Shown here in pieces: positions 1 to 64,000 of a stretch of DNA of 64,000 nucleotides (positions are counted from its first letter, which is position 1; each line of letters begins with the position of its first letter). Both the position numbers and the translations under genes were made by a program. Origin of the DNA: Thecamonas trahens ATCC 50062 (lineage: Eukaryota; Protista; Apusomonadida). The stretch lies in NCBI RefSeq assembly GCF_000142905.1, contig NW_013657651.1:124001-188000 (forward strand). Direction: 5' to 3'. The notes beneath the pieces were generated by a model that saw only the letters and a program-made list of their open reading frames with translations, was not told the origin of the DNA and searched no databases.

Positions 1-1
1 G

Positions 2-2740
2 CGCTCAGAGCTCGACGACGTCGAGCCGTGGCCTTTGGCCTCAGAGCAGCTCGACGGCCAGCCGAGCTCGATTGCACCTGGCGCGCTCCGCGCCTCGCTC
101 TCCAGCGATGCTCTCGCTGCCCTCAACCTGGACGATGTCGACAACTCGAGCGGCGAGGCGCAGACCCTGGTCCATCTTGCTGCGGCGTACGACATGGAGG
201 CGTTGGTGGTGGCGCTTGTCGGCCTCGGAGCCAGCTTTGATGCTCGCAACGGGCTTGGGTACACGCCGGTCGATGTCGCTGCTGGCGCGCAGTCGTCGTA
301 CGCGCTAGCAGCGCTGCTGGCGGTCGGCGCATCAGTGACCTGCGAGCTGAGCCGGGTCGAGGCAACACTGGGCGCAGTGGGTGCATCAGCGCGGCTGGTA
401 CACGAGCTTGTGACCCGACACGGCGCCGGTCCGCCTGGTGCCGGCGAGCTCAGCCTCGGTCCAGTTGCCTTTGAAAGCGCTATGGTCAACGCGCTCCTTG
501 CGCGAGACCATGAGCTTGTCCGGCTCCTCTTGGCACCGCCGATCTCGGTTGATGTCCATGCGACGGTAGAGTGGTCGGCAGAACTTCCCGTGCGATCGCG
601 GACGTCGCTGCTCCTGCTTGCGGCGCTCCTCGCTGACCACATAGCCATGATCGAGTTGCTACGTGCTGGAGCTGATCCGCGTGCGGCCGATGCGAACGGA
701 CTCACCCCTCTCCATGCACTGGTAGTCCAAAACTCGATGGCATCGCAGCGCGGAATCGACTTGCTTCTGGGCGCAGAGCGGCCGGCTGTCAACGCGACCG
801 ACCTCCACGGTCTGGCGCCAATCCATTATCTTGTCGACGCGCAGTTGTGGGATCCAGACTCACTGCGCGCTTTCAAGCCGGCATTGCGCGAAGCGCGGTT
901 GAACGCGCTGCTGTCAGCCGGCGCAGATCCCAACACGCCGACCAACTCGGGCGAGACGCCGCTCGGGCGCACGCTTATTGGCTCGGCCGGCTCGACTGAG
1001 CAGAGCGGCTTTCTTGCAGCACAGTCACGAATCGCCAGCATGCTGCTTCAAGCCGGCGCCGACCCTAATGCGCGTGATGCCGATGGGCGGACCATTTTGC
1101 ACCGTCTGGCGCATCTCGGCCTGGCTGCGGCAGCACTGTGGCTACTCGAGGCTGGTGCCGATCCGACTCTTGCCGACAGCACTGGAAAGACAACGCTCCA
1201 CGTCGCGGCTCGATCGGTAGCGACGTCAGAAATGGTGGCGACGTTCATTCCCGCGCTACTGCAAGCCAGCGGCTCGGCCCAGTACGTCAACTTGCGCGAC
1301 GGCGCGGGGCGGACGGCGCTGCACTATGCGGTGCTGGCCGGCTCGACCCCGACGATCCAGCTGCTGACTGCAGCAGGAGCGTCCGCGGTGAAGGACAATG
1401 ACGGCCTCTCGCCGTATGATCTGGTGCTGGACGCTGGCGAGGGCGGCGAGGCTGGCGGCGGGGGGAACGGGGCCAGCCCCGGGCCGGGTGGCCTCGGCAC
1501 CGTGCTAGTAGGCTCGGCAGCCGCCGGGCAAGAAGCGCGGCTTCGCGTTGCGCAGTGGCAGCGAATGTTTGATCAGCTCAAGGGTATGATCACGCTGGTA
1601 GTAGCAACGATCCAGCTGGCGGCGTTTGCGCTCGAGCTCGAGCTCGCGTGGCACTCGTCGGCGCAGGTGGCGGTGGACATTGCAGCTGCGCCACTACTTG
1701 CAGCCGCGCTGAGAAACGTCAACTTTGCGCTGCTGTTCTGGGCGGTGGCGAGCGGGCTCTTGCTCTTTACGCTCGCGTTCTGCTTCCGACGGTTCCGGCT
1801 TCACAAGATCGGGGCGGTGCTCACCTGGCTCTGCGCTGACATTCTGTTTGTCCCACTGCTGCGGGTGCTCGTTGCCAACTTTCGGTGCACCGATGGCGAG
1901 GTGGCGGCGGCGCCCAGCCAAGCCTGCTTTACAGGCTCGCACACGTACATGCTACTTGGCGCGACGGGGATGCTTGCTCTGTACATCCCGCTCACCTTTC
2001 GGCTTGTCCGACTCGACTTTCAACCCGAGGCCGTGTCCACGGCCTTCTCGCTCAACTGGGGTGCCGACGTGCTCCTTCTTAAGCGGTTCCGGCTGCACCG
2101 GATGACCAAGCGGGTCAACACCCGCCTGACAGACATCTTGCTCCACGCGCTCAAGCTTACACTAGTCTCAGTCTCGGTCATCATCTTTGACGAGATCGCG
2201 GTCCTGCTTGTTGTCTACATTGCCTTGTCGCTAGTCTACGTCACCGCCATCGCCTGGCGGCCGTCGTACGTCAGCCGGCGGGTCAACTCTGCCCAGCTCG
2301 GTCTCGCTGCGTCGACCGTTGGGGTTAACCTCGCCGCCGGCTCGGCATACCTCATCGATGACACCTCGTCGCTGGTCCCAGTCGCCGCCCTCGCCGCCGC
2401 CGTATTTGTCATCCCGCCGCTCGTTATGCTCGTCCACGCCAAGCTTTGCGTCACTTCGTCGGACCAGGAACGTGTCGAGCTCAACGAGGCGCTACAGACA
2501 GTCATCGAGACCGGCAACACGCTCACGCTTCTCCGCGATGGCGAGGTGGGGGCTTGCCCAGTGCCAGCGCGCCTGCCCAGTAGCTCGAGTGTAGCCCCCA
2601 AGACACAAAGCCCATTCATGATCCATCGCGCCTATGCTTGTCACGGCTTGGCCAGACTCGCCAGATGCAGCTGCATGTCGCGCAGGCGATCGATAACAGC
2701 CAGCGCGCGAACCTGCTGCTTCTCCAGCTCTGCCGTGTGA
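2..2740 (+). CDS. Ankyrin-repeat protein with C-terminal multipass (about 7-8 TM) membrane domain, 5'-partial
   Basis: Frame is open from base 2. Many ankyrin motifs (GYTPVDVAA, GLTPLHAL, GETPL, GRTILHRLA, GKTTLHVAA, GRTALHYAV) precede hydrophobic helices from about 1570-2440. One extra G in the G5 run at 2548-2552 would give ...EVGGLPSASAPAQ* with the stop at 2581-2583, removing the overlap with the next gene. Confidence 0.8.
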   Translation, partial: RSELDDVEPWPLASEQLDGQPSSIAPGALRASLSSDALAALNLDDVDNSSGEAQTLVHLAAAYDMEALVVALVGLGASFDARNGLGYTPVDVAAGAQSSYALAALLAVGASVTCELSRVEATLGAVGASARLVHELVTRHGAGPPGAGELSLGPVAFESAMVNALLARDHELVRLLLAPPISVDVHATVEWSAELPVRSRTSLLLLAALLADHIAMIELLRAGADPRAADANGLTPLHALVVQNSMASQRGIDLLLGAERPAVNATDLHGLAPIHYLVDAQLWDPDSLRAFKPALREARLNALLSAGADPNTPTNSGETPLGRTLIGSAGSTEQSGFLAAQSRIASMLLQAGADPNARDADGRTILHRLAHLGLAAAALWLLEAGADPTLADSTGKTTLHVAARSVATSEMVATFIPALLQASGSAQYVNLRDGAGRTALHYAVLAGSTPTIQLLTAAGASAVKDNDGLSPYDLVLDAGEGGEAGGGGNGASPGPGGLGTVLVGSAAAGQEARLRVAQWQRMFDQLKGMITLVVATIQLAAFALELELAWHSSAQVAVDIAAAPLLAAALRNVNFALLFWAVASGLLLFTLAFCFRRFRLHKIGAVLTWLCADILFVPLLRVLVANFRCTDGEVAAAPSQACFTGSHTYMLLGATGMLALYIPLTFRLVRLDFQPEAVSTAFSLNWGADVLLLKRFRLHRMTKRVNTRLTDILLHALKLTLVSVSVIIFDEIAVLLVVYIALSLVYVTAIAWRPSYVSRRVNSAQLGLAASTVGVNLAAGSAYLIDDTSSLVPVAALAAAVFVIPPLVMLVHAKLCVTSSDQERVELNEALQTVIETGNTLTLLRDGEVGACPVPARLPSSSSVAPKTQSPFMIHRAYACHGLARLARCSCMSRRRSITASARTCCFSSSAV

Positions 2741-3090
2741 GCAGCCTGATTGGCGAGACCGTCCTTGCCCGCCTGGCCGGCCCCAGGCGTAGCTTGTCCA
2801 CTCCCAGTACCCCCCGGCATCAATCCCACCATCTGCACAGCACCATGACCATCACCAGCCCTTGCTGGCGTTGGAGTAGCCTCCATCGCCGCCGTCAGCT
2901 GGCTGCATGTCTCCTCCAGCTGGGACTGGACCCGCACCACAATAGCCTTGACATCTTCCAGAGCAGCAGCAGGTGGAGGTGCATCTGTGTTAATGGGATG
3001 GGGGGGGGGGGGGGGGGGTGAGGGGGTGGGAGGGGGGGGGGGGAGGGGGAGGAGAGGGGAGAGGGTCTTGTGCGACACGGGCTGACACAG

Positions 3091-3124
<34 letters not shown>

Positions 3125-3298
3125 ACACACACACTCACTCACTCACACTCAAACACGTCAGCACCGTATTCGTGGCGTACCGGGGGCGTGCAGGGCGGCG
3201 TTCTCGAAGACTTCAACAAGCTTCTGCGCGGCCACCACATACTCGTGGACAAGGCCCTCGCCACGCCTGGCAAGGGCGGCGATGCGGCCAGATTCCAT
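2641..3298 (-). CDS. MED30: Mediator subunit MED30-like, 2 exons (3298-3181, 2984-2641)
   Basis: GT-AG intron 3180-2985 joins the exons in phase 1. N-terminal IAALARRGEGLVHEYV resembles MED30 SLCRIGQETVQDIV; C-terminal QVRALAVIDRLRDM resembles QLKQIMDQLRNL. Confidence 0.6.
3087..3150. repeat. (CA)n/(CACT)n microsatellite in the MED30-like intron, next to poly-G tracts at 3000-3060
   Basis: Directly visible in the sequence. Confidence 0.9.
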
Positions 3299-3490
3299 GG
3301 AAGAGGGGGAGGGGAATGAGGGTGGGGGAGGGGGTGCAGGTGGGGGTGAGAGATCGGTCGGTGAGAGGGGTGTGCCAGGACCGGCGGCCGGCAACAGCAT
3401 CTCGGCCCAGGAGGCTCGCCGCCGCCAACCGGCAGCAGCAGGGCTCCTGTCGGCGAGAAGGCCGCCAAACCCACCCCTCGCAAAGTCACA

Positions 3491-3518
3491 TCATATGTCA
3501 CGTTTTAACTGTCTGACG

Positions 3519-3555
<37 letters not shown>

Positions 3556-6500
3556 CGTCGATCTGAGAAACCGCAAGCTCGATCTGGTCACGGATCCGCG
3601 AGTGCTGCATCCGCTCCATGTGCAGCTCGTCCTCCATCTGCCGAGTGGCGAGGACAGATGCCGCGAGCTCAGATTCGCGCTCGAGAAGGGTCATCTGGAG
3701 GTGAGACGCTCGATCCTGAATGCGGGCCACCTCGCTTTCGAGCCGGTCGACTTGCCGGCGGAGCTCGTCGCTCTCGCGCCGCTGCGTCGCCAGATCCGAC
3801 CGAGCGCTTGCCGCCGCCGCCTCGGCCTGCACCAGCTGCGCCTCCAGCTCACGAACTCGGGTCTGCAGCCGCCGCGCCTCGTCCGACGTCGCCGCCAGCT
3901 GCTGCTCTTGGCTAGTCGCCCGCACCATTTCTCGCCGGAGATCGGCTGCCTCACGCTCGGCCGCCTCGGCTCGTGCCTCGGCGGCAACCAGCTGCGCCCG
4001 CACCCGCTCGAGCTGCTGCTCGGCCGCCTGCGCCCGTGTCGTGGCATCGCGCGATGTTCGCTCGATCTGCATGGTCCGTGTCCGCGCCTCCGACACCGAT
4101 GCGTCCAGCCGCGTCGACGTGATCGACGCCTCCGAAAGCTGCACGGCCAGCTGCCGCTTCGACGAGTCGAGATCGTCGATAGTTCGCTTGGCGAGCGCGA
4201 GCTCGGCCTCGGCGCGGTCTGCCCGCTCGCGTACCTGCGCCACTTCACGCGTCAGCGCCGCTACCCGTGTCACGCTCTGTGCCTCGGACTCGCCAAGCCG
4301 CGCCGCCCGCGACCGTTCAGTCTCAATCCGCGCCTCGGCTTCGGCCAGCAGCGCCGACAGCGAGCCCACGTTTTCCTCCAGTCGTGCCGCCCGCGCGTGC
4401 AGTGACTGCGCTCCATCGAGCTCAGCGCTCAGCTGCACCACCATTGCCTCCTTCACCGCGAGTTCCTGTTCCAGCCGCTCCGCCTTGACTGCCGCGCCGC
4501 GCGTCGCCGCGTTGGCCTCCAAAACCTGCCGCTCAGCCTCGGTCACCCTGGCCCGCAGCGACTGGACCTGCGTCGTGAGGTTCTCGCTCTGCGACACAGC
4601 ATAGGCTCCCTCGTCGCTCTTGCGCTGCAACTCCGAGTTGAGCGCACGGGCCCGTTCCTCGGCCGCCGCAAGCTGCATCGACAGCGCTTCGGCCGACTTG
4701 GCCTTGGACGACTCGGCTCGCGCCTGCGACTCATACATCGCTAGCTGGGCTTGCGCCCCCTGCGTCGCCATCTCCAGCTTCAACGATGCTGCTGCCTCCT
4801 TAGCCGCAAGCTCACGTCCATGTGCCTCGTCCAACGCCGCCTTCATCTGCACAAGCTCCGTGCGCACGCTCTCGCTTCCCGCCTTGGCTTCGCCCAGGCT
4901 TGCCTCCAGCTGCTTGACCAGGGCCTGCAGCGACGCGTTGGTCGTCTCCAGGCCGGTCACTCGGTCGGTGGCACGCCGTGCCTCTTCACGCACCCGCTCT
5001 AGCTCGGCGGCGCATGATGCCTGCTTGTCAGCAGCGTTGTCCGACGAGACCTTCATCAGCGCAGCCTCGGCCTCGTGCCGCGCTTGCTGCGCAGCCAGCG
5101 TCGCCGCCTCGCGCATCGCAGTCTCACGCGCTATCGTCGCCTCGCGCGCCTGAGCCACGGCCTCTGATTTGTCCTTCTCCAATGCTGCCAAGCTCTCGCG
5201 TGCAAACGCTGCCTGTTGCTCTGCGGCTGCAGCCTTGGATGCCAGTTCGCGCACCTCGCGCTCGCGGCTGGTGCTCTCGCTCCGCAGCGCGTCGACCTCG
5301 CGCCGGGTCCGATCCAGCTCGTCGCGGAGTGCAGCCACGGTGCCACGCTCGGATTCGAGGTGCGCCAGCGCCTGGGACAGCTTCTCGTCCAAGCTCTCCA
5401 GCTGGCTCTGCTTGCTCTCGACCTCGATCGCAGAGCTCGCTGCCCCACTCCGCAGTTCCTGGATTGTCTCGTTGAGATCCGCTATCTTGGCGTGGAGCTG
5501 TGCGTTGGTGGCGAGGCCATCTGCTACGGCATCCTTCAGTGGCGCCAGCGACGCCGCCAGCGACTCGGACGTCGCCGCCTTGGACTCGGCTTGCATCACC
5601 GCTGCTTGTGCCCGCGCCTCGGCCTGCCGCAGCGCCGACACCTGGTTGGTCAGCGCTGCCACCTGTCGCTCGAGGTCTGGCACTCGCTGCGCCTCGGCTC
5701 TTGCAGCGTTGCATGCCTCGGTCAAGCTCTGCAGCGCAGCCTTGGTCGTCGCCAGCTCGACTTGGACCGCGCCCAGCTCGCGTGCAGCCTTCTGGTCGGC
5801 CGCAAACTGTGCCTCTTTGTGAGCCATGACCATGCTTGCGGCTTCATCGCGCGCCTGTGCCACCCGCTCATTTGCCTGTGCCACTTCGTCTTGCAGCGAG
5901 CGAATGCGACTCTCAGCCGCACTAACTGCTGCCGCCTCGCGCACGGCATCCTGCCGCGCTGCATCCAACTCCAGCCGCAGCTTGCTCAGCTGATGCTGCA
6001 TCTCCGACCGGGCCTTGGCAAGTGAGTCGAGCTCCGACTCGCGCGCCGCAAGCTTGCTTGCCGCCGCTGCTGCTGCTTCGTCCGCAGCCCGGACCGAAGC
6101 TGCCAGCTTGGCCTTGGCTGCCGACTGCGCGTCGCGCGCTGCACCCCGCGCAGCATCAAGCTCGTTGCGGAGGCCGTCGACCTTGGCCTGTGCCGCAGAC
6201 GCCTGTGCCGCAACATCCACATGCTGCATCTTGGCTGCCTGCAGCGCCTCGTTGAGCGTCTCGATCTTAGCCTGGCACTCGCGCACCGCCGCATTTTGAC
6301 CCGCCAGCGCAGTTTCGAGCCGGGCGTTTTCTGCCCGCGACGCGTCTAGGCTCGCACCCGTCTCCGCGTTCTTGCGCTCCAGGCTAGTGCGCATGCTCTC
6401 GCCATGAGCCCGAGCCTCGCGCAGCGCCTGCTCGAGGTTTGCCACCTTGTCAGTCGCCGCCGAGAGTTTGTGCTCGAGCTGCGAACTTGCGCGCAGAGCA

Positions 6501-9500
6501 GCATCAAGCTCGGCGTGGGTCTTCTCGCGTGCGGTCTGGCACTCGCGGAGCTCAAACTTGACATCGCGAACTTCGTCGCGCGCCACAGCCAGCTCGCGCA
6601 CTAGCGCCTCGGCCTTGCCCTCCCACTCGGACGCCGCTCGCGACGAGGACTCGATGCGTCCGGCCGCCAGCTGCAGCTCCGCCTTTTGCTGAGCCACCTC
6701 CCCGTCCAGACGCGCCGCCTTTTCCTCTACAGTCCGCAGGCTCTCGATCCGCGAGTTGGCGTGAGTGAGGTCTTGCTCCAGGTGCGTCACGCGCCCGGCA
6801 CTCCGCGATGCTTCGGCCCGCGCCTCACCGAGCTCATCGCGCACGCTGCGCAGTGTCTCTTCCAGCTCGCGGCGTGCCGCAATCACGGCCTCGCTGTCAC
6901 GGCTGAGCACGTCGTTGGCCCGGCGAGCTTCGGCAAGCTCAGCCTCGCGAGTCCGCAGCTTGGAGAGTGCATCGTCTTTGGACGCCGCCAGCGAGTCGGA
7001 CCTGGCCTCACTGCTCGCGAGTGCTGCCTTCAGGTCCGCGATGCTTTCGTGCGCGTGTGCAACCTTGTCATCAGCGAGTACCACCTTGTTCTCCAACTGC
7101 ATCAGCTTCGACTTTGCAGCGTCAAGCTCGGCGGTCTTGTCCTTGAGCTCAGCGGCAAGCGCAGTGTGCAGCTCCTTGGCGTCACGGCTCGCATCGCGAA
7201 CCGCATCAAGCTGCGCCGCAAGCTTGCCCAGCTGCGACTCGGTAGTTGCAAGTTCCGACTTGAGCCCGCGGGCTTCGTCGCTTGCTGCGGCCGCGGCCAC
7301 TACCGCAGCCTTGCGCGCAGCCTCTGCCTTTTCGGCCGTGGTCTGCGCTGCTGCCAGTTCGCGAGCAAGCGATGCTCCGGTCTTCTGAGCGGCGTCGAGA
7401 TCGTGTCGCAGCTCACGAATTTCGGTCTTGGTCTCGTCGTGCGCCGCAAGTGCAGCCGCAAGCTTGACGGCGGCATCGTCAATGGCAGCCGCATCGCGCT
7501 TGGACTGCTCATCAGCAGCAGCCAGCTGGGCTGTCAACGACGAGAGCTGAACTGCCAGCTCGTCGCGGGTCTTGGTCACTTGGTGAGTCGCGGTCTGGGC
7601 ATCTGCCGCCGTCGCCTTCGCCGCCGCAAGATCGTCCTTCAGTCGCTGGACCGTCGCCGCCGAGTGCTCGACTTGCATGCCGAGATGCAACACCTTCTTC
7701 TCGGACGCCAGTGACGCATCGGTAGCTTTGGTTAGCTGAGCCTCGAGGCGGCGCACGCTCTCGTCGCGGTCAGCGAGTTTTTCGCCAGCAGCCTCAACCT
7801 CGGACGTCAAGCTCGCGATTCGGGCCGATGCCGCCATGAGCTCGGCAGCGGTGGCGTCGCGCTCGCGGCTTGCCTGAGCCAGTGCCTTGGCAGTCGAGTC
7901 CAGCTCCTGCGCCATCGTCTTCTTGTCGCTCACGGCAGCAGAAAGGGCGTCCTGACGGTGGTCAAGCTTGCGACTCATTGATTCGAGATCGTGCGAGACG
8001 ATCTCGTGCTGAGTCTTGAGCTCCTGCAGCGCCTTGCGGGCGTCGCGGAGCTCTGACTCGACTTGCTCGCGCCGTGTGGTCTCGGCCTGCAGCTCCATCT
8101 TAAGCTGTGACATCTGGCGGTCAAGAATCGGGTCGGTTGCTTGCAGCGTCTGTGCCCGATGGGCCCGCTCCTCCTCTTCCCGTACCTTGCGGTGGAGCCG
8201 CTCGATCTCGGCGTTGGCATCGGTGAGCTTCTTGCGCATGCCCTGAATCTGGTCCTCGACCTCGGCCTCGACCCGGATGGCGACCCGCTGAAGCTTGCGC
8301 TCAGCCTGGTCAAGCTGGGCCTGCATCTGCATAATGACATGCTCAGCCTTGTCCTTCTCGTCCTCGATGTTCCGCGCGTAGTTGACAGTCCGGGTCAGCT
8401 TGGCCTGAACCCGCATTAACTCTTCGCGCAGCTCCTCGGCAGTAGCGGCACGGTCGCGGTACTGTGACGCCATCGATGTTGCCAGCGCCGAGGCTTCCAG
8501 CCGCGACCGCAGATTCGCAGTCTCGGCTGCTGTCGACTGGGCATGGTGCTTGACCTCATCGAGGCGGGCCACTGCCTGATTGTGCTGCGCCGAGAGCATG
8601 TCCAGCTCTGCCAACGCAGACGTGAGCGCGTCATGGTTGGATGCCGCCTCGCGTTGAGCATCCGCCAGCTGCTGCGAGAGCGTGATCTCACGATGCTGCG
8701 AAGCCTCCAGCTCGTCGCAAGCCTTGTTGAGCGCAGCGCGGAGCCTTGAGACCTCGGCCTCGAGGGTTGCATTGCGCTCGTCGAGCCGCCCATTGACCGC
8801 GGACGCTTCCTCGAGTTGGCTGATAGTATCGCCAAGCTGCTTGTGAAGCACGTCGTTGAGCGCGGTGAGCTCGTCGCGGTCAGCCTCGGCCTGGGCCGCC
8901 GACGCCGATGCCGACTTGGCTGTGGCCCTCGCCGAGTTGAGCTCGTTGCGGCACTTGGCAAGCTGCTTGGTGGCAGTTGTGTGGGCCTTGGCTGCTGCCG
9001 CAGCCCGCTCCGACTCGACCCGCAGGCGCTCGGTAGCGTCCTTGGCCTCAGCCTGTGCATGCTGGCTTTCATCGACAGCGGCGGCGAGCTTGTCCTGTGA
9101 TGCCGCAAGCAGCTTAGTCAGAGTGGCATTGTCGACGGTTGCGGCGTCGAGCGCAGCCGCCATTGACGGCTCCGAAGTAAAGCTGGCACCGGCCCCAGAC
9201 GCCGCGAAACCTAGCTGCCCGTCGACAGAGTCACCCGCTGCCGGATGCTGCCTCTGCGCTGGTGAGCCAAAGCCGGGTGCTCCATGGGGCATGCCATAAC
9301 CGCCGAGCAGCTCGCCAATGTCCGGATCCGAGCCGTAGAGTGGTGCGGCAACACGCGAGGCGTAGAGCAAGGTGGCGAGCGAGGCGTCGAGCTGATTGTC
9401 GTCATCCGATGCGGTGGCGATGAGCACGACGTGAGACGCTGGTGATAGCATATCCTTGAGAGCAGTAGTGAGCTTGGCATATGCGTAAGGGATGGAGCGG

Positions 9501-10381
9501 ACAAGAAGCGTAGCGTCGGGTGACTCGCGAGCGTGGCAGCGAAGTAGGGTGAGGACGGCGCGGAGCGCGTTGAGCGAACGGTTAACCTGTGCGGTGGCAA
9601 CCTCTGCCGACGGTAGGAGGACGAACCCGAGCTTGGATGTGGTGACAAAGCGGGTTCGCTGTGCGCGCGAGGTCTGACTCTGGGCGATGGTGAGGATAAG
9701 GACGACCGACGAGGCCTTGCGGTGCTCGACCGACTCACCCTTGGTCCGGCGGGCAAGGCGGGCGAGGAGCGGCTCGATGTCGCCCGGGTTGGCCAGCGGG
9801 CGAAGCGAAAGGCCCTCGACTTCCATGGCATCGCCGGCGGGGGCCTCGACTAGGCGCAGCGAACCCGATGCCGGGCGCAAAACGTCGACGAGCTCCTCGC
9901 CCGGACCGACCTGCAGCAGCGAGGCGTGGAGGGCAAAGCCGACCGAGTCCATGCCGGTCGGTGCGGGTGAGGCAGCAGCTTCGACGGATGCGCGCTTGCG
10001 CAGAAAGTAGAAGATGTCCTGCAGGGCGCGCAGGATGATGGATCGGTCGCCGCCGTCGCCGGTCCCGCACAGCAGGGCCAAGCGGCCGGTCCCTGTCCGG
10101 CCATGGACGGCCAGCAGGCCCGAGGCGCCTTGGAGGGCGGCAGCAACAAGCGGACGAACGGACGAGGCATACACGGCCTTGTTCGAGTCGGCCTCCGAGT
10201 ATACCGCATCGGCGCCAAACACCGTCGCTGAGCTCCCAGCCCCACCGCCCGGTGTGTAGCTCACGCAAGGCGGGTGGCGGTTGACGGACAGGACGCGCGC
10301 GCTGCCACCACGCGCCCCCGACGGCGACACCACTCGCAGCGCCACATGCACTGCGTCGGGTTCGCGGCTCCTGCTCTCCAT
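3491..10381 (-). CDS. Kinesin-like protein with degenerate motor domain and about 1,900-aa coiled coil
   Basis: Likely ATG at 10381 (MESRSREPDAVHVALRV). Kinesin motifs: VHVALRV, FGADAVY, HGRTGTGR (P-loop), IPYAYAKLTTALKDML, SLATLLYASR, followed by long heptad coiled coil. The 3' end probably has a short poly-C intron (donor GTAACC at 3556). Confidence 0.85.
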
Positions 10382-10821
10382 CCTCTGCACTTGCTTCTGA
10401 CTTGTGCTGGGGTGGAGGGGAGTGTGGAGGTGTGAGAATGGTGGGTGGTGAGGGCGGGGGTGAGGGCGGGGAGCAGGGGCAACGGCTGGCAAGGCGGCAG
10501 TTGGCGGACGGCTGGCAGACGGCCAGCGGTTTGGTTGGTGGTGGCTAGCCTTCCAGCATGTCTGATCGATGTAAACAATCGACTCTGCTGCACTTTATCC
10601 CTGATGCAACAGTAGTTGCTCCTCTTCGGTCGACACGTCTGCAGGTGTCGGACGTACGGTCAATGCCGTCGCTGGCGTGCAGGCAGGCCATCACCAGTGG
10701 AGGTGAGCAGTCTTTCTTTGTCCGACGATCTCTTTTTTCGCAAGTCCCACCTTTGACGATACCTCGTTCTCACTAACGACCACATCGCGACTAACATTGT
10801 TAAACAGTTCATTCATGGCAC

Positions 10822-13800
10822 CTACGAGTACGACGCAGACGCCTCGTATGACTCGTTGTACGAGGAGTAGTCATCGTCGCTAGACGACGAGGCATCCCAG
10901 CGGGTCGAGCCTGACGACTCGGGGGTATCCGAGTACGTGTTGGTCCCGCCCGATGCTGAGATGGTGGCACCGGCAAAGTTGCCGGTATGTGCAGCGAGGG
11001 CCGCCTCGATGTGGCCGATAGTCTCGTCCGAGAGATCGCCCTTGGTGCGGCTGATGCGGAGCTTGCGGACGACGTCAATCTTTGTGGGGAAGAAGTTGAC
11101 CTGGACGTACTCGACGATAAAGCCCGGAAGGAGAGCAACAAAGGGGACGAGGATAAAGAGGAGCCAGGTGATAGGCGCGTCGAGGAACTCTGAAAGGCCA
11201 AAGTGGGTGCCCCACTCGGGGCGGGCGTGCTGGATGGCGGCAAAAACAACCAGAAGAGGATGGAGCCAAAGTAGATAATGGGCAGAGCCAGGTCCAGAAC
11301 TTGGTCATGATCATGACCTTGACGTTTGCGGCAATGATGATGCAGACGTAGACAAGGGCTCCAAAGTGGTGCAGGCCATCGAGGCGGCCTGACTCGTGCG
11401 GCGAGACGGCGTAGTACGCGGCCATTGGGAGGAAAAAGAGGATGAGCGACTGAAAGATGCCCTCGAAGAACCAGGCGACAAAGACGTGAAGGTTGAAGAG
11501 ACCGTCCTTCTGGCCAATGGTGTAAAGCTGTGGGAAAAGCTGCGAACCGCGCGAGTTGACGTCCTGGTCAAAGACCGCGAACAGCATGATTGGCAGGCCC
11601 GTAAAGGTGAGGTTGAAGAACGAGATGTGGGCGTCTGAGAGGAGGGTCTGACCCGACATACCGGCAAAGATGTTGAACCAGAGCTGGGTGAGGTTGAATG
11701 CAGCGTTCTTCTGGAACGAGTAGAGGATGAGCTTGACAACACGACGGTAGGACCAACGGCCGTGGACAAGGAGAAGCTTCTGGAGGAAGCGGAACTGGCC
11801 GACGGCATAGTCCGACGCGAGGACGGCCTGCATGCCTTCCTCACCGGCAATGCCGACGCCGACATGGGCCTCGGTGATCATCGACACGTCGTTGGCGCCG
11901 TCGCCAATGGCGAGCGTGACGTCGTTCTTGGCACGGGCGCGGACGAGGCCGACGACGTTCGCCTTTTGCAGCGGCGAGACGCGGCAGAAGATGACCGAGA
12001 CGCACATGAGGCCGAGCTCGTAGAGCAGGTCCTGGGTCTCTGGTGCTGAGAGAACAAAGGCCAGCGACTTGCCGTCCATGACTAGGGCGTTGTTCTTGTA
12101 GCGGCCGGCCTTGGCGTTGCGCTCGGGCGAGTACTTGCGGATGTACGACTTGAGCACGTCGTGAGTCTCCTCAAACGACGTAGTGTTGACCACAAGAATG
12201 TTCATCTCCTGGTCGAGGAGTGCACAGGCGTAGCCGATGTTGATGGCGGTTTCCTGCTTATCGCCGGTGAGGACCCAAATCTTGATCGAGGCATGCGCGA
12301 GGGTGGCGATGGTCCGTGGCACTCCGTCCTGCAGCTTGTCCTCGATGCCGGTGGCGCCGAGGAGGGTGAGGTCGGTCTCCATGTCCTGCGAGACTTCGGC
12401 AATGAGCTCATCGCGCTTGAGCACGTCGAGCGCGGCCTTGGTGTACCGCTTGTTCCACGCCTTGTACTCCGAGTCAGAGAGCTCACGGTAGGCGCAGGCG
12501 AGCGTCCGCAGGCCCTCTTCCGAAAAGGTGGTGAGGTGCGAGTCGGTTTTGCGGCCAACCTTGGCCTTGGCGTTGTTGACCAGCTTGTAGATGACCGAGT
12601 CGGCACCCTTGGTGAGGCACATGATCCGCGAGTCGGGCATGCGGACAATGACCGACATGCGCTTGCGGTCCGAGTCAAACTCGAGCACGTTGAGCACCTT
12701 GTACTTGCGCTTCTCGCCGCGAGCCAGAACCGTCAGGTTCGAGCCTGAGCGCGAGACCAGCCGGTAGTCGAAGAACTGCGCGGCGGCCTTGACCAGCGCA
12801 GCCTCGTCGGGGGAGGCGGCCTGGTAGCGGATGCCGCGGTAGACGTCTGACTTGTGGGCCTCCTCGGGCTTGGCCTTCCGCGGGTCGACCGTGTTGCACA
12901 CTGCAAGGAGTGTGACAAACAGGTCGATGTCCTCGCCGTGGTCGCCGCCCTTGTCAAGCGCCTTGAGCATGGTCGGGTCAAACTCCTCGCCGCTCTCTGA
13001 TGCGTACGAGGCGGGCGAGAGGGCGTAGCTCTGCGTCGACGCTGATGAGGCGCGACGGCTCGACTCGACGTCGGACGACCCGTAGCCCGAGTCATACGAC
13101 GACGAGTCCGAGTCAGACGAGGCCTCCTCCTGGAGCTCATGCCAGTCGAGCTGGGCGGCGTCCTTGCCCTCGGCGCGGAGCTGGGCGGCGCGTGCAGCCT
13201 CGGTGATGCCGGTACCGTACGAGACGCCGCCGATGGAGCACTTGATAAAGTCCATACGGTTCTGGGTCAGAGTTCCGGTCTTGTCTGAAACACGTACTTG
13301 ACCTGGCCGAGCTCTTCGGTGAGGTTGGAGGTCCGGGCGCGAGCCGGCTTGGAGGTTGGCTCGTAGTACATGTCCTTGTCGACGTTGATCTGCAGCGACT
13401 GCACCACCTTGACCATCTCGACCGAGACGTAGAGCGAGATGGGGATGAGAGCCGAGAGAAGAATAAAAAGGTGAAGAACGACTTGAAGCCGTAGAACGCC
13501 GAGTCGTCGTCGGGTGCGAGGCCGAGGTACGGATGGTCCTTGGCCACAGCCTCTTGCCACAGACCAGCGGCGGTGGCCGAGCCAAAGACAACCAGAAACT
13601 CAAAGATCATGATGACGACCAGGTACTTGGACATGAGGCGGTCGACGCGCGAGCGCTTGGTCTTGGTCTTGGTCGCGTTCATCATGAGCTTGGTCTCGTG
13701 CCCGGTGTACACAACAAGGCCGATGACCCACTGGGTGCCCTTGAGCATCGAGCCGCGGAGAAGAACCTCCTTGGCGGTGACTGGGATGGACGTTGCCTTC

Positions 13801-14668
13801 TTGGCCTTGGGCGCCTTGTACTCGAACGAGCCGTTGAAGGCGTACAACCGGTTGTTGGGCAGCTCATAGTGGAGTGAACCGCGCATCTTGGAGAGCTTGC
13901 GCAGGTCGTCGCCGAGCTCTTGGCACTTTTCGACCGCCTTCTTGGGCTTGAGGTTTGACTCGCCGTCGAGGTTGCGCGTCTCGACCGTGCACGAGCCGTC
14001 GTCGGTCGAGGTGACCAGGGCGAGCAGGTCGGCAGGGAGAAAGCCGCCATCCTCGACGAGCACAATGTCGCCGGGCATGACGTTGATCCACTCTTCCTCG
14101 TACCACTCGTGGGTGTCGGTGTTGAGGACGAAAGCGATGCGGTGGTTGATCTCGTTGTCCTGCCGATGGCGAAAGTAGTCCTCGACGGCCTCGCGGATCA
14201 TCGAAGTGGTGATGACAAAGACAAGCGGCATGAACGACGACCACGGATGGACGGGCGAGATGGTGGGGATGAGCGTGAGACAGGCCATGACCAGAAAGTA
14301 CGCGTTGGCGAGCTTGGAGAACTGCTCGTAGAGGGTGATAAACACAAAGTTCCACATCGTGTAGTGCGACGTCCGAATCTTGTTGTTCGGGTACTCGAAC
14401 TGCGCATTGCGCTCGCGGTCGTTGATGAACAGCGCCCGCGAGTCTTCCGATTCAGTCGTCGTAGCAGCCGAAGTAGCCTGTGGAAGGAAAGGGGGGGTGT
14501 GTGAGTGCGAAAAAGTGGGCAGCACCCGCAGCGGGTAGCAGCTGCGGGGGCGGGGGGAGGAACCGACTGGAGCGAGGTGGGGGGAGCTGGGTGGGATGGG
14601 GGTGGTGGACATACAGTGGTGCTGTAGGCGTCGTAGCCCGACCAGCCCCCAGAGTAAGAGCGCGGCAT
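10822..14668 (-). CDS. P4-type phospholipid-transporting ATPase (flippase alpha subunit); exons 14668-14615 and 14477-10822, with 4 apparent 1-nt frameshifts
   Basis: Motifs [17 protein letters not shown], (S)[42 protein letters not shown] and [12 protein letters not shown] are spread over several ORFs joined by frameshifts at about 13467, 13289, 11281 and 11245. Intron runs GTATGT...CACAG. Confidence 0.93.
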
Positions 14669-14999
14669 AGTGGGGAAGGGGGTGGGTGGGTGGGGGAGGG
14701 GGAAGGGGGAGTGCGGTGCAGGGCAGAGTGATCGATGGCTATGTTCGGTTTCGGTTCCAGGCGTGGGTTTGGGTAGGCCAGGCGAGGGGGGTGGGGTGGG
14801 GGGGGGGGGGTTATGGGGCGTGGACTGCACACTATTGTCAAAACTGGAAGACGCTGTGAGGCAGTGAGTGGGTTGTTGCGAGGCTATTGTAACGATGTTG
14901 CGCGGCTTTCGTGCGGCTGCAGGCGAGGGAGGGAGAGAGGGATCGGATCCAGGTGCTGGCGGGCCTTGGGCGGCGACAACAGGAGGAGGAGGGGGGGGA

Positions 15000-17534
15000 C
15001 TACTCAGAGGTGCGACCCGGGAGATCAACCTCGTCAACATAGCCCGCAGGCCGCATCGAGTCCAGCAGGGTATCGTCATCAACGTCCTCGACGTCGGGGA
15101 AGACTTCCGAGTCGAGCCAGTGGGTGTAGGAGGCGGCAAAGGATGTGGGCTCAAAGTAGAGCGATTCGAGCTCCGAGTTGGTGCGGAGGCGGCCGTCATG
15201 GGCGTGGACATAGTGGGCATGAAGCGGCGAGGGAGTGGGGTTATGGAAGCGGTCAAACTCGTGGTAGTTGCGCTGGTTGAAGACGGCGATGGCCTTGCGG
15301 AGGAGAAAGTCGCGGTCCTGATCTGCGGCGGCTTGTTCGGCAGGAGTCAGACCCTGCGGGGCGAGGATGCCCATGCCAAACGGGGTTGACGCATCTGTGG
15401 CGTTGTCGGAATCTTGGACGGCTGCGGCTGCGGCTGCAGCTGCGGCGACAACGTCGGACGACTGCATGCCAACCGAGAGGGTCCAGGGCGCGGCGAGGGC
15501 GATGCCGGTGGTGGCGATGCCGGCGTCGGGGTAGAGCCACGAGGTGTCGAGGTCAGGCGGGAGAAGGAGGTAGATCATGGTGATGATCTTGGTATTGGAC
15601 GAGCGCCACTTTTTGCCGAGGAACTTGAGCTGGCGCTTGAGGAGGGCGAGGGTGAGGATCTTTGTCGGCTGGTGGAGGATCTTGAGGATGCGCTTGAGGA
15701 TAGCAGGCGCTTTGTAGCGGACAAGTTGGCGAATGCGGACCGGGTTGTTGCGGGTGAGCATGGAGAGCATGGTGATAAAGTTGAGCGACGAGGCAAAGTT
15801 TCGCCATGAGACGGTGCCGGGCTGAGCGGCGGCGGCAGCAGTGTCCGGGTCGTCGACCGGCGGATTGAGCGGTGCAAAGGCCTCGAGGTCCGGCAGGTCG
15901 TTGCGGGTGGTGATAAACTCGTTGACGTCCTGGTTGAGGAACTTAAGGAGAAGAAGGATGCAGTTGGCGTCGACAAGGAGCAAGGCCATGTACTCAAACT
16001 GGTAGGTATGCGAGACGGCGGCGTGGTCAAGGAGGAGCTTGAAGACGAACGAGACTGCCTTGACCACAATTTCCTTGTGGCGGGTGAGATCCATGCTCGC
16101 CGTGGCCGACTGCATGAGCGAGGCGCCCCGGCGGCGCCAGGCGCCACAGGCGCGAGCTCCGAGGTGAGGCAGATGGTGCCGGCGTAGTTCTTAACCGTCG
16201 GCGCGGCAGCGAGGACAATCTTGAGCAGAATGATGACGTAGCGCGACATGTTGGGCAGGAGCTCGCGGTAGAGCTCCTCCATGCGGTTCCGATGCCGCGG
16301 CGGAAGGATGGCGCGCGGGACAAAGTCGGGCGGCGGTAATGGAAGCGGGTCGTCGGGGGTCGGGCCGAGTTCGACGGCGGCGAGCTCGAGGTCGCGGACG
16401 GTCGGGGCGGTCGCGGCCTTGAGGAGCTCGGCGGCCTCGGCATGGGCTCGTGGAAGGCCGTTGGGCCACTTGTCTGAGAGCCAGCGGAAGCGCGAGGCGA
16501 CAGCAGCCTCAAACTCGTCACGGAGATCGGGACTCACCCGCGGGCCGTCGACGACGCCGAGCTTGGCGGCCTTGGCAGCCTTGGCGGTGGCGACGGCGTC
16601 GGCTCCGCCAAGTGTAGCTAACAGCGTCTTCCACAGCAGAAGCAGGATCTTCTTGATGGGATACAGCCGCCCAAAGGCGTCGTTAAAGACCGAAATCATG
16701 CCAAAGAGCACAATGGCAAGCGATTTGCCATCAAACCGCGGGCGGGCAAGCTCGGCGCAGAAGGACGGTGAGCCCTTGTTATGCTGGACGAGCGCGTAGA
16801 GACAGTTGAGGCAGAGCCGCATGTCGTAGTCGGCGAGAATGCCCGAGGCGACCGGCGGCGGCAGTTCCGGCTCCAGCGCGGGTAGCGCTGGGCCCGCGTC
16901 GGCGGGCGCTGCGTCGGCGCCGGCCGCCGCCATCGCCTTGGTGTGCGCCCGGGTCGCCACCAGCAACGCCTGGACAAGAAGGGGCAGGCCGCCGGTCTCG
17001 TAGACGGCGGCGGCAGCGGCGGCGGCGGCAGCAAGCCGCTCGGCGGGCGAGCCGAGATCGCCGCGGCTTCCGCCATGGAGCACGTGCAGTAGGACCTCTG
17101 CAGCCTCGCGACGAACAGTTGTGTCTGCGACCTCAAGTGCGTCTAGAGCCGAGACAACAAGCTCGTGTTGTGCGAGAGCATCGGCATGGATCCACGGGCC
17201 GTCGATGCCGACGCTTGCAGCAAACGAGGCATACACGTCGGCCATGCGGGCGAGCTCAGCATTTTCCGCATACGAGTAGAACTCGGAGAGCTCGCGGTCG
17301 GGCGCGTCTTCCTCGGCATACTCGAAGCGAAGTTCAGTCGGCTGTGAGGAAAAGGTGAGGGGAGGAAGGGTGAGTGTGTGTGTGTGTGCGTGTGGGAGGG
17401 GGGAAGGGGGGTGTGCGGTGGTGGCTTACAGGTGGGGGCTCGGGAAGCCCGACTGCCGCCCTCCGTGCCGATTCGAGGGAGGATAGCTCGTTTTCGGACA
17501 TGGCGGAGAGGCCGCGTGTCCGTTTACGGACCAT
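15000..17534 (-). CDS. STRIP1/2 (FAM40/Far11) STRIPAK subunit; intron at about 17429-17343; frameshift at about 16127
   Basis: LRFEYAEED...ELSEFYSYAE (N1221-like), YPIKKILLLLWKTLL, LLPNMSRYVIILLKIVLAAAP, RHKEIVVKAVS, LVRYKAPAILKR, KFLGKKWRSSN. Confidence 0.9.
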
Positions 17535-17933
17535 GTGTGTGTGCGGGGAGGGGGGGGAGGGGTGTGCGAATGAGTGCAGTGGTGGGGCGTGGTTTGTCGG
17601 AGGGGGGGGGGGGGGGGGGCAGGGGGCGGGTGGTGGACGGGTAGTGGATGGCGGGTGGGGGGTGGGTACAATTTTTTGTTTCCCCAGAATACACGGTCAG
17701 CTAGTGGCAGCAAGCAAACAAAATTATTCGCGGTGCTTATTGGAGAGTGAAAAACCCGGCGGTGGGGGAGCCAAGTCGCGAGGTCTCGTCACCCTTGTTG
17801 GCGGTGAGGGTGATAGTAGGTGGGGGGCAGAGAGAGTGGATGTCGGCAGGAAAGCGGGCACACTTGACACCGTGGGTGTGGGAGTGCCAGCCGTTGTTTG
17901 TACGCTTGGCACTACCAGCCACCCACGTGTTGC

Positions 17934-19508
17934 ATGAGCACCATTGACGAGAGCGTCGAGGCGGGTGCGAGCAATGCGGCGGTAGGGCGCGTGCCAGAAG
18001 GCGTCGCCAGTCATCCTGGGACCGTTGCGCCGGGTGGGTCGGGCGTGCGGCGTATGTCAGCGAACACCAACCACGGCGGCGAGCCGGAGGGGCAGAATGG
18101 CGCAGCAGCGGTGCCAGCCGCCAACAACGGACGCGGGAAACGAGGACGGCAAGATGCGCACTCGGCGCAGGGCAAAGGGCGGCGGAAGGCCCGTGGCCGG
18201 CGACGTGGCTCCGCTCGGCAGATAGGCTTGAGCCGGGCTGGCCGAGTTATTCCAGGGTTGGCCAACACCTCCGGAGGTCAAACCGGGCCTGCGCGGAAGA
18301 AGGCCAAGGTCGGGAGCAAAGGCGCAGCCAAGGTTACGGATGTTGAAGCTGACAACGAGTCGGATGACGACGAATCGGGCGACGGCGATGGTGATGCTGA
18401 GGGTGACGGTGACGGTGACGGTGTTGGTGACGGTGACGGTGATGGCGACGACGGCGAAGGTAATCACAGTGAGCCGCAGTCGTCGGCGACGGCATCGCCG
18501 AGCAAGGCAAGCAAGGCAAAGAGCTCGGCGAGCCGCAAGATTGCCATCCGGTACATTGAGAACAAGAACAAGCGACACATTTCGTTCTTCAAGCGCAAAC
18601 GCGGCATCATGAAGAAGGCGCTCGAGCTGGCGACGCTGACCGGCTCGCAGGTCATGCTCGTCATTGCATCAGAGACTGGCCACTTGTACACATATGCCAC
18701 GCCCAAGCTCCAGCCGCTGGTAACCGAGCACCACAATCTCATTGCACAACTGTTGATGGCGCCGGACCCGCAGAGCTCAGTCGGCCCGGCACAGATCCCT
18801 TCAGTCGACTCGGGCGCGCCATCGCTGACGCCACCACCGCCGCGGGCGCATGCTTCCCGCATCAAGCGCTCACCCATGGGCCTCAATTGGACGCCGCCGT
18901 CGGCGGCAGGCGCATCGGCCACGGGTGCGGCGCCGTCGGCAGTATCGACAACAGCGACGTCGGCATCGGCTGGCAACAGCAACGGCGGCGGCTGTAGCCT
19001 GAGCAGCGGAAGCGGAAATGGCATTGACCACGGTTCTGACACCGGCAACGGCAAGACCATCAACCACGGCTCTGGCGCGGGCAGCGGTGGCGGCGGCGGC
19101 GGCGGTGGACCACCACCCGGCTCGTCTGTCAACGGCAACGGCAATGGAGCTACCGCCGGGTTGGCGCCAGCGGGGGTTGTTCCAAGTGAGCAGCAAGCAA
19201 TGCGAGCGCTGGCTCAGGCTCAGGCCCAAGCACAGGCTCAGGCTCAGGCTCAGGCTCAGGTGCAGGCGCAGGCAATGGCCCGCGATCCGAACATGTTTTT
19301 CTACACTCACCCCGGTATGTGGCCGCACGTGTCGGCTCAGCCTGGAGCGCCTGGCGTCTTTCCGGGCCTTACCGCGGGCCATGTCGCGGCGCACGGCCGG
19401 GGCACCCCGTCTCAGGCTCAGCCCGGGTCTCGCTACCCTGGCGGGGCTCAGGGCACGCCTGCGCCTACCATTTCAGGAAATGGGGCAAGCATCAGTCATC
19501 CCAGATAG
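17934..19508 (+). CDS. SRF/MCM1-type (type I) MADS-box transcription factor; start at 17934 or 18054
   Basis: KIAIRYIENKNKRHISFFKRKRGIMKKALELATLTGSQVMLVIASETGHLYTYATPKLQP at about 18537-18720, plus acidic/GD and (QA)n low-complexity regions. Confidence 0.9.
   Translation: MSTIDESVEAGASNAAVGRVPEGVASHPGTVAPGGSGVRRMSANTNHGGEPEGQNGAAAVPAANNGRGKRGRQDAHSAQGKGRRKARGRRRGSARQIGLSRAGRVIPGLANTSGGQTGPARKKAKVGSKGAAKVTDVEADNESDDDESGDGDGDAEGDGDGDGVGDGDGDGDDGEGNHSEPQSSATASPSKASKAKSSASRKIAIRYIENKNKRHISFFKRKRGIMKKALELATLTGSQVMLVIASETGHLYTYATPKLQPLVTEHHNLIAQLLMAPDPQSSVGPAQIPSVDSGAPSLTPPPPRAHASRIKRSPMGLNWTPPSAAGASATGAAPSAVSTTATSASAGNSNGGGCSLSSGSGNGIDHGSDTGNGKTINHGSGAGSGGGGGGGGPPPGSSVNGNGNGATAGLAPAGVVPSEQQAMRALAQAQAQAQAQAQAQAQVQAQAMARDPNMFFYTHPGMWPHVSAQPGAPGVFPGLTAGHVAAHGRGTPSQAQPGSRYPGGAQGTPAPTISGNGASISHPR
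19211..19275 (+). repeat. GCTCAG hexamer repeat encoding (AQ)n
   Basis: Directly visible in the sequence. Confidence 0.85.
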
Positions 19509-20046
19509 TGGGGCCGCTGTCGGCCCCCTCGCCCCCGTGTTGGGGACTGCAAGGGTTGTTGCTTGCACCAATGCCTCACTTACTTGCCCGTACCTCCATC
19601 CGGCCACCTGTTCCCGCTGCAATTGCCATCGCCTCCCATGCGTCTCACTGCTTTTGAGGTGCATACTTTTGTGATGGCTCACTGCACCCGCTGCTGTTTC
19701 AAGTTGAGACGGCAACGAACTTGCGGGGCTGGAAGGTGGCCTTGTAATGGAGATGCGGGCATGTACCTATTTCGATTTACGATGGCATGACGTAGCAGCA
19801 ACCATCAAACAAAGCACGCAGTGTTGACCGGGCGGCTCGGTGTATGGGGGTTCGTCACCTTGTGCAGCGATCATCACACGTGTGGAGGAGCCAATTGATG
19901 GCAGTTGGGCGAGTGGGCGGCGAGCGAGCGGGTGGGTGGTCAGCGGGCCGGTTGGGCCAGGCGGCGAGCAACGACGGACGGGCGGGCGACCAGTACCCGT
20001 CTTGCTGGCTGGTGGGTGTGTGTGGCGAAACCGTGTTCCTCACACC

Positions 20047-20941
20047 ATGGCGACAGAGGACGTGGACGATTACCACGAGCAGCTGGTGGAAAAGTGTGCA
20101 GACATTGAGCATGCCATTGCCAACCTGGGCACCAACCCGGACATGACATTGGAGGAGGTATGTCTGGCGTGTGTGTGTGTGGTGGTGGTGGTGGGGTGGG
20201 GGGGGGTGGGGGGGGGGGGGGGGGGGGGAAGGGGGGGTGCGGTGGGGCGGGTGACCTAACCGAGAGACTGTGGCGGCATGGCGGCGGGCCGTGGGCCGTG
20301 GGGGCATGGTGGCACGTGGCGCGTGGCGGCATGGGGTACGGAATGGGCTGCGGCAGGAGATTGGCGAGGTGAAGCAGGACCTCAAATGGGCTAAGCAGCT
20401 GATGATGTCGTACCGGGTGGAGCTTCGCGACCTGACGACGGTCCAGCAGGCGACGTACCGGCAGAAGACCAAGGCGCACACACAGCGGCTGCAGCAGCTG
20501 CAGGTCGATCTCAACATGGCGGTGAAGGAGGCCAAGCGGCAGGCGCTGTTGCCTGCTGCCGGCGAGGAGGGCGTGGAGCTGGGCACCCGCGAGACGCTGT
20601 CACAGGCAGAGGCGCTGCAGGGCCAGTCGCAAGCCTCGGTCGCCCGCTCGAGGGCTATGGTTGAGGACACCATCGAGGTGGCGGCATCAACAGCAACCAC
20701 CCTGCAGGGCCAGACCGAGCAGCTGGGCCGCATCCACGCAGGCGTCGAGGAGGTCGAGTCCAACATGAAGCGCGCTGACCGCCAGCTGCGCATCTTTGCC
20801 CGCCGCATGATGACCGACAAGATCATCCTCTGCCTCATCTTTTGCATCGTCGTCGCCTTTATCATGGTCATCATCTACTCGAGCATCAAGGGCCGCAACG
20901 ACAAGGAGACGTCGGCGCCTGATGAGTTCAAGCCGCAGTAA
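20047..20941 (+). CDS. Qb-SNARE, NPSN-like; exons 20047-20157 and 20357-20941
   Basis: Phase-0 intron GTATGT...GGCAG. Habc-like N-terminus, SNARE motif TATTLQGQTEQL, then RRMMTDKIILCLIFCIVVAFI (TDK followed by a TM helix, as in NPSN). Confidence 0.8.
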
Positions 20942-21022
20942 AAGCCGAGTTGCCCGTGTCGTCGTAGCCCTCCCTCCCCAAGCCATACTCGTCTTGAACG
21001 TCGTCGACAACCACCAGCAGCC

Positions 21023-21756
21023 ATGCTCAAGCGCGAGAGGTCGCCCGAGGGTGGTGAAGCCGGGGCTGGAGCTGGGCATGCGGCGGCGGGCGCGGTCGGC
21101 GAGGTGGGCTTGTCGGGCGCGGCGGGCGCGGTCNNNNNNNNNNNNNNNNNNNNNNNNNNNNNNNNNNNNNNNNNNNNNNNNNNNNNNNNNNNNNNNNNNN
21201 NNNNNNNNNNNNNNNNNNNNNNNNNNNNNNNNNAGGCGGCCGACGGCGGGGCGGAAAGGCGGCGGCGGCGGCGGCGGCGGCGCTGCCGGCAGGATTCTTT
21301 GACTCGGCGTCGGCGCAAGCAGTGGCGACGGGGGTGGCGACGAGCGTCGAAGCCGCCAAGAACGCCACCCTCGCCCAGTTTGTGGCCGACGTCGGTGCTG
21401 ATGTCCGCTCCGAGGCTGAGCGGGTGGCCGCCAAGGACGCCGCTCGTGCTGCCCGCCATGCCTCCGAGGAGGCTGCTCTCGCCTCGGGCCTCTCTGCCCG
21501 CCTCGCCCAGCTCAAGGGTCAGTACGGCGGCGGCCTCGGCGTCTCGCTTGACATCCTACAGGCCGCACGGGGCGCCACTGCCTCTTCCGCTGGCGCCGCC
21601 ACCACCGCCACAGAGCCCACAGACGCCACTGTACACGGCGCCGCGGGCGCTCCTGCGGCAGTTGCTGCGGACTCGGACGACTCGGACGATTCGGACGACG
21701 AGCTCGATCTGGGGAGCTTGACGCGGAACTGGCGGTCCAAGACAGCCGGCGCGTGA
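21023..21756 (+). CDS. ZNF830/CCDC16-like spliceosomal protein (spans an N-gap)
   Basis: ALPAGFFD motif at about 21280-21303, coiled-coil segment, and acidic tail DSDDSDDSDDE...NWRSK resembling the ZNF830 LPEGFFD and DWRxK motifs. Confidence 0.6.
21134..21233. other. Assembly gap (100 N)
   Basis: Run of N. Confidence 1.
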
Positions 21757-21779
21757 TTCATTTCCTTGCCGGCGCAAGG

Positions 21780-23510
21780 CTACAGCGGCTCCCACTCGGC
21801 CATGTCCGGGTCGACGAGTGCGTCAGCGTCAGCGCCACCGGCAGCCATGACCCACGCGTCCTCCGCTGCTGCTGCTGCGGCGGCGGCCGGACTCTGCGGC
21901 TTGCTAGGCGGCGACGACGACATCGGCGAGAGCGGGGTCGTCGAAAAGTCAACAAACTGATCCTGGATGGAGAAGAGCGGCGGCACGTCAAGCGCCGCGC
22001 ATCGGGCATAAAAGTTGTCTAGCTCGGCTTGCGACGCGCAGTAGAACGCGAGCGCGAGCGTTGGATCAAGTCGCGAGAAATGCAGCCGCCGAACAGGCGG
22101 GGCGTGGTATGAGGTTGCGTCGATCGACGGCGAGAGCGTGACGTCAACGCACGCCTGCGTCACGTGTGGATCCAGGTACAGCGCGTACTCGCCCTGGACG
22201 CCACAAAGTAAAACGCCGAGTTGGGGCGTCCGCCCATCATGCCGCGCGATTGTGGAAAGGCGAGCAGCGCTTGCAGCGACGGATAGTACAGCGGGTTGAC
22301 AGCGTCGATACCGAGCCGGAGTGGCACAAGGATGAGAAGTGGGAGAAAGCCCGCGGCCTCGCTGGGTGCGTCGTTGTCGCTGCATGACGCCGCTGCCTGG
22401 GTGCCACTGCTGCGAGATGGGAGCTCGTCCCACGGCTCGACCATAGGCACGCCAAGCACGTCCCATGCAGCACCGAGACCAAGTGTGCTGCGATCGAGAG
22501 GAACAACACGGACGGTGCGCGAGCGAGTTGGCTCGGCACTCCGGGTCAAAGGTGGGCGCGAGCGGAGCGGGCGGACGTCGAGCGCGTCGGGCGGGAGCGC
22601 CACACGGCGCACCCGCTTGGTCTGGATGGTCACGCCATCGGCAACTTCAGCATCAAACTCCTCAAACGGATAGCGCGGCCTGCGATGCGGCGTGCTGGCG
22701 TCACGGATGCGGTCGCGGAAGAGGGTCGAGTCCGATGCGACGTAGACCGCGAGACGCGGGGTGTGGAGGCCAACAAGCTCGGCGATGACAAGTGCGGTGG
22801 TATGCGGACCAAACCAACAACCAAGGCTGATGTCATGGCGGAGAGCGCCGAGCTGGGCCATGTGGTGGATGGCGTAGGGCGCAGACGGACGGTCGACGTC
22901 GGCGAACCACGAGAGGATGCGGCGGTAGAGGCGGGTGTCGCGGGACGAGGCCTTGCGGCCTTGCCCCGGCGAGGCGAGACGCCAGGATGGGCCCAGCAAG
23001 TGACCGACCAGCACATTGGCCAGCAGCATCTGGCCCGAGCGAAGCATACAGCCCCACCCGGTGTCGCTGGTCAGGAGTGATGGTTCGATGGCCGCAAAGT
23101 CTGCTCGATACGTGCACCACACCAGCGATGCCAGATGCGCCAACAGCTCGGCCTCGACCGGCGCAGCCTCGACGTGCGGGACGGCGAGAGCGGCAGCCAG
23201 CGCCGGCAGCGGTGCAGCTGATGCGGACCCGACGACGCCAGGTGCACAGACAGCGCCGAGTGCGGCGTTGCTGATGCAGCCGACGAAGCCGACAAAGCCG
23301 ACGACGTCGACGAGGCAGCGGCCGGGACCGACGACGAGCTAATGGGTGTTGTGAGGACCGAGGCCCCGAGGCCGTCGTAGCGGCGGCCGAGAACGTGGAC
23401 GGCACCGGCGGCTACAGCAACGGTGCCATCGTCGGGCCCGACGAGGAGCGAGCGGACCGAGGCGTAGAGGTACGAGGCGGCCGCCTGCGACGGCGAGCCC
23501 GCGGTCGTGT
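21780..23510 (-). CDS. ATG4: ATG4 cysteine protease (peptidase C54); first exon upstream and unresolved; frameshifts at about 23229 and 22201
   Basis: VHVLGRRY, WCTYR, SDTGWGCMLRSGQMLLA (catalytic Cys), GCWFGP, LVPLRLG, GGRPNSAFYF, YLDPH (catalytic Asp/His), LDPTLALAFYC, and C-terminal WEPL. Confidence 0.93.
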
Positions 23511-23887
23511 CTGCCAGGGTGGGCGAGTGTGTGTGTCGGCAAGGGGGGAGGGGGGGGGGGAGGGGGGGGGGGAGAAGGGAGAAAGGGTTTGGTGGGTTGG
23601 GGCTTGGGGTTGGTGTGGTGGGGTGTGGTGGGTGGTGGTGGGGAGGGGGGGGGGAGGGGGTGTGGTGTGTGTGACGGGCACATGTGGGTGGCTTCCTCTC
23701 TGCATTGGCTTCGCCCGTAGTCGTTGGCTTCTCTCCTTGTATTAATCGTGGGTGGGTGACGATTGTTCCCTCGCCTCTGGCCACACCTTCTTTTGCTGCG
23801 CGGCAGGTGCCGCCACCAACCAAGGCCACAGAGGGCGGCAGAGGGAGAAGGAGGAGGTGGTGAACAGCACCTGACTAGAGAACCAAC

Positions 23888-24907
23888 ATGATGCTAGCAA
23901 CAGCCAAAGCGAGTGGGGCTGCTCGGCCTACAGTGGCAGCACAGCAGCCGACTGGGGGAGGCGGGCAGCCGGGCGTGTGGGCGGGTATGCCCTCGCAGAG
24001 CACTATGATCGTAGGCGGCTTGACGATGGGGGCGACGGCGATGGCGGCGTATACGGTGTACCGGACGGCCAAGAAGCGGGCGCTGACGCTGCCGCAGGTG
24101 CGCTCTAAGCTGCGGCAGGTGTACGTTGCGGCGGGGGTGACCGGAGCCTGCCTGGCTGCGCCGATGGTCATCACCCATCTGACGTCTGCGGCGACGATGA
24201 CCGCCATCTACGGCACCATCTTCTCCTCGCGCTACTCGTTTGCAGCGTTTGGCTCCGCTGTTGCGTCTGCGACACTCGGCGCCTTCTTTCTTCCCACGTA
24301 CGAGGTCGGGCACGCGAGCGCCGATGGCCTGAGTGGCGAACCGGCACCCCACGAGCCCGAAAGCGCCTACGGGCGTGGGCAGAACAAGCAGGCAGTCATT
24401 GAGCGGCCAATCAAGGTCTTTTCCAAGATCAAGCTCGCGTCGTGGCTGCTGGCGTCGATCGGCGGCGGCCTGCTGCTCGCGCCGCTCGGCGGGCTCTCGA
24501 CCTCGCTGCTGGCTACCTCGGCGGGCTACTCGGTCGGTCTCTCGATCGCGGCGCACACGACGGCGTACATGGCAGCGAGTACGACTGGTTTTATTGTCAC
24601 CGCCCCGCTGACAATGACGGCCACTGCGTTGGGCATGCACGCATTTCTGGAGGCGTTGCGGTACCCATTCGTGACGGTCCTTCTGCCGACGGTGGCGTCC
24701 TGCGGTGTACTCATCGGGCTCGACGCGCTGGCACTGCTCAACACGGTGGCGGAGGATCCCGACGAGGCTGATCCCGTCCATCTTGGCATGCGGACTGCAG
24801 GCGTCGCCACCTTTGCCTTTCTCCGCATCCTCTACAAGCTGTACAAGATGTACCGGACCACGGCACGGATGACGAACAAGGCCATTGGCGTGGCCCGGCG
24901 GCGGTAG
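23888..24907 (+). CDS. GHITM/TMBIM5-like (Bax inhibitor-1 family) membrane protein, divergent
   Basis: QVRSKLRQVY, KLASWLLASIGGGLLLAPL...AGYSVG, and DPVHLG...FLRIL align by eye to GHITM YVKDRIHSTY, KHLAWLLHSGVMGAVVAPL...AAWYTAG and DPINSM...FMRV. Confidence 0.65.
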   Translation: MMLATAKASGAARPTVAAQQPTGGGGQPGVWAGMPSQSTMIVGGLTMGATAMAAYTVYRTAKKRALTLPQVRSKLRQVYVAAGVTGACLAAPMVITHLTSAATMTAIYGTIFSSRYSFAAFGSAVASATLGAFFLPTYEVGHASADGLSGEPAPHEPESAYGRGQNKQAVIERPIKVFSKIKLASWLLASIGGGLLLAPLGGLSTSLLATSAGYSVGLSIAAHTTAYMAASTTGFIVTAPLTMTATALGMHAFLEALRYPFVTVLLPTVASCGVLIGLDALALLNTVAEDPDEADPVHLGMRTAGVATFAFLRILYKLYKMYRTTARMTNKAIGVARRR

Positions 24908-25407
24908 AGGGTACAGGCTCTCGCGGGGAGTGGGGGAAAGGGAAATGAATGGCACTGCCGATCACGCTGTCTTGCGCACTCGTAGGTAGCATGCTGTGGC
25001 TAGGCCCTGGTTTCGGCGGTGGAGCGTAGGGAGTGTAGACACCTGTGACACCTGTGAGGAGTGGAGAATTCGGGCGAAAGCGCAGCACGCGAGACCGGGA
25101 GCGACAGCACTCGACGCACAGGTACGGAGGGGAGGGGGGGGAGGACAGGGACAGGGACGGGGACAGGGGGTGTGGGGGCGGGGCAGGGGCAGGGGCAGGG
25201 GGGTTGAGGGGGCGAGGGGAGGGATGGCCAAGACCGTGGGCGGCGAGGGCTTGCTGCTGGCTTCAGTGCGCAGGTGCGGGCGGTCGGACACACCAGGCGG
25301 CGGTGGTGGCGACGGCCCCGTGAGTGGGTAGAGGGAATGCGAGGAGTGTGTGACTCATGGCGAGAGGTTGTGATAATGGGCGTGGGGCAGGCACAGGAGG
25401 TGAGAGC

Positions 25408-28400
25408 ATGCCCGCGTTCCGGGTGCTTGTGGAGGAGGGCAATGGCTCCGTGCGCGAGCTCGAGGCAGTGCAGCTCTCGAACAAGTTCCCCATCATCGGG
25501 AACCAGGTCCGGCTCGGCTCCAAGATTGGTGTTGACGACTGGGACCGGTATGTGCTGCGGCGCGAGAGCGCCAACGGTGCCAGGATCGATTTGAAGAAGA
25601 CAACAAAGCAGCTGAAGCTGAAGAAGGGCATGACTCTGTACGTGCAGGCGGCGCCGAATCCTGGCGGACAGGCCGCCGCCGAGGCTGCTGGCGACGTCAA
25701 TGGACCGCATGTGCGCGAGACGGCGGCGAGCAAGCCGGCGGCCAAAGATGGTGCGGCCAAGAGTAAGGCGACCAAGACGGGAAAGAAGAAGAAAACCACC
25801 ACGGGCACTGGCAAGAGCGGCGAGGTGACTGAAAAGACTAAGGTGCTTGAAGATGGGACCGTGGTCAAGGTTGTGGTCAAGCGCAAGCGCAAGGCTGCCA
25901 CCGCGTCCGCGACTGAAGATGCGGCCAAGCCCAAGAGCGCCGAGACCAAGACCAAGACCAAGGTTGTGGTGAAGAGACGCAAGAAGCGGGTAGCATCAGC
26001 GCCCGCCGAGACGACGGCCACAGACACCACAGGCGCTGAAGAGCTTGTCAAGCAGCGCAAGGAGGAGCGGATTAAGCGGCGCGAAGCGCGGGCCAAGTCC
26101 CAGAACGGGACCGACGATGCCGAGACAATGCGCAAGGCGCGTGTGGCGGCGCGCAAGGCAAAGCGTGAGGCTGAGGCCAAGCGGCGCGAGGAGGCTGAGG
26201 CACAGGCTGAGACTGAACGCAAGGCACGCCGTGCCAAGCGTGAGGCCGATCGCAAGGCCGCGGCCAAGCAGCGCGAGGAGGAGGATGCCAAGGCTGAAGC
26301 CGAGCGCAAGGAACGCCGGGCAAGGCGCGAGGCTCAGCGCAAGGCCGCCTCAGCCGAGGCTAGGGCGGCTGCGCAGCGGAAGGAGGAGGAGGGGACTGCG
26401 CGACAGCGCGAGGAGGTTGAGCGCAAGCGGAAGGCTGAGAAGGAGGCTGCTGCTGAGCGCAAGCGCATGGAAGAAGAGAAGGCCGCCGCCGCCGCCGAGC
26501 GGAAGCGAGAGGAGGAGGCCAGGCGCAATGCAGAGGAGAAGGCTGCTGCTGAGCGCAAGCGCAAGGCTGAGGAGGAGGCCGCCGCCGCCGCCGAGCGGAA
26601 GCGAGAGGAGGAGGCCAGACGCAAGGCAGAGGAGAAGGCTGCTGCTGAGCGCAAGCGCAAGGCTGAGGAGGAGGCCGCCGCTGCCGCCGCCGTCGAGCGG
26701 AAGCGAGAGGAGGAGGCCAGACGCAAGGCAGAGGAGAAGGCTGCTGCTGAGCGCAAGCGCAAGGCTGAGGAGGAGGCCGCCGCCGCCGTCGAGCGGAAGC
26801 GAGAGGAGGAGGCCAGACGCAAGGCAGAGGAGAAGGCTGCTGCTGAGCGCAAGCGCAAGGCCGAGGAGGAGGCCGCCGCCGCCGCCGCTAACCAGAAGCG
26901 CATGGAGGAGGAGGCCAGGCGCAAGGCTGAGAAGGAGGCTGCCGCCAAGCGCGAGCGCATGGAAGAAGAGAAGGCCGCCGCCGCCGCCGAGCGGAAGCGA
27001 GAGGAGGAGGCCAGACGCAAGGCAGAGGAGAAGGCTGCTGCTGAGCGCAAGCGAAAGGCCGAGGAGGCCAGGCGCAAACGCAAGGCCGATGAAGAGAAGG
27101 CTGCTGCGGATGCCGCCGCCGAGCGCAAGCGCAAAGCAAAGGAGACCAAGACCAAGGCCACACGCGCATCCACGGCACCCGCCCCATCGTCACCACCACC
27201 GGCGGCAAAGTCGTCGCGCGTCACGGGTCCGGCATCGCCGGCCGACCCGAACGCATGTCGCAACTGCAAGAAGAGGATGTACCCTGCCGATCCACAGGTC
27301 AACGTTGGCAAGAAGAAGTTCCACAAGACTTGCTTCCTCTGCGCCGAGTGCGGCAAGCGCCTGACGCCGACGACATACCAGGCCGAGGACGACATTATTT
27401 TCTGCAAGCGCCACGCCAACGACTACATCCGCAATGGGCGCAAGGCCGACGAGGCCCGCGCCGCCAACGCCGCCCGCTTTGAAGAAAAGGTGCGCAAGGC
27501 CGAGGCGCAGCGCAAAGCATCGATTGTCGATCCATCTACCACCAAGCGCGACAAGGATGCGTGCCCGACGTGCTCCAAGAAGGTCTACATCGCCGATCCG
27601 CAAGTCCCGGCCGAGGGTTACAAGTACCACAAGACTTGCTTTGTGTGCTCATGGGACAAGTGCGGCAAGGTCCTCACTGCTCGCACTTACGAGCGCCTTG
27701 ACGACTTGCTCTTTTGCAAGCGCCACCTATCCGACTACCAGCGCGCTGGCCGTCCCAACCGAAAGTCGACGACGACGTGGTCGCGAACCCGTCCGACCGC
27801 CGCCGACAACGCCGCTAAGGCTCGCGCTTCTCCGCCGATCGCGTCTGGCGGCTCCAAGGTCGAGCTCAAGACGTCTGCAAATGGGCCCACAAAGTTTGAT
27901 CCCAAGGCCCTGCTCGTCAAGCGTCGTGTGACCCAGCACACATTCAACGACTCGTCTGTCGAGCTTGCCAAGAAGGGTGATGGCACGTTCAACGTCGGCT
28001 CGGTCCTCCGTAAGGCCAAGGCCGACAAAGAGCCTGTTCTCATGCGCATCAAGGGTAAGCGCCAGCCGTTTGCCGTGTATATGCCGGTCGAGCCGGCCTC
28101 GCTCAACTCGGGCGACTCGTTTGTTCTTGACCTCGACACGACCCTGTTCGTCTTCAAAGGCCGTCGCTCCAACCGCCTCGAGAAGGTCACTGCCATGCGC
28201 GTGGCGACCCGTATCCGCGACAAGGAGCGCTCCATGCGCGCCACCATCCACGAGATCGACCAGGGCTCCTCCGACCGCGATGTGAGCAACCTGCCGTTCT
28301 GGACCACCATCGGCGGCATGTCGCCCGACAGCGTGGCCCCGCCCGACTCGGCACCCGACGACGCCACCTACGAGGCCGAAGTCAACGCCGTCACCGTCCT

Positions 28401-29352
28401 CTACCGCGTCGCCGCCGACGGCAGCCTCGAATCGGTCTCCACCGGCCGGCTCGACGCCTCGCCCTTGGGCGACAACGACGTCTTTGTCCTCGACTCGCCG
28501 CACGAGGTTTACGTCTGGCTCGGCCGCAAGACGCCGTCAGCGCTCCGTAACGTCGGCGTTGACGCCGCCAACAGGCTCATCGCCGACCGCACGCCGGCTT
28601 CACCGGCCTGGCTCAAGCCCCAGACCATCAAGCAGAACACCGAGACAACTTTGTTCATCGAGAAGTTCTCCACATGGGGCGAGGGCATGTCCATCGCCAA
28701 CAACAACGCCAAGTACGTGCTCTCCGCCAAGGAGGTCGCCGCCCTTAAGGCTAAAGAAGAGGCCGAGCGCAAGGCCCGTGCTGCCGAGCGCGCCCGCAAG
28801 GAGGCCGAGGAGGCCGAGCGCATGAAGGATCCAGCCTACCGCGCCCGCAAGGAGGCAGAGGCCGCAGCTGCCGAGCAGCGCCGCAAAGAGGAGGCCATCA
28901 AGCGTCGCCAGCGGCTGCAGCACCGCGCCACCACCGGCGCCAGCAGCTCTCGTATCAAGGACCTCCAGTCCAAGCTCGCTCTCGATGTCAGCAAGATGGA
29001 CCCGTCGCGTGCCGCTCCCAAGCCGGGCCAGGCCCGCGCTCTCGCCGCCGTTGATCGTGACGCGCGCAACGCTGTCGCCACCCCGTCAGCCTCGGCTGCT
29101 GCAGGCCTCGCCGCCATCATGACTGGCGGTGCGCCGGGCGGAGCCCTGCCGCGCAAGCGCGTCTCGGCCGCCCAGCAGGCCGCCATCGACGCCCAGAAAA
29201 CAGGCACAACCGAGCGCCTGACCACGCCGGCAAAGGCTCGCCCGGTCGGTCCGGCCGCATCGCGGCGCGGCCGCAAGCGCCCAACTCGTCGCCGCGGCGG
29301 CGCTGGAGTCGACGCCTCTGCAGCAGCCGCCGCCGCCTCGAGCAACAGCTAG
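25408..29352 (+). CDS. Actin-regulatory multidomain protein: ubiquitin-like fold(?), ER/K helix repeats, 2 LIM domains, 2 gelsolin repeats, ER/K helix, CPI-like motif
   Basis: LIM domains CRNCKKRMY..FHKTCFLCAEC..FCKRH and CPTCSKKVY..YHKTCFVC..FCKRH. Gelsolin repeats LMRIKGKR, SLNSGDSFVLD, DVFVLDSPHEVYVWLGRK, ETTLFIEKFSTW. ATG at 25408. Confidence 0.88.
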   Translation: MPAFRVLVEEGNGSVRELEAVQLSNKFPIIGNQVRLGSKIGVDDWDRYVLRRESANGARIDLKKTTKQLKLKKGMTLYVQAAPNPGGQAAAEAAGDVNGPHVRETAASKPAAKDGAAKSKATKTGKKKKTTTGTGKSGEVTEKTKVLEDGTVVKVVVKRKRKAATASATEDAAKPKSAETKTKTKVVVKRRKKRVASAPAETTATDTTGAEELVKQRKEERIKRREARAKSQNGTDDAETMRKARVAARKAKREAEAKRREEAEAQAETERKARRAKREADRKAAAKQREEEDAKAEAERKERRARREAQRKAASAEARAAAQRKEEEGTARQREEVERKRKAEKEAAAERKRMEEEKAAAAAERKREEEARRNAEEKAAAERKRKAEEEAAAAAERKREEEARRKAEEKAAAERKRKAEEEAAAAAAVERKREEEARRKAEEKAAAERKRKAEEEAAAAVERKREEEARRKAEEKAAAERKRKAEEEAAAAAANQKRMEEEARRKAEKEAAAKRERMEEEKAAAAAERKREEEARRKAEEKAAAERKRKAEEARRKRKADEEKAAADAAAERKRKAKETKTKATRASTAPAPSSPPPAAKSSRVTGPASPADPNACRNCKKRMYPADPQVNVGKKKFHKTCFLCAECGKRLTPTTYQAEDDIIFCKRHANDYIRNGRKADEARAANAARFEEKVRKAEAQRKASIVDPSTTKRDKDACPTCSKKVYIADPQVPAEGYKYHKTCFVCSWDKCGKVLTARTYERLDDLLFCKRHLSDYQRAGRPNRKSTTTWSRTRPTAADNAAKARASPPIASGGSKVELKTSANGPTKFDPKALLVKRRVTQHTFNDSSVELAKKGDGTFNVGSVLRKAKADKEPVLMRIKGKRQPFAVYMPVEPASLNSGDSFVLDLDTTLFVFKGRRSNRLEKVTAMRVATRIRDKERSMRATIHEIDQGSSDRDVSNLPFWTTIGGMSPDSVAPPDSAPDDATYEAEVNAVTVLYRVAADGSLESVSTGRLDASPLGDNDVFVLDSPHEVYVWLGRKTPSALRNVGVDAANRLIADRTPASPAWLKPQTIKQNTETTLFIEKFSTWGEGMSIANNNAKYVLSAKEVAALKAKEEAERKARAAERARKEAEEAERMKDPAYRARKEAEAAAAEQRRKEEAIKRRQRLQHRATTGASSSRIKDLQSKLALDVSKMDPSRAAPKPGQARALAAVDRDARNAVATPSASAAAGLAAIMTGGAPGGALPRKRVSAAQQAAIDAQKTGTTERLTTPAKARPVGPAASRRGRKRPTRRRGGAGVDASAAAAAASSNS
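26440..27140 (+). repeat. Coding tandem repeat, about 96-bp unit (ERKREEEARRKAEEKAAAERKRKAEEEAAAAA), about 6 copies
   Basis: Near-identical DNA units, e.g. gagcggaagcgagaggaggaggccagacgcaaggcagaggagaaggctgctgct... Confidence 0.9.
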
Positions 29353-29501
29353 CCACCCTACCTGCTCGCTCCCGTAAATCGACTTGCATCGCCACTGGCA
29401 CCACGGGTTTGGCTCCGCGCCGCCACCGAGTCCCCCCACCCCCCCGTCCGCCACCGCCGAGCTGGGGCACCCCTCTCTCCGACATCGACATCTCAGACTC
29501 T

Positions 29502-32500
29502 ATGGCCACGAGTCAAGAACCAGAAACCCCTCCGGGACGCATCGATGCCTCTGTGTGCGGGTGGGATGAAGGCGTGGCGGTGTTCGGCGGCTTTGTTCGC
29601 GGAGGCGCTGCGTGCAACGAGGTGTGGGTCGGCCGGCCGGGCGCCTGGCGCTGCCTGTACTCGCCGCCGACGCTGGGCCTAGACCACCGGGCCCATCTCG
29701 ACAAGCTCATGGCCATGCTGCGTGGTCCGCGGCCGGCAGCAGCAGAGGTGCGGGCGTGGCTGGCCGATCCGCTCGCTGACGGCGGCGCCACCGCCAACGT
29801 GACCGCAGGCGGGCGGCTGGCACTGGTGGTGGCGCTCGCCAAGGAAAGCCCGGCGGCAGCTGCGGTTCTGGCTACTGCCCAAGACATCTCGCTCGATGCC
29901 GTTGACGCCGACGGGGTCTCGCCGCTGCAGGCTGCCATGGCCTCGCCGCATGTCGAGCTTGCGCAAATCGTCGCCGCACGCGCCGCACACGCCGCCCTTG
30001 CTGCTACGAGCGACGCGCCTCCGGATGCTCCGACATCACGGACGGCGGCCGCGGCTGCTGTCTCACCCGAGGGTGTGCTGTATGTGTGTGGCGGACGCGA
30101 GGTTGTTGAGAGGCGGATGAGCGTGCACGCCTTTGACCTCGCCCGGGGCGTCTGGCTGCCAATGCCGCGGGCGACACGTGACTCGCCGCGGAGCGTGGCT
30201 GGAGCTCGGGCACTGTACTTTGCGCCGCTCGACTCGGTATTTGTTCTCGGGGGACGATCTGTCATTGCCGAGGCAAGCGATGCCGGCGGGGTGTGGCGGC
30301 TCTCGCTGCGCACCCACGAGTGGCGCCGGGTCGAGCCTGCAAGCTCGTCATGGGACACACCACAGCTCTCTGACTATGCGCTCATCTATGTCGAGCGGCT
30401 AGGATTGGCGATTCTGAGTGGTGGAATGGATAGCACGACCGGCGTACCGAGTAGAAACGTGTATGTATTTGTTCCATGGGACGGAACACTTCACAAGCTC
30501 GACGCTGCCGAGCTCCCAGTCGGCATCATGCGGCATGCGGCGTGGATTGATGGATCGTCACTGGTGGTCGCCGGCGGCGTCTCCAGTGACGGCGAGCCGT
30601 ACCGGAGTTCGGCGATGCGGGTCTCGCTGGTCGATGCTGGCGGCGGAGTGTCGAGCAGCGACAGCGCACAAAGCGAGGCGTCTGCTGCAGTGGCGTGTGC
30701 CCTCGCGGGGCTTCGGGACGCCGGGCTTGTGCGCCTCGATGCGACGGGCGAGATGGTGGCGGTGTTTGGCAAACGGGCGAGCGGATACGTCGAGGCGGAC
30801 GCAAATGCGGACCTGGTCCTGGCCGCCCCACCCGTGGACGAGGCCATCCTGGCCACCCTGCAGCGGCATGCTGGAAGCCAGGGCGCAGTGTTTGGATGTG
30901 GCATGGCCGGACACATGCAGCTTGGCCTTGATCTTGAGCTCGGCATGATGGTGGGCGCACCAAGCCGCGTCGGCCACCTTCCACCTGTCCGCGCGATCTT
31001 TGCAAACGGCGTCGCGTCGTTTGCGCTTGACGCCGCGAGCGACAACGTCTACATGTGGGGTGCCAACTGTTGTGAGACAGCCACACTCGTTCCGCATCTA
31101 CGTGGCAAGCTTATCTCTAGCATCGGCGTCGGCGTGGTGTTTGCCGTGGCGGCATCGGCAGCAAGTGGGCGGGTCTACACGCTCGGAACCTCAATCACCG
31201 GATCACTTGGTGCAGCGCAGCAGCTCTCTCCGGATGCATGCGAGCTGACTGATTGTCCGTGGCGCCCGGCCGGGGTGAACCACGTCGACGCGGGCGCGCT
31301 TCATGCGCTGCTCCTCGACTCGGAGGGGCGTGTTTGGTCGTGGGGCGAGAATCCGCGAGGGCAGCTGGGCCGAGGCGGCGATCCTACAAGCCCGGCTCTT
31401 GTGGAGATCGGAACACGTGTCGCCGCTATAGCTGCCGGTGCGACACATTCTGTGGCGCTCTCCAGCGACGGGCTCGCGGTCTACGCTTGGGGCAGCCGTG
31501 ACGCGCTCGGATTGGAGGCACACACCGTCGAGCCGCTCGCGCTGGAGATTCCAGACGAGCTAGCACTGCCCGTGACACACGTAGCGGCTAGTGAGGCATC
31601 AATCATGCTCATCGATGCTCGCGGTGCCTTGTTTGCCTGTGGTAACCCCACAAACGGTCGGCTGGGTGTGGGCGAGGTCGATGCTGGAGTGACCGCCCTA
31701 GCCCTACAGCGGGTGACAGGCCTCGACGGTGTCAAGGTGGTCAAGGTGGTGGGCAACGGAGCGTATGGCTATGGCCATTGCTGTGCACTGGCAGACGACG
31801 GGCGGGTCTTTGTCTGGGGATCAAACGCGCAGGGTCGCCTGGGTCTCGGAAGCCAAGCGCCCGGCGTGGTTTGGACGCCATGTGAGCTGGCATGGGCAAG
31901 TGCACCCGGGAGCGTTTCGGTGACTGATATTGCAGCCGGCGGAGCGCATCTGCTGCTGGCGACCGAGACCAGACACGCAGCTGCATGCCCGGATCCCGAC
32001 AAGGGGAAGGAGGAGGCAGAGGAGGCGGGGCCGCTGGGCCCGCTCCTGGGCCAGCTCCCGACCGAGCTTCTGTTCCTCATCGTAGATGAGTCCAGTCTGG
32101 CCAGTATGCTGGCGCTCGGCGCAACGTGCCGGGCAATGGCGGCGATTGTCGACGACCCTCTGCTGTGGCGGCGGCGGATGGCGACAACGGCGTGGCCGGA
32201 TGGCGAAACGGTCCGTCACGCCATGCTCGAGTACGAGGCGCGCTACGGCGGGGCCTTCAACACGCCGTGGCGGACAATTTTCCGCGATGCGTACATTGAG
32301 GCGTTCAACCCGCGGTACCACGACCGACAGACGCTGGCGCGACGGCGAGCTGGGGCGCCGAGTACGGGTCTGGCCGACAGAGTCGGGTGGTTCAAGTCGA
32401 TGGTTCGCAAGACGCTTGGTCTGGCGCCGACTAAGCGGGATTCGTGTTTGTTTGTCGGCCTAGATGCTGCAGGCAAGACTTCGCTCTTGTACCTTCTCGC

Positions 32501-32936
32501 GAGAGGAGAGCTTATTATGACTATTCCGACCATCGGCTTCAACATCGAGGATCTCAAGGTACCCGCCGCCGGTGTGCTGACATGCTGGGACACCGGTGGA
32601 TGCGATCGGATCCGCCCGCTTGTGCGGCACTATCTCGTCGGCACTGGTGTGGTGGTCCATGTTGTGGCGGCCCAAGACGAGCGGCTAGTCGAGTCTGTCG
32701 ACGAGTTCCACAGCTTTACGCTCATGGCGGAAGCACTCGAGCCGCGGGTCAAGGTCGTGGTGGCGGTCCGCCAGCCTCCACCGGACCACCCACAGCCGCC
32801 GCGCTACAGCATGGATGACATCCGCAGTACGCTCCTGGCACGGTCGGCCATCGACCAGCTCCCGTGGCGAATGGTCGAGTGGTCGCACCAGGACGTGTCG
32901 CAGGTGTGGGACGCCCTGGCTTGGGCAATGGAGTGA
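29502..32936 (+). CDS. Kelch (with ankyrin-like insert) + RCC1 repeats + F-box + Arf-like GTPase fusion protein
   Basis: Kelch motifs VAVFGG, LYVCGG, VFVLGG, ILSGG, LVVAGG. RCC1 motifs HALLLDSEGRVWSWGENPRGQLG and DGRVFVWGSNAQGRLGLG. F-box LGQLPTELLFLIV...TCRAM...DDPLLWR. Arf GLDAAGKT, TIPTIGFN, WDTGGCDRIRPLVRHY. Single uninterrupted ORF. Confidence 0.88.
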   Translation: MATSQEPETPPGRIDASVCGWDEGVAVFGGFVRGGAACNEVWVGRPGAWRCLYSPPTLGLDHRAHLDKLMAMLRGPRPAAAEVRAWLADPLADGGATANVTAGGRLALVVALAKESPAAAAVLATAQDISLDAVDADGVSPLQAAMASPHVELAQIVAARAAHAALAATSDAPPDAPTSRTAAAAAVSPEGVLYVCGGREVVERRMSVHAFDLARGVWLPMPRATRDSPRSVAGARALYFAPLDSVFVLGGRSVIAEASDAGGVWRLSLRTHEWRRVEPASSSWDTPQLSDYALIYVERLGLAILSGGMDSTTGVPSRNVYVFVPWDGTLHKLDAAELPVGIMRHAAWIDGSSLVVAGGVSSDGEPYRSSAMRVSLVDAGGGVSSSDSAQSEASAAVACALAGLRDAGLVRLDATGEMVAVFGKRASGYVEADANADLVLAAPPVDEAILATLQRHAGSQGAVFGCGMAGHMQLGLDLELGMMVGAPSRVGHLPPVRAIFANGVASFALDAASDNVYMWGANCCETATLVPHLRGKLISSIGVGVVFAVAASAASGRVYTLGTSITGSLGAAQQLSPDACELTDCPWRPAGVNHVDAGALHALLLDSEGRVWSWGENPRGQLGRGGDPTSPALVEIGTRVAAIAAGATHSVALSSDGLAVYAWGSRDALGLEAHTVEPLALEIPDELALPVTHVAASEASIMLIDARGALFACGNPTNGRLGVGEVDAGVTALALQRVTGLDGVKVVKVVGNGAYGYGHCCALADDGRVFVWGSNAQGRLGLGSQAPGVVWTPCELAWASAPGSVSVTDIAAGGAHLLLATETRHAAACPDPDKGKEEAEEAGPLGPLLGQLPTELLFLIVDESSLASMLALGATCRAMAAIVDDPLLWRRRMATTAWPDGETVRHAMLEYEARYGGAFNTPWRTIFRDAYIEAFNPRYHDRQTLARRRAGAPSTGLADRVGWFKSMVRKTLGLAPTKRDSCLFVGLDAAGKTSLLYLLARGELIMTIPTIGFNIEDLKVPAAGVLTCWDTGGCDRIRPLVRHYLVGTGVVVHVVAAQDERLVESVDEFHSFTLMAEALEPRVKVVVAVRQPPPDHPQPPRYSMDDIRSTLLARSAIDQLPWRMVEWSHQDVSQVWDALAWAME

Positions 32937-33394
32937 GGCTTGCCGTGCGAAAAAGGCTGTCAGGCCGATGTGGGAGATGTTCGATAATCACACGCTTCCC
33001 GCCCTCACTACTCACACCCCATGCTTCCACACAGCAGGATAAAGACGTACCAACATCATTGCAGCATTTACACTACAATGTGGCTCTCTAGTAGGTGAGT
33101 ATGCTGTGTGTGTGTGGGCAACAGGAAGAGTAGGCAGATTTCCCGCCCAAAAAGAATGAGCCCCGCCCACTTTTCCCGCCCTTCGAAGGAGGCTCCTCCT
33201 ACCTTGGGGGGGTTTTTGGGCCGGGCCCCCCAAGCCCCTTTTTACAATTTTCCCCCCCCCCCCCCCCCCCCCCCCCCCCCACTAGTGTGCGAGTAGTACA
33301 CTCAAACACGTCGCCACTCTGGATATTGCAGCAGTAGCTTGCGATGGGGTGGGGGCTAGTAGTACAAGCGCAGATCGGGGCCGAGGACAGCATA

Positions 33395-33555
33395 TTTGTC
33401 TCATCTATATAATTATATATTATTAAATATATTAAAACATAATACTACAATGCAAAACACAATATTTATATTTTGCCTTCACAACGCACAATATTTTATA
33501 TAAATGTATTATTTTATGGTTGTTGACGGTCATTTAAGCTGTTTTGTCGCCATAT
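33395..33555. other. Isolated very AT-rich island
   Basis: e.g. ctatataattatatattattaaatatattaaaacataatac; contrasts sharply with the GC-rich surroundings. Confidence 0.9.
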
Positions 33556-33829
33556 TGATGATGCACACCCTGCCACCTGGCAGGACCTCTCTCAGCTCTC
33601 AGCCCTCCAGCCCTCCATCCTCCCCTCTTCTTTTGCAGAGCCCAGCGCGGAGCGATATAGGATGTACATTGTGCTCTCCAAAGCAGCCAGTCTACGATCT
33701 ATTGACTTTCTCTTGACAATCGACAACGCCCTCCTGCTCAGCCGCAGAGGTTTGCGCAAGAGAGCGGATTGCGCCCGAAGGCGAGGGTCCAAGAGCATGG
33801 GAGCACTGTGGAACACAAGTAGTGATGTG

Positions 33830-34951
33830 CTACATGTGGTTACCGGGCGCCCTATCTGCGGCAGCTGACTCTGTCGGCATCAGCACCGAAGAAACGTCGG
33901 GGATGACACCCCCGGACGCTATCGTCACCGACTCCAGAAGCTTGTTCAGCTCTTTGTCGTCCCGGATGGCCACCTGCAGGTGCCGCGGCACGATGCGCTC
34001 TTGGCTGTTGTCTCTGGCGGCAATGCTAGCCAGTTCGAGGAGCTCGGCCATGACATACTCAATCACTGCTGCAAGATAGACTGGCGCCCCGCTCCCAATC
34101 CGCGCTGCATACTGTCCCTGCCGCAGCATGCGGTGCGTCCGCCCGACGGGAAAGATGAGTCCAGCTCGCTTCGACCGCGCTACCGCTGGTGCATCCATCT
34201 TCCCACTGGGACCCACGAATGCATCCGCTCCTCCGTCAGCGCCGCAATCGTTTGCGCCCTCGTTGGCATTGTCACGTTTGCCGCCGCCTCCACCCGCTTC
34301 AAGCGCCGCCCGGATCCCGCCCACCTCTCGCGTCTTCCACGCCCTGCTCAACACCACAGTCACCTCAGGAACCGAAAAGTCGGGATGAAGCTCGTTGATC
34401 CGTGGGCGCATCCACTTGGAGAACGCGGCCCAGGCATCCGAGAGCGACAGCTCGGCCACCATTGCGAGCACCTCGGCCTCGAGGTCCGCGGTCGATGCCA
34501 CCGCATTCTCCGCCACCGCATCCACCGTATCCACCTCATCTACGCTGTCTCTTGCGCTCTCTGCTTGCTCTGCCTCGCTGCTTGTCGCCTCGCTAGCGTT
34601 TGCAGGCGAGGCGTTACGCGGCTCCGACGAGGTGTACCGCATAATGGCCGTAGTTGCATTCGAGACAGCATGCTTAGCCAGCTCTCCTGGCAGCAGCAGA
34701 CGGACTGCAGTCTGGATCTCGCGCGACGTTATGGTGGCCCTCTTGTTGTACTGCGCGAGCTTGCCAGCTTCTGTGGCGATCGACGCAAACAGGTCGTTGG
34801 CCATCGCGTTGCAAATGGCCATCGCCCCATTCGAAATGCCGGTCTGAGGGCCAACCTGCTTCAGAACCTTGTAGATGTACGACGAGAACACCGCCGCCCT
34901 GTCCTTGGCCCTGCCTCCACACTTTTTGTCCTGGCCCCCATCCATGTTCAT
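33830..34951 (-). CDS. Fused histone H2B - acidic/HMG-box-like linker - histone H2A (doublet histone, about 373 aa)
   Basis: H2B fold [12 protein letters not shown]...[25 protein letters not shown] (34951-34625) and H2A fold [13 protein letters not shown]...[12 protein letters not shown]...[20 protein letters not shown]...GGVIP (about 34180-33830) lie in one stop-free frame. Confidence 0.9.
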
Positions 34952-35090
34952 GTCTGCCGAGTCTTGCCGAGTTGCCCTGTGTCGTGTTGCGCCTCTCTGA
35001 CACGCACCACTTACAGGGAAGAGGCATGCCGGCTGCCCAGTGCCTACTAGCCGCCTGAAAAGGAAAACAAAGGTGCCGACCAGTCTATCA

Positions 35091-35152
35091 GCCGACCAGC
35101 CGACCAGCCGACGAGCCCGACGAGCCCGACCAGCCCGACGAGCCCGAACAGC
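35091..35152. repeat. Tandem 8-9-mer repeat (CCGAC[C/G]AGC), about 7 copies, in the 265-bp divergent spacer between the histone doublet and MED14
   Basis: gccgaccagccgaccagccgacgagcccgacgagcccgaccagcccgacgagcccgaacagcc. Confidence 0.8.
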
Positions 35153-35216
35153 CAACCAACCCCCACACTCCACCCCCCCCCCCACCCCTCCATCCCCCCC
35201 CCTCCCCCCCCCATCC

Positions 35217-38200
35217 ATGTCCACACCCGACCAGCCAGTGGCCCTGGCGGTCCTCGCCACACAGCTGGTCCGGACGGCATACACGGAGCTGACGTCCATC
35301 GTGGCTGGCGTCGCTGCGGCACCCGACGAGGCGCGCAAGCGGGCCCTACAAGCGTACTGCACCCTTGTCCGCCACCGCATGCTCCGCCTCGCCGCCTTGC
35401 TGCAGTGGGCGCATGCCCAGTGCGGGCGCGCAGACACCGACGCCCTTGTCGCCAAGCTCCGCGGGACGCACGCCGCCTTTGAGCGCACCGCCGAGAGCCT
35501 GCACTACGCCGGCATGACCCACCGAGCCCTTCTCGCTCCGCCGCCTCCCGTTGCGCCCGCCTTGGACCTTCTTGCAACAGGCTCGTTCCGCGGCATGCCT
35601 GCCGCCGTTCTCGACGGCTCGCGCCCGCGCCCGCCGCTTGACGTCCAGACCGCCGCCATCGACCTTGTCCACTCGCACGTCACGGCTGCTCTGCTGGACG
35701 AGCCACGCCCGCAGGGTGTCACCGTCGCGCTTGTTGCCGGCGCCCTCGTCATGACCGCTCCTGGCCAGTACATCCTCTCGCTTACTCTCGACGTCTCGCA
35801 CCTCGCCCGGCGTGAGCTCGAGGACGATGCCCCGCCCGCGCCGCCGCGCTCCTGGCTCATCGCCGACCTCGAGCTGGACGTACGGACCCAGAGCTCTGAG
35901 GGCTCACTTGCGCGCGTCCGCCTTGACCCACACCAGCACGAGATCCTCAAGGGCCATGTCTTTACGGCCATGGCCTCCGCACCTGCCCCGCTCCTTGCCG
36001 CCCACGACCTCCTCGGCCGGCTCTGCCTCCATCTCCGCATCGACGTCCTCTTTGCCCAGGCCGGGGCCCTCCGCATGCTCTGGTGGGGCTCCTCGGTCGC
36101 ACCCATCCGCGCCGACGAGGGCTTTGTCACTGCCTACTGGGCTTTGTCGGCAAAGACCAAGCTTGTCATCCGTCCGCAGGCCTCCAAGCTCATGGCCCGC
36201 TTCGACCCGCCCATTCCGGCCGCCCGCCCGGCCCTTGACGCCGCCATCTCCCACATTGATGTCTTCAACGCTTCCTTTGAGGCACTTCTCATCTCGGCCA
36301 TCAACATTCATGTTTCCCATGTTCTCGACGCTGCCGGAGCCGCTCTTCGCGCCCGCGCCGGTGTCGCTGCAACTGCCACCAGCAGCCTCAGCTTTGTTGT
36401 CCGCGCCCGCGTTGTCTCGCGGACCGACCTGCTTCAATCCGGCCTCTCTTCGGCCCGCATGGTCCTGCACTGGGACCCGATGCTGGCGCCGGGCGGCATG
36501 CTGGAGCTCGCCGTCCGCCTGGTCGACGGCGCCTTTGTGGCTTCGGACTCGCTCTCGGTCAGCAACGCCCGCGTCCGCGACCTCGTCGCAGCTCTGCCAG
36601 CGCTCCACGAGCTTGGCACGTGCCCGGTCGATTCTGCCCCGGTCCTTGCCGCCGTCCGTGCCCTCGAGTCGGGCCTCGCCATTGATGCCGTCGCTGCCGC
36701 CGCCACCACTGCCGGACTCATTGTCGAGTCGGCGCCGTGGCCTTCAGCCGCGCCGGCCGTCGTCACCCAGCTCCTCAGCGACCACGACACTATCCTCTTT
36801 TGCCGCCTCCCGCAGCATTCGCACCTTGCGTACATCGTCCTTGCCCTCGACGGGACCTCGTTTGCCAAGTTCTGGCTCTTGGTAGTTGATCACAGCACAG
36901 ACGCCGCTACACTCCCGGTCATCTCTTTTGGCCCGCTGCCGAGAGATGCGCTCGACATGGCCCGCGCCGCGCTCACCCCCGCCGTCACCCGCCTGGGCCG
37001 TGGCGGTCCGGCCTCGCCGGCCACTCCCGGCAAGCGCCCAAGCGCCCACGGCCCTGCGCTCTCGCCGTACTCGGCCAAGCGCCGCAAGCGGCTTGACGCC
37101 TCTCCGGCCTCGATTGGATCGGAGACCACGCCGCAAGCCCAGGCTCCTCCTGTCGCCAAAGGCCCCGTCCCAATGGACGTCGTCACGCCGGCCCGGCCGG
37201 TGGCCAAGCCGTCGTCTGAGCCGGCGTCACTCCTTGCTCGGGCCGTCGACGCCCTCCCGCACCAGGACCTTGTGGCCTTTTTCGCTGCTCTCCTCACCCA
37301 AGTTTCACGCTGCGTCCACGACCGCGTCCTCGACTACCTCCTCAAGCAGCAGCAGGTGCTTGTCAAGGAGTGCTCCGACGGCTTTATCCTCCACATCAAC
37401 TGCGGCTCGCTGCCGGCCACCTCGATTGTCCTTCGCCTCGCGCCGTCGGGTGCCTCGTGGTCGGTGGTCGTCGCCCTCGCCAACGCCCCGTTTGATGTTG
37501 TTCTCCCTGACGGGCCCTCGCTCGATCTCCCACACATCAAGACCTCGCCGTCGGGCAAAACCATCTTGCTTGACTATGTCAACGGGCCGTCGTCGGTCTC
37601 TAGCCTCCTCGCTGACCTCAAGGGCATCATCCGGCTAGCCGAGCTCTCAACCCAGGTCGCGCCGCTGCTTTCCAACGCGGCAGACCTTGCCTCCCACTTT
37701 ACCGTCTTTGCCCACACCTACTCGTGTCTCTGCCTCAAGGTCGCCCGTGAGCTGTATCCGGTGCCCGGCGGGAGCCCACAGTCGGCGCTCTATGTCGTCA
37801 TCTCGCTTGACATTTCTGGCTTTGGCCTCTCGTTTGAGCCGCCGTCTCCGATCCTGGAGGCTTTTGTCCCGTTTTACACCGCGCTCCTCAACCGGCAGCG
37901 TGCGCTGGACGTTCTGCTCTCGACCCTCGCTCGCGCACTTCCCATCCTCGCCCAGCTCCAGGCCCTCCGCGCAAGCCTCCCGCGCGTCACCCTCGTCCCG
38001 CGCTCATGCACCTCGGCGAGGCTCATCTTCCCGGCGTCGACTGCCAACGCCACTTCCGCCGCCCCGGCGCTAGACTTGCGGTTCTGCCCGGGCGGCCGCC
38101 TCTTCCTCTCCGACGGCGCCATCTCCATCTTTGACCCAGCGGATGCCGCGCCCGCCCTTCCACCGCCACCACCGCCTCCAGTCAAACCTGTAGTCTCTGC

Positions 38201-39221
38201 GCTCATTGCGCACGCCACAAGCATCGCAAGCGCGCCCGCGGCTCCCGCCGCCTACGCCGCCTACAGCAGCGCTGATGGCGGCGCAAGCGCGGAAGGCGAC
38301 CGCTCAGGCTCGCGCGCCCGCCTGCCTCTCTTCGACACCGTGCTCAAGAACGCAGCCGCTGGCGGACGCACTCCACAGGCGGCGCCGCGCACCTCGGGCG
38401 ACGACCTCGCCAATGGTCTCGACGATAGCAACCTCGCCCACCGCATTGTTCCTGTCGACGCTTTGTCGGCGACGTGCAAGGCTTTGGTGACAGCTTCCGG
38501 CGCTCACAACACGCTCCAAGCCCTCGCTCGAGGCCTTGGCCTTGAGCGCGACGCCGAGACCGGCGCATCGGTTGCCCTCGTCTACACTCACGGCTCGCTC
38601 ACCGCCAAGTTTGCGCTCAGCTCCTCAGGCAGCATTGGTGTCACCGCCTCGCATCCGCTCCTCACCGGCAGTGCGACAACAACCATGTCCCAACTGTTTG
38701 CCATCGGCATGGCTGGCGCCGGAACCTCAACACACGACATCGTCTTCCTCGCCCGCTCTTTTGCTGCTCTTGCAGGCCTCGAGTCGGAGCAGCTCACCGA
38801 GTTGCTGGTCGGCGTCGGCGAGCTGGCCACACTCACAAAGACCGCTCCGGAAGACCTTACCCTCTTGCTGAATCGACCGGCAAGCCTCCCGCAAGCATAC
38901 GCTCCGGCATTTTGGGTCAACCCCAAGGCGCAGACCATGTCATTCATTCTCGGCGAGGTCTCGCGCCCGCTCCGCGCCCTTCCGCTCACCATCCGAGTCG
39001 ACAAAGACAGCAACAGCTCGTCGATCGGCCTTTGGATCCCGCCCGCGGCCGCGTCCCAGATTGCGGCGACGCCACGCTTGACCAAGCTCCTAGACCAAGT
39101 CGCAAGCACAGCCCGCGGCTCGTCATCGACCTGGATCCGTGCCTGCCTTGCCAACGTCTCCCTCCAGTGGCGTGCGCTCGGTGACGAGATGGAGATTGTG
39201 TGGGAGGCGGAAAGCAACTAA
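35217..39221 (+). CDS. MED14: Mediator subunit MED14 (RGR1)
   Basis: N-terminal MED14 signature: [16 protein letters not shown]...DEARKRAL...[15 protein letters not shown], then [16 protein letters not shown] at 35217 follows a C-rich leader. Confidence 0.8.
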
Positions 39222-39288
39222 AGCACAGCTCGCGTCCCATCGCAAAAATGCATCCTCCCGGCCTGAATCCACATTTATTGACACGCAC

Positions 39289-41427
39289 TCATTGTGGGTG
39301 CTTGTGGAGGTCGTCGTCATCGTCGTCGTCGTCGTCATCGTCGTCGTCGTCGTCATCGTACTCGTCGTACTCTTCAAAGTCCTCTGAAAACCCAGCCGAG
39401 TCGATGCTTTCAAGTGCCCGCGCGCCAGCAGCGCGAGCGTCGTCATGCGACTTGCGGGTGAGTTCCGGGCCCGACGGCGGGGCGGGATCCGGCGGGCGGT
39501 TGTTGCGGCGCTGGGCCGTCAGCTGGGCTCCGCGCTCCGACGAGCGGGCAATTTCTTCGGTGACCTCGGCCTTGAAGAACACACGCAACTCGTCGATCCG
39601 GGCCATGGGCATGCCCTTGAGCCACGACTTGGCAAACATAGTCCGGCACACATCGTCGCAGTCGTACAGGAGCGAGCGCGGGCGCTTAGACAGCATGGTG
39701 TAGCCATCAACAAAGTCGGTGATGGCAAGAAACTCGCGCGAGAGAAGCTTGCAGATGGCAAGGCCGGCGCGGAACATGATCTTGGGCCCCTCGCAGAAGA
39801 AGCAGTCCCAGATCCGGAGCGTGGTCTCCATCGGTAGCACGTTAATGTAGAGGCAGAGGAGCCACTGTGCAAACATCGGCGTCATGTCGATGCTGAGCGC
39901 GATGAGGTGGGCATGGAAGCGCGGAAGCTTTTCGGCGACGAGCGTGAGGAGAACCCGCTGGTCGATCTGGAACTGGAGCATGTCCGGCGTGTGGTAGTCG
40001 GGGAGTAAAACGTCGACGATGGTGACCAGCGTCCAGAACGCTTGCTCCTCGTCCATGTGCAGGAGAAGAAGGGCAGTGATAAAGTTGAGCGACTGGCAGT
40101 ACCCAACCCGCGGGTTGAGCCAAGAGAAGGCAACCAGGACTCGCCGCAGCGCATCAAGTTCCGTCGCCCGGTTGAAGATGACCGAGTCTGGAAAGGTCCG
40201 GCGGACGTCGAGCTCAATCTGGATGGTATGCCCTGAAGTCTGGCCCTGGGTCAGCTCAAGGATGCGCGCGTACATGCCCGGGTTATCTGCAAGCTTGGCG
40301 CCAGCGCCCGACATGGCCAACCACATCCTTCCGCGGAGCAGCGACGGAATGCCGCCGCGGACAAGTTTCTTGAAGGTTTTGGCGTTGGGCGCCGTCTCCA
40401 GTGAGACTACCGTTGGGTCGGGAAGCGAAGCGAGATACTTGGCCCACCGCTTCCGCTGCTTGACCACCTTGGTCTCGTGGTACCGCAGCATGTACGTGTA
40501 CTCATCTTCCCCGATCTCGAACCCGTACTCGGAGATGTACATGTCGTCACCTACCACAAAGTCAAAGTCTTCGTTTCCGCGAGCCACAGCGCTGTCGTCG
40601 CTTCCCGAGCCTTCTGTGGCAGGCGACGCCGTCAGCGTTTGCGGGTTGCGGACGTGAGCACCCGGTGCTGCCAGCGGACTGCTTGCTGCCCGCGAGCGTG
40701 CTACCACCCGCGGCCCAGCCGGCCGCGTCCGCAGCGCCTCACTCCGCACCGCACGAGTAACAACAGCCTCCAGCCGTGATAGCAGGTCCATCATCTCTTC
40801 GACCGAGCCTCGTCCGCCAACATCCGGCGGCACTAGCGTGCTTCGGGCCCGCGCCAGCTCGGGTGCAAGCCCAGCCACATCCATGGCCCAAGCATCTAGC
40901 GCTCCGACGAGCGGAGCGGTGGCGGCCTCAACGACATCGTGCCCAGTGCCATCGCCTAGCGCACACTTGGCCTCCCGCAGCGCATGGAGCGCGTCCGAGC
41001 CGCGCCGGACTCCGCCTTGATACGCGTCCTCTAGCGCCGCCACCGCTGCTGCCGCCACCGTCCGTGCACTCGCGGCCTCGGCGCTCAGCTCTGCCAACGA
41101 CACCCGCAGCCGAGCAAACGCCCATGCCACGTCCTCCACATCGCCTGCGCTGTCCCCAGCCCTGGCGACAGCCTCCTCCCCGACCCCGGGTTCAGTGACC
41201 GCGCCCTTGACCCCTGCAGCATCAGCATCAGCATCAGCGCCTTTGCCCATCCCAACAGCATCTCCAGCTCCCACTCCCTCCGCAATCACTGCATCCTCCA
41301 CCAGCTCCTTGCCAGCCGCAGCCTCGGCGGCGTATGCTTGCTCGCCCACCGCGGACACGTGCGACGGCGACGGCGACCGCGGCGGGGTCGGCGGGAGCGG
41401 TCTGTTTGGCGGCGTCCGTCCACTCAT
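39289..41427 (-). CDS. TBC-domain Rab GTPase-activating protein
   Basis: KLVRGGIPSLLRGRMW, IELDVRRTF (Arg finger), VGYCQSLNF (Gln finger), TLRIWDCFFCEG, and a poly-Asp tail. Confidence 0.93.
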   Translation of the reverse strand: MSGRTPPNRPLPPTPPRSPSPSHVSAVGEQAYAAEAAAGKELVEDAVIAEGVGAGDAVGMGKGADADADAAGVKGAVTEPGVGEEAVARAGDSAGDVEDVAWAFARLRVSLAELSAEAASARTVAAAAVAALEDAYQGGVRRGSDALHALREAKCALGDGTGHDVVEAATAPLVGALDAWAMDVAGLAPELARARSTLVPPDVGGRGSVEEMMDLLSRLEAVVTRAVRSEALRTRPAGPRVVARSRAASSPLAAPGAHVRNPQTLTASPATEGSGSDDSAVARGNEDFDFVVGDDMYISEYGFEIGEDEYTYMLRYHETKVVKQRKRWAKYLASLPDPTVVSLETAPNAKTFKKLVRGGIPSLLRGRMWLAMSGAGAKLADNPGMYARILELTQGQTSGHTIQIELDVRRTFPDSVIFNRATELDALRRVLVAFSWLNPRVGYCQSLNFITALLLLHMDEEQAFWTLVTIVDVLLPDYHTPDMLQFQIDQRVLLTLVAEKLPRFHAHLIALSIDMTPMFAQWLLCLYINVLPMETTLRIWDCFFCEGPKIMFRAGLAICKLLSREFLAITDFVDGYTMLSKRPRSLLYDCDDVCRTMFAKSWLKGMPMARIDELRVFFKAEVTEEIARSSERGAQLTAQRRNNRPPDPAPPSGPELTRKSHDDARAAGARALESIDSAGFSEDFEEYDEYDDDDDDDDDDDDDDDDLHKHPQ

Positions 41428-41548
41428 GTTCCGTGCCGTGGTCTTGTATTCGGCCCTTACTCCACACCCTACACTGCCTTGCCCGTACTCGGGTGCTGGC
41501 TGGCTGGAGACAAGGCTGACCGCCTACCCTCCCTCCCTCCCCCCCCGA

Positions 41549-42043
41549 NNNNNNNNNNNNNNNNNNNNNNNNNNNNNNNNNNNNNNNNNNNNNNNNNNNN
41601 NNNNNNNNNNNNNNNNNNNNNNNNNNNNNNNNNNNNNNNNNNNNNNNNNNNNNNNNNNNNNNNNNNNNNNNNNNNNNNNNNNNNNNNNNNNNNNNNNNNN
41701 NNNNNNNNNNNNNNNNNNNNNNNNNNNNNNNNNNNNNNNNNNNNNNNNNNNNNNNNNNNNNNNNNNNNNNNNNNNNNNNNNNNNNNNNNNNNNNNNNNNN
41801 NNNNNNNNNNNNNNNNNNNNNNNNNNNNNNNNNNNNNNNNNNNNNNNNNNNNNNNNNNNNNNNNNNNNNNNNNNNNNNNNNNNNNNNNNNNNNNNNNNNN
41901 NNNNNNNNNNNNNNNNNNNNNNNNNNNNNNNNNNNNNNNNNNNNNNNNNNNNNNNNNNNNNNNNNNNNNNNNNNNNNNNNNNNNNNNNNNNNNNNNNNNN
42001 NNNNNNNNNNNNNNNNNNNNNNNNNNNNNNNNNNNNNNNNNNN
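41549..42043. other. Assembly gap
   Basis: Run of N. Confidence 1.
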
Positions 42044-42172
42044 TCCTCCTCCTCCTCCTCCTCTCCCTCCTCCTCCTTCCTCCTCCTCCTCCTCCTCCTC
42101 CTCCTCCTCCCTCCCTCCCCCCCCCCCCCCCCACTGCGGCGCAACCGCTCCGAGCCGCGTGGGCTCTATGCC

Positions 42173-43036
42173 ATGGACTCGTACACGCCGTCCGAGGCCC
42201 TGGCCCTGCCGCTTGTGGGTGTGGTGCCCGGGGCCGTGCCGGAGCCGCTCACCTCTCCGCTGGCCCATGCCGTGCTGCCTGCAGACCGGCCGGGCGTGCG
42301 CCAGCTGTTGGTCAAGGAGCGCGAGATGCGGTCGAAGCGCCGGATGTTTCACGTCAAGGTCGGCCTCATCGCCTGCATGCTGCTTGTGGTCGTCAAGGTC
42401 TACAGCGACATGCGCGCCGCGTCGGCTCCCGCGGCCTCTCCGCGCGTCCCGCCGCGCCCGCGGACCATCCAGTGGGGCCCAGCGCCCGAGTCGGACCGCC
42501 ACGCGCTGCCCGATGCTGCGCAGCTTCGCACTTGTCGCAACACCCGCCAAGGCCGCGACTACGTCACCGACGATCGTGGCGTTGTCTGCCGCCGCGCCGA
42601 GCTCGACCCCGAGCGCCCCGGCTGCTGCCGCGCCCACAACGTCACGGCCACCGCAGCTTGCGCCTCCTGTCTTCCCGACGCCTCGTGCTGCGCCACTTTC
42701 GAGCACTGCGTCGCATGCTGTCTGCTCCCGGACTCGCTCGCCTACCTGCGATCTGTGCTCGAGACTGCAGACGGCCACCCGCCGCGGCTGGCACGCCAGG
42801 GCGCCCACACCCCGACTGTCCCCAAGCTCACCCACGTCTCCGACTCTTTTGAGCTCTGCCTCACGCTCTGCCGCACATCTTCGTCGTCTATTCTCCACGA
42901 GAACCGCTACACCTCGGTCCACAAGCACTGCTACCAGCTTGGCGCCCCGGTGGTCGATGACTCGGTTGAGCACTACCACGCCAAGGGTGCCGATGCGCCG
43001 GCGCCAGCGCCGGCTGCCGCTGATGATCCGAGCTGA
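42173..43036 (+). CDS. SPRING1: SPRING1/C12orf49 (UPF0454) type II membrane Cys-rich protein
   Basis: A TM helix followed by TCRNTRQG..TDDRGVVC..GCC, CCATFEHCVACCL and FELCLTLCRTSSSSILHENRY...HCY. Confidence 0.88.
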   Translation: MDSYTPSEALALPLVGVVPGAVPEPLTSPLAHAVLPADRPGVRQLLVKEREMRSKRRMFHVKVGLIACMLLVVVKVYSDMRAASAPAASPRVPPRPRTIQWGPAPESDRHALPDAAQLRTCRNTRQGRDYVTDDRGVVCRRAELDPERPGCCRAHNVTATAACASCLPDASCCATFEHCVACCLLPDSLAYLRSVLETADGHPPRLARQGAHTPTVPKLTHVSDSFELCLTLCRTSSSSILHENRYTSVHKHCYQLGAPVVDDSVEHYHAKGADAPAPAPAAADDPS

Positions 43037-43073
43037 GCTTCCCCTCCACACCCACACACCGCACTGTGCTGCG

Positions 43074-45091
43074 CTACAGCTTGGCGTCCATGCCTGAGAA
43101 CATGATGGCCTCGTCGGCCCACATCCGCGTCTCGTCGTCGATGCGGCTCTCACCACATGCTGGGAAGATGTGTTCGACGCATTCCAGCCACGCGAGGATG
43201 GCCTGTCTCGTCGAAGCTGGATCAATGATTTCGTCGATGCCAGCCACTGTAGCAGTACGAATTGGGTCTCGAATCCGCTCAATGTCTGCTGTCCACTGCG
43301 CAATCTGGGCCTCGGCTGCCGCCGCCGGCTGGCCGGCTAGGACGGCCTTGAACGCCGCCTGTAGGCCGCCCTCGAGAGGAAGCGAGCCCCAATCACCCGA
43401 CGGCCACGCAAGTCGGAGGTGGTCGGAATGGTCTAGCAGCGCGCCACCAGCGACGCCGTAGCACTTGCGCACAATGATCGAGAGCCATGCCAGTCGCGGT
43501 GCGGCCTCAAACACCGCTACGAGTGCCTCCGTCCCGTGCAGGATCGTCGCCTCAGCCTCGGCGGAAAGCCCAATGTTGAAGCCTGGCTGGTCGACGAGCG
43601 AGATGACAGGAAGGCCAAAGACCTCGGCAAGCTGCACAGCGCGCTTGAGCTTGGCCGCTGCCAGCGCCGTCAGCAGGCCGCCGTCAAACCGCGGGTCCGA
43701 CGCCAGCCACACCACAGGCACGCCCCCGACCCGCCCTAGCCCGCTCCGCAGTGACCGGCCGTATCCGCTGCCCAGCTCGAGCCACGCTGGTGCCGTGTCG
43801 TACCCAGCATCGAGCACAAGCGCCAGTATGAGAAATGGGTTGTAGCTCGCCGACCGCGAACCCGGAATCACCGTCCGTAGCGCAGGCCGCAGCTCACTCT
43901 CACCACCCGCACACGCATACGGCGTGATCGGGAGCGGACAGCCGGCTGCGCGCGGAAGAAAGGACAAAAATCGCGAGCGGTGGCCAACGCTGCGTCCTCA
44001 GAGCTTGCAACAATGTCGATCGAGCCGTTGGCGCCGGCCACAGCCGCGCCGCCGAGCTCGTTCTTGGTCGGCGGAGGCAGGCCGGTGGCAGCAGCCACAA
44101 CCGGCGGGCCAGCCACAAATAGCTGTGAGGTGCCGGCAACCATGATCCGGCAATGCGAGGCCATGGCGCGCGCAGCGCCAAAACCCACCACCGGCCCGAG
44201 GAGGACGGCAACCACCGGGACCCGCCTCAGCAGCGCCACCTTGGTTCGGAAGGCCGGCAGCGGCGGGACGTACGTGGCCGGCAGCTTGAGCAGCGATGCC
44301 ACCGACCCGCCACCGGACGACCCATCCAGCAGGCGCACCATCGGAAGTCGCAGCCTGTAAGCCATCTTCTCGGCCATCATCTGCTTGCGGACAACCCCGC
44401 CATCGGCGTGCCCGCCACGAACGGTAAAGTCGTCGGCGCCGACCACGACTATCCGTCCGCCAACCCGCCCGCGGCCACACACAAAGTTGGCGGGCGCAAA
44501 CGAGGCACCATCGCGCGAGAGAGCGCCCGCCAGCGATCCAATCTCCACAAACGATCCGTCGTCCACCAGCGTCGCTATCCGTCCACGCACATCGCCCTTG
44601 CCCTTGCCGTGCTGCTTGGCCACAGCTGCCGCCCCACCCATGGCGAGTGCCCGCTCGCGTATCTCCGCCATCCGCAGCAGCGCTGCGTCCCATGGCCTAT
44701 CCTCTTCTGCCTGGCCCACAGCTTGAGGCGACGACATCGCAGGTGAAGAAGGCACAGAAGGCGCGGGAGGCGGGAGCGGCACCTCGGCCACGAGACGGAA
44801 GCGAAAGAGTACGTCGCCGGCAGCGAGCGGGACGGTCAGGTCGGGTGGGAGCGGCAGGAAGGAGTAGGTGGCCGGATCGAGGGCAGCAGCCAGGGCTGGG
44901 CCCCAGCGAAGGATGCGCAGCGGGGCGTGGGCCACGACCTCGGTCTGCATCTTCATCACCACCAGAGTGGCAAGGACCGTGCCTGCGGCCACCTCGGCGC
45001 CTTCAGCCACCGCCACAGAGCCCAGCAGCGCCGACGGGACCGCCACCACGACCTCGCCCGCCTTTGCCGTCCGCATCCGCACCTCTGCCAT
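43074..45091 (-). CDS. Biotinyl-domain + acyl-CoA carboxyltransferase (PCC-beta-like) fusion ending in -AKL; frameshift at about 43968
   Basis: Biotinyl domain TLVVMKMQTEV. CT motifs ALAMGG..VAKQHGKGK, DDFTVRGG, QLFVAGPPVV, LVDQPGF, RKCYGVAG, WPSGDWGSLPLEGG, IDEIIDP. Confidence 0.88.
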
Positions 45092-45344
45092 GGCCGGCGT
45101 GTAGAGGGTAGGGGTGCCGGTTGCACCCTGAGACCAGGGACTGCCGGCACCTACCGCCTGCCACCGACGGCGCGAGACGCGGCTGTCGGCCAGTCGGCCG
45201 GCGGCCGGTCTTTGCCCAGCGGATGACTCCGGCGACCGTTTCGTTTCATGCCACTCACGCACAACTTGCCCTCGCCAGCCCAGACACGCCACCGCCACCA
45301 CCACCGCCACCCCACCCACCCACTGCTGCTCCACCCCGCGACCT

Positions 45345-45878
45345 ATGGACACGGTGGCGGGCCCGGTGGCCGAGGGCGCCAAAACGCTGCTCGACCCGGA
45401 CAGGCCGCGGCCCAACGACGTGCCGCTGGCCGACTTGGACCTGTTTGATGCGGCACGAGCAGACGGCGATGATGGGTATCTCGCCCGCGACAAGGCGCTA
45501 CGTCGGAAGCGCCGGGCGCTGCGCTCTTGGGAGCCGCGGCTCAACGCCCGCGCCCTGGCGGATCGTGCTGCTGCAGAGGACGCGCGGCGGCTGCGTCGGG
45601 CGGAGCAGTCGACGGGCCGGCCCATGCTGGCGGCGCTGGCGTCGGCGTATGCAGCGGCGGCAGCACCATCGCGCTCACCACTCCATCCGCCGCGGCTCCG
45701 GGCGTCACTGAGCCACACGCCGCGGTCCCCGATCACCTCGCGCTTCCTCGCCGCCCGCGCACCGGGAACCATCACGGGCCCGACCGGCGCCCCGTCTCCC
45801 GTCCGCGGCATCGACACTCGCGGCCTGAAGCTTTACAACCCTCCGCCGCGGAGGTACTTGGCGAGAACCGGCCGGTGA
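45345..45878 (+). CDS. Hypothetical protein (177 aa)
   Basis: ATG after a C-rich leader like other genes here, and fills the space between flanking genes. No recognised motif. Confidence 0.45.
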   Translation: MDTVAGPVAEGAKTLLDPDRPRPNDVPLADLDLFDAARADGDDGYLARDKALRRKRRALRSWEPRLNARALADRAAAEDARRLRRAEQSTGRPMLAALASAYAAAAAPSRSPLHPPRLRASLSHTPRSPITSRFLAARAPGTITGPTGAPSPVRGIDTRGLKLYNPPPRRYLARTGR

Positions 45879-48800
45879 CCAAGGCTGGCGAAGCCGGCGT
45901 CGGCAAAGACTGCCGCTGCCGCCGCCGCAAAGCGCCAAACATTGTCGGCGGTGGCGAGTGCCGCAAGGATGCAACGCTGGAGCTCGCCGAGAGCGTCTCC
46001 AGTGGCCGGGAGCGGGCCTGCGGCGCGGACGTGCCAGAGCAGCGCGCGAACAACGTGTGGGACGTTGTACGCGTTGACGGCCGAGACAAGCGGCAGTGCC
46101 GTCTCTAGCCCGGCTCTCGACACGTTGATCAGGCTGAGCACAACCAGCTCGCGCAGCTTGTAGTTGAGCGGCATGTAGCGCCGCAGCCCAGGCTCGCGCG
46201 CGCGAGCCGGGAACAGCAAATAGGACGAGTCCGGGTGGACAAACTCGTACCGCTCGAGCACAGAGCTCCACTCGGCCTCAAGCGGGTAGAAAATCGACGG
46301 TGCCGCCACCGCAAAGTGCGAGAGCCAGGTAAAGGCAGGCTCGACAAGCGTTGTTAACGGCCGCTCATGCCGCATCGCGCACAGCGCCGCCGCCCATGCC
46401 AGCGCTACCTGGACCACAGGCGGGAGCGCCGCCATGTGGGTCAGACCGGCTTCTAGTCCCTTCTCCCAGCGCTGTACCAGCGGCGCCATCTGGCCGACCA
46501 CTGTGGGGTCGACCACACTCAGACGGGCGGCCATGCGGACAACGGCGGCCCGGGCAACAGGCCGCAGCTCCGCATCGGGCCGCAGCGCGGCTGTGCCGGC
46601 GGTAACGAGCGCACCGAGCGTGGCTGTGGCCTCGAGGCACGCGGATGAGCCCGCGGCTACTTGCGGCGGTACGTCGGTCCGAGGAAACGTTGGGAGAGCC
46701 ACGCTGCCGCCGCGGGCCCACACTGCAGCAAGCGCATTGGCTTCAGCAGCGACGACGGCGGCCCTAGCCTCACTCCACGAGTGGAACGTGTCGACATGTG
46801 CAAGACAAAATGCCAGTGTCTGAGTGTGAGTAGCTACGAATCCAGCGTCGGCCCGCGAACTCGAGCTGGAGCTCATCGAGGTGGTGAGACTCTCCAGCAG
46901 CTCGGCAAGTACAGGGCCAAAGGCCTGAAGCACCTCGGCGCAGCCGATGGCGGCTCGGGTCGGGCCCTCGAGTCCATCCGCACCAGTGCTGCTGCGTTCC
47001 CATTCAAAGACCAGCGAGCGAGCCGGGCCGGCCACGCGGATGTTGTGGGCAGCGGCTTCGACACGCCCCACAGCAGCTCGGATGTGTGCGACGTGGTCAC
47101 TGCCAAAGGCGGCGCGGGCCAACGCAAGCGAGTCGTCGTCAGCCGGCGGCTCCCGCATCAGCGCCGAAACCTGCGCAACATACCCGTACAGGACAAGCGC
47201 GAGAAGATACGGTGCCGCGTCGTTGAGGCTGTCAGCACCAGTGCACATCCATTTGGTAAAGAGCTTGACAAGATGCTGCCGCAGCGCGCGCGACCATGCC
47301 ACGGCCTGTGGCTGATTCTCGGGCGCGGTGGCTTCGAGCGAGACAGTCTGCTCGAATGCCAGAACCATGTAGGTCTCGACGAGCTCGCGGAGCGAGCTTG
47401 TTTCCAGCGTCATCTGCTTCAGCGCACGTCGGATGGCTTGGTGGACAGACGGCGGCCGGCAGCTCGTGCCCTCCTCGCTCGACACATGCGGAGACTCGGC
47501 CCGAGCCGGCGGCGTCCCGAGCCCGAGCCCGATCTCTTCTGACGACTCGGATATCAACGGTAGCGAGTCCGAGCCCGATGCGCCAATAAGCGAGTCGGCT
47601 GATGACAGCTGCTGGGCGCTCAGCACCACCGGCGGGCCGTGATGGGCGGCCAGCGGCGAGAGGACAGGCGAAAATGACGGCGCCGGTGAGGGGACTGATG
47701 AGCCCGAGGATGACCGCGTGCTCCAGGGTCCAACGTCAATAGTGGGCGGTGCGGTGTAGGGTGCCGCTACTGGGACTGCCGGTACATCCGCGGGGCGCTC
47801 GTCGGAGGCGGCACCGTCGTCAAACCCGGGATGATACGACGACGACGAGTACGACGACGAGTTGTCGTTCGAGTGCGAAGAGAGTGAAAGCGAAAACGAC
47901 GACCAGAGGCCGTCGTCGGAGAACATCGAGCCGCCCGAGGCGAGCGAGGTGAGGCCCGATGACGACGATGGGGCGGCAACCGAGCGCGAGCCGCCGAGCG
48001 AGGCGAGCTGGAACGCTGGCGCGCCGCCGGCAATGGCGTTTGAGCCGGCGAGCCGGGCGGTGACGTCGAGATAATTGCTTGTCGCCAAGTCAGCCGAGAG
48101 TTTGACAACCGCTGCCAGGGCCTCCCAAGGAAAGGCGAACGAGTCGACCAGGTCGGTGACCGAAGTCCGCGATGCTGACGCCGAGCTGGTGAGCGAGGTC
48201 AGAAGCGTGCGCGTGAGGGTGCGGGCGGGTGGAAGCGAGGAGTGGTTGCTCGTCACCGAGTCAGCCAGGGCGCGCGAGAGGAGTCTTGGCTCGCCCATGA
48301 CCGGCAGGCCGGGCAGCGACTTGAGGACAGGCGGCTCGTCGATGTAGCCGCCGTACACCGAAGGCACAACAGTAAGGACGGCGGTGCCAACAGGAACAAA
48401 GTTCCAGTGGGCGGCGTGGCCCTCACCGACCTGGTAGAAGACCGAGTCGGAGAGGACCAGAAGTGTGTATGCGCCCGAGGGGACCTTGTGCAGTAGTTGC
48501 AGCGTTCCGAGCACCTTGTCGTACTTACGCTTCTCAAATGCAGTGGCGACAGCACCGACTGTAAGAACCGACGGCGATCGGGCCGCCACCTTTTGCGGCA
48601 TAGGGCGCCACTCGGGCGCGCTAGCCTCGAGTTTGGAGCTCGACGTCGCAGTTGCTGCCGGCTGCGACGGCGATCCTGGCCGGGGCTCCGGCTCAGGATC
48701 CGGCTCCGGCTCGGGAGCCCGCGGCGAGTCGGCACTCGATGCAGGTGGGGGCGGAGTTGCCTGTCGAGTGGGAGATGGCGGCGGAGAAGGTGTTGGGCTT

Positions 48801-49165
48801 GGGACTGACGAGTCCGGCTCGAGCGGAGGTGGTTTGGGGGTGGCCGGGTCGATTGTGACGCCAGCATCCTCTCGCTTTCGGCGCTGTTTGCGGCGCTGCT
48901 TTCGCTTTCGCTTGCGCTGATTACGAAGCGCGCGGCTAGGAGTGCTTGATGAGCCTGGCAGAGCGTCGTCCATGGACGACAAAGACGGCAGCACAGGAGC
49001 AGGCGAGAGAGAGTCGGGTTGCTGCCGGGCGGGCGGAGAGGGCGGCGGGAGCCGGGGCAGGCCCTGCGGTCGGAAGAGCAGGAGGGCAAGAAGCAGGGCA
49101 GCGAGAAGAGTCCAGACGAGGATGGCGGGCTCTGCGAGAGCAGTTGCAAGAAGCGGCGAGGGCAT
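45833..49165 (-). CDS. Hypothetical 1,110-aa protein with N-terminal TM helix, basic cluster, PAM2-like motif and helical C-terminal domain
   Basis: TM ILVWTLLAALLLALLLF, basic cluster RNQRKRKRKQRRKQRRKR, and SKLEASAPEWRP at about 48601-48637. Confidence 0.75.
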   Translation of the reverse strand: MPSPLLATALAEPAILVWTLLAALLLALLLFRPQGLPRLPPPSPPARQQPDSLSPAPVLPSLSSMDDALPGSSSTPSRALRNQRKRKRKQRRKQRRKREDAGVTIDPATPKPPPLEPDSSVPSPTPSPPPSPTRQATPPPPASSADSPRAPEPEPDPEPEPRPGSPSQPAATATSSSKLEASAPEWRPMPQKVAARSPSVLTVGAVATAFEKRKYDKVLGTLQLLHKVPSGAYTLLVLSDSVFYQVGEGHAAHWNFVPVGTAVLTVVPSVYGGYIDEPPVLKSLPGLPVMGEPRLLSRALADSVTSNHSSLPPARTLTRTLLTSLTSSASASRTSVTDLVDSFAFPWEALAAVVKLSADLATSNYLDVTARLAGSNAIAGGAPAFQLASLGGSRSVAAPSSSSGLTSLASGGSMFSDDGLWSSFSLSLSSHSNDNSSSYSSSSYHPGFDDGAASDERPADVPAVPVAAPYTAPPTIDVGPWSTRSSSGSSVPSPAPSFSPVLSPLAAHHGPPVVLSAQQLSSADSLIGASGSDSLPLISESSEEIGLGLGTPPARAESPHVSSEEGTSCRPPSVHQAIRRALKQMTLETSSLRELVETYMVLAFEQTVSLEATAPENQPQAVAWSRALRQHLVKLFTKWMCTGADSLNDAAPYLLALVLYGYVAQVSALMREPPADDDSLALARAAFGSDHVAHIRAAVGRVEAAAHNIRVAGPARSLVFEWERSSTGADGLEGPTRAAIGCAEVLQAFGPVLAELLESLTTSMSSSSSSRADAGFVATHTQTLAFCLAHVDTFHSWSEARAAVVAAEANALAAVWARGGSVALPTFPRTDVPPQVAAGSSACLEATATLGALVTAGTAALRPDAELRPVARAAVVRMAARLSVVDPTVVGQMAPLVQRWEKGLEAGLTHMAALPPVVQVALAWAAALCAMRHERPLTTLVEPAFTWLSHFAVAAPSIFYPLEAEWSSVLERYEFVHPDSSYLLFPARAREPGLRRYMPLNYKLRELVVLSLINVSRAGLETALPLVSAVNAYNVPHVVRALLWHVRAAGPLPATGDALGELQRCILAALATADNVWRFAAAAAAVFADAGFASLGHRPVLAKYLRGGGL

Positions 49166-49173
49166 AGGAGCGA

Positions 49174-49500
49174 TCAGGCACCCTGTGCGCGTTCGACGGC
49201 GCGGGCAACGAGGTCCTCACCAGGGATGGTGTACTCTGGCTCGACTTGCTTGCGAGCGATGACGTAATGCCAGGTCGAGTACAGCAGATACATGCCCAGG
49301 GCCCAGCAGGCGGCTGCGACAACGAGGGCGACGATGAGAACCGTCCGGACACTCCAGCGGTGGCGGGTGTGGCGGGAAGCCGCGGCAGAGGCGGTAGAGG
49401 CGACAGAGGCGACAGAGGCAAAGGCGGCTGAGGCAGAGGAAGCGGTGGAGGGCGCGACGGAGTGGTGGGCTCTCTTCTTTCCTGCCTCGGTCTGGAGCAT
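49174..49500 (-). CDS. Short TM-containing ORF, probably the 5' part of the 45833-49165 gene
   Basis: TM VLIVALVVAAACWALGMYLLY. Its stop lies only 8 nt before the next ATG, and one extra G at 49181-49183 fuses the two ORFs in frame. Confidence 0.5.
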   Translation of the reverse strand: MLQTEAGKKRAHHSVAPSTASSASAAFASVASVASTASAAASRHTRHRWSVRTVLIVALVVAAACWALGMYLLYSTWHYVIARKQVEPEYTIPGEDLVARAVERAQGA

Positions 49501-49538
49501 GCGTTAGGGAGAGTGGTGTGGTCAGTGGAGGGGGGGGT

Positions 49539-50451
49539 NNNNNNNNNNNNNNNNNNNNNNNNNNNNNNNNNNNNNNNNNNNNNNNNNNNNNNNNNNNNNN
49601 NNNNNNNNNNNNNNNNNNNNNNNNNNNNNNNNNNNNNNNNNNNNNNNNNNNNNNNNNNNNNNNNNNNNNNNNNNNNNNNNNNNNNNNNNNNNNNNNNNNN
49701 NNNNNNNNNNNNNNNNNNNNNNNNNNNNNNNNNNNNNNNNNNNNNNNNNNNNNNNNNNNNNNNNNNNNNNNNNNNNNNNNNNNNNNNNNNNNNNNNNNNN
49801 NNNNNNNNNNNNNNNNNNNNNNNNNNNNNNNNNNNNNNNNNNNNNNNNNNNNNNNNNNNNNNNNNNNNNNNNNNNNNNNNNNNNNNNNNNNNNNNNNNNN
49901 NNNNNNNNNNNNNNNNNNNNNNNNNNNNNNNNNNNNNNNNNNNNNNNNNNNNNNNNNNNNNNNNNNNNNNNNNNNNNNNNNNNNNNNNNNNNNNNNNNNN
50001 NNNNNNNNNNNNNNNNNNNNNNNNNNNNNNNNNNNNNNNNNNNNNNNNNNNNNNNNNNNNNNNNNNNNNNNNNNNNNNNNNNNNNNNNNNNNNNNNNNNN
50101 NNNNNNNNNNNNNNNNNNNNNNNNNNNNNNNNNNNNNNNNNNNNNNNNNNNNNNNNNNNNNNNNNNNNNNNNNNNNNNNNNNNNNNNNNNNNNNNNNNNN
50201 NNNNNNNNNNNNNNNNNNNNNNNNNNNNNNNNNNNNNNNNNNNNNNNNNNNNNNNNNNNNNNNNNNNNNNNNNNNNNNNNNNNNNNNNNNNNNNNNNNNN
50301 NNNNNNNNNNNNNNNNNNNNNNNNNNNNNNNNNNNNNNNNNNNNNNNNNNNNNNNNNNNNNNNNNNNNNNNNNNNNNNNNNNNNNNNNNNNNNNNNNNNN
50401 NNNNNNNNNNNNNNNNNNNNNNNNNNNNNNNNNNNNNNNNNNNNNNNNNNN
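49539..50451. other. Assembly gap
   Basis: Run of N. Confidence 1.
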
Positions 50452-50496
50452 GGGGGGGAGGGGAAGGGTCAACAGCCACACTCCACTGTTGCCAGG

Positions 50497-51921
50497 ATGA
50501 GCAAGACCGAACGGGAGGAGAGCAGGGAGAAGGGCAATGGGAAGCGGAGGGGCCGGGAGAAGGGCAAGGACAGGGGCAAGAGCAAGAGCAAGAGCAAGAG
50601 CAAGAGCAAGGACAAGGGCAAGGGCAAGGGCAAGGGCAAGGAGGCCGACGGCGACGACCTGCCCTCTGACCGCGACAGGACCATGGCGCTATACGAATCG
50701 ACGCCTGAGAATGGTGAGAGCAACGACGGCGACGACCAGCCGGCCAAGCCGGCCCTCGCGCCAGGCCGCTCACCGACGGCGCGGACGCCGCCGGGCCGCT
50801 CCGACTCGCCGCATCGGACCACGCCGCCGCCGTCGAGCAGCCGTGGTGAGAGCGGGAGCAGCGGTGGCCCATCGCTCCGGTTGCCTTCGGCGGGAAAGGC
50901 CAAGGCAGTGTCTGCCAAGACCACTGCGGTGTCGATCCGGCGGCCATCGCTGCCGACATCGCAACTGCCCAACTCTCGCCACGGGCGGAGCAAGTCGGGC
51001 AGCGGCAGTGGCGGGCCGTCGCGCAAGTCGGCGACCGACATCCGCCACGCCATCCGGTCGCTCTCGGCGGCGCCAGTTTTCTCGTCGCAGTGGTTTAGCA
51101 TGTGCGATGCGCTCGAGTCGGTGGCAGCGGTTGCGGTCAAGGAGACCAAGGCTGTGCGCGACGGGTGCGGATCGCCAAGTGGGCGCAAAACGCTGTGGGA
51201 GCGCGACGAAGTCTGTGTACGGTTTGTGCTGGAGGAGGGCAAGCTCAATCTTGTGGTCCGCAACCTGCGCGAATTCAAGGTGATGCAGCGGAACATGGTG
51301 CTCAATCCGAGTTTCAAAACGTCGCTGGTGGGCAAGCTGAAAAAGGGTCCGATGCAGGTGGACGAGGCGCTGCGGTCGTTTGAAGACAATCTAGGCGTGG
51401 TCTTGCTGGCGTGCGTATGGGCCATCGAGGCCATGCAGACGATGGACATGCCGCTTCTGCTGCAGCACTGCGCGGAGACGATGCAGTTTGCGCTGGCCAA
51501 ACCCGAGTTTGTGGCCGGCCTCGCCGAGGCGCACGAATCGGGCGTGCTCCAACAGTGCCAGGAGGCCGTTGTGCTCTCGTATCTGCTGCGAGTGCTGAGC
51601 GAGCTCGACTCGCTCGCCGAAGACCGCGTTGTCGAGCTGTTTGACGAGCTCAAGCTCATGCCGCTGATGGCGAGCTTTCTCGCAGCGCACGGCAGCGTGC
51701 TGAGCAACGCAGCCAAGGCCGACGGCGCGCAGGCGCTGGCGACGCTTGTCGAGTCGGAGGCGTTTGTCACCTCGCCCGAGGCCTTTCTTCCCGACGACGA
51801 GGCCGAGGACGCGATCCTTGCCGCCGTCAACTCGGTCATCAAGCCGATGCTCGACGCGTCACCGGCGATGGCGGCCACGCTCCGGGTCACTGCCTTGCTC
51901 ACGCTTGTCGAGGGCTGGTGA
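50497..51921 (+). CDS. Hypothetical protein: K/S/G-rich N-terminus plus alpha-helical domain, possibly related to the ZMYND10 N-terminal region
   Basis: Long ORF with protein-like composition (FSSQWFSMCDALE, LWERDEVCVRFVLEEGKLNL). An upstream exon could lie in the gap. Confidence 0.7.
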   Translation: MSKTEREESREKGNGKRRGREKGKDRGKSKSKSKSKSKDKGKGKGKGKEADGDDLPSDRDRTMALYESTPENGESNDGDDQPAKPALAPGRSPTARTPPGRSDSPHRTTPPPSSSRGESGSSGGPSLRLPSAGKAKAVSAKTTAVSIRRPSLPTSQLPNSRHGRSKSGSGSGGPSRKSATDIRHAIRSLSAAPVFSSQWFSMCDALESVAAVAVKETKAVRDGCGSPSGRKTLWERDEVCVRFVLEEGKLNLVVRNLREFKVMQRNMVLNPSFKTSLVGKLKKGPMQVDEALRSFEDNLGVVLLACVWAIEAMQTMDMPLLLQHCAETMQFALAKPEFVAGLAEAHESGVLQQCQEAVVLSYLLRVLSELDSLAEDRVVELFDELKLMPLMASFLAAHGSVLSNAAKADGAQALATLVESEAFVTSPEAFLPDDEAEDAILAAVNSVIKPMLDASPAMAATLRVTALLTLVEGW

Positions 51922-51945
51922 CGACGAAGCGCCCCTCGGGGGCTG

Positions 51946-54213
51946 TCAGTGGTGGAGGCGGAGCGAGGCGCCGACGTCGTTGGGCAGAACAAACATTTCG
52001 CTTGCGGCTTCTTCGGCAGCCAGCTCGGCAGAGAACATGTGCTGTAGAAAGTACGCGATGTTGTGGTTGGCCTTGACGGACCAGACGACGTCCGGGGTGC
52101 CAGTGGACGACTCGGGTGAGACCTGCGAAAACTGGGCCATGTACTGGTGGTGGTTGAGGACAAAGCTCTCGAGCTCGTTTTCGAGCGGCGTCTTGGACCT
52201 GCTCTCGTTGAGCTCCCACTGGATGATAAAGGCCTCGAGGATGAAGGCGATGACGATGTTGATGATGATGAGGGCACCGATGACGTTGAACGAGATAAAG
52301 TAGAGCCAGGCTGCTTCGGTGCCTGAGGCGGCAACGTAGCCCTCGGCAATGACGTGCCAGTTGTTGACCACCATGAGCTCAAAGAGGGTGACGTACGCAT
52401 ATCCAACATCGTTGAACGAGTTGAGAAAGTAGCCCGAGTCGGCAAAGACGGTACCGGCAAGGTCCGGGTTGCCGTCGTGGATGAGGCCGCCAAAGAGGGC
52501 CATGCCAAGGATGGCGTACACAAAGAACACCATAAACTGGACAACGGCGTATGTGGCGAGTGCCGGGAGCAGCTGCCAGAGCGTCGACATGAGTACCCGG
52601 TACCGCTTGATCTCGCCCATGGTGGTCCACAGGCGGATGACTCGAAGGAGAAGGAGGTAGCGGAAGACATTGTTGAAGAACGAAGAAAAGGCGAGCGAGA
52701 CGACAATGTCCGAGAGAGTGAGGCTGACAAGGAGAAAGTCGAACCGGTTCCAGCCGTCAGCAAAGTAAAAGTCCGCGCCAAACGCCGAGATCTTGCACAC
52801 GGCTTCGAGGAAGAAGAGGCCAGAGAAGACCATTTCCGACGTCCGCTCCTCCTGGGGAATGTGCCGCCGCTGCGAGGAGACTTCGACGGCGACGAGGACC
52901 ACGTTGAGCACAATGAGTGCGTCGACAGTGTAGGCAAAGAGCCGCGACTGGACCAGGGCGCGCAAGCGCCGCATAGTAACCGACGACGAGCCTTGGACCG
53001 TGGTCCGCGAGCTTGTAGTTGTTGACGCGGTCGACCGGAGCGAGGCGAGCGAGGCAGCTCGGCCTTGGCGCGAGCTTGCGGCGCGAACCCGCGAGGCGTG
53101 CGAGAGCGCCGGGCCGAGGAGCGACGAGAGGAGCGAGGCCGTGGGCGAGGCCGTAGCGGCAAACATAGCCGGATCCCAGGTGTAGTGATGGCTCGGCGTC
53201 TCAGTCTCAATGTGCATGTTGAGCAGGTGCACGATGTTGAAGAACTGGTGCCGGTGCATGGCGCTTCCGCCCGAGGTGAGGACCCGAAAGAGGAGATGGA
53301 CCTTGGCGAGCGAGAAGCGTGGGCGGAGGAGCGCCATCATGACGCACCACTGATCAATGTCGAGCGAGCCGCGACAATCAGCGTCGAGGAGGGCAAAGGC
53401 TTGCGAGAGCGCGTCGCGCTGGAGCGCCAAAGCCAGCGCCTCCTCGTCTTTCATGTGATTGCGGTACTTGTTGTAGATGACGGCAAGGACGAGCGAGGTG
53501 AGCAGGTAGGTGGCGATGCAGAGAAATACGATAAAAACGAGAGCGGCAAGACGATTCTGGGAGTAGAACGGCATCATGACGTCCGGAAAGTTGGCCGTCG
53601 TGCGGAGGACGTACATCGAGGTAAAGCCCGTCCAGAACGAGGCAAAGTAGCCGACGTCGTCCTGCAGCGGGAGAAAGAGGACGGTGCAAAAGACCGAGTA
53701 GACCGCGATGAAGAAGAAGAGCAGGACAATGACATCGAGAACAGCCGGAATGGTCCGCCGGATGTCGCGGATGGCCGACCGGATGAACTTGGAGTTGTAC
53801 GAGATAAAGTAGACCCGGAGAATGCGGGTGAACCGCCACCCGTAGATGAGCCACCCGGCCATGTCCAAGGCCGTGACGAGGATGACCAGCGCAAGGCCGA
53901 CGTGCTTGGGGTCCGAGCTCAGCCGCCGATCAAGCCGCACAAACGAGCCGATCCATGCCAGCTGGCCGGCAAAGACCGCCAGAGTCGCTGCCTCGATGGC
54001 GAGAAGGAGCCAGGCTGGAAACGGGGCGACGACCGCCGGCTTCTCAAAGAGCACCAAGCTGAGGTTGACCACCACCACCAGCCGCAGCATCCACTGGACC
54101 ACGCCCGACTGGTAAATGACGTATCGCCGGAGCGCGCTTGCTTCCAGCGACTGTCCATAGTTGCGCCGGTGGACCGCGTCGTCGACCAGGACGCACGCCC
54201 GCAGCACGTCCAT
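51946..54213 (-). CDS. Two-pore channel (TPC); 5' end uncertain
   Basis: Two 6-TM repeats with pore 1 TTANFPDVMMP and pore 2 LFELMVVNNW, S4 segments WRFTRILR and RYLLLLRVIRL, and an EF-hand-like linker FALLDADCRGSL. Confidence 0.92.
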   Translation of the reverse strand: MDVLRACVLVDDAVHRRNYGQSLEASALRRYVIYQSGVVQWMLRLVVVVNLSLVLFEKPAVVAPFPAWLLLAIEAATLAVFAGQLAWIGSFVRLDRRLSSDPKHVGLALVILVTALDMAGWLIYGWRFTRILRVYFISYNSKFIRSAIRDIRRTIPAVLDVIVLLFFFIAVYSVFCTVLFLPLQDDVGYFASFWTGFTSMYVLRTTANFPDVMMPFYSQNRLAALVFIVFLCIATYLLTSLVLAVIYNKYRNHMKDEEALALALQRDALSQAFALLDADCRGSLDIDQWCVMMALLRPRFSLAKVHLLFRVLTSGGSAMHRHQFFNIVHLLNMHIETETPSHHYTWDPAMFAATASPTASLLSSLLGPALSHASRVRAASSRQGRAASLASLRSTASTTTSSRTTVQGSSSVTMRRLRALVQSRLFAYTVDALIVLNVVLVAVEVSSQRRHIPQEERTSEMVFSGLFFLEAVCKISAFGADFYFADGWNRFDFLLVSLTLSDIVVSLAFSSFFNNVFRYLLLLRVIRLWTTMGEIKRYRVLMSTLWQLLPALATYAVVQFMVFFVYAILGMALFGGLIHDGNPDLAGTVFADSGYFLNSFNDVGYAYVTLFELMVVNNWHVIAEGYVAASGTEAAWLYFISFNVIGALIIINIVIAFILEAFIIQWELNESRSKTPLENELESFVLNHHQYMAQFSQVSPESSTGTPDVVWSVKANHNIAYFLQHMFSAELAAEEAASEMFVLPNDVGASLRLHH

Positions 54214-54486
54214 ACCTCGCCCGTCAGTGGGGGCGTGTGTGTGCATGGGGAGGGGGGGGGGGAGGGAGGTGAGGTGTGGTGGGGTTGAGGAGAGTGGGAG
54301 TAGGAGAGGCACCGAGCGCGGGGCGGGCGCGGGGCGGGCGCGGGTGGAGCGATGGTTGCGTCGAGGGAGCAAGGAAGGCGGGGATAGAAGTTGGAAGGGT
54401 AGGGGGAAAGGGGGGGGGGGGAGGAGGAGGAGGAGCACGAGGTATGAGCCTTGTATTTGTGCAAATGATAGGGCGCAAGGGACATA

Positions 54487-55487
54487 TTACTCCGCGTCGG
54501 CAGCGGCGTCGTCGGCAGCGGCGTCGTCGGCAGCGGCGTCACCGGCAGCGGCGTCGTCGGCAGCGGCGTCACCGGCAGCGGCATCGTCGCCACCAGAGGC
54601 GGCAGCGGCATCGCCGCTGAGCTTGCCGTTGAGCGAGTTGTAGTCCTCGTCCGAGAAGTCACCCTTCTTCGCCTCAAGCAGGGCAGCAGGCGTCTGGCCA
54701 GCCTCGTTGGTAGTGGCAACCGAAGCACCGGCATCCACGAGCTTGACACCAGCCGCAGCCTTGCCGGCGTTGATGGCCTGGTGCAGCGGCGTGTTGCCGC
54801 CCTCGCCAGCCTTGTTGACGTCGGCCTTGCCGGCAGCCATGATGAGGTCAAACACCGCACCCTCACCGTCCTGTATAGACACCAGACTGAGTGAGTAACC
54901 TTCTCCTGCACAACCACATCAAAGATATCATGCTTCGCCCTGCCCGCACATCACCCGCGCCCGACATGTGCCAAAAAGCGGCTCTAAGCGTAGAGACTGT
55001 GATGGAGACGCGCAAGGGGGGGGGCAGTAGAGAAGGTCGCTGTAAAGACATCCGAAAAAGGCTGCGTATTCGTAACGGCGTGATCACGCGGGGGCAAGGG
55101 GGGGGGGACACAAGCACGTACGTAGTTGGTGATGGCAAGGGAGAGGAGCTCATCGTAGTTGAGGACGTAGTTGGCGTTCTTGTCAACCTCCATGAAGATC
55201 TTGGTCTTCTTCTCGTCGTCTGTGGGGCGTAACATGGGTGAGTATGTGTGGGTGGGTGGGGGGGGGGGGGGGGGCGAACTTTGGAACGTCGCCAGGGGCC
55301 TTTGGGGTGGTTGATGGCAAAAAATGGCCTTTCTCGCATTCTCTCTCTCTCTGCCTCGCTCTCTCTCTCTCTCTCGCGCGCACGTACTGGACTCCACAGC
55401 AGAGACGACCTGCTCCTGGAACTTGGACGGGTCCTCAGCCAGCTTGGCCAGACCCTTGGACTTGAGCTTGTTAAGCTTGGCACCCAT
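54487..55487 (-). CDS. Small protein with MG N-terminus, EF-hand-like loop, ankyrin repeats and acidic DAAA tail; exons 55487-55388, 55219-55122, 54870-54487
   Basis: Two GTACGT...CAG introns join in phase (phase 1, then phase 0). Motifs MGAKLNKLKSK, FMEVDKNANYVLNYDEL, GNTPLHQAI and GQTPAAL. Confidence 0.8.
54495..54615 (-). repeat. 15-bp coding tandem repeat encoding (D/G)DAAA
   Basis: (gtcggcagcggcgtc)n on the + strand. Confidence 0.85.
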
Positions 55488-56083
55488 GTTGTGTATGTAA
55501 GCGTCGAGTGTAGGCGTAGATGGCCGACCATCGTCCAACAACCCCCGCGGCCGTTGCGCGCCCGGTTCGTCGGCCACTTTGACCGATTGGGGGCGGAGAA
55601 ATGCGCCGACAGGCAGGCACACTCACCCCTACCCTCCGCACACTCATTCGCGCCGCTGTCAGTCGTTGCTGATGGAAGTAGTGCCTGTTCTCCAACAGAC
55701 GGTCTCCTCTTGTCGCAGTTCGGCCATGGTATCCCGATCTGTTGCCAGGCTCCCGCCCGGCGAGGCAGATGGCGCAGCCGGCCCTAGGTGGCGGAGCGTT
55801 GTCGCCGCCAACTCGGGGGATGAGGCATCTGTAGAGTCGGTTGCCCTGATCTGAAGTCGGTGGTCCTGATCTGTGCGGCAAGATGAGGCGCTACGAGGAC
55901 CAAGTCGAAGCAGTCGGCTGCAGCAGCCTTGACTCTGACCCAGCCATCATGACGCCATCGCTGACCAGCTTCCAGTCACGAGTCCTCTCGCGCAGGCAAG
56001 CACGCAGCTGGGCGCATGGTGCACGTTGCATCTCACTCCTCCTTTTGCGCGGAGCCGTGCACTACGCTTGGACACGAAACGGC

Positions 56084-57495
56084 ATGCTTAATCCTGGCAA
56101 CAAGGAGGCGTGTAGTCGGGAATGCTCAGGCTCGGGCTCAAGCTCGAGCTGGGGCTCGGGCTCGGGCTCCGACTTTGGCTCTAGCTCGGGCACGATCACG
56201 ACTATCAAGGCGCACAGCTCCGAGACTGGGCCAACAACGCTCGAGTACGATCGATATATGTTGGTCCAGCTCCTACTGCTGTCGCTCGCGTTCTGTGTCG
56301 GCCAGATCACCGTCTTTGTCAACGTGTCCGCAGCGGTGAAGACGGCCAAGGCCATCGGCGGGGCCAAGGTGTCAACGCTCCCGCTCGGGGTGCTGCTGAT
56401 GGCATCAGCGATGTCATCGGAACTTGCAGCTCGTGCCCAGGCGGCGTGGGGCCGGCGGCGGACGTTTGTGATGGCGGCGGCGATGGGCGCGATCGGCGCA
56501 GGCCTCTCGCTCACCGGCGTGGTCCGCGGCTCAATGGTGCTGTACACGCTTGGTTTTGTGCCTCAGGGTGCCACCGCTGCATTTGTTAATCAGTTTCGCT
56601 TTGCCGCTGTTGACATGGCTTCGCTCTCATTCCGCCCGTACGCGCTGGCGATGGTCATCGGCGGAGCAGTCGGCGCTGCGCTGGTCGCACCCGAGGCCGC
56701 CACCTCGGGCCGCCATCTGCTTTCCACCGAGTATGCTGGCATATATGTCATCCTCTTGTGCGTCTTTGTCATTCTGGCCGTCATCGTTGCCGTCATTGAC
56801 TACACTCCATTCGCGGCTCGCAGGCCGGGATGCGAGGCCGCAGCCGCTGCCGAGACTGCGACTGAGCCATCCGCCTCAGGCGAGAATGACAGTGCTCACA
56901 CTGCCGCAGTCCGGTCGCGGTGGGTCATTTTTTCCCAGCGCCAGCTGGTGGCCCCGCTTGTCGGCCAAGCCGCGGCGTACTCGGTGATGGCGGTGCTTAT
57001 GGTCGGCGCACCGCTGCCGATGGACGATGCCGGGCACTCGTTCGGCGATGTGGCCCGTGTTGTCCAGGCCCACATCCTCGGCATGTTCCTGCCCTCGTGG
57101 TTTGTCACTGGCTTTCTCATCCGCTCCTTCGGCCTCCACACGGTGGCACTGGGCGGAATGGCGGTCCTGGCCGCTGGCGCTGGCCTGCTGCTACTCGGCT
57201 CAAGCATGGCCATCTTTGTCACCGCCCTCGCTGTCATCGGCGTCGGCTGGAACTTTGCCTTTATTGCTTCGACCCAGCTCGTCACCCTCGCCTACACTCC
57301 AGCAGAGCGGTACGTGGTGCTCGGCATCAACGATTTTGTGGTCTTTTCCTCACCGGCCTCGCGCTCCTCGGCACCGGATTCCTAATTGTCGCCACCACGT
57401 GGCCATTTGTTGTCATCCTCTCCCTCACTATTCTCGTCGCCGCCAGCGGCGCACTGGCTGCCAACGGCATGCACCATCACTATATTGAGTCTTAG
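56084..57495 (+). CDS. MFS transporter (bacterial RfnT-like subgroup); start uncertain (55883, 56084 or 56258); frameshift at about 57345
   Basis: About 12 TM helices with WGRRRTF, QFRFAAVD, HILGMFLPSWFVTGFLIRSFG and GVGWNFAFIAST. One extra T restores the last TM helices, ending HHHYIES*. Confidence 0.85.
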
Positions 57496-57534
57496 CTCGC
57501 CCTCTTGCGGCTCTTGCCCTACCCTCCATTGCAA

Positions 57535-57794
57535 TGCGACGATGCGTTGCGCACCGCCGGTCGCATCTGGAGCCGACAACTCTCAGCCCTTGCAGTTGTG
57601 CGCGTGATTGGCAGTACTGGTGCGACCAGGCCGCCCAGCTCATCCGCCTGCTCGCCTTTGACAAGAACAAGGTCACCGTCGCCATCCGCATCTATCCGCA
57701 CATCGCCGACCGGGGCAACTTTGAGGACGTCGTCCTCGATGCTCTCGACTTTTCCTCGTCCAAGGACCAGGTCAAGGAGGAGCTCCGGATCTGA
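57535..57794 (+). CDS. DUF4476-like small domain; start or upstream exon not resolved
   Basis: CDQAAQLIRLLAFDKNKVTVAIRIYPHIADRGNFEDVVLDALDFSSSKDQVKEEL matches the DUF4476 pattern (C.QA..L...F.FD..K......YP.I.D..NF.......F.S.K). Confidence 0.6.
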
Positions 57795-58253
57795 CCTGGT
57801 TTACCGTCGTTTCGCTGGCTAGTTAACATACCCCCCCCTCTCGACCTTGAGGGTATTACGGCATATTCTTGAGATATACTCGCCTCTCGGGGCTGTGCCA
57901 GTAGTGATGACCTCGATTGTCACTGTGCGATTGTCCTGCGGGCAAACGCTCATACGCTGCCTCCACGAGTCTCGGACTCCCCACACCGTGTAGGCGACCA
58001 ACATCGGCACAGTGACAGACTCTCAAACAGTGCGACGGGGAAAGAGGATGAGATGGGTGAAGGGGGAGGTGAGCGGAGAGTACGAAAAGATGGCGGATAG
58101 CATACGATGCGATGAGGCGGATCGGATCCGGCCGGGTGGGCTGGGTGCGGGCGTGGAGGTTGCCGAGGAAGGATGGTCCCAAGTTGGCCGGATCCCACCA
58201 GCGCCACCCAGTCACAGTCACGTCGACACCCCACTCTCCCCCTCTCCCCAAAC

Positions 58254-58828
58254 ATGTTCCGCATTACCCCGATGGCCAGCACGCTCACGCGCGCGTTCAC
58301 GACCGCCTCTGCGGCGCTTGCCCCCGAGGCAGTTGGCGTTGTCAAGTGGTTCAACTCCACCAAGGGCTTTGGCTTTATCGAGGTCGAGGGCGCCAACGAC
58401 GTCTTTGTCCACTACTCGGCCATCAAGGGCGACAACGACGGCTTCCGCACCCTCATCGAGGGCCAGGAGGTCGAGTTCGACATCTCCCCGAGTACGCACC
58501 CTCCCTCCCCCCCCTCCTCCCGCTCTCCCCCTCCCCCTTCTCCTCCTTCTTCTTTGCACCTGTTTGCCTCTTCTTGCCCCTCCCCCCCCTTGCCACCCCG
58601 TGCCGCCCCTCCTGGCGAGAGCCCACCATCCCGTCCCGCATCCTGCCGCGTCGCATTCTCGCAACCCCCCCCCTTCCACATACACGCACAAACCCATGCA
58701 CACTTGAACTGGCGCACCCCATCCACTTACCCACTCACCCCTCCCTCCTCTCCCTCGTTTCTCTGTCGTATACAGCTGAGCGTGGCCCGCAGGCCCAGAA
58801 CGTGACGGTCGTCCACGCGGACTGGTAA
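58254..58828 (+). CDS. Single-domain cold-shock protein (CspA-like) with putative mitochondrial presequence; exons 58254-58491 and 58776-58828
   Basis: [15 protein letters not shown] (RNP1) and DVFVHYSAI (RNP2). The intron GTACGC...TACAG restores [10 protein letters not shown]. Confidence 0.92.
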
Positions 58829-59128
58829 TATGGCTGCCGACGGCAGGAGCGAACCTGGCTGGGACTGGATGGGACGGAGCAGGGTGGGCATTGTCCTCCT
58901 CTTTCTCTCTTCCTCTCTCCCCCCTCCCCCTTCGCCGCTCTCCCGTCTCCTGCCGCCCCCCCCTTCCGCCCATCAACTACGCGCTTGCTGATGCTGCTGT
59001 CCAAGCACATGCTCCTTCCGACCTCGATCTGTTCTGCTCTGCTTTGCTCTGCCGACAATGTCAACGTGGGTTGCTTCTTGAATTAACATTATCCGCCATG
59101 GCCAGCACTAAGCTTTCCCTTGGCCCCG

Positions 59129-60469
59129 CTAGGCCAAAGGATCCAGCGCGTCGTCGTACGACAAGCACAACGACGAGTCGGAGAGCGAGGCCCGGCTCAG
59201 CGCGAGGCCGCGGACAGCATCAAGCGCGCCGAGATGGTCCAGAGCGAGCCGGGTGGCCAGGAGCGGAAAGCCGTGGTGAGCCAGCGGCGACGGCTCCGGC
59301 TCGACAACCGCAAGCACCGTCGCCTTGCCACAGCGGATGACGTCGCCCGGCTTGACGATGACCGGAGAGCCGGGAACAACGCGGGTCCACTCGATGCTCG
59401 ACGGGTGGTACGTCGACGTTCCCGTCCACAGGCCTCCCACAAAGGCGGCGACAGGGTCAAAGTTGGTCGAGACCCAGGTGCCGGTCGACGACATGTCGAC
59501 CAGCACAAACGAGCCCAGCTCGGACTGGTACTGGATCTGGGCGTGCGCTCGCGAGAGATTGTTCTCGGCATCATGGATGACCAGCGTCGAAAGCAGCCGG
59601 TGCCGGCCCACCACGCAGCCAAGATCATTGACGCAGATCCGCACCCCGACGTCCGGCCCGGCCGCCACCTGCAAGTCCATTCGGGGACACGGCGCCCGCC
59701 ATCCGCGCGCGTCGACCAACGGCGCGCCCGGCGCCATGGTCCTTGCCTCTCCGGCAACCACCACGTCGCGAACGTAGAACACGCACGCCGCAGCCTTGAA
59801 GAACGAGCCCGGCTCCAGCCGCGCAGAGCGCGCGTCTCGCGTCCCCGCAGGCATGCCGGCGTCGCCGATGAACTCGTACTGCAGCGGCCGTGCGTCCGCC
59901 GGTGACCGCGTCGCCCGAGACGCATACGTTCCGTTGAGCGAGCCGCAGTCAAAGAGGAAGAACCCGCTTCGCTGCTGACACCACACCACCGCGCAGTGGA
60001 GCTTGGACATGGTCGGGCAAACAACAACCACGTCGGCCCGCGCCTCACGGCACGCCCGCCCCAGCACCGTCAGCCGGCCTGCCACCACCACACGCACCCC
60101 CATCCCAGTCGTCTCCACCCCATCTCCGCCCGCAGCCTCGCCATTCAGTTCCACCAGCGGCGCCGCCGTGCACTCACCCAGCACCTCCAGCACCAGCACC
60201 GCCTCATCGCCATCGCTGCCATCGCCTTCACCGCCCACGCCCCATCCCCGACTCGGGCTCCGACTCTGGCTCCGGCTCTGGCCTCGGCTTCGACTCTGGC
60301 TCCGGCTCCGGTTCCGACTCTGGCTCCGACTCTGACTCCGACTGCGACTTGTCCGCCCCTGTCGCTCTCGCTGGTCGCCTCGGTCCTGCCCGCACCCACC
60401 CCTGCTCGAGCAACCGCAGGTGGCCGCCTCCCTGGCGGGCGCACTCCGCGGCGACGCATGAGCAGACAT
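59129..60469 (-). CDS. Tandem FHA-domain protein; 5' end and frame of the low-complexity region uncertain
   Basis: FHA1 LGR..MSKLHC..DCGSLNGTY and FHA2 VGR..LSRAHAQI..DMSSTGTWV..PGDVIRCG. Confidence 0.82.
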   Translation of the reverse strand: MSAHASPRSAPAREAATCGCSSRGGCGQDRGDQRERQGRTSRSRSQSRSQSRNRSRSQSRSRGQSRSQSRSPSRGWGVGGEGDGSDGDEAVLVLEVLGECTAAPLVELNGEAAGGDGVETTGMGVRVVVAGRLTVLGRACREARADVVVVCPTMSKLHCAVVWCQQRSGFFLFDCGSLNGTYASRATRSPADARPLQYEFIGDAGMPAGTRDARSARLEPGSFFKAAACVFYVRDVVVAGEARTMAPGAPLVDARGWRAPCPRMDLQVAAGPDVGVRICVNDLGCVVGRHRLLSTLVIHDAENNLSRAHAQIQYQSELGSFVLVDMSSTGTWVSTNFDPVAAFVGGLWTGTSTYHPSSIEWTRVVPGSPVIVKPGDVIRCGKATVLAVVEPEPSPLAHHGFPLLATRLALDHLGALDAVRGLALSRASLSDSSLCLSYDDALDPLA

Positions 60470-60571
60470 ACTTTCTCCACAGCAACCGGTAGCACCTTAT
60501 AGGTGGGTACGTATGAGCGAGAGGTGTTTGTCTGTGTCGATGATGGTAGGGTAGGTTTTTTTTTTTTTTTT

Positions 60572-61112
60572 NNNNNNNNNNNNNNNNNNNNNNNNNNNNN
60601 NNNNNNNNNNNNNNNNNNNNNNNNNNNNNNNNNNNNNNNNNNNNNNNNNNNNNNNNNNNNNNNNNNNNNNNNNNNNNNNNNNNNNNNNNNNNNNNNNNNN
60701 NNNNNNNNNNNNNNNNNNNNNNNNNNNNNNNNNNNNNNNNNNNNNNNNNNNNNNNNNNNNNNNNNNNNNNNNNNNNNNNNNNNNNNNNNNNNNNNNNNNN
60801 NNNNNNNNNNNNNNNNNNNNNNNNNNNNNNNNNNNNNNNNNNNNNNNNNNNNNNNNNNNNNNNNNNNNNNNNNNNNNNNNNNNNNNNNNNNNNNNNNNNN
60901 NNNNNNNNNNNNNNNNNNNNNNNNNNNNNNNNNNNNNNNNNNNNNNNNNNNNNNNNNNNNNNNNNNNNNNNNNNNNNNNNNNNNNNNNNNNNNNNNNNNN
61001 NNNNNNNNNNNNNNNNNNNNNNNNNNNNNNNNNNNNNNNNNNNNNNNNNNNNNNNNNNNNNNNNNNNNNNNNNNNNNNNNNNNNNNNNNNNNNNNNNNNN
61101 NNNNNNNNNNNN
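60572..61112. other. Assembly gap
   Basis: Run of N. Confidence 1.
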
Positions 61113-61171
61113 CCACGCCGCCCCCCCCCCCCCTCCCAACCCGCACCCCCCCTTACACCCCACGCGCACAG

Positions 61172-62110
61172 AGTCGGCATTCAAGCAGCAGACGCTCAAG
61201 GCGTGGCAGCCCATCCTCACGCCCAAGACCGTCATTCCGTCGTTTTTCATCATCGGCATCATCTTTGTCCCGCTCGGCGTCCTTCTGCTCGTGGCGTCCA
61301 ACTCGGTCATCGAAGTCAAGGCCGACTACACGGATGGGTGCATTCCCCGTCCAACGCCGATGGCACGCTCGGCGTGTCAAACTGCACCGTCTCGATGACG
61401 GTGACCAAGCAGATGAAGGCACCTGTCTACGTCTACTACGAGCTCACAAACTACTATCAGAACCACCGCCGCTACGTCAAGTCGCGCAACGACGCCCAGC
61501 TCCGTGGCGAGCCGCCAACGTCGTTCTCCAAGCTTGAGGACTGCACGCCGCGGATCTCGGCATCGGGCGACGAGAGCGACCCGTCGAACTTCTTCCTCCC
61601 TGTGGCCTCATTGCGTGGTCGCGGTTCAACGACACGTTTACCCTTTACCGCCCCACCTCGGGCGCCCGCGTCGACTGGACCAAGGACGGCGTTGCCTGGG
61701 AGTCGGATCTCAAGACCAAGTTCAAGCAGCCGCCGGCATCCGCCCCTGGCAAGCGCCTCTACAACCCGGACGGCTCTGAGCTCCAGTTCACCGATCCGGA
61801 CTTTGTCGTCTGGATGCGCACCGCAGGCCTGCCGCACTTTCGCAAGCTCCATCGCGTCATCAACTCGGACCTCAACCCGGGCACGTACACCATGGCCATC
61901 AACTCGCGCTTCCCTGTCAAGCAGTTTGACGGCACAAAGTCCGTCGTCCTCTCCACCACCTCGTGGATGGGCGGCAAGAACTCGTTCCTCGGTCTTGCCT
62001 ACATCATCGTCGGTTCGCTCTGCATCCTCCTCGGCGTTGTCTTCCTCGTCGCCAACATTGTCAAGCCGCGCAACCTCGGCGACCAGCGCTACCTCGTGTG
62101 GCAGCAGTAA
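61172..62110 (+). CDS. CDC50: CDC50/LEM3 flippase beta subunit; first exon in the gap; frameshifts at about 61346 and 61599
   Basis: [34 protein letters not shown], (PC)[41 protein letters not shown]. Confidence 0.93.
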
Positions 62111-62208
62111 CTGCCCACGCTCTGAACAGTTGCTACGTAGTGTACCACACAACCAAAGAAGAGTAACACAATCATCGGGGTCTCCTGCTCGATATGCCTG
62201 CCACTTTA

Positions 62209-64000
62209 CTATGACTCGGCCTCGCCCGGCCCACTCGCCATCTCCTCGTCGCTGGCATACGACGAGTACGAGCCTTCCTCGCCGACCGCCTCGCTGCCGT
62301 CAGGCCCGTCAGTCGTACCAGCCGGACTAGAGCTCGGCCCGGCTGCGCCAGGAGCCACCACATGCCGCGAGAGCGCCGATCCAGTGCCTGCAAACGCAGC
62401 TGCGTCGCCAAGCGGGTCAAACGAGCCCAGCATGAGCGCCGAGAGCCGCTTGAACGCCGCAGACTCGGACTTGCTCGTCCCGGTCAAGTGCGCGTCACCG
62501 CCCGACAGCAGCGCCTGCCGTGCGCCTGCTGCCGCCGCCGCTGACATCAGCGCCGGATTTCCGGCGCGCTGCTCGGGCGTGACCGGCGGCGGCGGCGGCG
62601 TAAACATCGCTTTGCCTGTCACAATCGAGACCGGCCGCATCTTGACCGTCTCGCACGCTCGAAGTTTGGCCACAAGCTCCTCCACAAGCTCGCGCGAGTT
62701 GCGCGGCGCTTTGCGGAAGACAGCTGTGATGTCATCCACAGGCATGGGGAACGTCTCCAGCGTCGACGACGCCGCCACGGCTTCGGCGAGCGCCTGTAGG
62801 CTCTCCACCGTCTCAAAGCCAGTGCCCGAGATCGAGAGCGCCCGCACGCTCCTGGAGAGCCGCAAAAATACGGCGGCTGCAAGCGCAACAGCCTCGCCGC
62901 CGCGGTTGCCGGCAATCGACACCGACTTGAGGCTCGCCACCAGCGCCGCACCCTCGAGCACTCGCTCCATGGCGTTGCCAAAGTGCGCCTTCTTCGACCC
63001 AACGAGCCAGAGTGTCTCCAGCGAGCATCCGGGCTCCGCCAGGACCTGGTAGAGGCTCTCAGCCACCGCAGCCCGCTGGGCGGCTTTGCGCGGCGCGACG
63101 CGGCAGAGCGAAAAGTGTCGCAGCCCGCTCGCGCTCCGCAGCGCGCCGAGGAGGCCTTGCAGCGCCTCGGCCGACAGGAGCACATCGTCCATGACCAGCC
63201 GCACCAGCGACGTCGAGTTGGCAAACGCCCGGCTCAGCGACGAACTCACCATGGCCGGCGTCTCCGACCCTCCCAGTCCTCCCACCTCCATCCGCGCAAG
63301 ATACAGCTTGAGTCCGCTGGCCTCGGGCCGCGCCAGATACGACGAGACCACCGACGAGAGCGCCACCGCAGACATCCGCGAGCCGGCCAGATTGAGATTG
63401 TCCACGCTCGAGAGTCGGAGCGCAGTTCCAGTCGAGAGCGAAATGCTGTCGCGGATCTCGACTTGGCCCAGAAACAGCGCCCGCAGCCCGCTCGCGCCCT
63501 TTTCCGCCGGCAGTGCATCGCTAAGTTCGCTCATCTCCACGTCGGCGTCGTTGAGCACCAGATTCTCAAGCATGCATGCCTTGCCAGATGTGAGCCATTG
63601 CGCCAGCGCATGACTGCCCTTCTTGCCGAGCCGGTTGCCACTCAGATTAAGATACCGCAGACTCGTCATCGCCACGCTAGTCGATGCACTGGTAAAGAGT
63701 GTGACAGCTCCGCGCGGCGTGATGCCACAATCGCGTATGTTGAGGACCTTGAGCCCCGACGCAACACGCAATCCCGGGAGGAGCTTGCGCACGCCCTTGT
63801 CCTTGAGCGCCATGCACGGAAGCGAGAGCTCGACCAGGGCCTGGCCCGGACGCGCCAGCAGGGCGTCCGACAGTGCCTTGGCCCCGCGCTTGACTTCGAC
63901 CGCATTGATGAACAGTGACGAGATCCGTCCGTTGGTCGTCATCACCTCGGCGAGCTCGCGCAGCAGTTGCGGCCGTGACGAATGCTCCGCCCGAATATGT
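62209..64000 (-). CDS. CARMIL-like leucine-rich repeat protein, 5'-partial
   Basis: RI-type LRRs (LKVLNIRDCGITPRG, LRYLNLSGNRLG, LKSVSIAGNRGG). C-cap TLETFPMPVDDI resembles CARMIL TLRFMPIPMYDA. Poly-Pro and acidic tail follow. Confidence 0.7.
   Translation of the reverse strand, partial: HIRAEHSSRPQLLRELAEVMTTNGRISSLFINAVEVKRGAKALSDALLARPGQALVELSLPCMALKDKGVRKLLPGLRVASGLKVLNIRDCGITPRGAVTLFTSASTSVAMTSLRYLNLSGNRLGKKGSHALAQWLTSGKACMLENLVLNDADVEMSELSDALPAEKGASGLRALFLGQVEIRDSISLSTGTALRLSSVDNLNLAGSRMSAVALSSVVSSYLARPEASGLKLYLARMEVGGLGGSETPAMVSSSLSRAFANSTSLVRLVMDDVLLSAEALQGLLGALRSASGLRHFSLCRVAPRKAAQRAAVAESLYQVLAEPGCSLETLWLVGSKKAHFGNAMERVLEGAALVASLKSVSIAGNRGGEAVALAAAVFLRLSRSVRALSISGTGFETVESLQALAEAVAASSTLETFPMPVDDITAVFRKAPRNSRELVEELVAKLRACETVKMRPVSIVTGKAMFTPPPPPVTPEQRAGNPALMSAAAAAGARQALLSGGDAHLTGTSKSESAAFKRLSALMLGSFDPLGDAAAFAGTGSALSRHVVAPGAAGPSSSPAGTTDGPDGSEAVGEEGSYSSYASDEEMASGPGEAES

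Follow-up and report, generated by a model that had tools for sequence, protein, structure and literature searches.

A nuclear gene of Thecamonas trahens encodes complete H2B and H2A histone folds in one open reading frame

The core histones of cells are separate polypeptides, and fused H2B-H2A chains are a hallmark of giant-virus chromatin that figures in debates on the evolution of the nucleosome. A locus of Thecamonas trahens ATCC 50062 in which H2B and H2A share a reading frame raises the question of whether a cellular eukaryote carries a histone doublet of its own, and of where such a gene would have come from. The locus lies on scaffold NW_013657651.1, within the 64-kb stretch of DNA analysed here, which we call the window. 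The nuclear gene found there is intact, and its single frame runs through the whole of H2B, a connector of 150 residues and the whole of H2A.

The minus-strand frame is open from position 35488 to a TAG stop at 33830-33832, and translation starting at the ATG at 34951 gives a product of 373 amino acids (Table 1). Pfam recognises two Histone stretches in the product (overall E value 1.4e-28) as well as a Histone_H2A_C domain at residues 333-364 (E value 3.5e-11), and both folds align to canonical histones without gaps, H2B preceding H2A. Reading frame, Pfam and gap-free alignment thus agree with the initial annotation, which had described the two folds in this order in one intronless frame of 373 amino acids; its linker of about 148 amino acids corresponds to the 150 that we measure between the fold envelopes (residues 105-254). 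By our own estimate, the probability that 148 codons would stay open and in the right frame at the local GC content is roughly 1%. Furthermore, the GC content at the three codon positions of the connector (0.69/0.55/0.70) resembles that of the two flanking genes (0.72/0.54/0.71 and 0.70/0.54/0.77), and its remaining two frames hold 4 and 7 stops, leaving the doublet frame alone open. The connector is codon-structured as in host genes.

Table 1. Features of the doublet locus, in coordinates of the window
Feature	Coordinates	Strand	Basis
H2B-H2A doublet coding sequence, complete, 373 codons and TAG (33830-33832); second ATG at 34945	33830..34951	-	ORF reading
Divergent promoter region common to the doublet and MED14, 265 bp; (GCCGACCA)x10 and poly-C tract at 35075-35212	34952..35216	.	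Sequence
H2B N-terminal tail, residues 1-17, net charge +1, without the lysine-rich tail of canonical H2B	34901..34951	-	Translation and charge count
H2B histone fold and alphaC, residues 18-109	34625..34900	-	Pfam, alignment, pLDDT about 98
First segment of the connector, residues 110-142, rich in Ser/Ala and acidic, modelled with low confidence; short tandem DNA repeats	34526..34624	-	Composition, AlphaFold2
Connector helical module, residues 143-219; helices 143-167, 170-188 and 194-206(-219), pLDDT 70-82	34295..34525	-	AlphaFold2
Weak HMG-box resemblance over residues 173-207, limited to helices 1-2 (positions 7-41 of the 69-position box)	34331..34435	-	Pfam
Gly/Asp/Ala-rich connector segment, residues 220-250, predicted disordered	34202..34294	-	pLDDT <50 at 208-244
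H2A part from Met252 (ATG 34196-34198), residues 252-373; short N-tail, alphaN, fold, docking domain, C-tail	33833..34198	-	Pfam Histone and H2A_C, alignment, pLDDT about 98
GenBank 'intron' of XP_013756892.1, 213 nt, GT..AG, in frame, stop-free	34081..34293	-	Judged false

The surroundings of the gene are those of a host chromosome. As the initial annotation had stated, it sits head-to-head with MED14 (Pfam Med14, E value 1.4e-16; first ATG at 35217, 265 bp from the doublet ATG), and its other neighbours are ordinary eukaryotic genes. Sixteen large ORFs from all parts of the window are ordinary eukaryotic genes or matchless, with no viral hallmark gene among them, and with composition and neighbours both host-like the locus resembles neither a Nucleocytoviricota genome nor an integrated viral region. 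Low-GC islands and long ORFs lacking Pfam matches at 40-42, 48-52 and 60-62 kb were considered as foreign DNA and ruled out, as they correspond to assembly gaps. The window holds no further H2A- or H2B-like sequence; canonical H2B and H2A of T. trahens are listed in the supplement of 10.1101/2021.11.30.470311 as a separate pair arranged head-to-head (KNC47362/KNC47386). The doublet does not have the layout of replication-dependent histone genes, its folds being collinear in one ORF and its divergent partner being MED14. An Rfam search of 33000-35400 returned neither a Histone3 stem-loop at E<=1 nor any other RNA family near the gene, the stem-loop being a mark of replication-dependent canonical genes that may not apply to T. 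trahens.

Both halves are recognisable core histones that have lost part of the usual equipment. In the H2B half (Pfam Histone match at residues 18-85), the histone fold and alphaC of core H2B are present at 61-65% identity to canonical H2B, including a run of 25 identical residues. The end of alphaC is altered (E113N, G114A, K116T and K120R, human numbering) and AIMRYTSSE stands in place of AVTKYTSSK; the lysine-rich N-terminal tail and K120 of core H2B are missing. The H2A half carries AGLIFPVGR for the canonical motif AGLQFPVGR, keeps the fold and docking domain at 60-68% identity to canonical H2A, and is of canonical rather than H2A.Z type (258 bits against canonical H2A and 200-211 against H2A.Z, all PDB constructs). 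Its changes, read from the alignment in established numbering, are K74S, K75Q, K118T, K119E and E91K, with no SQ motif and a short N-tail; the basic N-tail, K74/K75, K118/K119 and full acidic patch of core H2A are absent. H2A E91K and H2B E113N remove two of the eight acidic-patch residues. The lost H2BK120 and H2AK118/119 are ubiquitylation sites. Arginines R17, R20, R29, R32, R35, R42, R71, R77 and R81 of H2A are all retained by alignment in established nucleosome numbering; these are DNA-contacting arginines. Near-invariant residues have also changed, namely H49G, E113N, G114A and K116T in H2B and G67S in H2A. Of 95 well-conserved columns, 82 still show the consensus residue in the doublet, against only 56 of 133 variable ones, a comparison that is confounded because variable columns match any consensus less often anyway. 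With 63-66% identity to cellular H2B and H2A over both folds, the description of the halves as eukaryote-like yet diverged holds.

AlphaFold2 models both folds at pLDDT about 98 and superimposes on crystals of engineered single-chain H2B-H2A with a target-normalised TM of 0.96-0.99 and an rmsd of 0.9-1.7 A (e.g. 6W4L, 8YJM_G). The two folds are thus predicted to pair within one chain exactly as in an H2A-H2B dimer, and the model is in line with the obligate dimer proposed earlier. The net charge of the doublet is -6, with 15 lysines, whereas canonical pairs and viral doublets reach +30 to +35. Given this acidic net charge and the lost lysines, it is possible that the doublet no longer binds DNA as a histone.

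The connector, which is poor in K and R, bears a faint likeness to the HMG box (PF00505), an L-shaped domain of three helices and about 70 residues. Its HMG-box score (E value 1.3e-3, 19.6 bits) falls under the Pfam cut-off of 25.4 bits, short of a domain call. All eight matches at E<10 to PDB sequences are HMG-box proteins (E values 0.2-1.4), and the top Foldseek match of the separately modelled connector is HMG box 4 of UBF1 (E value 3.5), in a search in which no match was significant. Because these three weak signals all point to HMG boxes, the module is possibly a degenerate HMG-box remnant. When residues 108-258 were compared by word index with 5.8 billion proteins, the gene itself was the only match. 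A BLASTP match of the helical module to the Nolandella doublet described below was rejected as chance (3 of 30 identities, to H2B alpha1, E value 0.39).

Several known systems share the architecture. The best PDB sequence matches (E value 1e-75) are engineered H2B-H2A chimeras in the same order (6W4L from Xenopus, 7DLX from yeast, 8YJM chain G and 6K00 chain D; AlphaFold2 TM 0.96-0.99, rmsd about 1 A), but these are man-made and basic (net +17 for the yeast construct), with truncated tails and short or no linkers, whereas the doublet is natural and carries a 150-residue acidic insert. The criterion that defines giant-virus doublets, an H2B-like then an H2A-like fold pairing within one polypeptide, describes the Thecamonas product as well, the pairing being predicted. 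Among them, Marseilleviridae doublets (Marseillevirus D2XB49; Melbournevirus) are natural single chains with H2B before H2A and paired folds. They build nucleosome-like particles, are packaged in virions and are partnered with an H4-H3 doublet (PMC8357426, PMC12297534); they are virus-encoded, whereas the Thecamonas gene lies among host genes and its halves are 63-66% identical to cellular histones. Foldseek identity of the doublet to Marseillevirus is about 20% (gapped), and no H4-H3 doublet was seen in the window, which was searched for H2A- and H2B-like sequences. Doublets of uncultured giant viruses (P0109, P0116, P0100; cf. PMC11222145) come closer, with the same order, 58-60.5% identity and, in several, acidic connectors. 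These differ in having a median connector of 16 rather than 150 residues, a charge of +30 to +35, lysine-rich tails and the KK C-terminal site.

A further parallel is a transcript of the amoebozoan Nolandella sp. AFSM9 (EP01128_P012839, P0095), which encodes eukaryote-like H2B, an acidic linker, H2A and an HMG box (connector net -11, overall -1). It is 63% identical to the Thecamonas doublet with no detectable connector similarity; its HMG box is genuine (Pfam E value 2.6e-20) and C-terminal and its connector has 56 residues, whereas the HMG likeness in Thecamonas falls within the connector. Because its H2A half is 77% identical to H2A of another amoebozoan, Ceratiomyxa, the Nolandella doublet looks, by sequence, like a separate fusion and a cellular parallel; the transcript may also have a viral source. 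In animals, HSIH-DHF proteins are described as single-chain double histone folds with at least 60% identity to nucleosomal histones, from Chordata, Arthropoda, Nematoda and Mollusca only (Miyake et al. 2026, as far as reported in PMC13088155). Going by that account, the Thecamonas doublet, at 63-66% over both folds, falls within the definition of a family described in animals only, and the two have in common entries from cellular eukaryotes, an H2B-like followed by an H2A-like fold and high identity to core histones. Most of the animal matches that we retrieved are long models in which adjacent histone genes have been run together; many of them contain additional H3/H4 domains, occur in both domain orders or bear 'partial' or 'low quality' labels, and we suspect that animal double-histone models are gene-model merges. 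The Thecamonas fusion needs no splicing, because it is a plain genomic ORF.

We found no counterpart in any other organism searched, and the doublet is therefore lineage-restricted as far as the data go, as had been proposed. Pattern scans of IMG/VR and JGI metagenomes gave no relative of the doublet, and only a canonical head-to-head H2B/H2A pair (L006) and one distant match; L006 is 61-62% identical to the doublet, no closer than other histones. A search with the H2A half levelled off at about 158-166 bits, and the canonical T. trahens H2A was not among its best 120 matches, so that our trees (FastTree, 258 rows; careful H2A tree, 61 rows; careful concatenated tree, 42 rows) do not include the canonical H2A and H2B of this species. 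None of the three gave the doublet a well-supported place, be it among cellular histones or elsewhere. A weak pairing with the long branch P0136 (83/70), whose contig context is uninformative, was discounted as possible long-branch attraction.

Whether one chain is made from this gene bears on the database model. GenBank names it "histone H2A" (XP_013756892.1, 300 aa; UniProt A0A0L0DDB8), starts at the second ATG (34945) and removes an intron. This 'intron' encodes part of the Gly-rich segment together with the H2A N-tail, alphaN, alpha1 and L1; as it codes for conserved H2A elements we judge it false. The splice is almost certainly an annotation error, and the GenBank/UniProt model appears both mis-spliced and mis-named. 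An exact look-up of the 373-residue product returned no record, no transcript- or metagenome-derived copy was found, a literature search for the accession numbers of the gene found them in no paper, and the gene and its peptides are absent from the part of the T. trahens histone tables of 10.1101/2021.11.30.470311 covered here. A rather unlikely alternative is that no single chain exists in vivo, either because an internal promoter and Met252 yield an H2A with a short tail as a product apart, whether or not H2B and the connector are also made, or because the GenBank splice is real and leaves H2B with a truncated H2A. Met252 lies 12 residues upstream of the RAGL motif, where the start of H2A is expected, which makes a separate H2A product possible, and the Gly/Asp segment immediately 5' of it has an atypical GC3 of 0.54. 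However, no stop codon follows the H2B part, and an mRNA for H2B alone would therefore be stopless. The splice has GT..AG borders in its favour, but an in-frame, stop-free stretch coding for canonical H2A motifs is unexpected for an intron, and its excision would destroy a fold modelled with high confidence. A functionless relic, that is a silent or decaying fusion or young pseudogene, is improbable. It would fit the divergence of about 35% from every known histone, the loss of conserved lysines and several near-invariant residues, the lack of an orthologue in the databases searched and the missing 3' stem-loop, with the caveat given above for this species; against it stand 373 codons without stop or frameshift next to stop-bearing alternative connector frames, folds free of indels, changes that avoid conserved columns (in the confounded comparison) and a compact divergent promoter with MED14. 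That the assembly wrongly joined an H2B gene to an H2A gene is very improbable: four N gaps interrupt the scaffold inside the window, but the gene lies more than 6.5 kb from any N (none within 33000-36000, the nearest gap beginning at 41549) and its junction regions are unique, in-frame, coding-like sequence.

As to origin, the gene might have been captured already fused from a Nucleocytoviricota virus, ameliorated and then given its long connector, a history that we consider unlikely. Metagenomes are rich in single chains with H2B before H2A (our searches retrieved 263 proteins, of which 124 have this order), and the three with usable context sit in giant-virus-like contigs (Pox_A32 ATPase, DUF5832, IF4E, dense ORFans and a second gene with two histone folds). 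Viral-context doublets are highly eukaryote-like, reaching 78% identity to a cellular H2A, and the order recurs with acidic linkers in several of them. An AU test of grouping the doublet with viral-context doublets against named eukaryotic H2A does not reject the grouping (p value = 0.43), but a control with viral doublets alone as a clade was equally undecided (p value = 0.40), and the test therefore has little power either way. On the other side, viral genes are absent from the window and GC and codon-position pattern are host-like; identity over both folds is lower to doublets in giant-virus context (58-60.5%) than to cellular pairs; in the H2A tree, every one of the sequences at the shortest path distance is a singlet; and the IMG/VR pattern scan gave no related locus. 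Foldseek alignments to Marseillevirus, pithovirus and clandestinovirus doublets, which span the connector gap, show 14-24% identity; the value for Marseillevirus, about 20% with the gap included, makes a Marseilleviridae-type source unlikely. An independent fusion is favoured by host-like composition, by host neighbours and by an identity that is slightly higher to cellular histones, and we infer that the gene most likely arose when H2B and H2A copies of host type fused within the apusomonad lineage.

Our preferred reading, to which we give a probability of roughly 0.6, is a genuine nuclear gene making a natural single-chain H2B-H2A, a variant tethered dimer that probably arose by host-type fusion. 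Under this hypothesis, host-type copies would have fused in the apusomonad lineage and then diverged fast, while the canonical head-to-head pair elsewhere in the genome would still supply bulk chromatin. The product would serve as a variant H2A-H2B dimer whose two partners are covalently tethered 1:1. It lacks the lysine-rich tails, H2A K74/K75, H2BK120, H2AK118/119 and two of eight acidic-patch residues, and its docking domain and DNA-contacting H2A arginines may be enough to seat it on the H3-H4 tetramer and DNA. The connector would exit at the H2B C-terminus and re-enter at the H2A N-terminus, and would begin with an acidic part (net -11), continue as a small module of three helices that weakly resembles an HMG box, and end in disordered Gly/Asp sequence. 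It may either project from the nucleosome face, altering fibre packing and factor binding, or fold back onto the DNA-binding surface of the dimer like the acidic segments of H2A-H2B chaperones.

The stronger proposal, in which a natural single-chain H2B-H2A with an acidic HMG-like module between its folds is expressed in a cellular eukaryote and incorporated into nucleosomes, is tentative, and we put it at less than even odds. If true, it would be a cellular counterpart of giant-virus doublets, either an independent re-invention beside the Nolandella H2B-H2A-HMG protein or a trace of virus-apusomonad exchange, and a tractable cellular system for the effects of H2A-H2B tethering on chromatin. 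The Thecamonas design is unusual in being acidic, lysine-poor and free of ubiquitylation sites. The doublet allows tests of whether such genes reflect repeated host origin or virus-host movement, and of how a built-in acidic, HMG-like connector affects the handling of the H2A-H2B dimer. Found in the nuclear genome of a free-living protist related to animals and fungi, a splice-free fusion would be evidence that the doublet architecture is explored by cells too.

We found that the minus-strand frame at this locus has no stop between 35488 and the TAG at 33830-33832 and, starting from the ATG at 34951, encodes 373 residues. Pfam detects two core-histone stretches (overall E 1.4e-28) and an H2A C-terminal domain at residues 333-364 (E 3.5e-11), and both folds align without gaps to canonical and doublet histones, with 150 residues (the connector) separating the two fold envelopes. 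The initial annotation had read a complete H2B and a complete H2A in a single ORF here, and both that content and its coordinates are borne out.

Coordinates of the doublet's domains, neighbouring features and metagenomic histone genes
Feature	Position	Strand	Basis
H2B with alphaC	doublet residues 18-109	-	alignment
H2A: alphaN, fold, docking domain, short C-tail	doublet residues 252-373	-	alignment
Kelch + RCC1(-like) + F-box(-like) + C-terminal Arf-family GTPase, 1175 aa	29409-32936	+	ORF
Assembly gaps (N runs)	21134-21233, 41549-42043, 49539-50451, 60572-61112		
Eukaryote-like H2B-H2A doublets, metagenomic contig L001	573-1376 and 10001-10804		
Same, contigs L002/L003	10001-10744		
Same, contig L004	2767-3654		
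Canonical head-to-head H2B/H2A pair, contig L006	94-693 and 809-1453	- and +	

The closest database match, 100% identical, is a 300-aa "histone H2A" of T. trahens ATCC 50062 (XP_013756892.1 / KNC50347.1 / A0A0L0DDB8) whose gene lies on a 406-kb scaffold; the window is thus nuclear DNA of this apusomonad and not of human origin. The name of this record conceals the H2B half. Its gene model could be reproduced exactly, with exons at 34294-34945 and 33833-34080 and an intron at 34081-34293 between them. The annotated intron (213 nt, GT..AG borders, minus strand) is in frame, contains no stop, and encodes part of a Gly-rich segment together with the end of the H2A N-tail, alphaN, alpha1 and L1, canonical motifs included. 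Because this segment supplies, in the right frame, the missing third of the histone fold, the GenBank/UniProt splice is, judged from sequence, probably an annotation error, and the true product is probably 373 aa, or 371 aa from the second ATG.

The connector has the same codon pattern (GC1/2/3 0.69/0.55/0.70) as the flanking genes (0.72/0.54/0.71 and 0.70/0.54/0.77), with 4 and 7 stops in its other two frames, and in the 3′ flank GC falls to about 0.44 without periodicity. Short tandem repeats in its acidic part (34513-34594, minus strand; 9 nt x3 and 17 nt x2.4) suggest that it grew partly through repeat expansion. A search of 5.8 billion proteins of similar length turned up no homologue of the connector. 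An HMG-box match at residues 173-207 (Pfam E 1.3e-3) falls below the curated cut-off, all eight PDB sequence matches at E<10 are HMG-box proteins (best HMGB1 box B, E 0.2), and Foldseek on the separately modelled connector places UBF1 HMG box 4 first (E 3.5). These three weak signals, each insufficient alone, concur on helices 1-2 only; family membership was set aside, and a degenerate HMG-box remnant is possible.

An AlphaFold2 model built from the alignment of 98 other doublets has a mean pLDDT of 80.5, and about 98 over both folds. In the connector, helices at 143-167, 170-188 and 194-206 are modelled at pLDDT ~70-82, and residues 208-244 are predicted to be disordered. Since the model matches engineered single-chain H2B-H2A crystals (6W4L, 8YJM_G, 6K00_D, 7YBF_A; target-normalised TM 0.96-0.99, rmsd 0.9-1.7 Å), the two halves are predicted to pair as an ordinary H2A-H2B dimer inside one chain. 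The H2A half scores 258 bits against canonical-H2A constructs in the PDB versus 200-211 bits against H2A.Z constructs.

Residue positions follow standard nucleosome numbering, reportedly that of Luger et al. 1997. In the alignment, H2A retains R17, R20, R29, R32, R35, R42, R71, R77, R81 and the docking domain, and 25 consecutive H2B residues are identical to the canonical sequence. Lysine-rich tails are absent from both halves, as are K36, K74, K75, K118 and K119 of H2A and K57, K116, K120 (replaced by R) and K125 of H2B, and the acidic patch differs at two of its eight positions (H2A E91K, H2B E113N). With 15 Lys in 373 residues the protein carries a net charge of -6 (connector acidic stretch -11, helical module 0, Gly/Asp stretch -3); fish canonical H2B+H2A carries +33 and two viral doublets +30 to +35.

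Three other accounts of the locus were weighed against a single translated doublet. Separate products, whether initiated internally at Met252 or made by the annotated splice, are quite unlikely; that splice discards in-frame H2A coding sequence. A silent relic has a slim chance: the protein carries the doublets' consensus residue in 82 of the 95 well-conserved columns versus 56 of the 133 variable ones. This comparison is confounded and does not replace dN/dS; combined with an ORF free of stops and folds free of indels, it speaks for constraint on the sequence. Mis-assembly is barely credible, there being no Ns in 33000-36000 and the closest gap beginning at 41549.

MED14 (Pfam Med14, E 1.4e-16) is the head-to-head neighbour of the doublet, with 265 bp between their ATGs, and this divergent promoter/5′ region contains a microsatellite, (GCCGACCA)x10, and a C-rich (poly-C) tract of 40 nt (35075-35212). 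On the other side of the doublet, the Kelch/RCC1-like/F-box-like/Arf ORF has an unusual multidomain architecture. The remaining large ORFs are ordinary eukaryotic genes (gelsolin-LIM, RabGAP-TBC, a biotin carboxylase-type carboxyltransferase, kinesin, P4-ATPase, a MADS-box factor, and FHA, MFS, ankyrin and LRR proteins), and no giant-virus hallmark gene was seen among the large ORFs of the 64-kb window. N runs account for the apparent low-GC stretches and for the long ORFs without Pfam domains seen on both strands at 49-53 kb. A tblastn with three H2B-H2A doublets, H3 and H4 not being among the queries, found nothing else in the window that resembles H2A or H2B, and Rfam no histone 3′ stem-loop near the doublet. 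Since a supplementary table lists a canonical head-to-head pair 198 bp apart elsewhere in this genome (KNC47362/KNC47386; 10.1101/2021.11.30.470311), the doublet is an additional copy, not the sole H2A/H2B.

An exhaustive phmmer search with the doublet returned 14,538 matches, two-domain proteins dominating the top of the list, and 124 of 263 retrieved proteins have the H2B-then-H2A order. Linker analysis covered 107 such proteins, with a median gap of 16 aa; the 150 aa of T. trahens is the longest once gene-model merges are left out. The 99 aligned doublets include three with ubiquitin domains and one with UBC and RING domains; the latter (P0123) is 8UQ9, an engineered construct from the PDB, which shows that artificial sequences occur among database "doublets". 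Context was sufficient for three metagenomic doublets, and all three lie on giant-virus-like contigs (Pox_A32 ATPase, DUF5832, IF4E, dense ORFans, a second two-histone-fold gene), in agreement with surveys of histone repeats in viruses (PMC11222145). They are very eukaryote-like, reaching 78% identity to a cellular H2A. The second two-histone-fold gene (267 aa), on L001, lies 9 kb from the first. The canonical pair on the GC-rich contig L006 (ERZ778023 NODE-49611) includes an H2A with a long Lys-rich C-terminal extension ending in SQTI; the pair shares an 11-residue stretch with the doublet's H2B but is overall no closer (61-62%).

Over both folds the doublet is 63-66% identical to cellular canonical pairs, 63% to a doublet from Nolandella sp. 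AFSM9 and 58-60.5% to viral-context doublets; Marseillevirus, pithovirus and clandestinovirus doublets reach 14-24% in gapped Foldseek alignments, and a Marseilleviridae-type source is unlikely. The H2A half meets a flat field of 62-71% identity across many eukaryotic groups, the canonical T. trahens H2A not being among the best 120 matches, and no orthologue was found in IMG/VR or JGI metagenomes. Trees were built for H2A (61 rows, LG+C20) and for the concatenation (42 rows x 202 columns) from rows that exclude the T. trahens canonical histones; in both, the doublet sits on a long branch within a polytomy, and its nearest rows by path in the H2A tree are singlets. We conclude from these sequences that it is probably an old or fast-evolving orphan. 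Between the two origins initially proposed, the host-like composition and neighbourhood, together with the order of the identities, tip the balance towards a fusion of host-type genes within the lineage; a domesticated viral doublet, which would fit the same mechanism, is unlikely yet worth keeping in view, as grouping with viral-context doublets was not rejected (AU p 0.43; the control, viral doublets alone, was equally indecisive at p 0.40).

Given one ORF with two complete folds and a codon-structured connector, the predicted intramolecular dimer would be a covalently tethered variant that still docks on H3-H4 and touches DNA through its arginines, and could carry neither acetylation on its tails nor mono-ubiquitylation of H2A/H2B. 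A loop of 150 residues, acidic and partly helical, would emerge where the H2B C-terminus and H2A N-terminus exit, and might, speculatively, hold fibres open or recruit factors. Known H2A-H2B chaperones bind through acidic stretches with aromatic anchors, and by this analogy the loop might instead fold back over the surface that binds DNA and shield it, like a chaperone built into the protein.

There is ample published evidence of natural H2B-H2A doublets in giant viruses, Marseilleviridae among them (PMC8357426, PMC12297534, PMC5704553, PMC11222145, PMC9145170). A 2026 review catalogues cellular "double histone fold" proteins and credits Miyake et al. 2026 with a class confined to animals that has 60% or more identity to core histones (PMC13088155). 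Many animal "H2A/H2B" entries of 230-630 aa (P0002-P0079 and others among our retrieved proteins) combine H2A and H2B, sometimes with H3, H4 or H1 domains, in both orders. These entries resemble clustered neighbouring histone genes merged into one model, and published counts of such cellular proteins may be too high on their account. Our literature search found no paper naming the T. trahens gene or its accessions and no description of a protist nuclear H2B-H2A doublet.

The only other HMG box among the 99 doublets scanned belongs to the Nolandella transcript (P0095, EukProt EP01128), a complete 406-aa ORF in which a 56-aa acidic linker joins H2B to H2A; its HMG box (Pfam E 2.6e-20) is genuine and C-terminal to H2A, whereas the weak likeness in T. 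trahens sits within the connector. This transcript may be a second, independent cellular fusion or a viral transcript from that culture; its H2A half is 77% identical to H2A of Ceratiomyxa (Amoebozoa), which suggests that H2B-H2A fusions may arise independently in cells.
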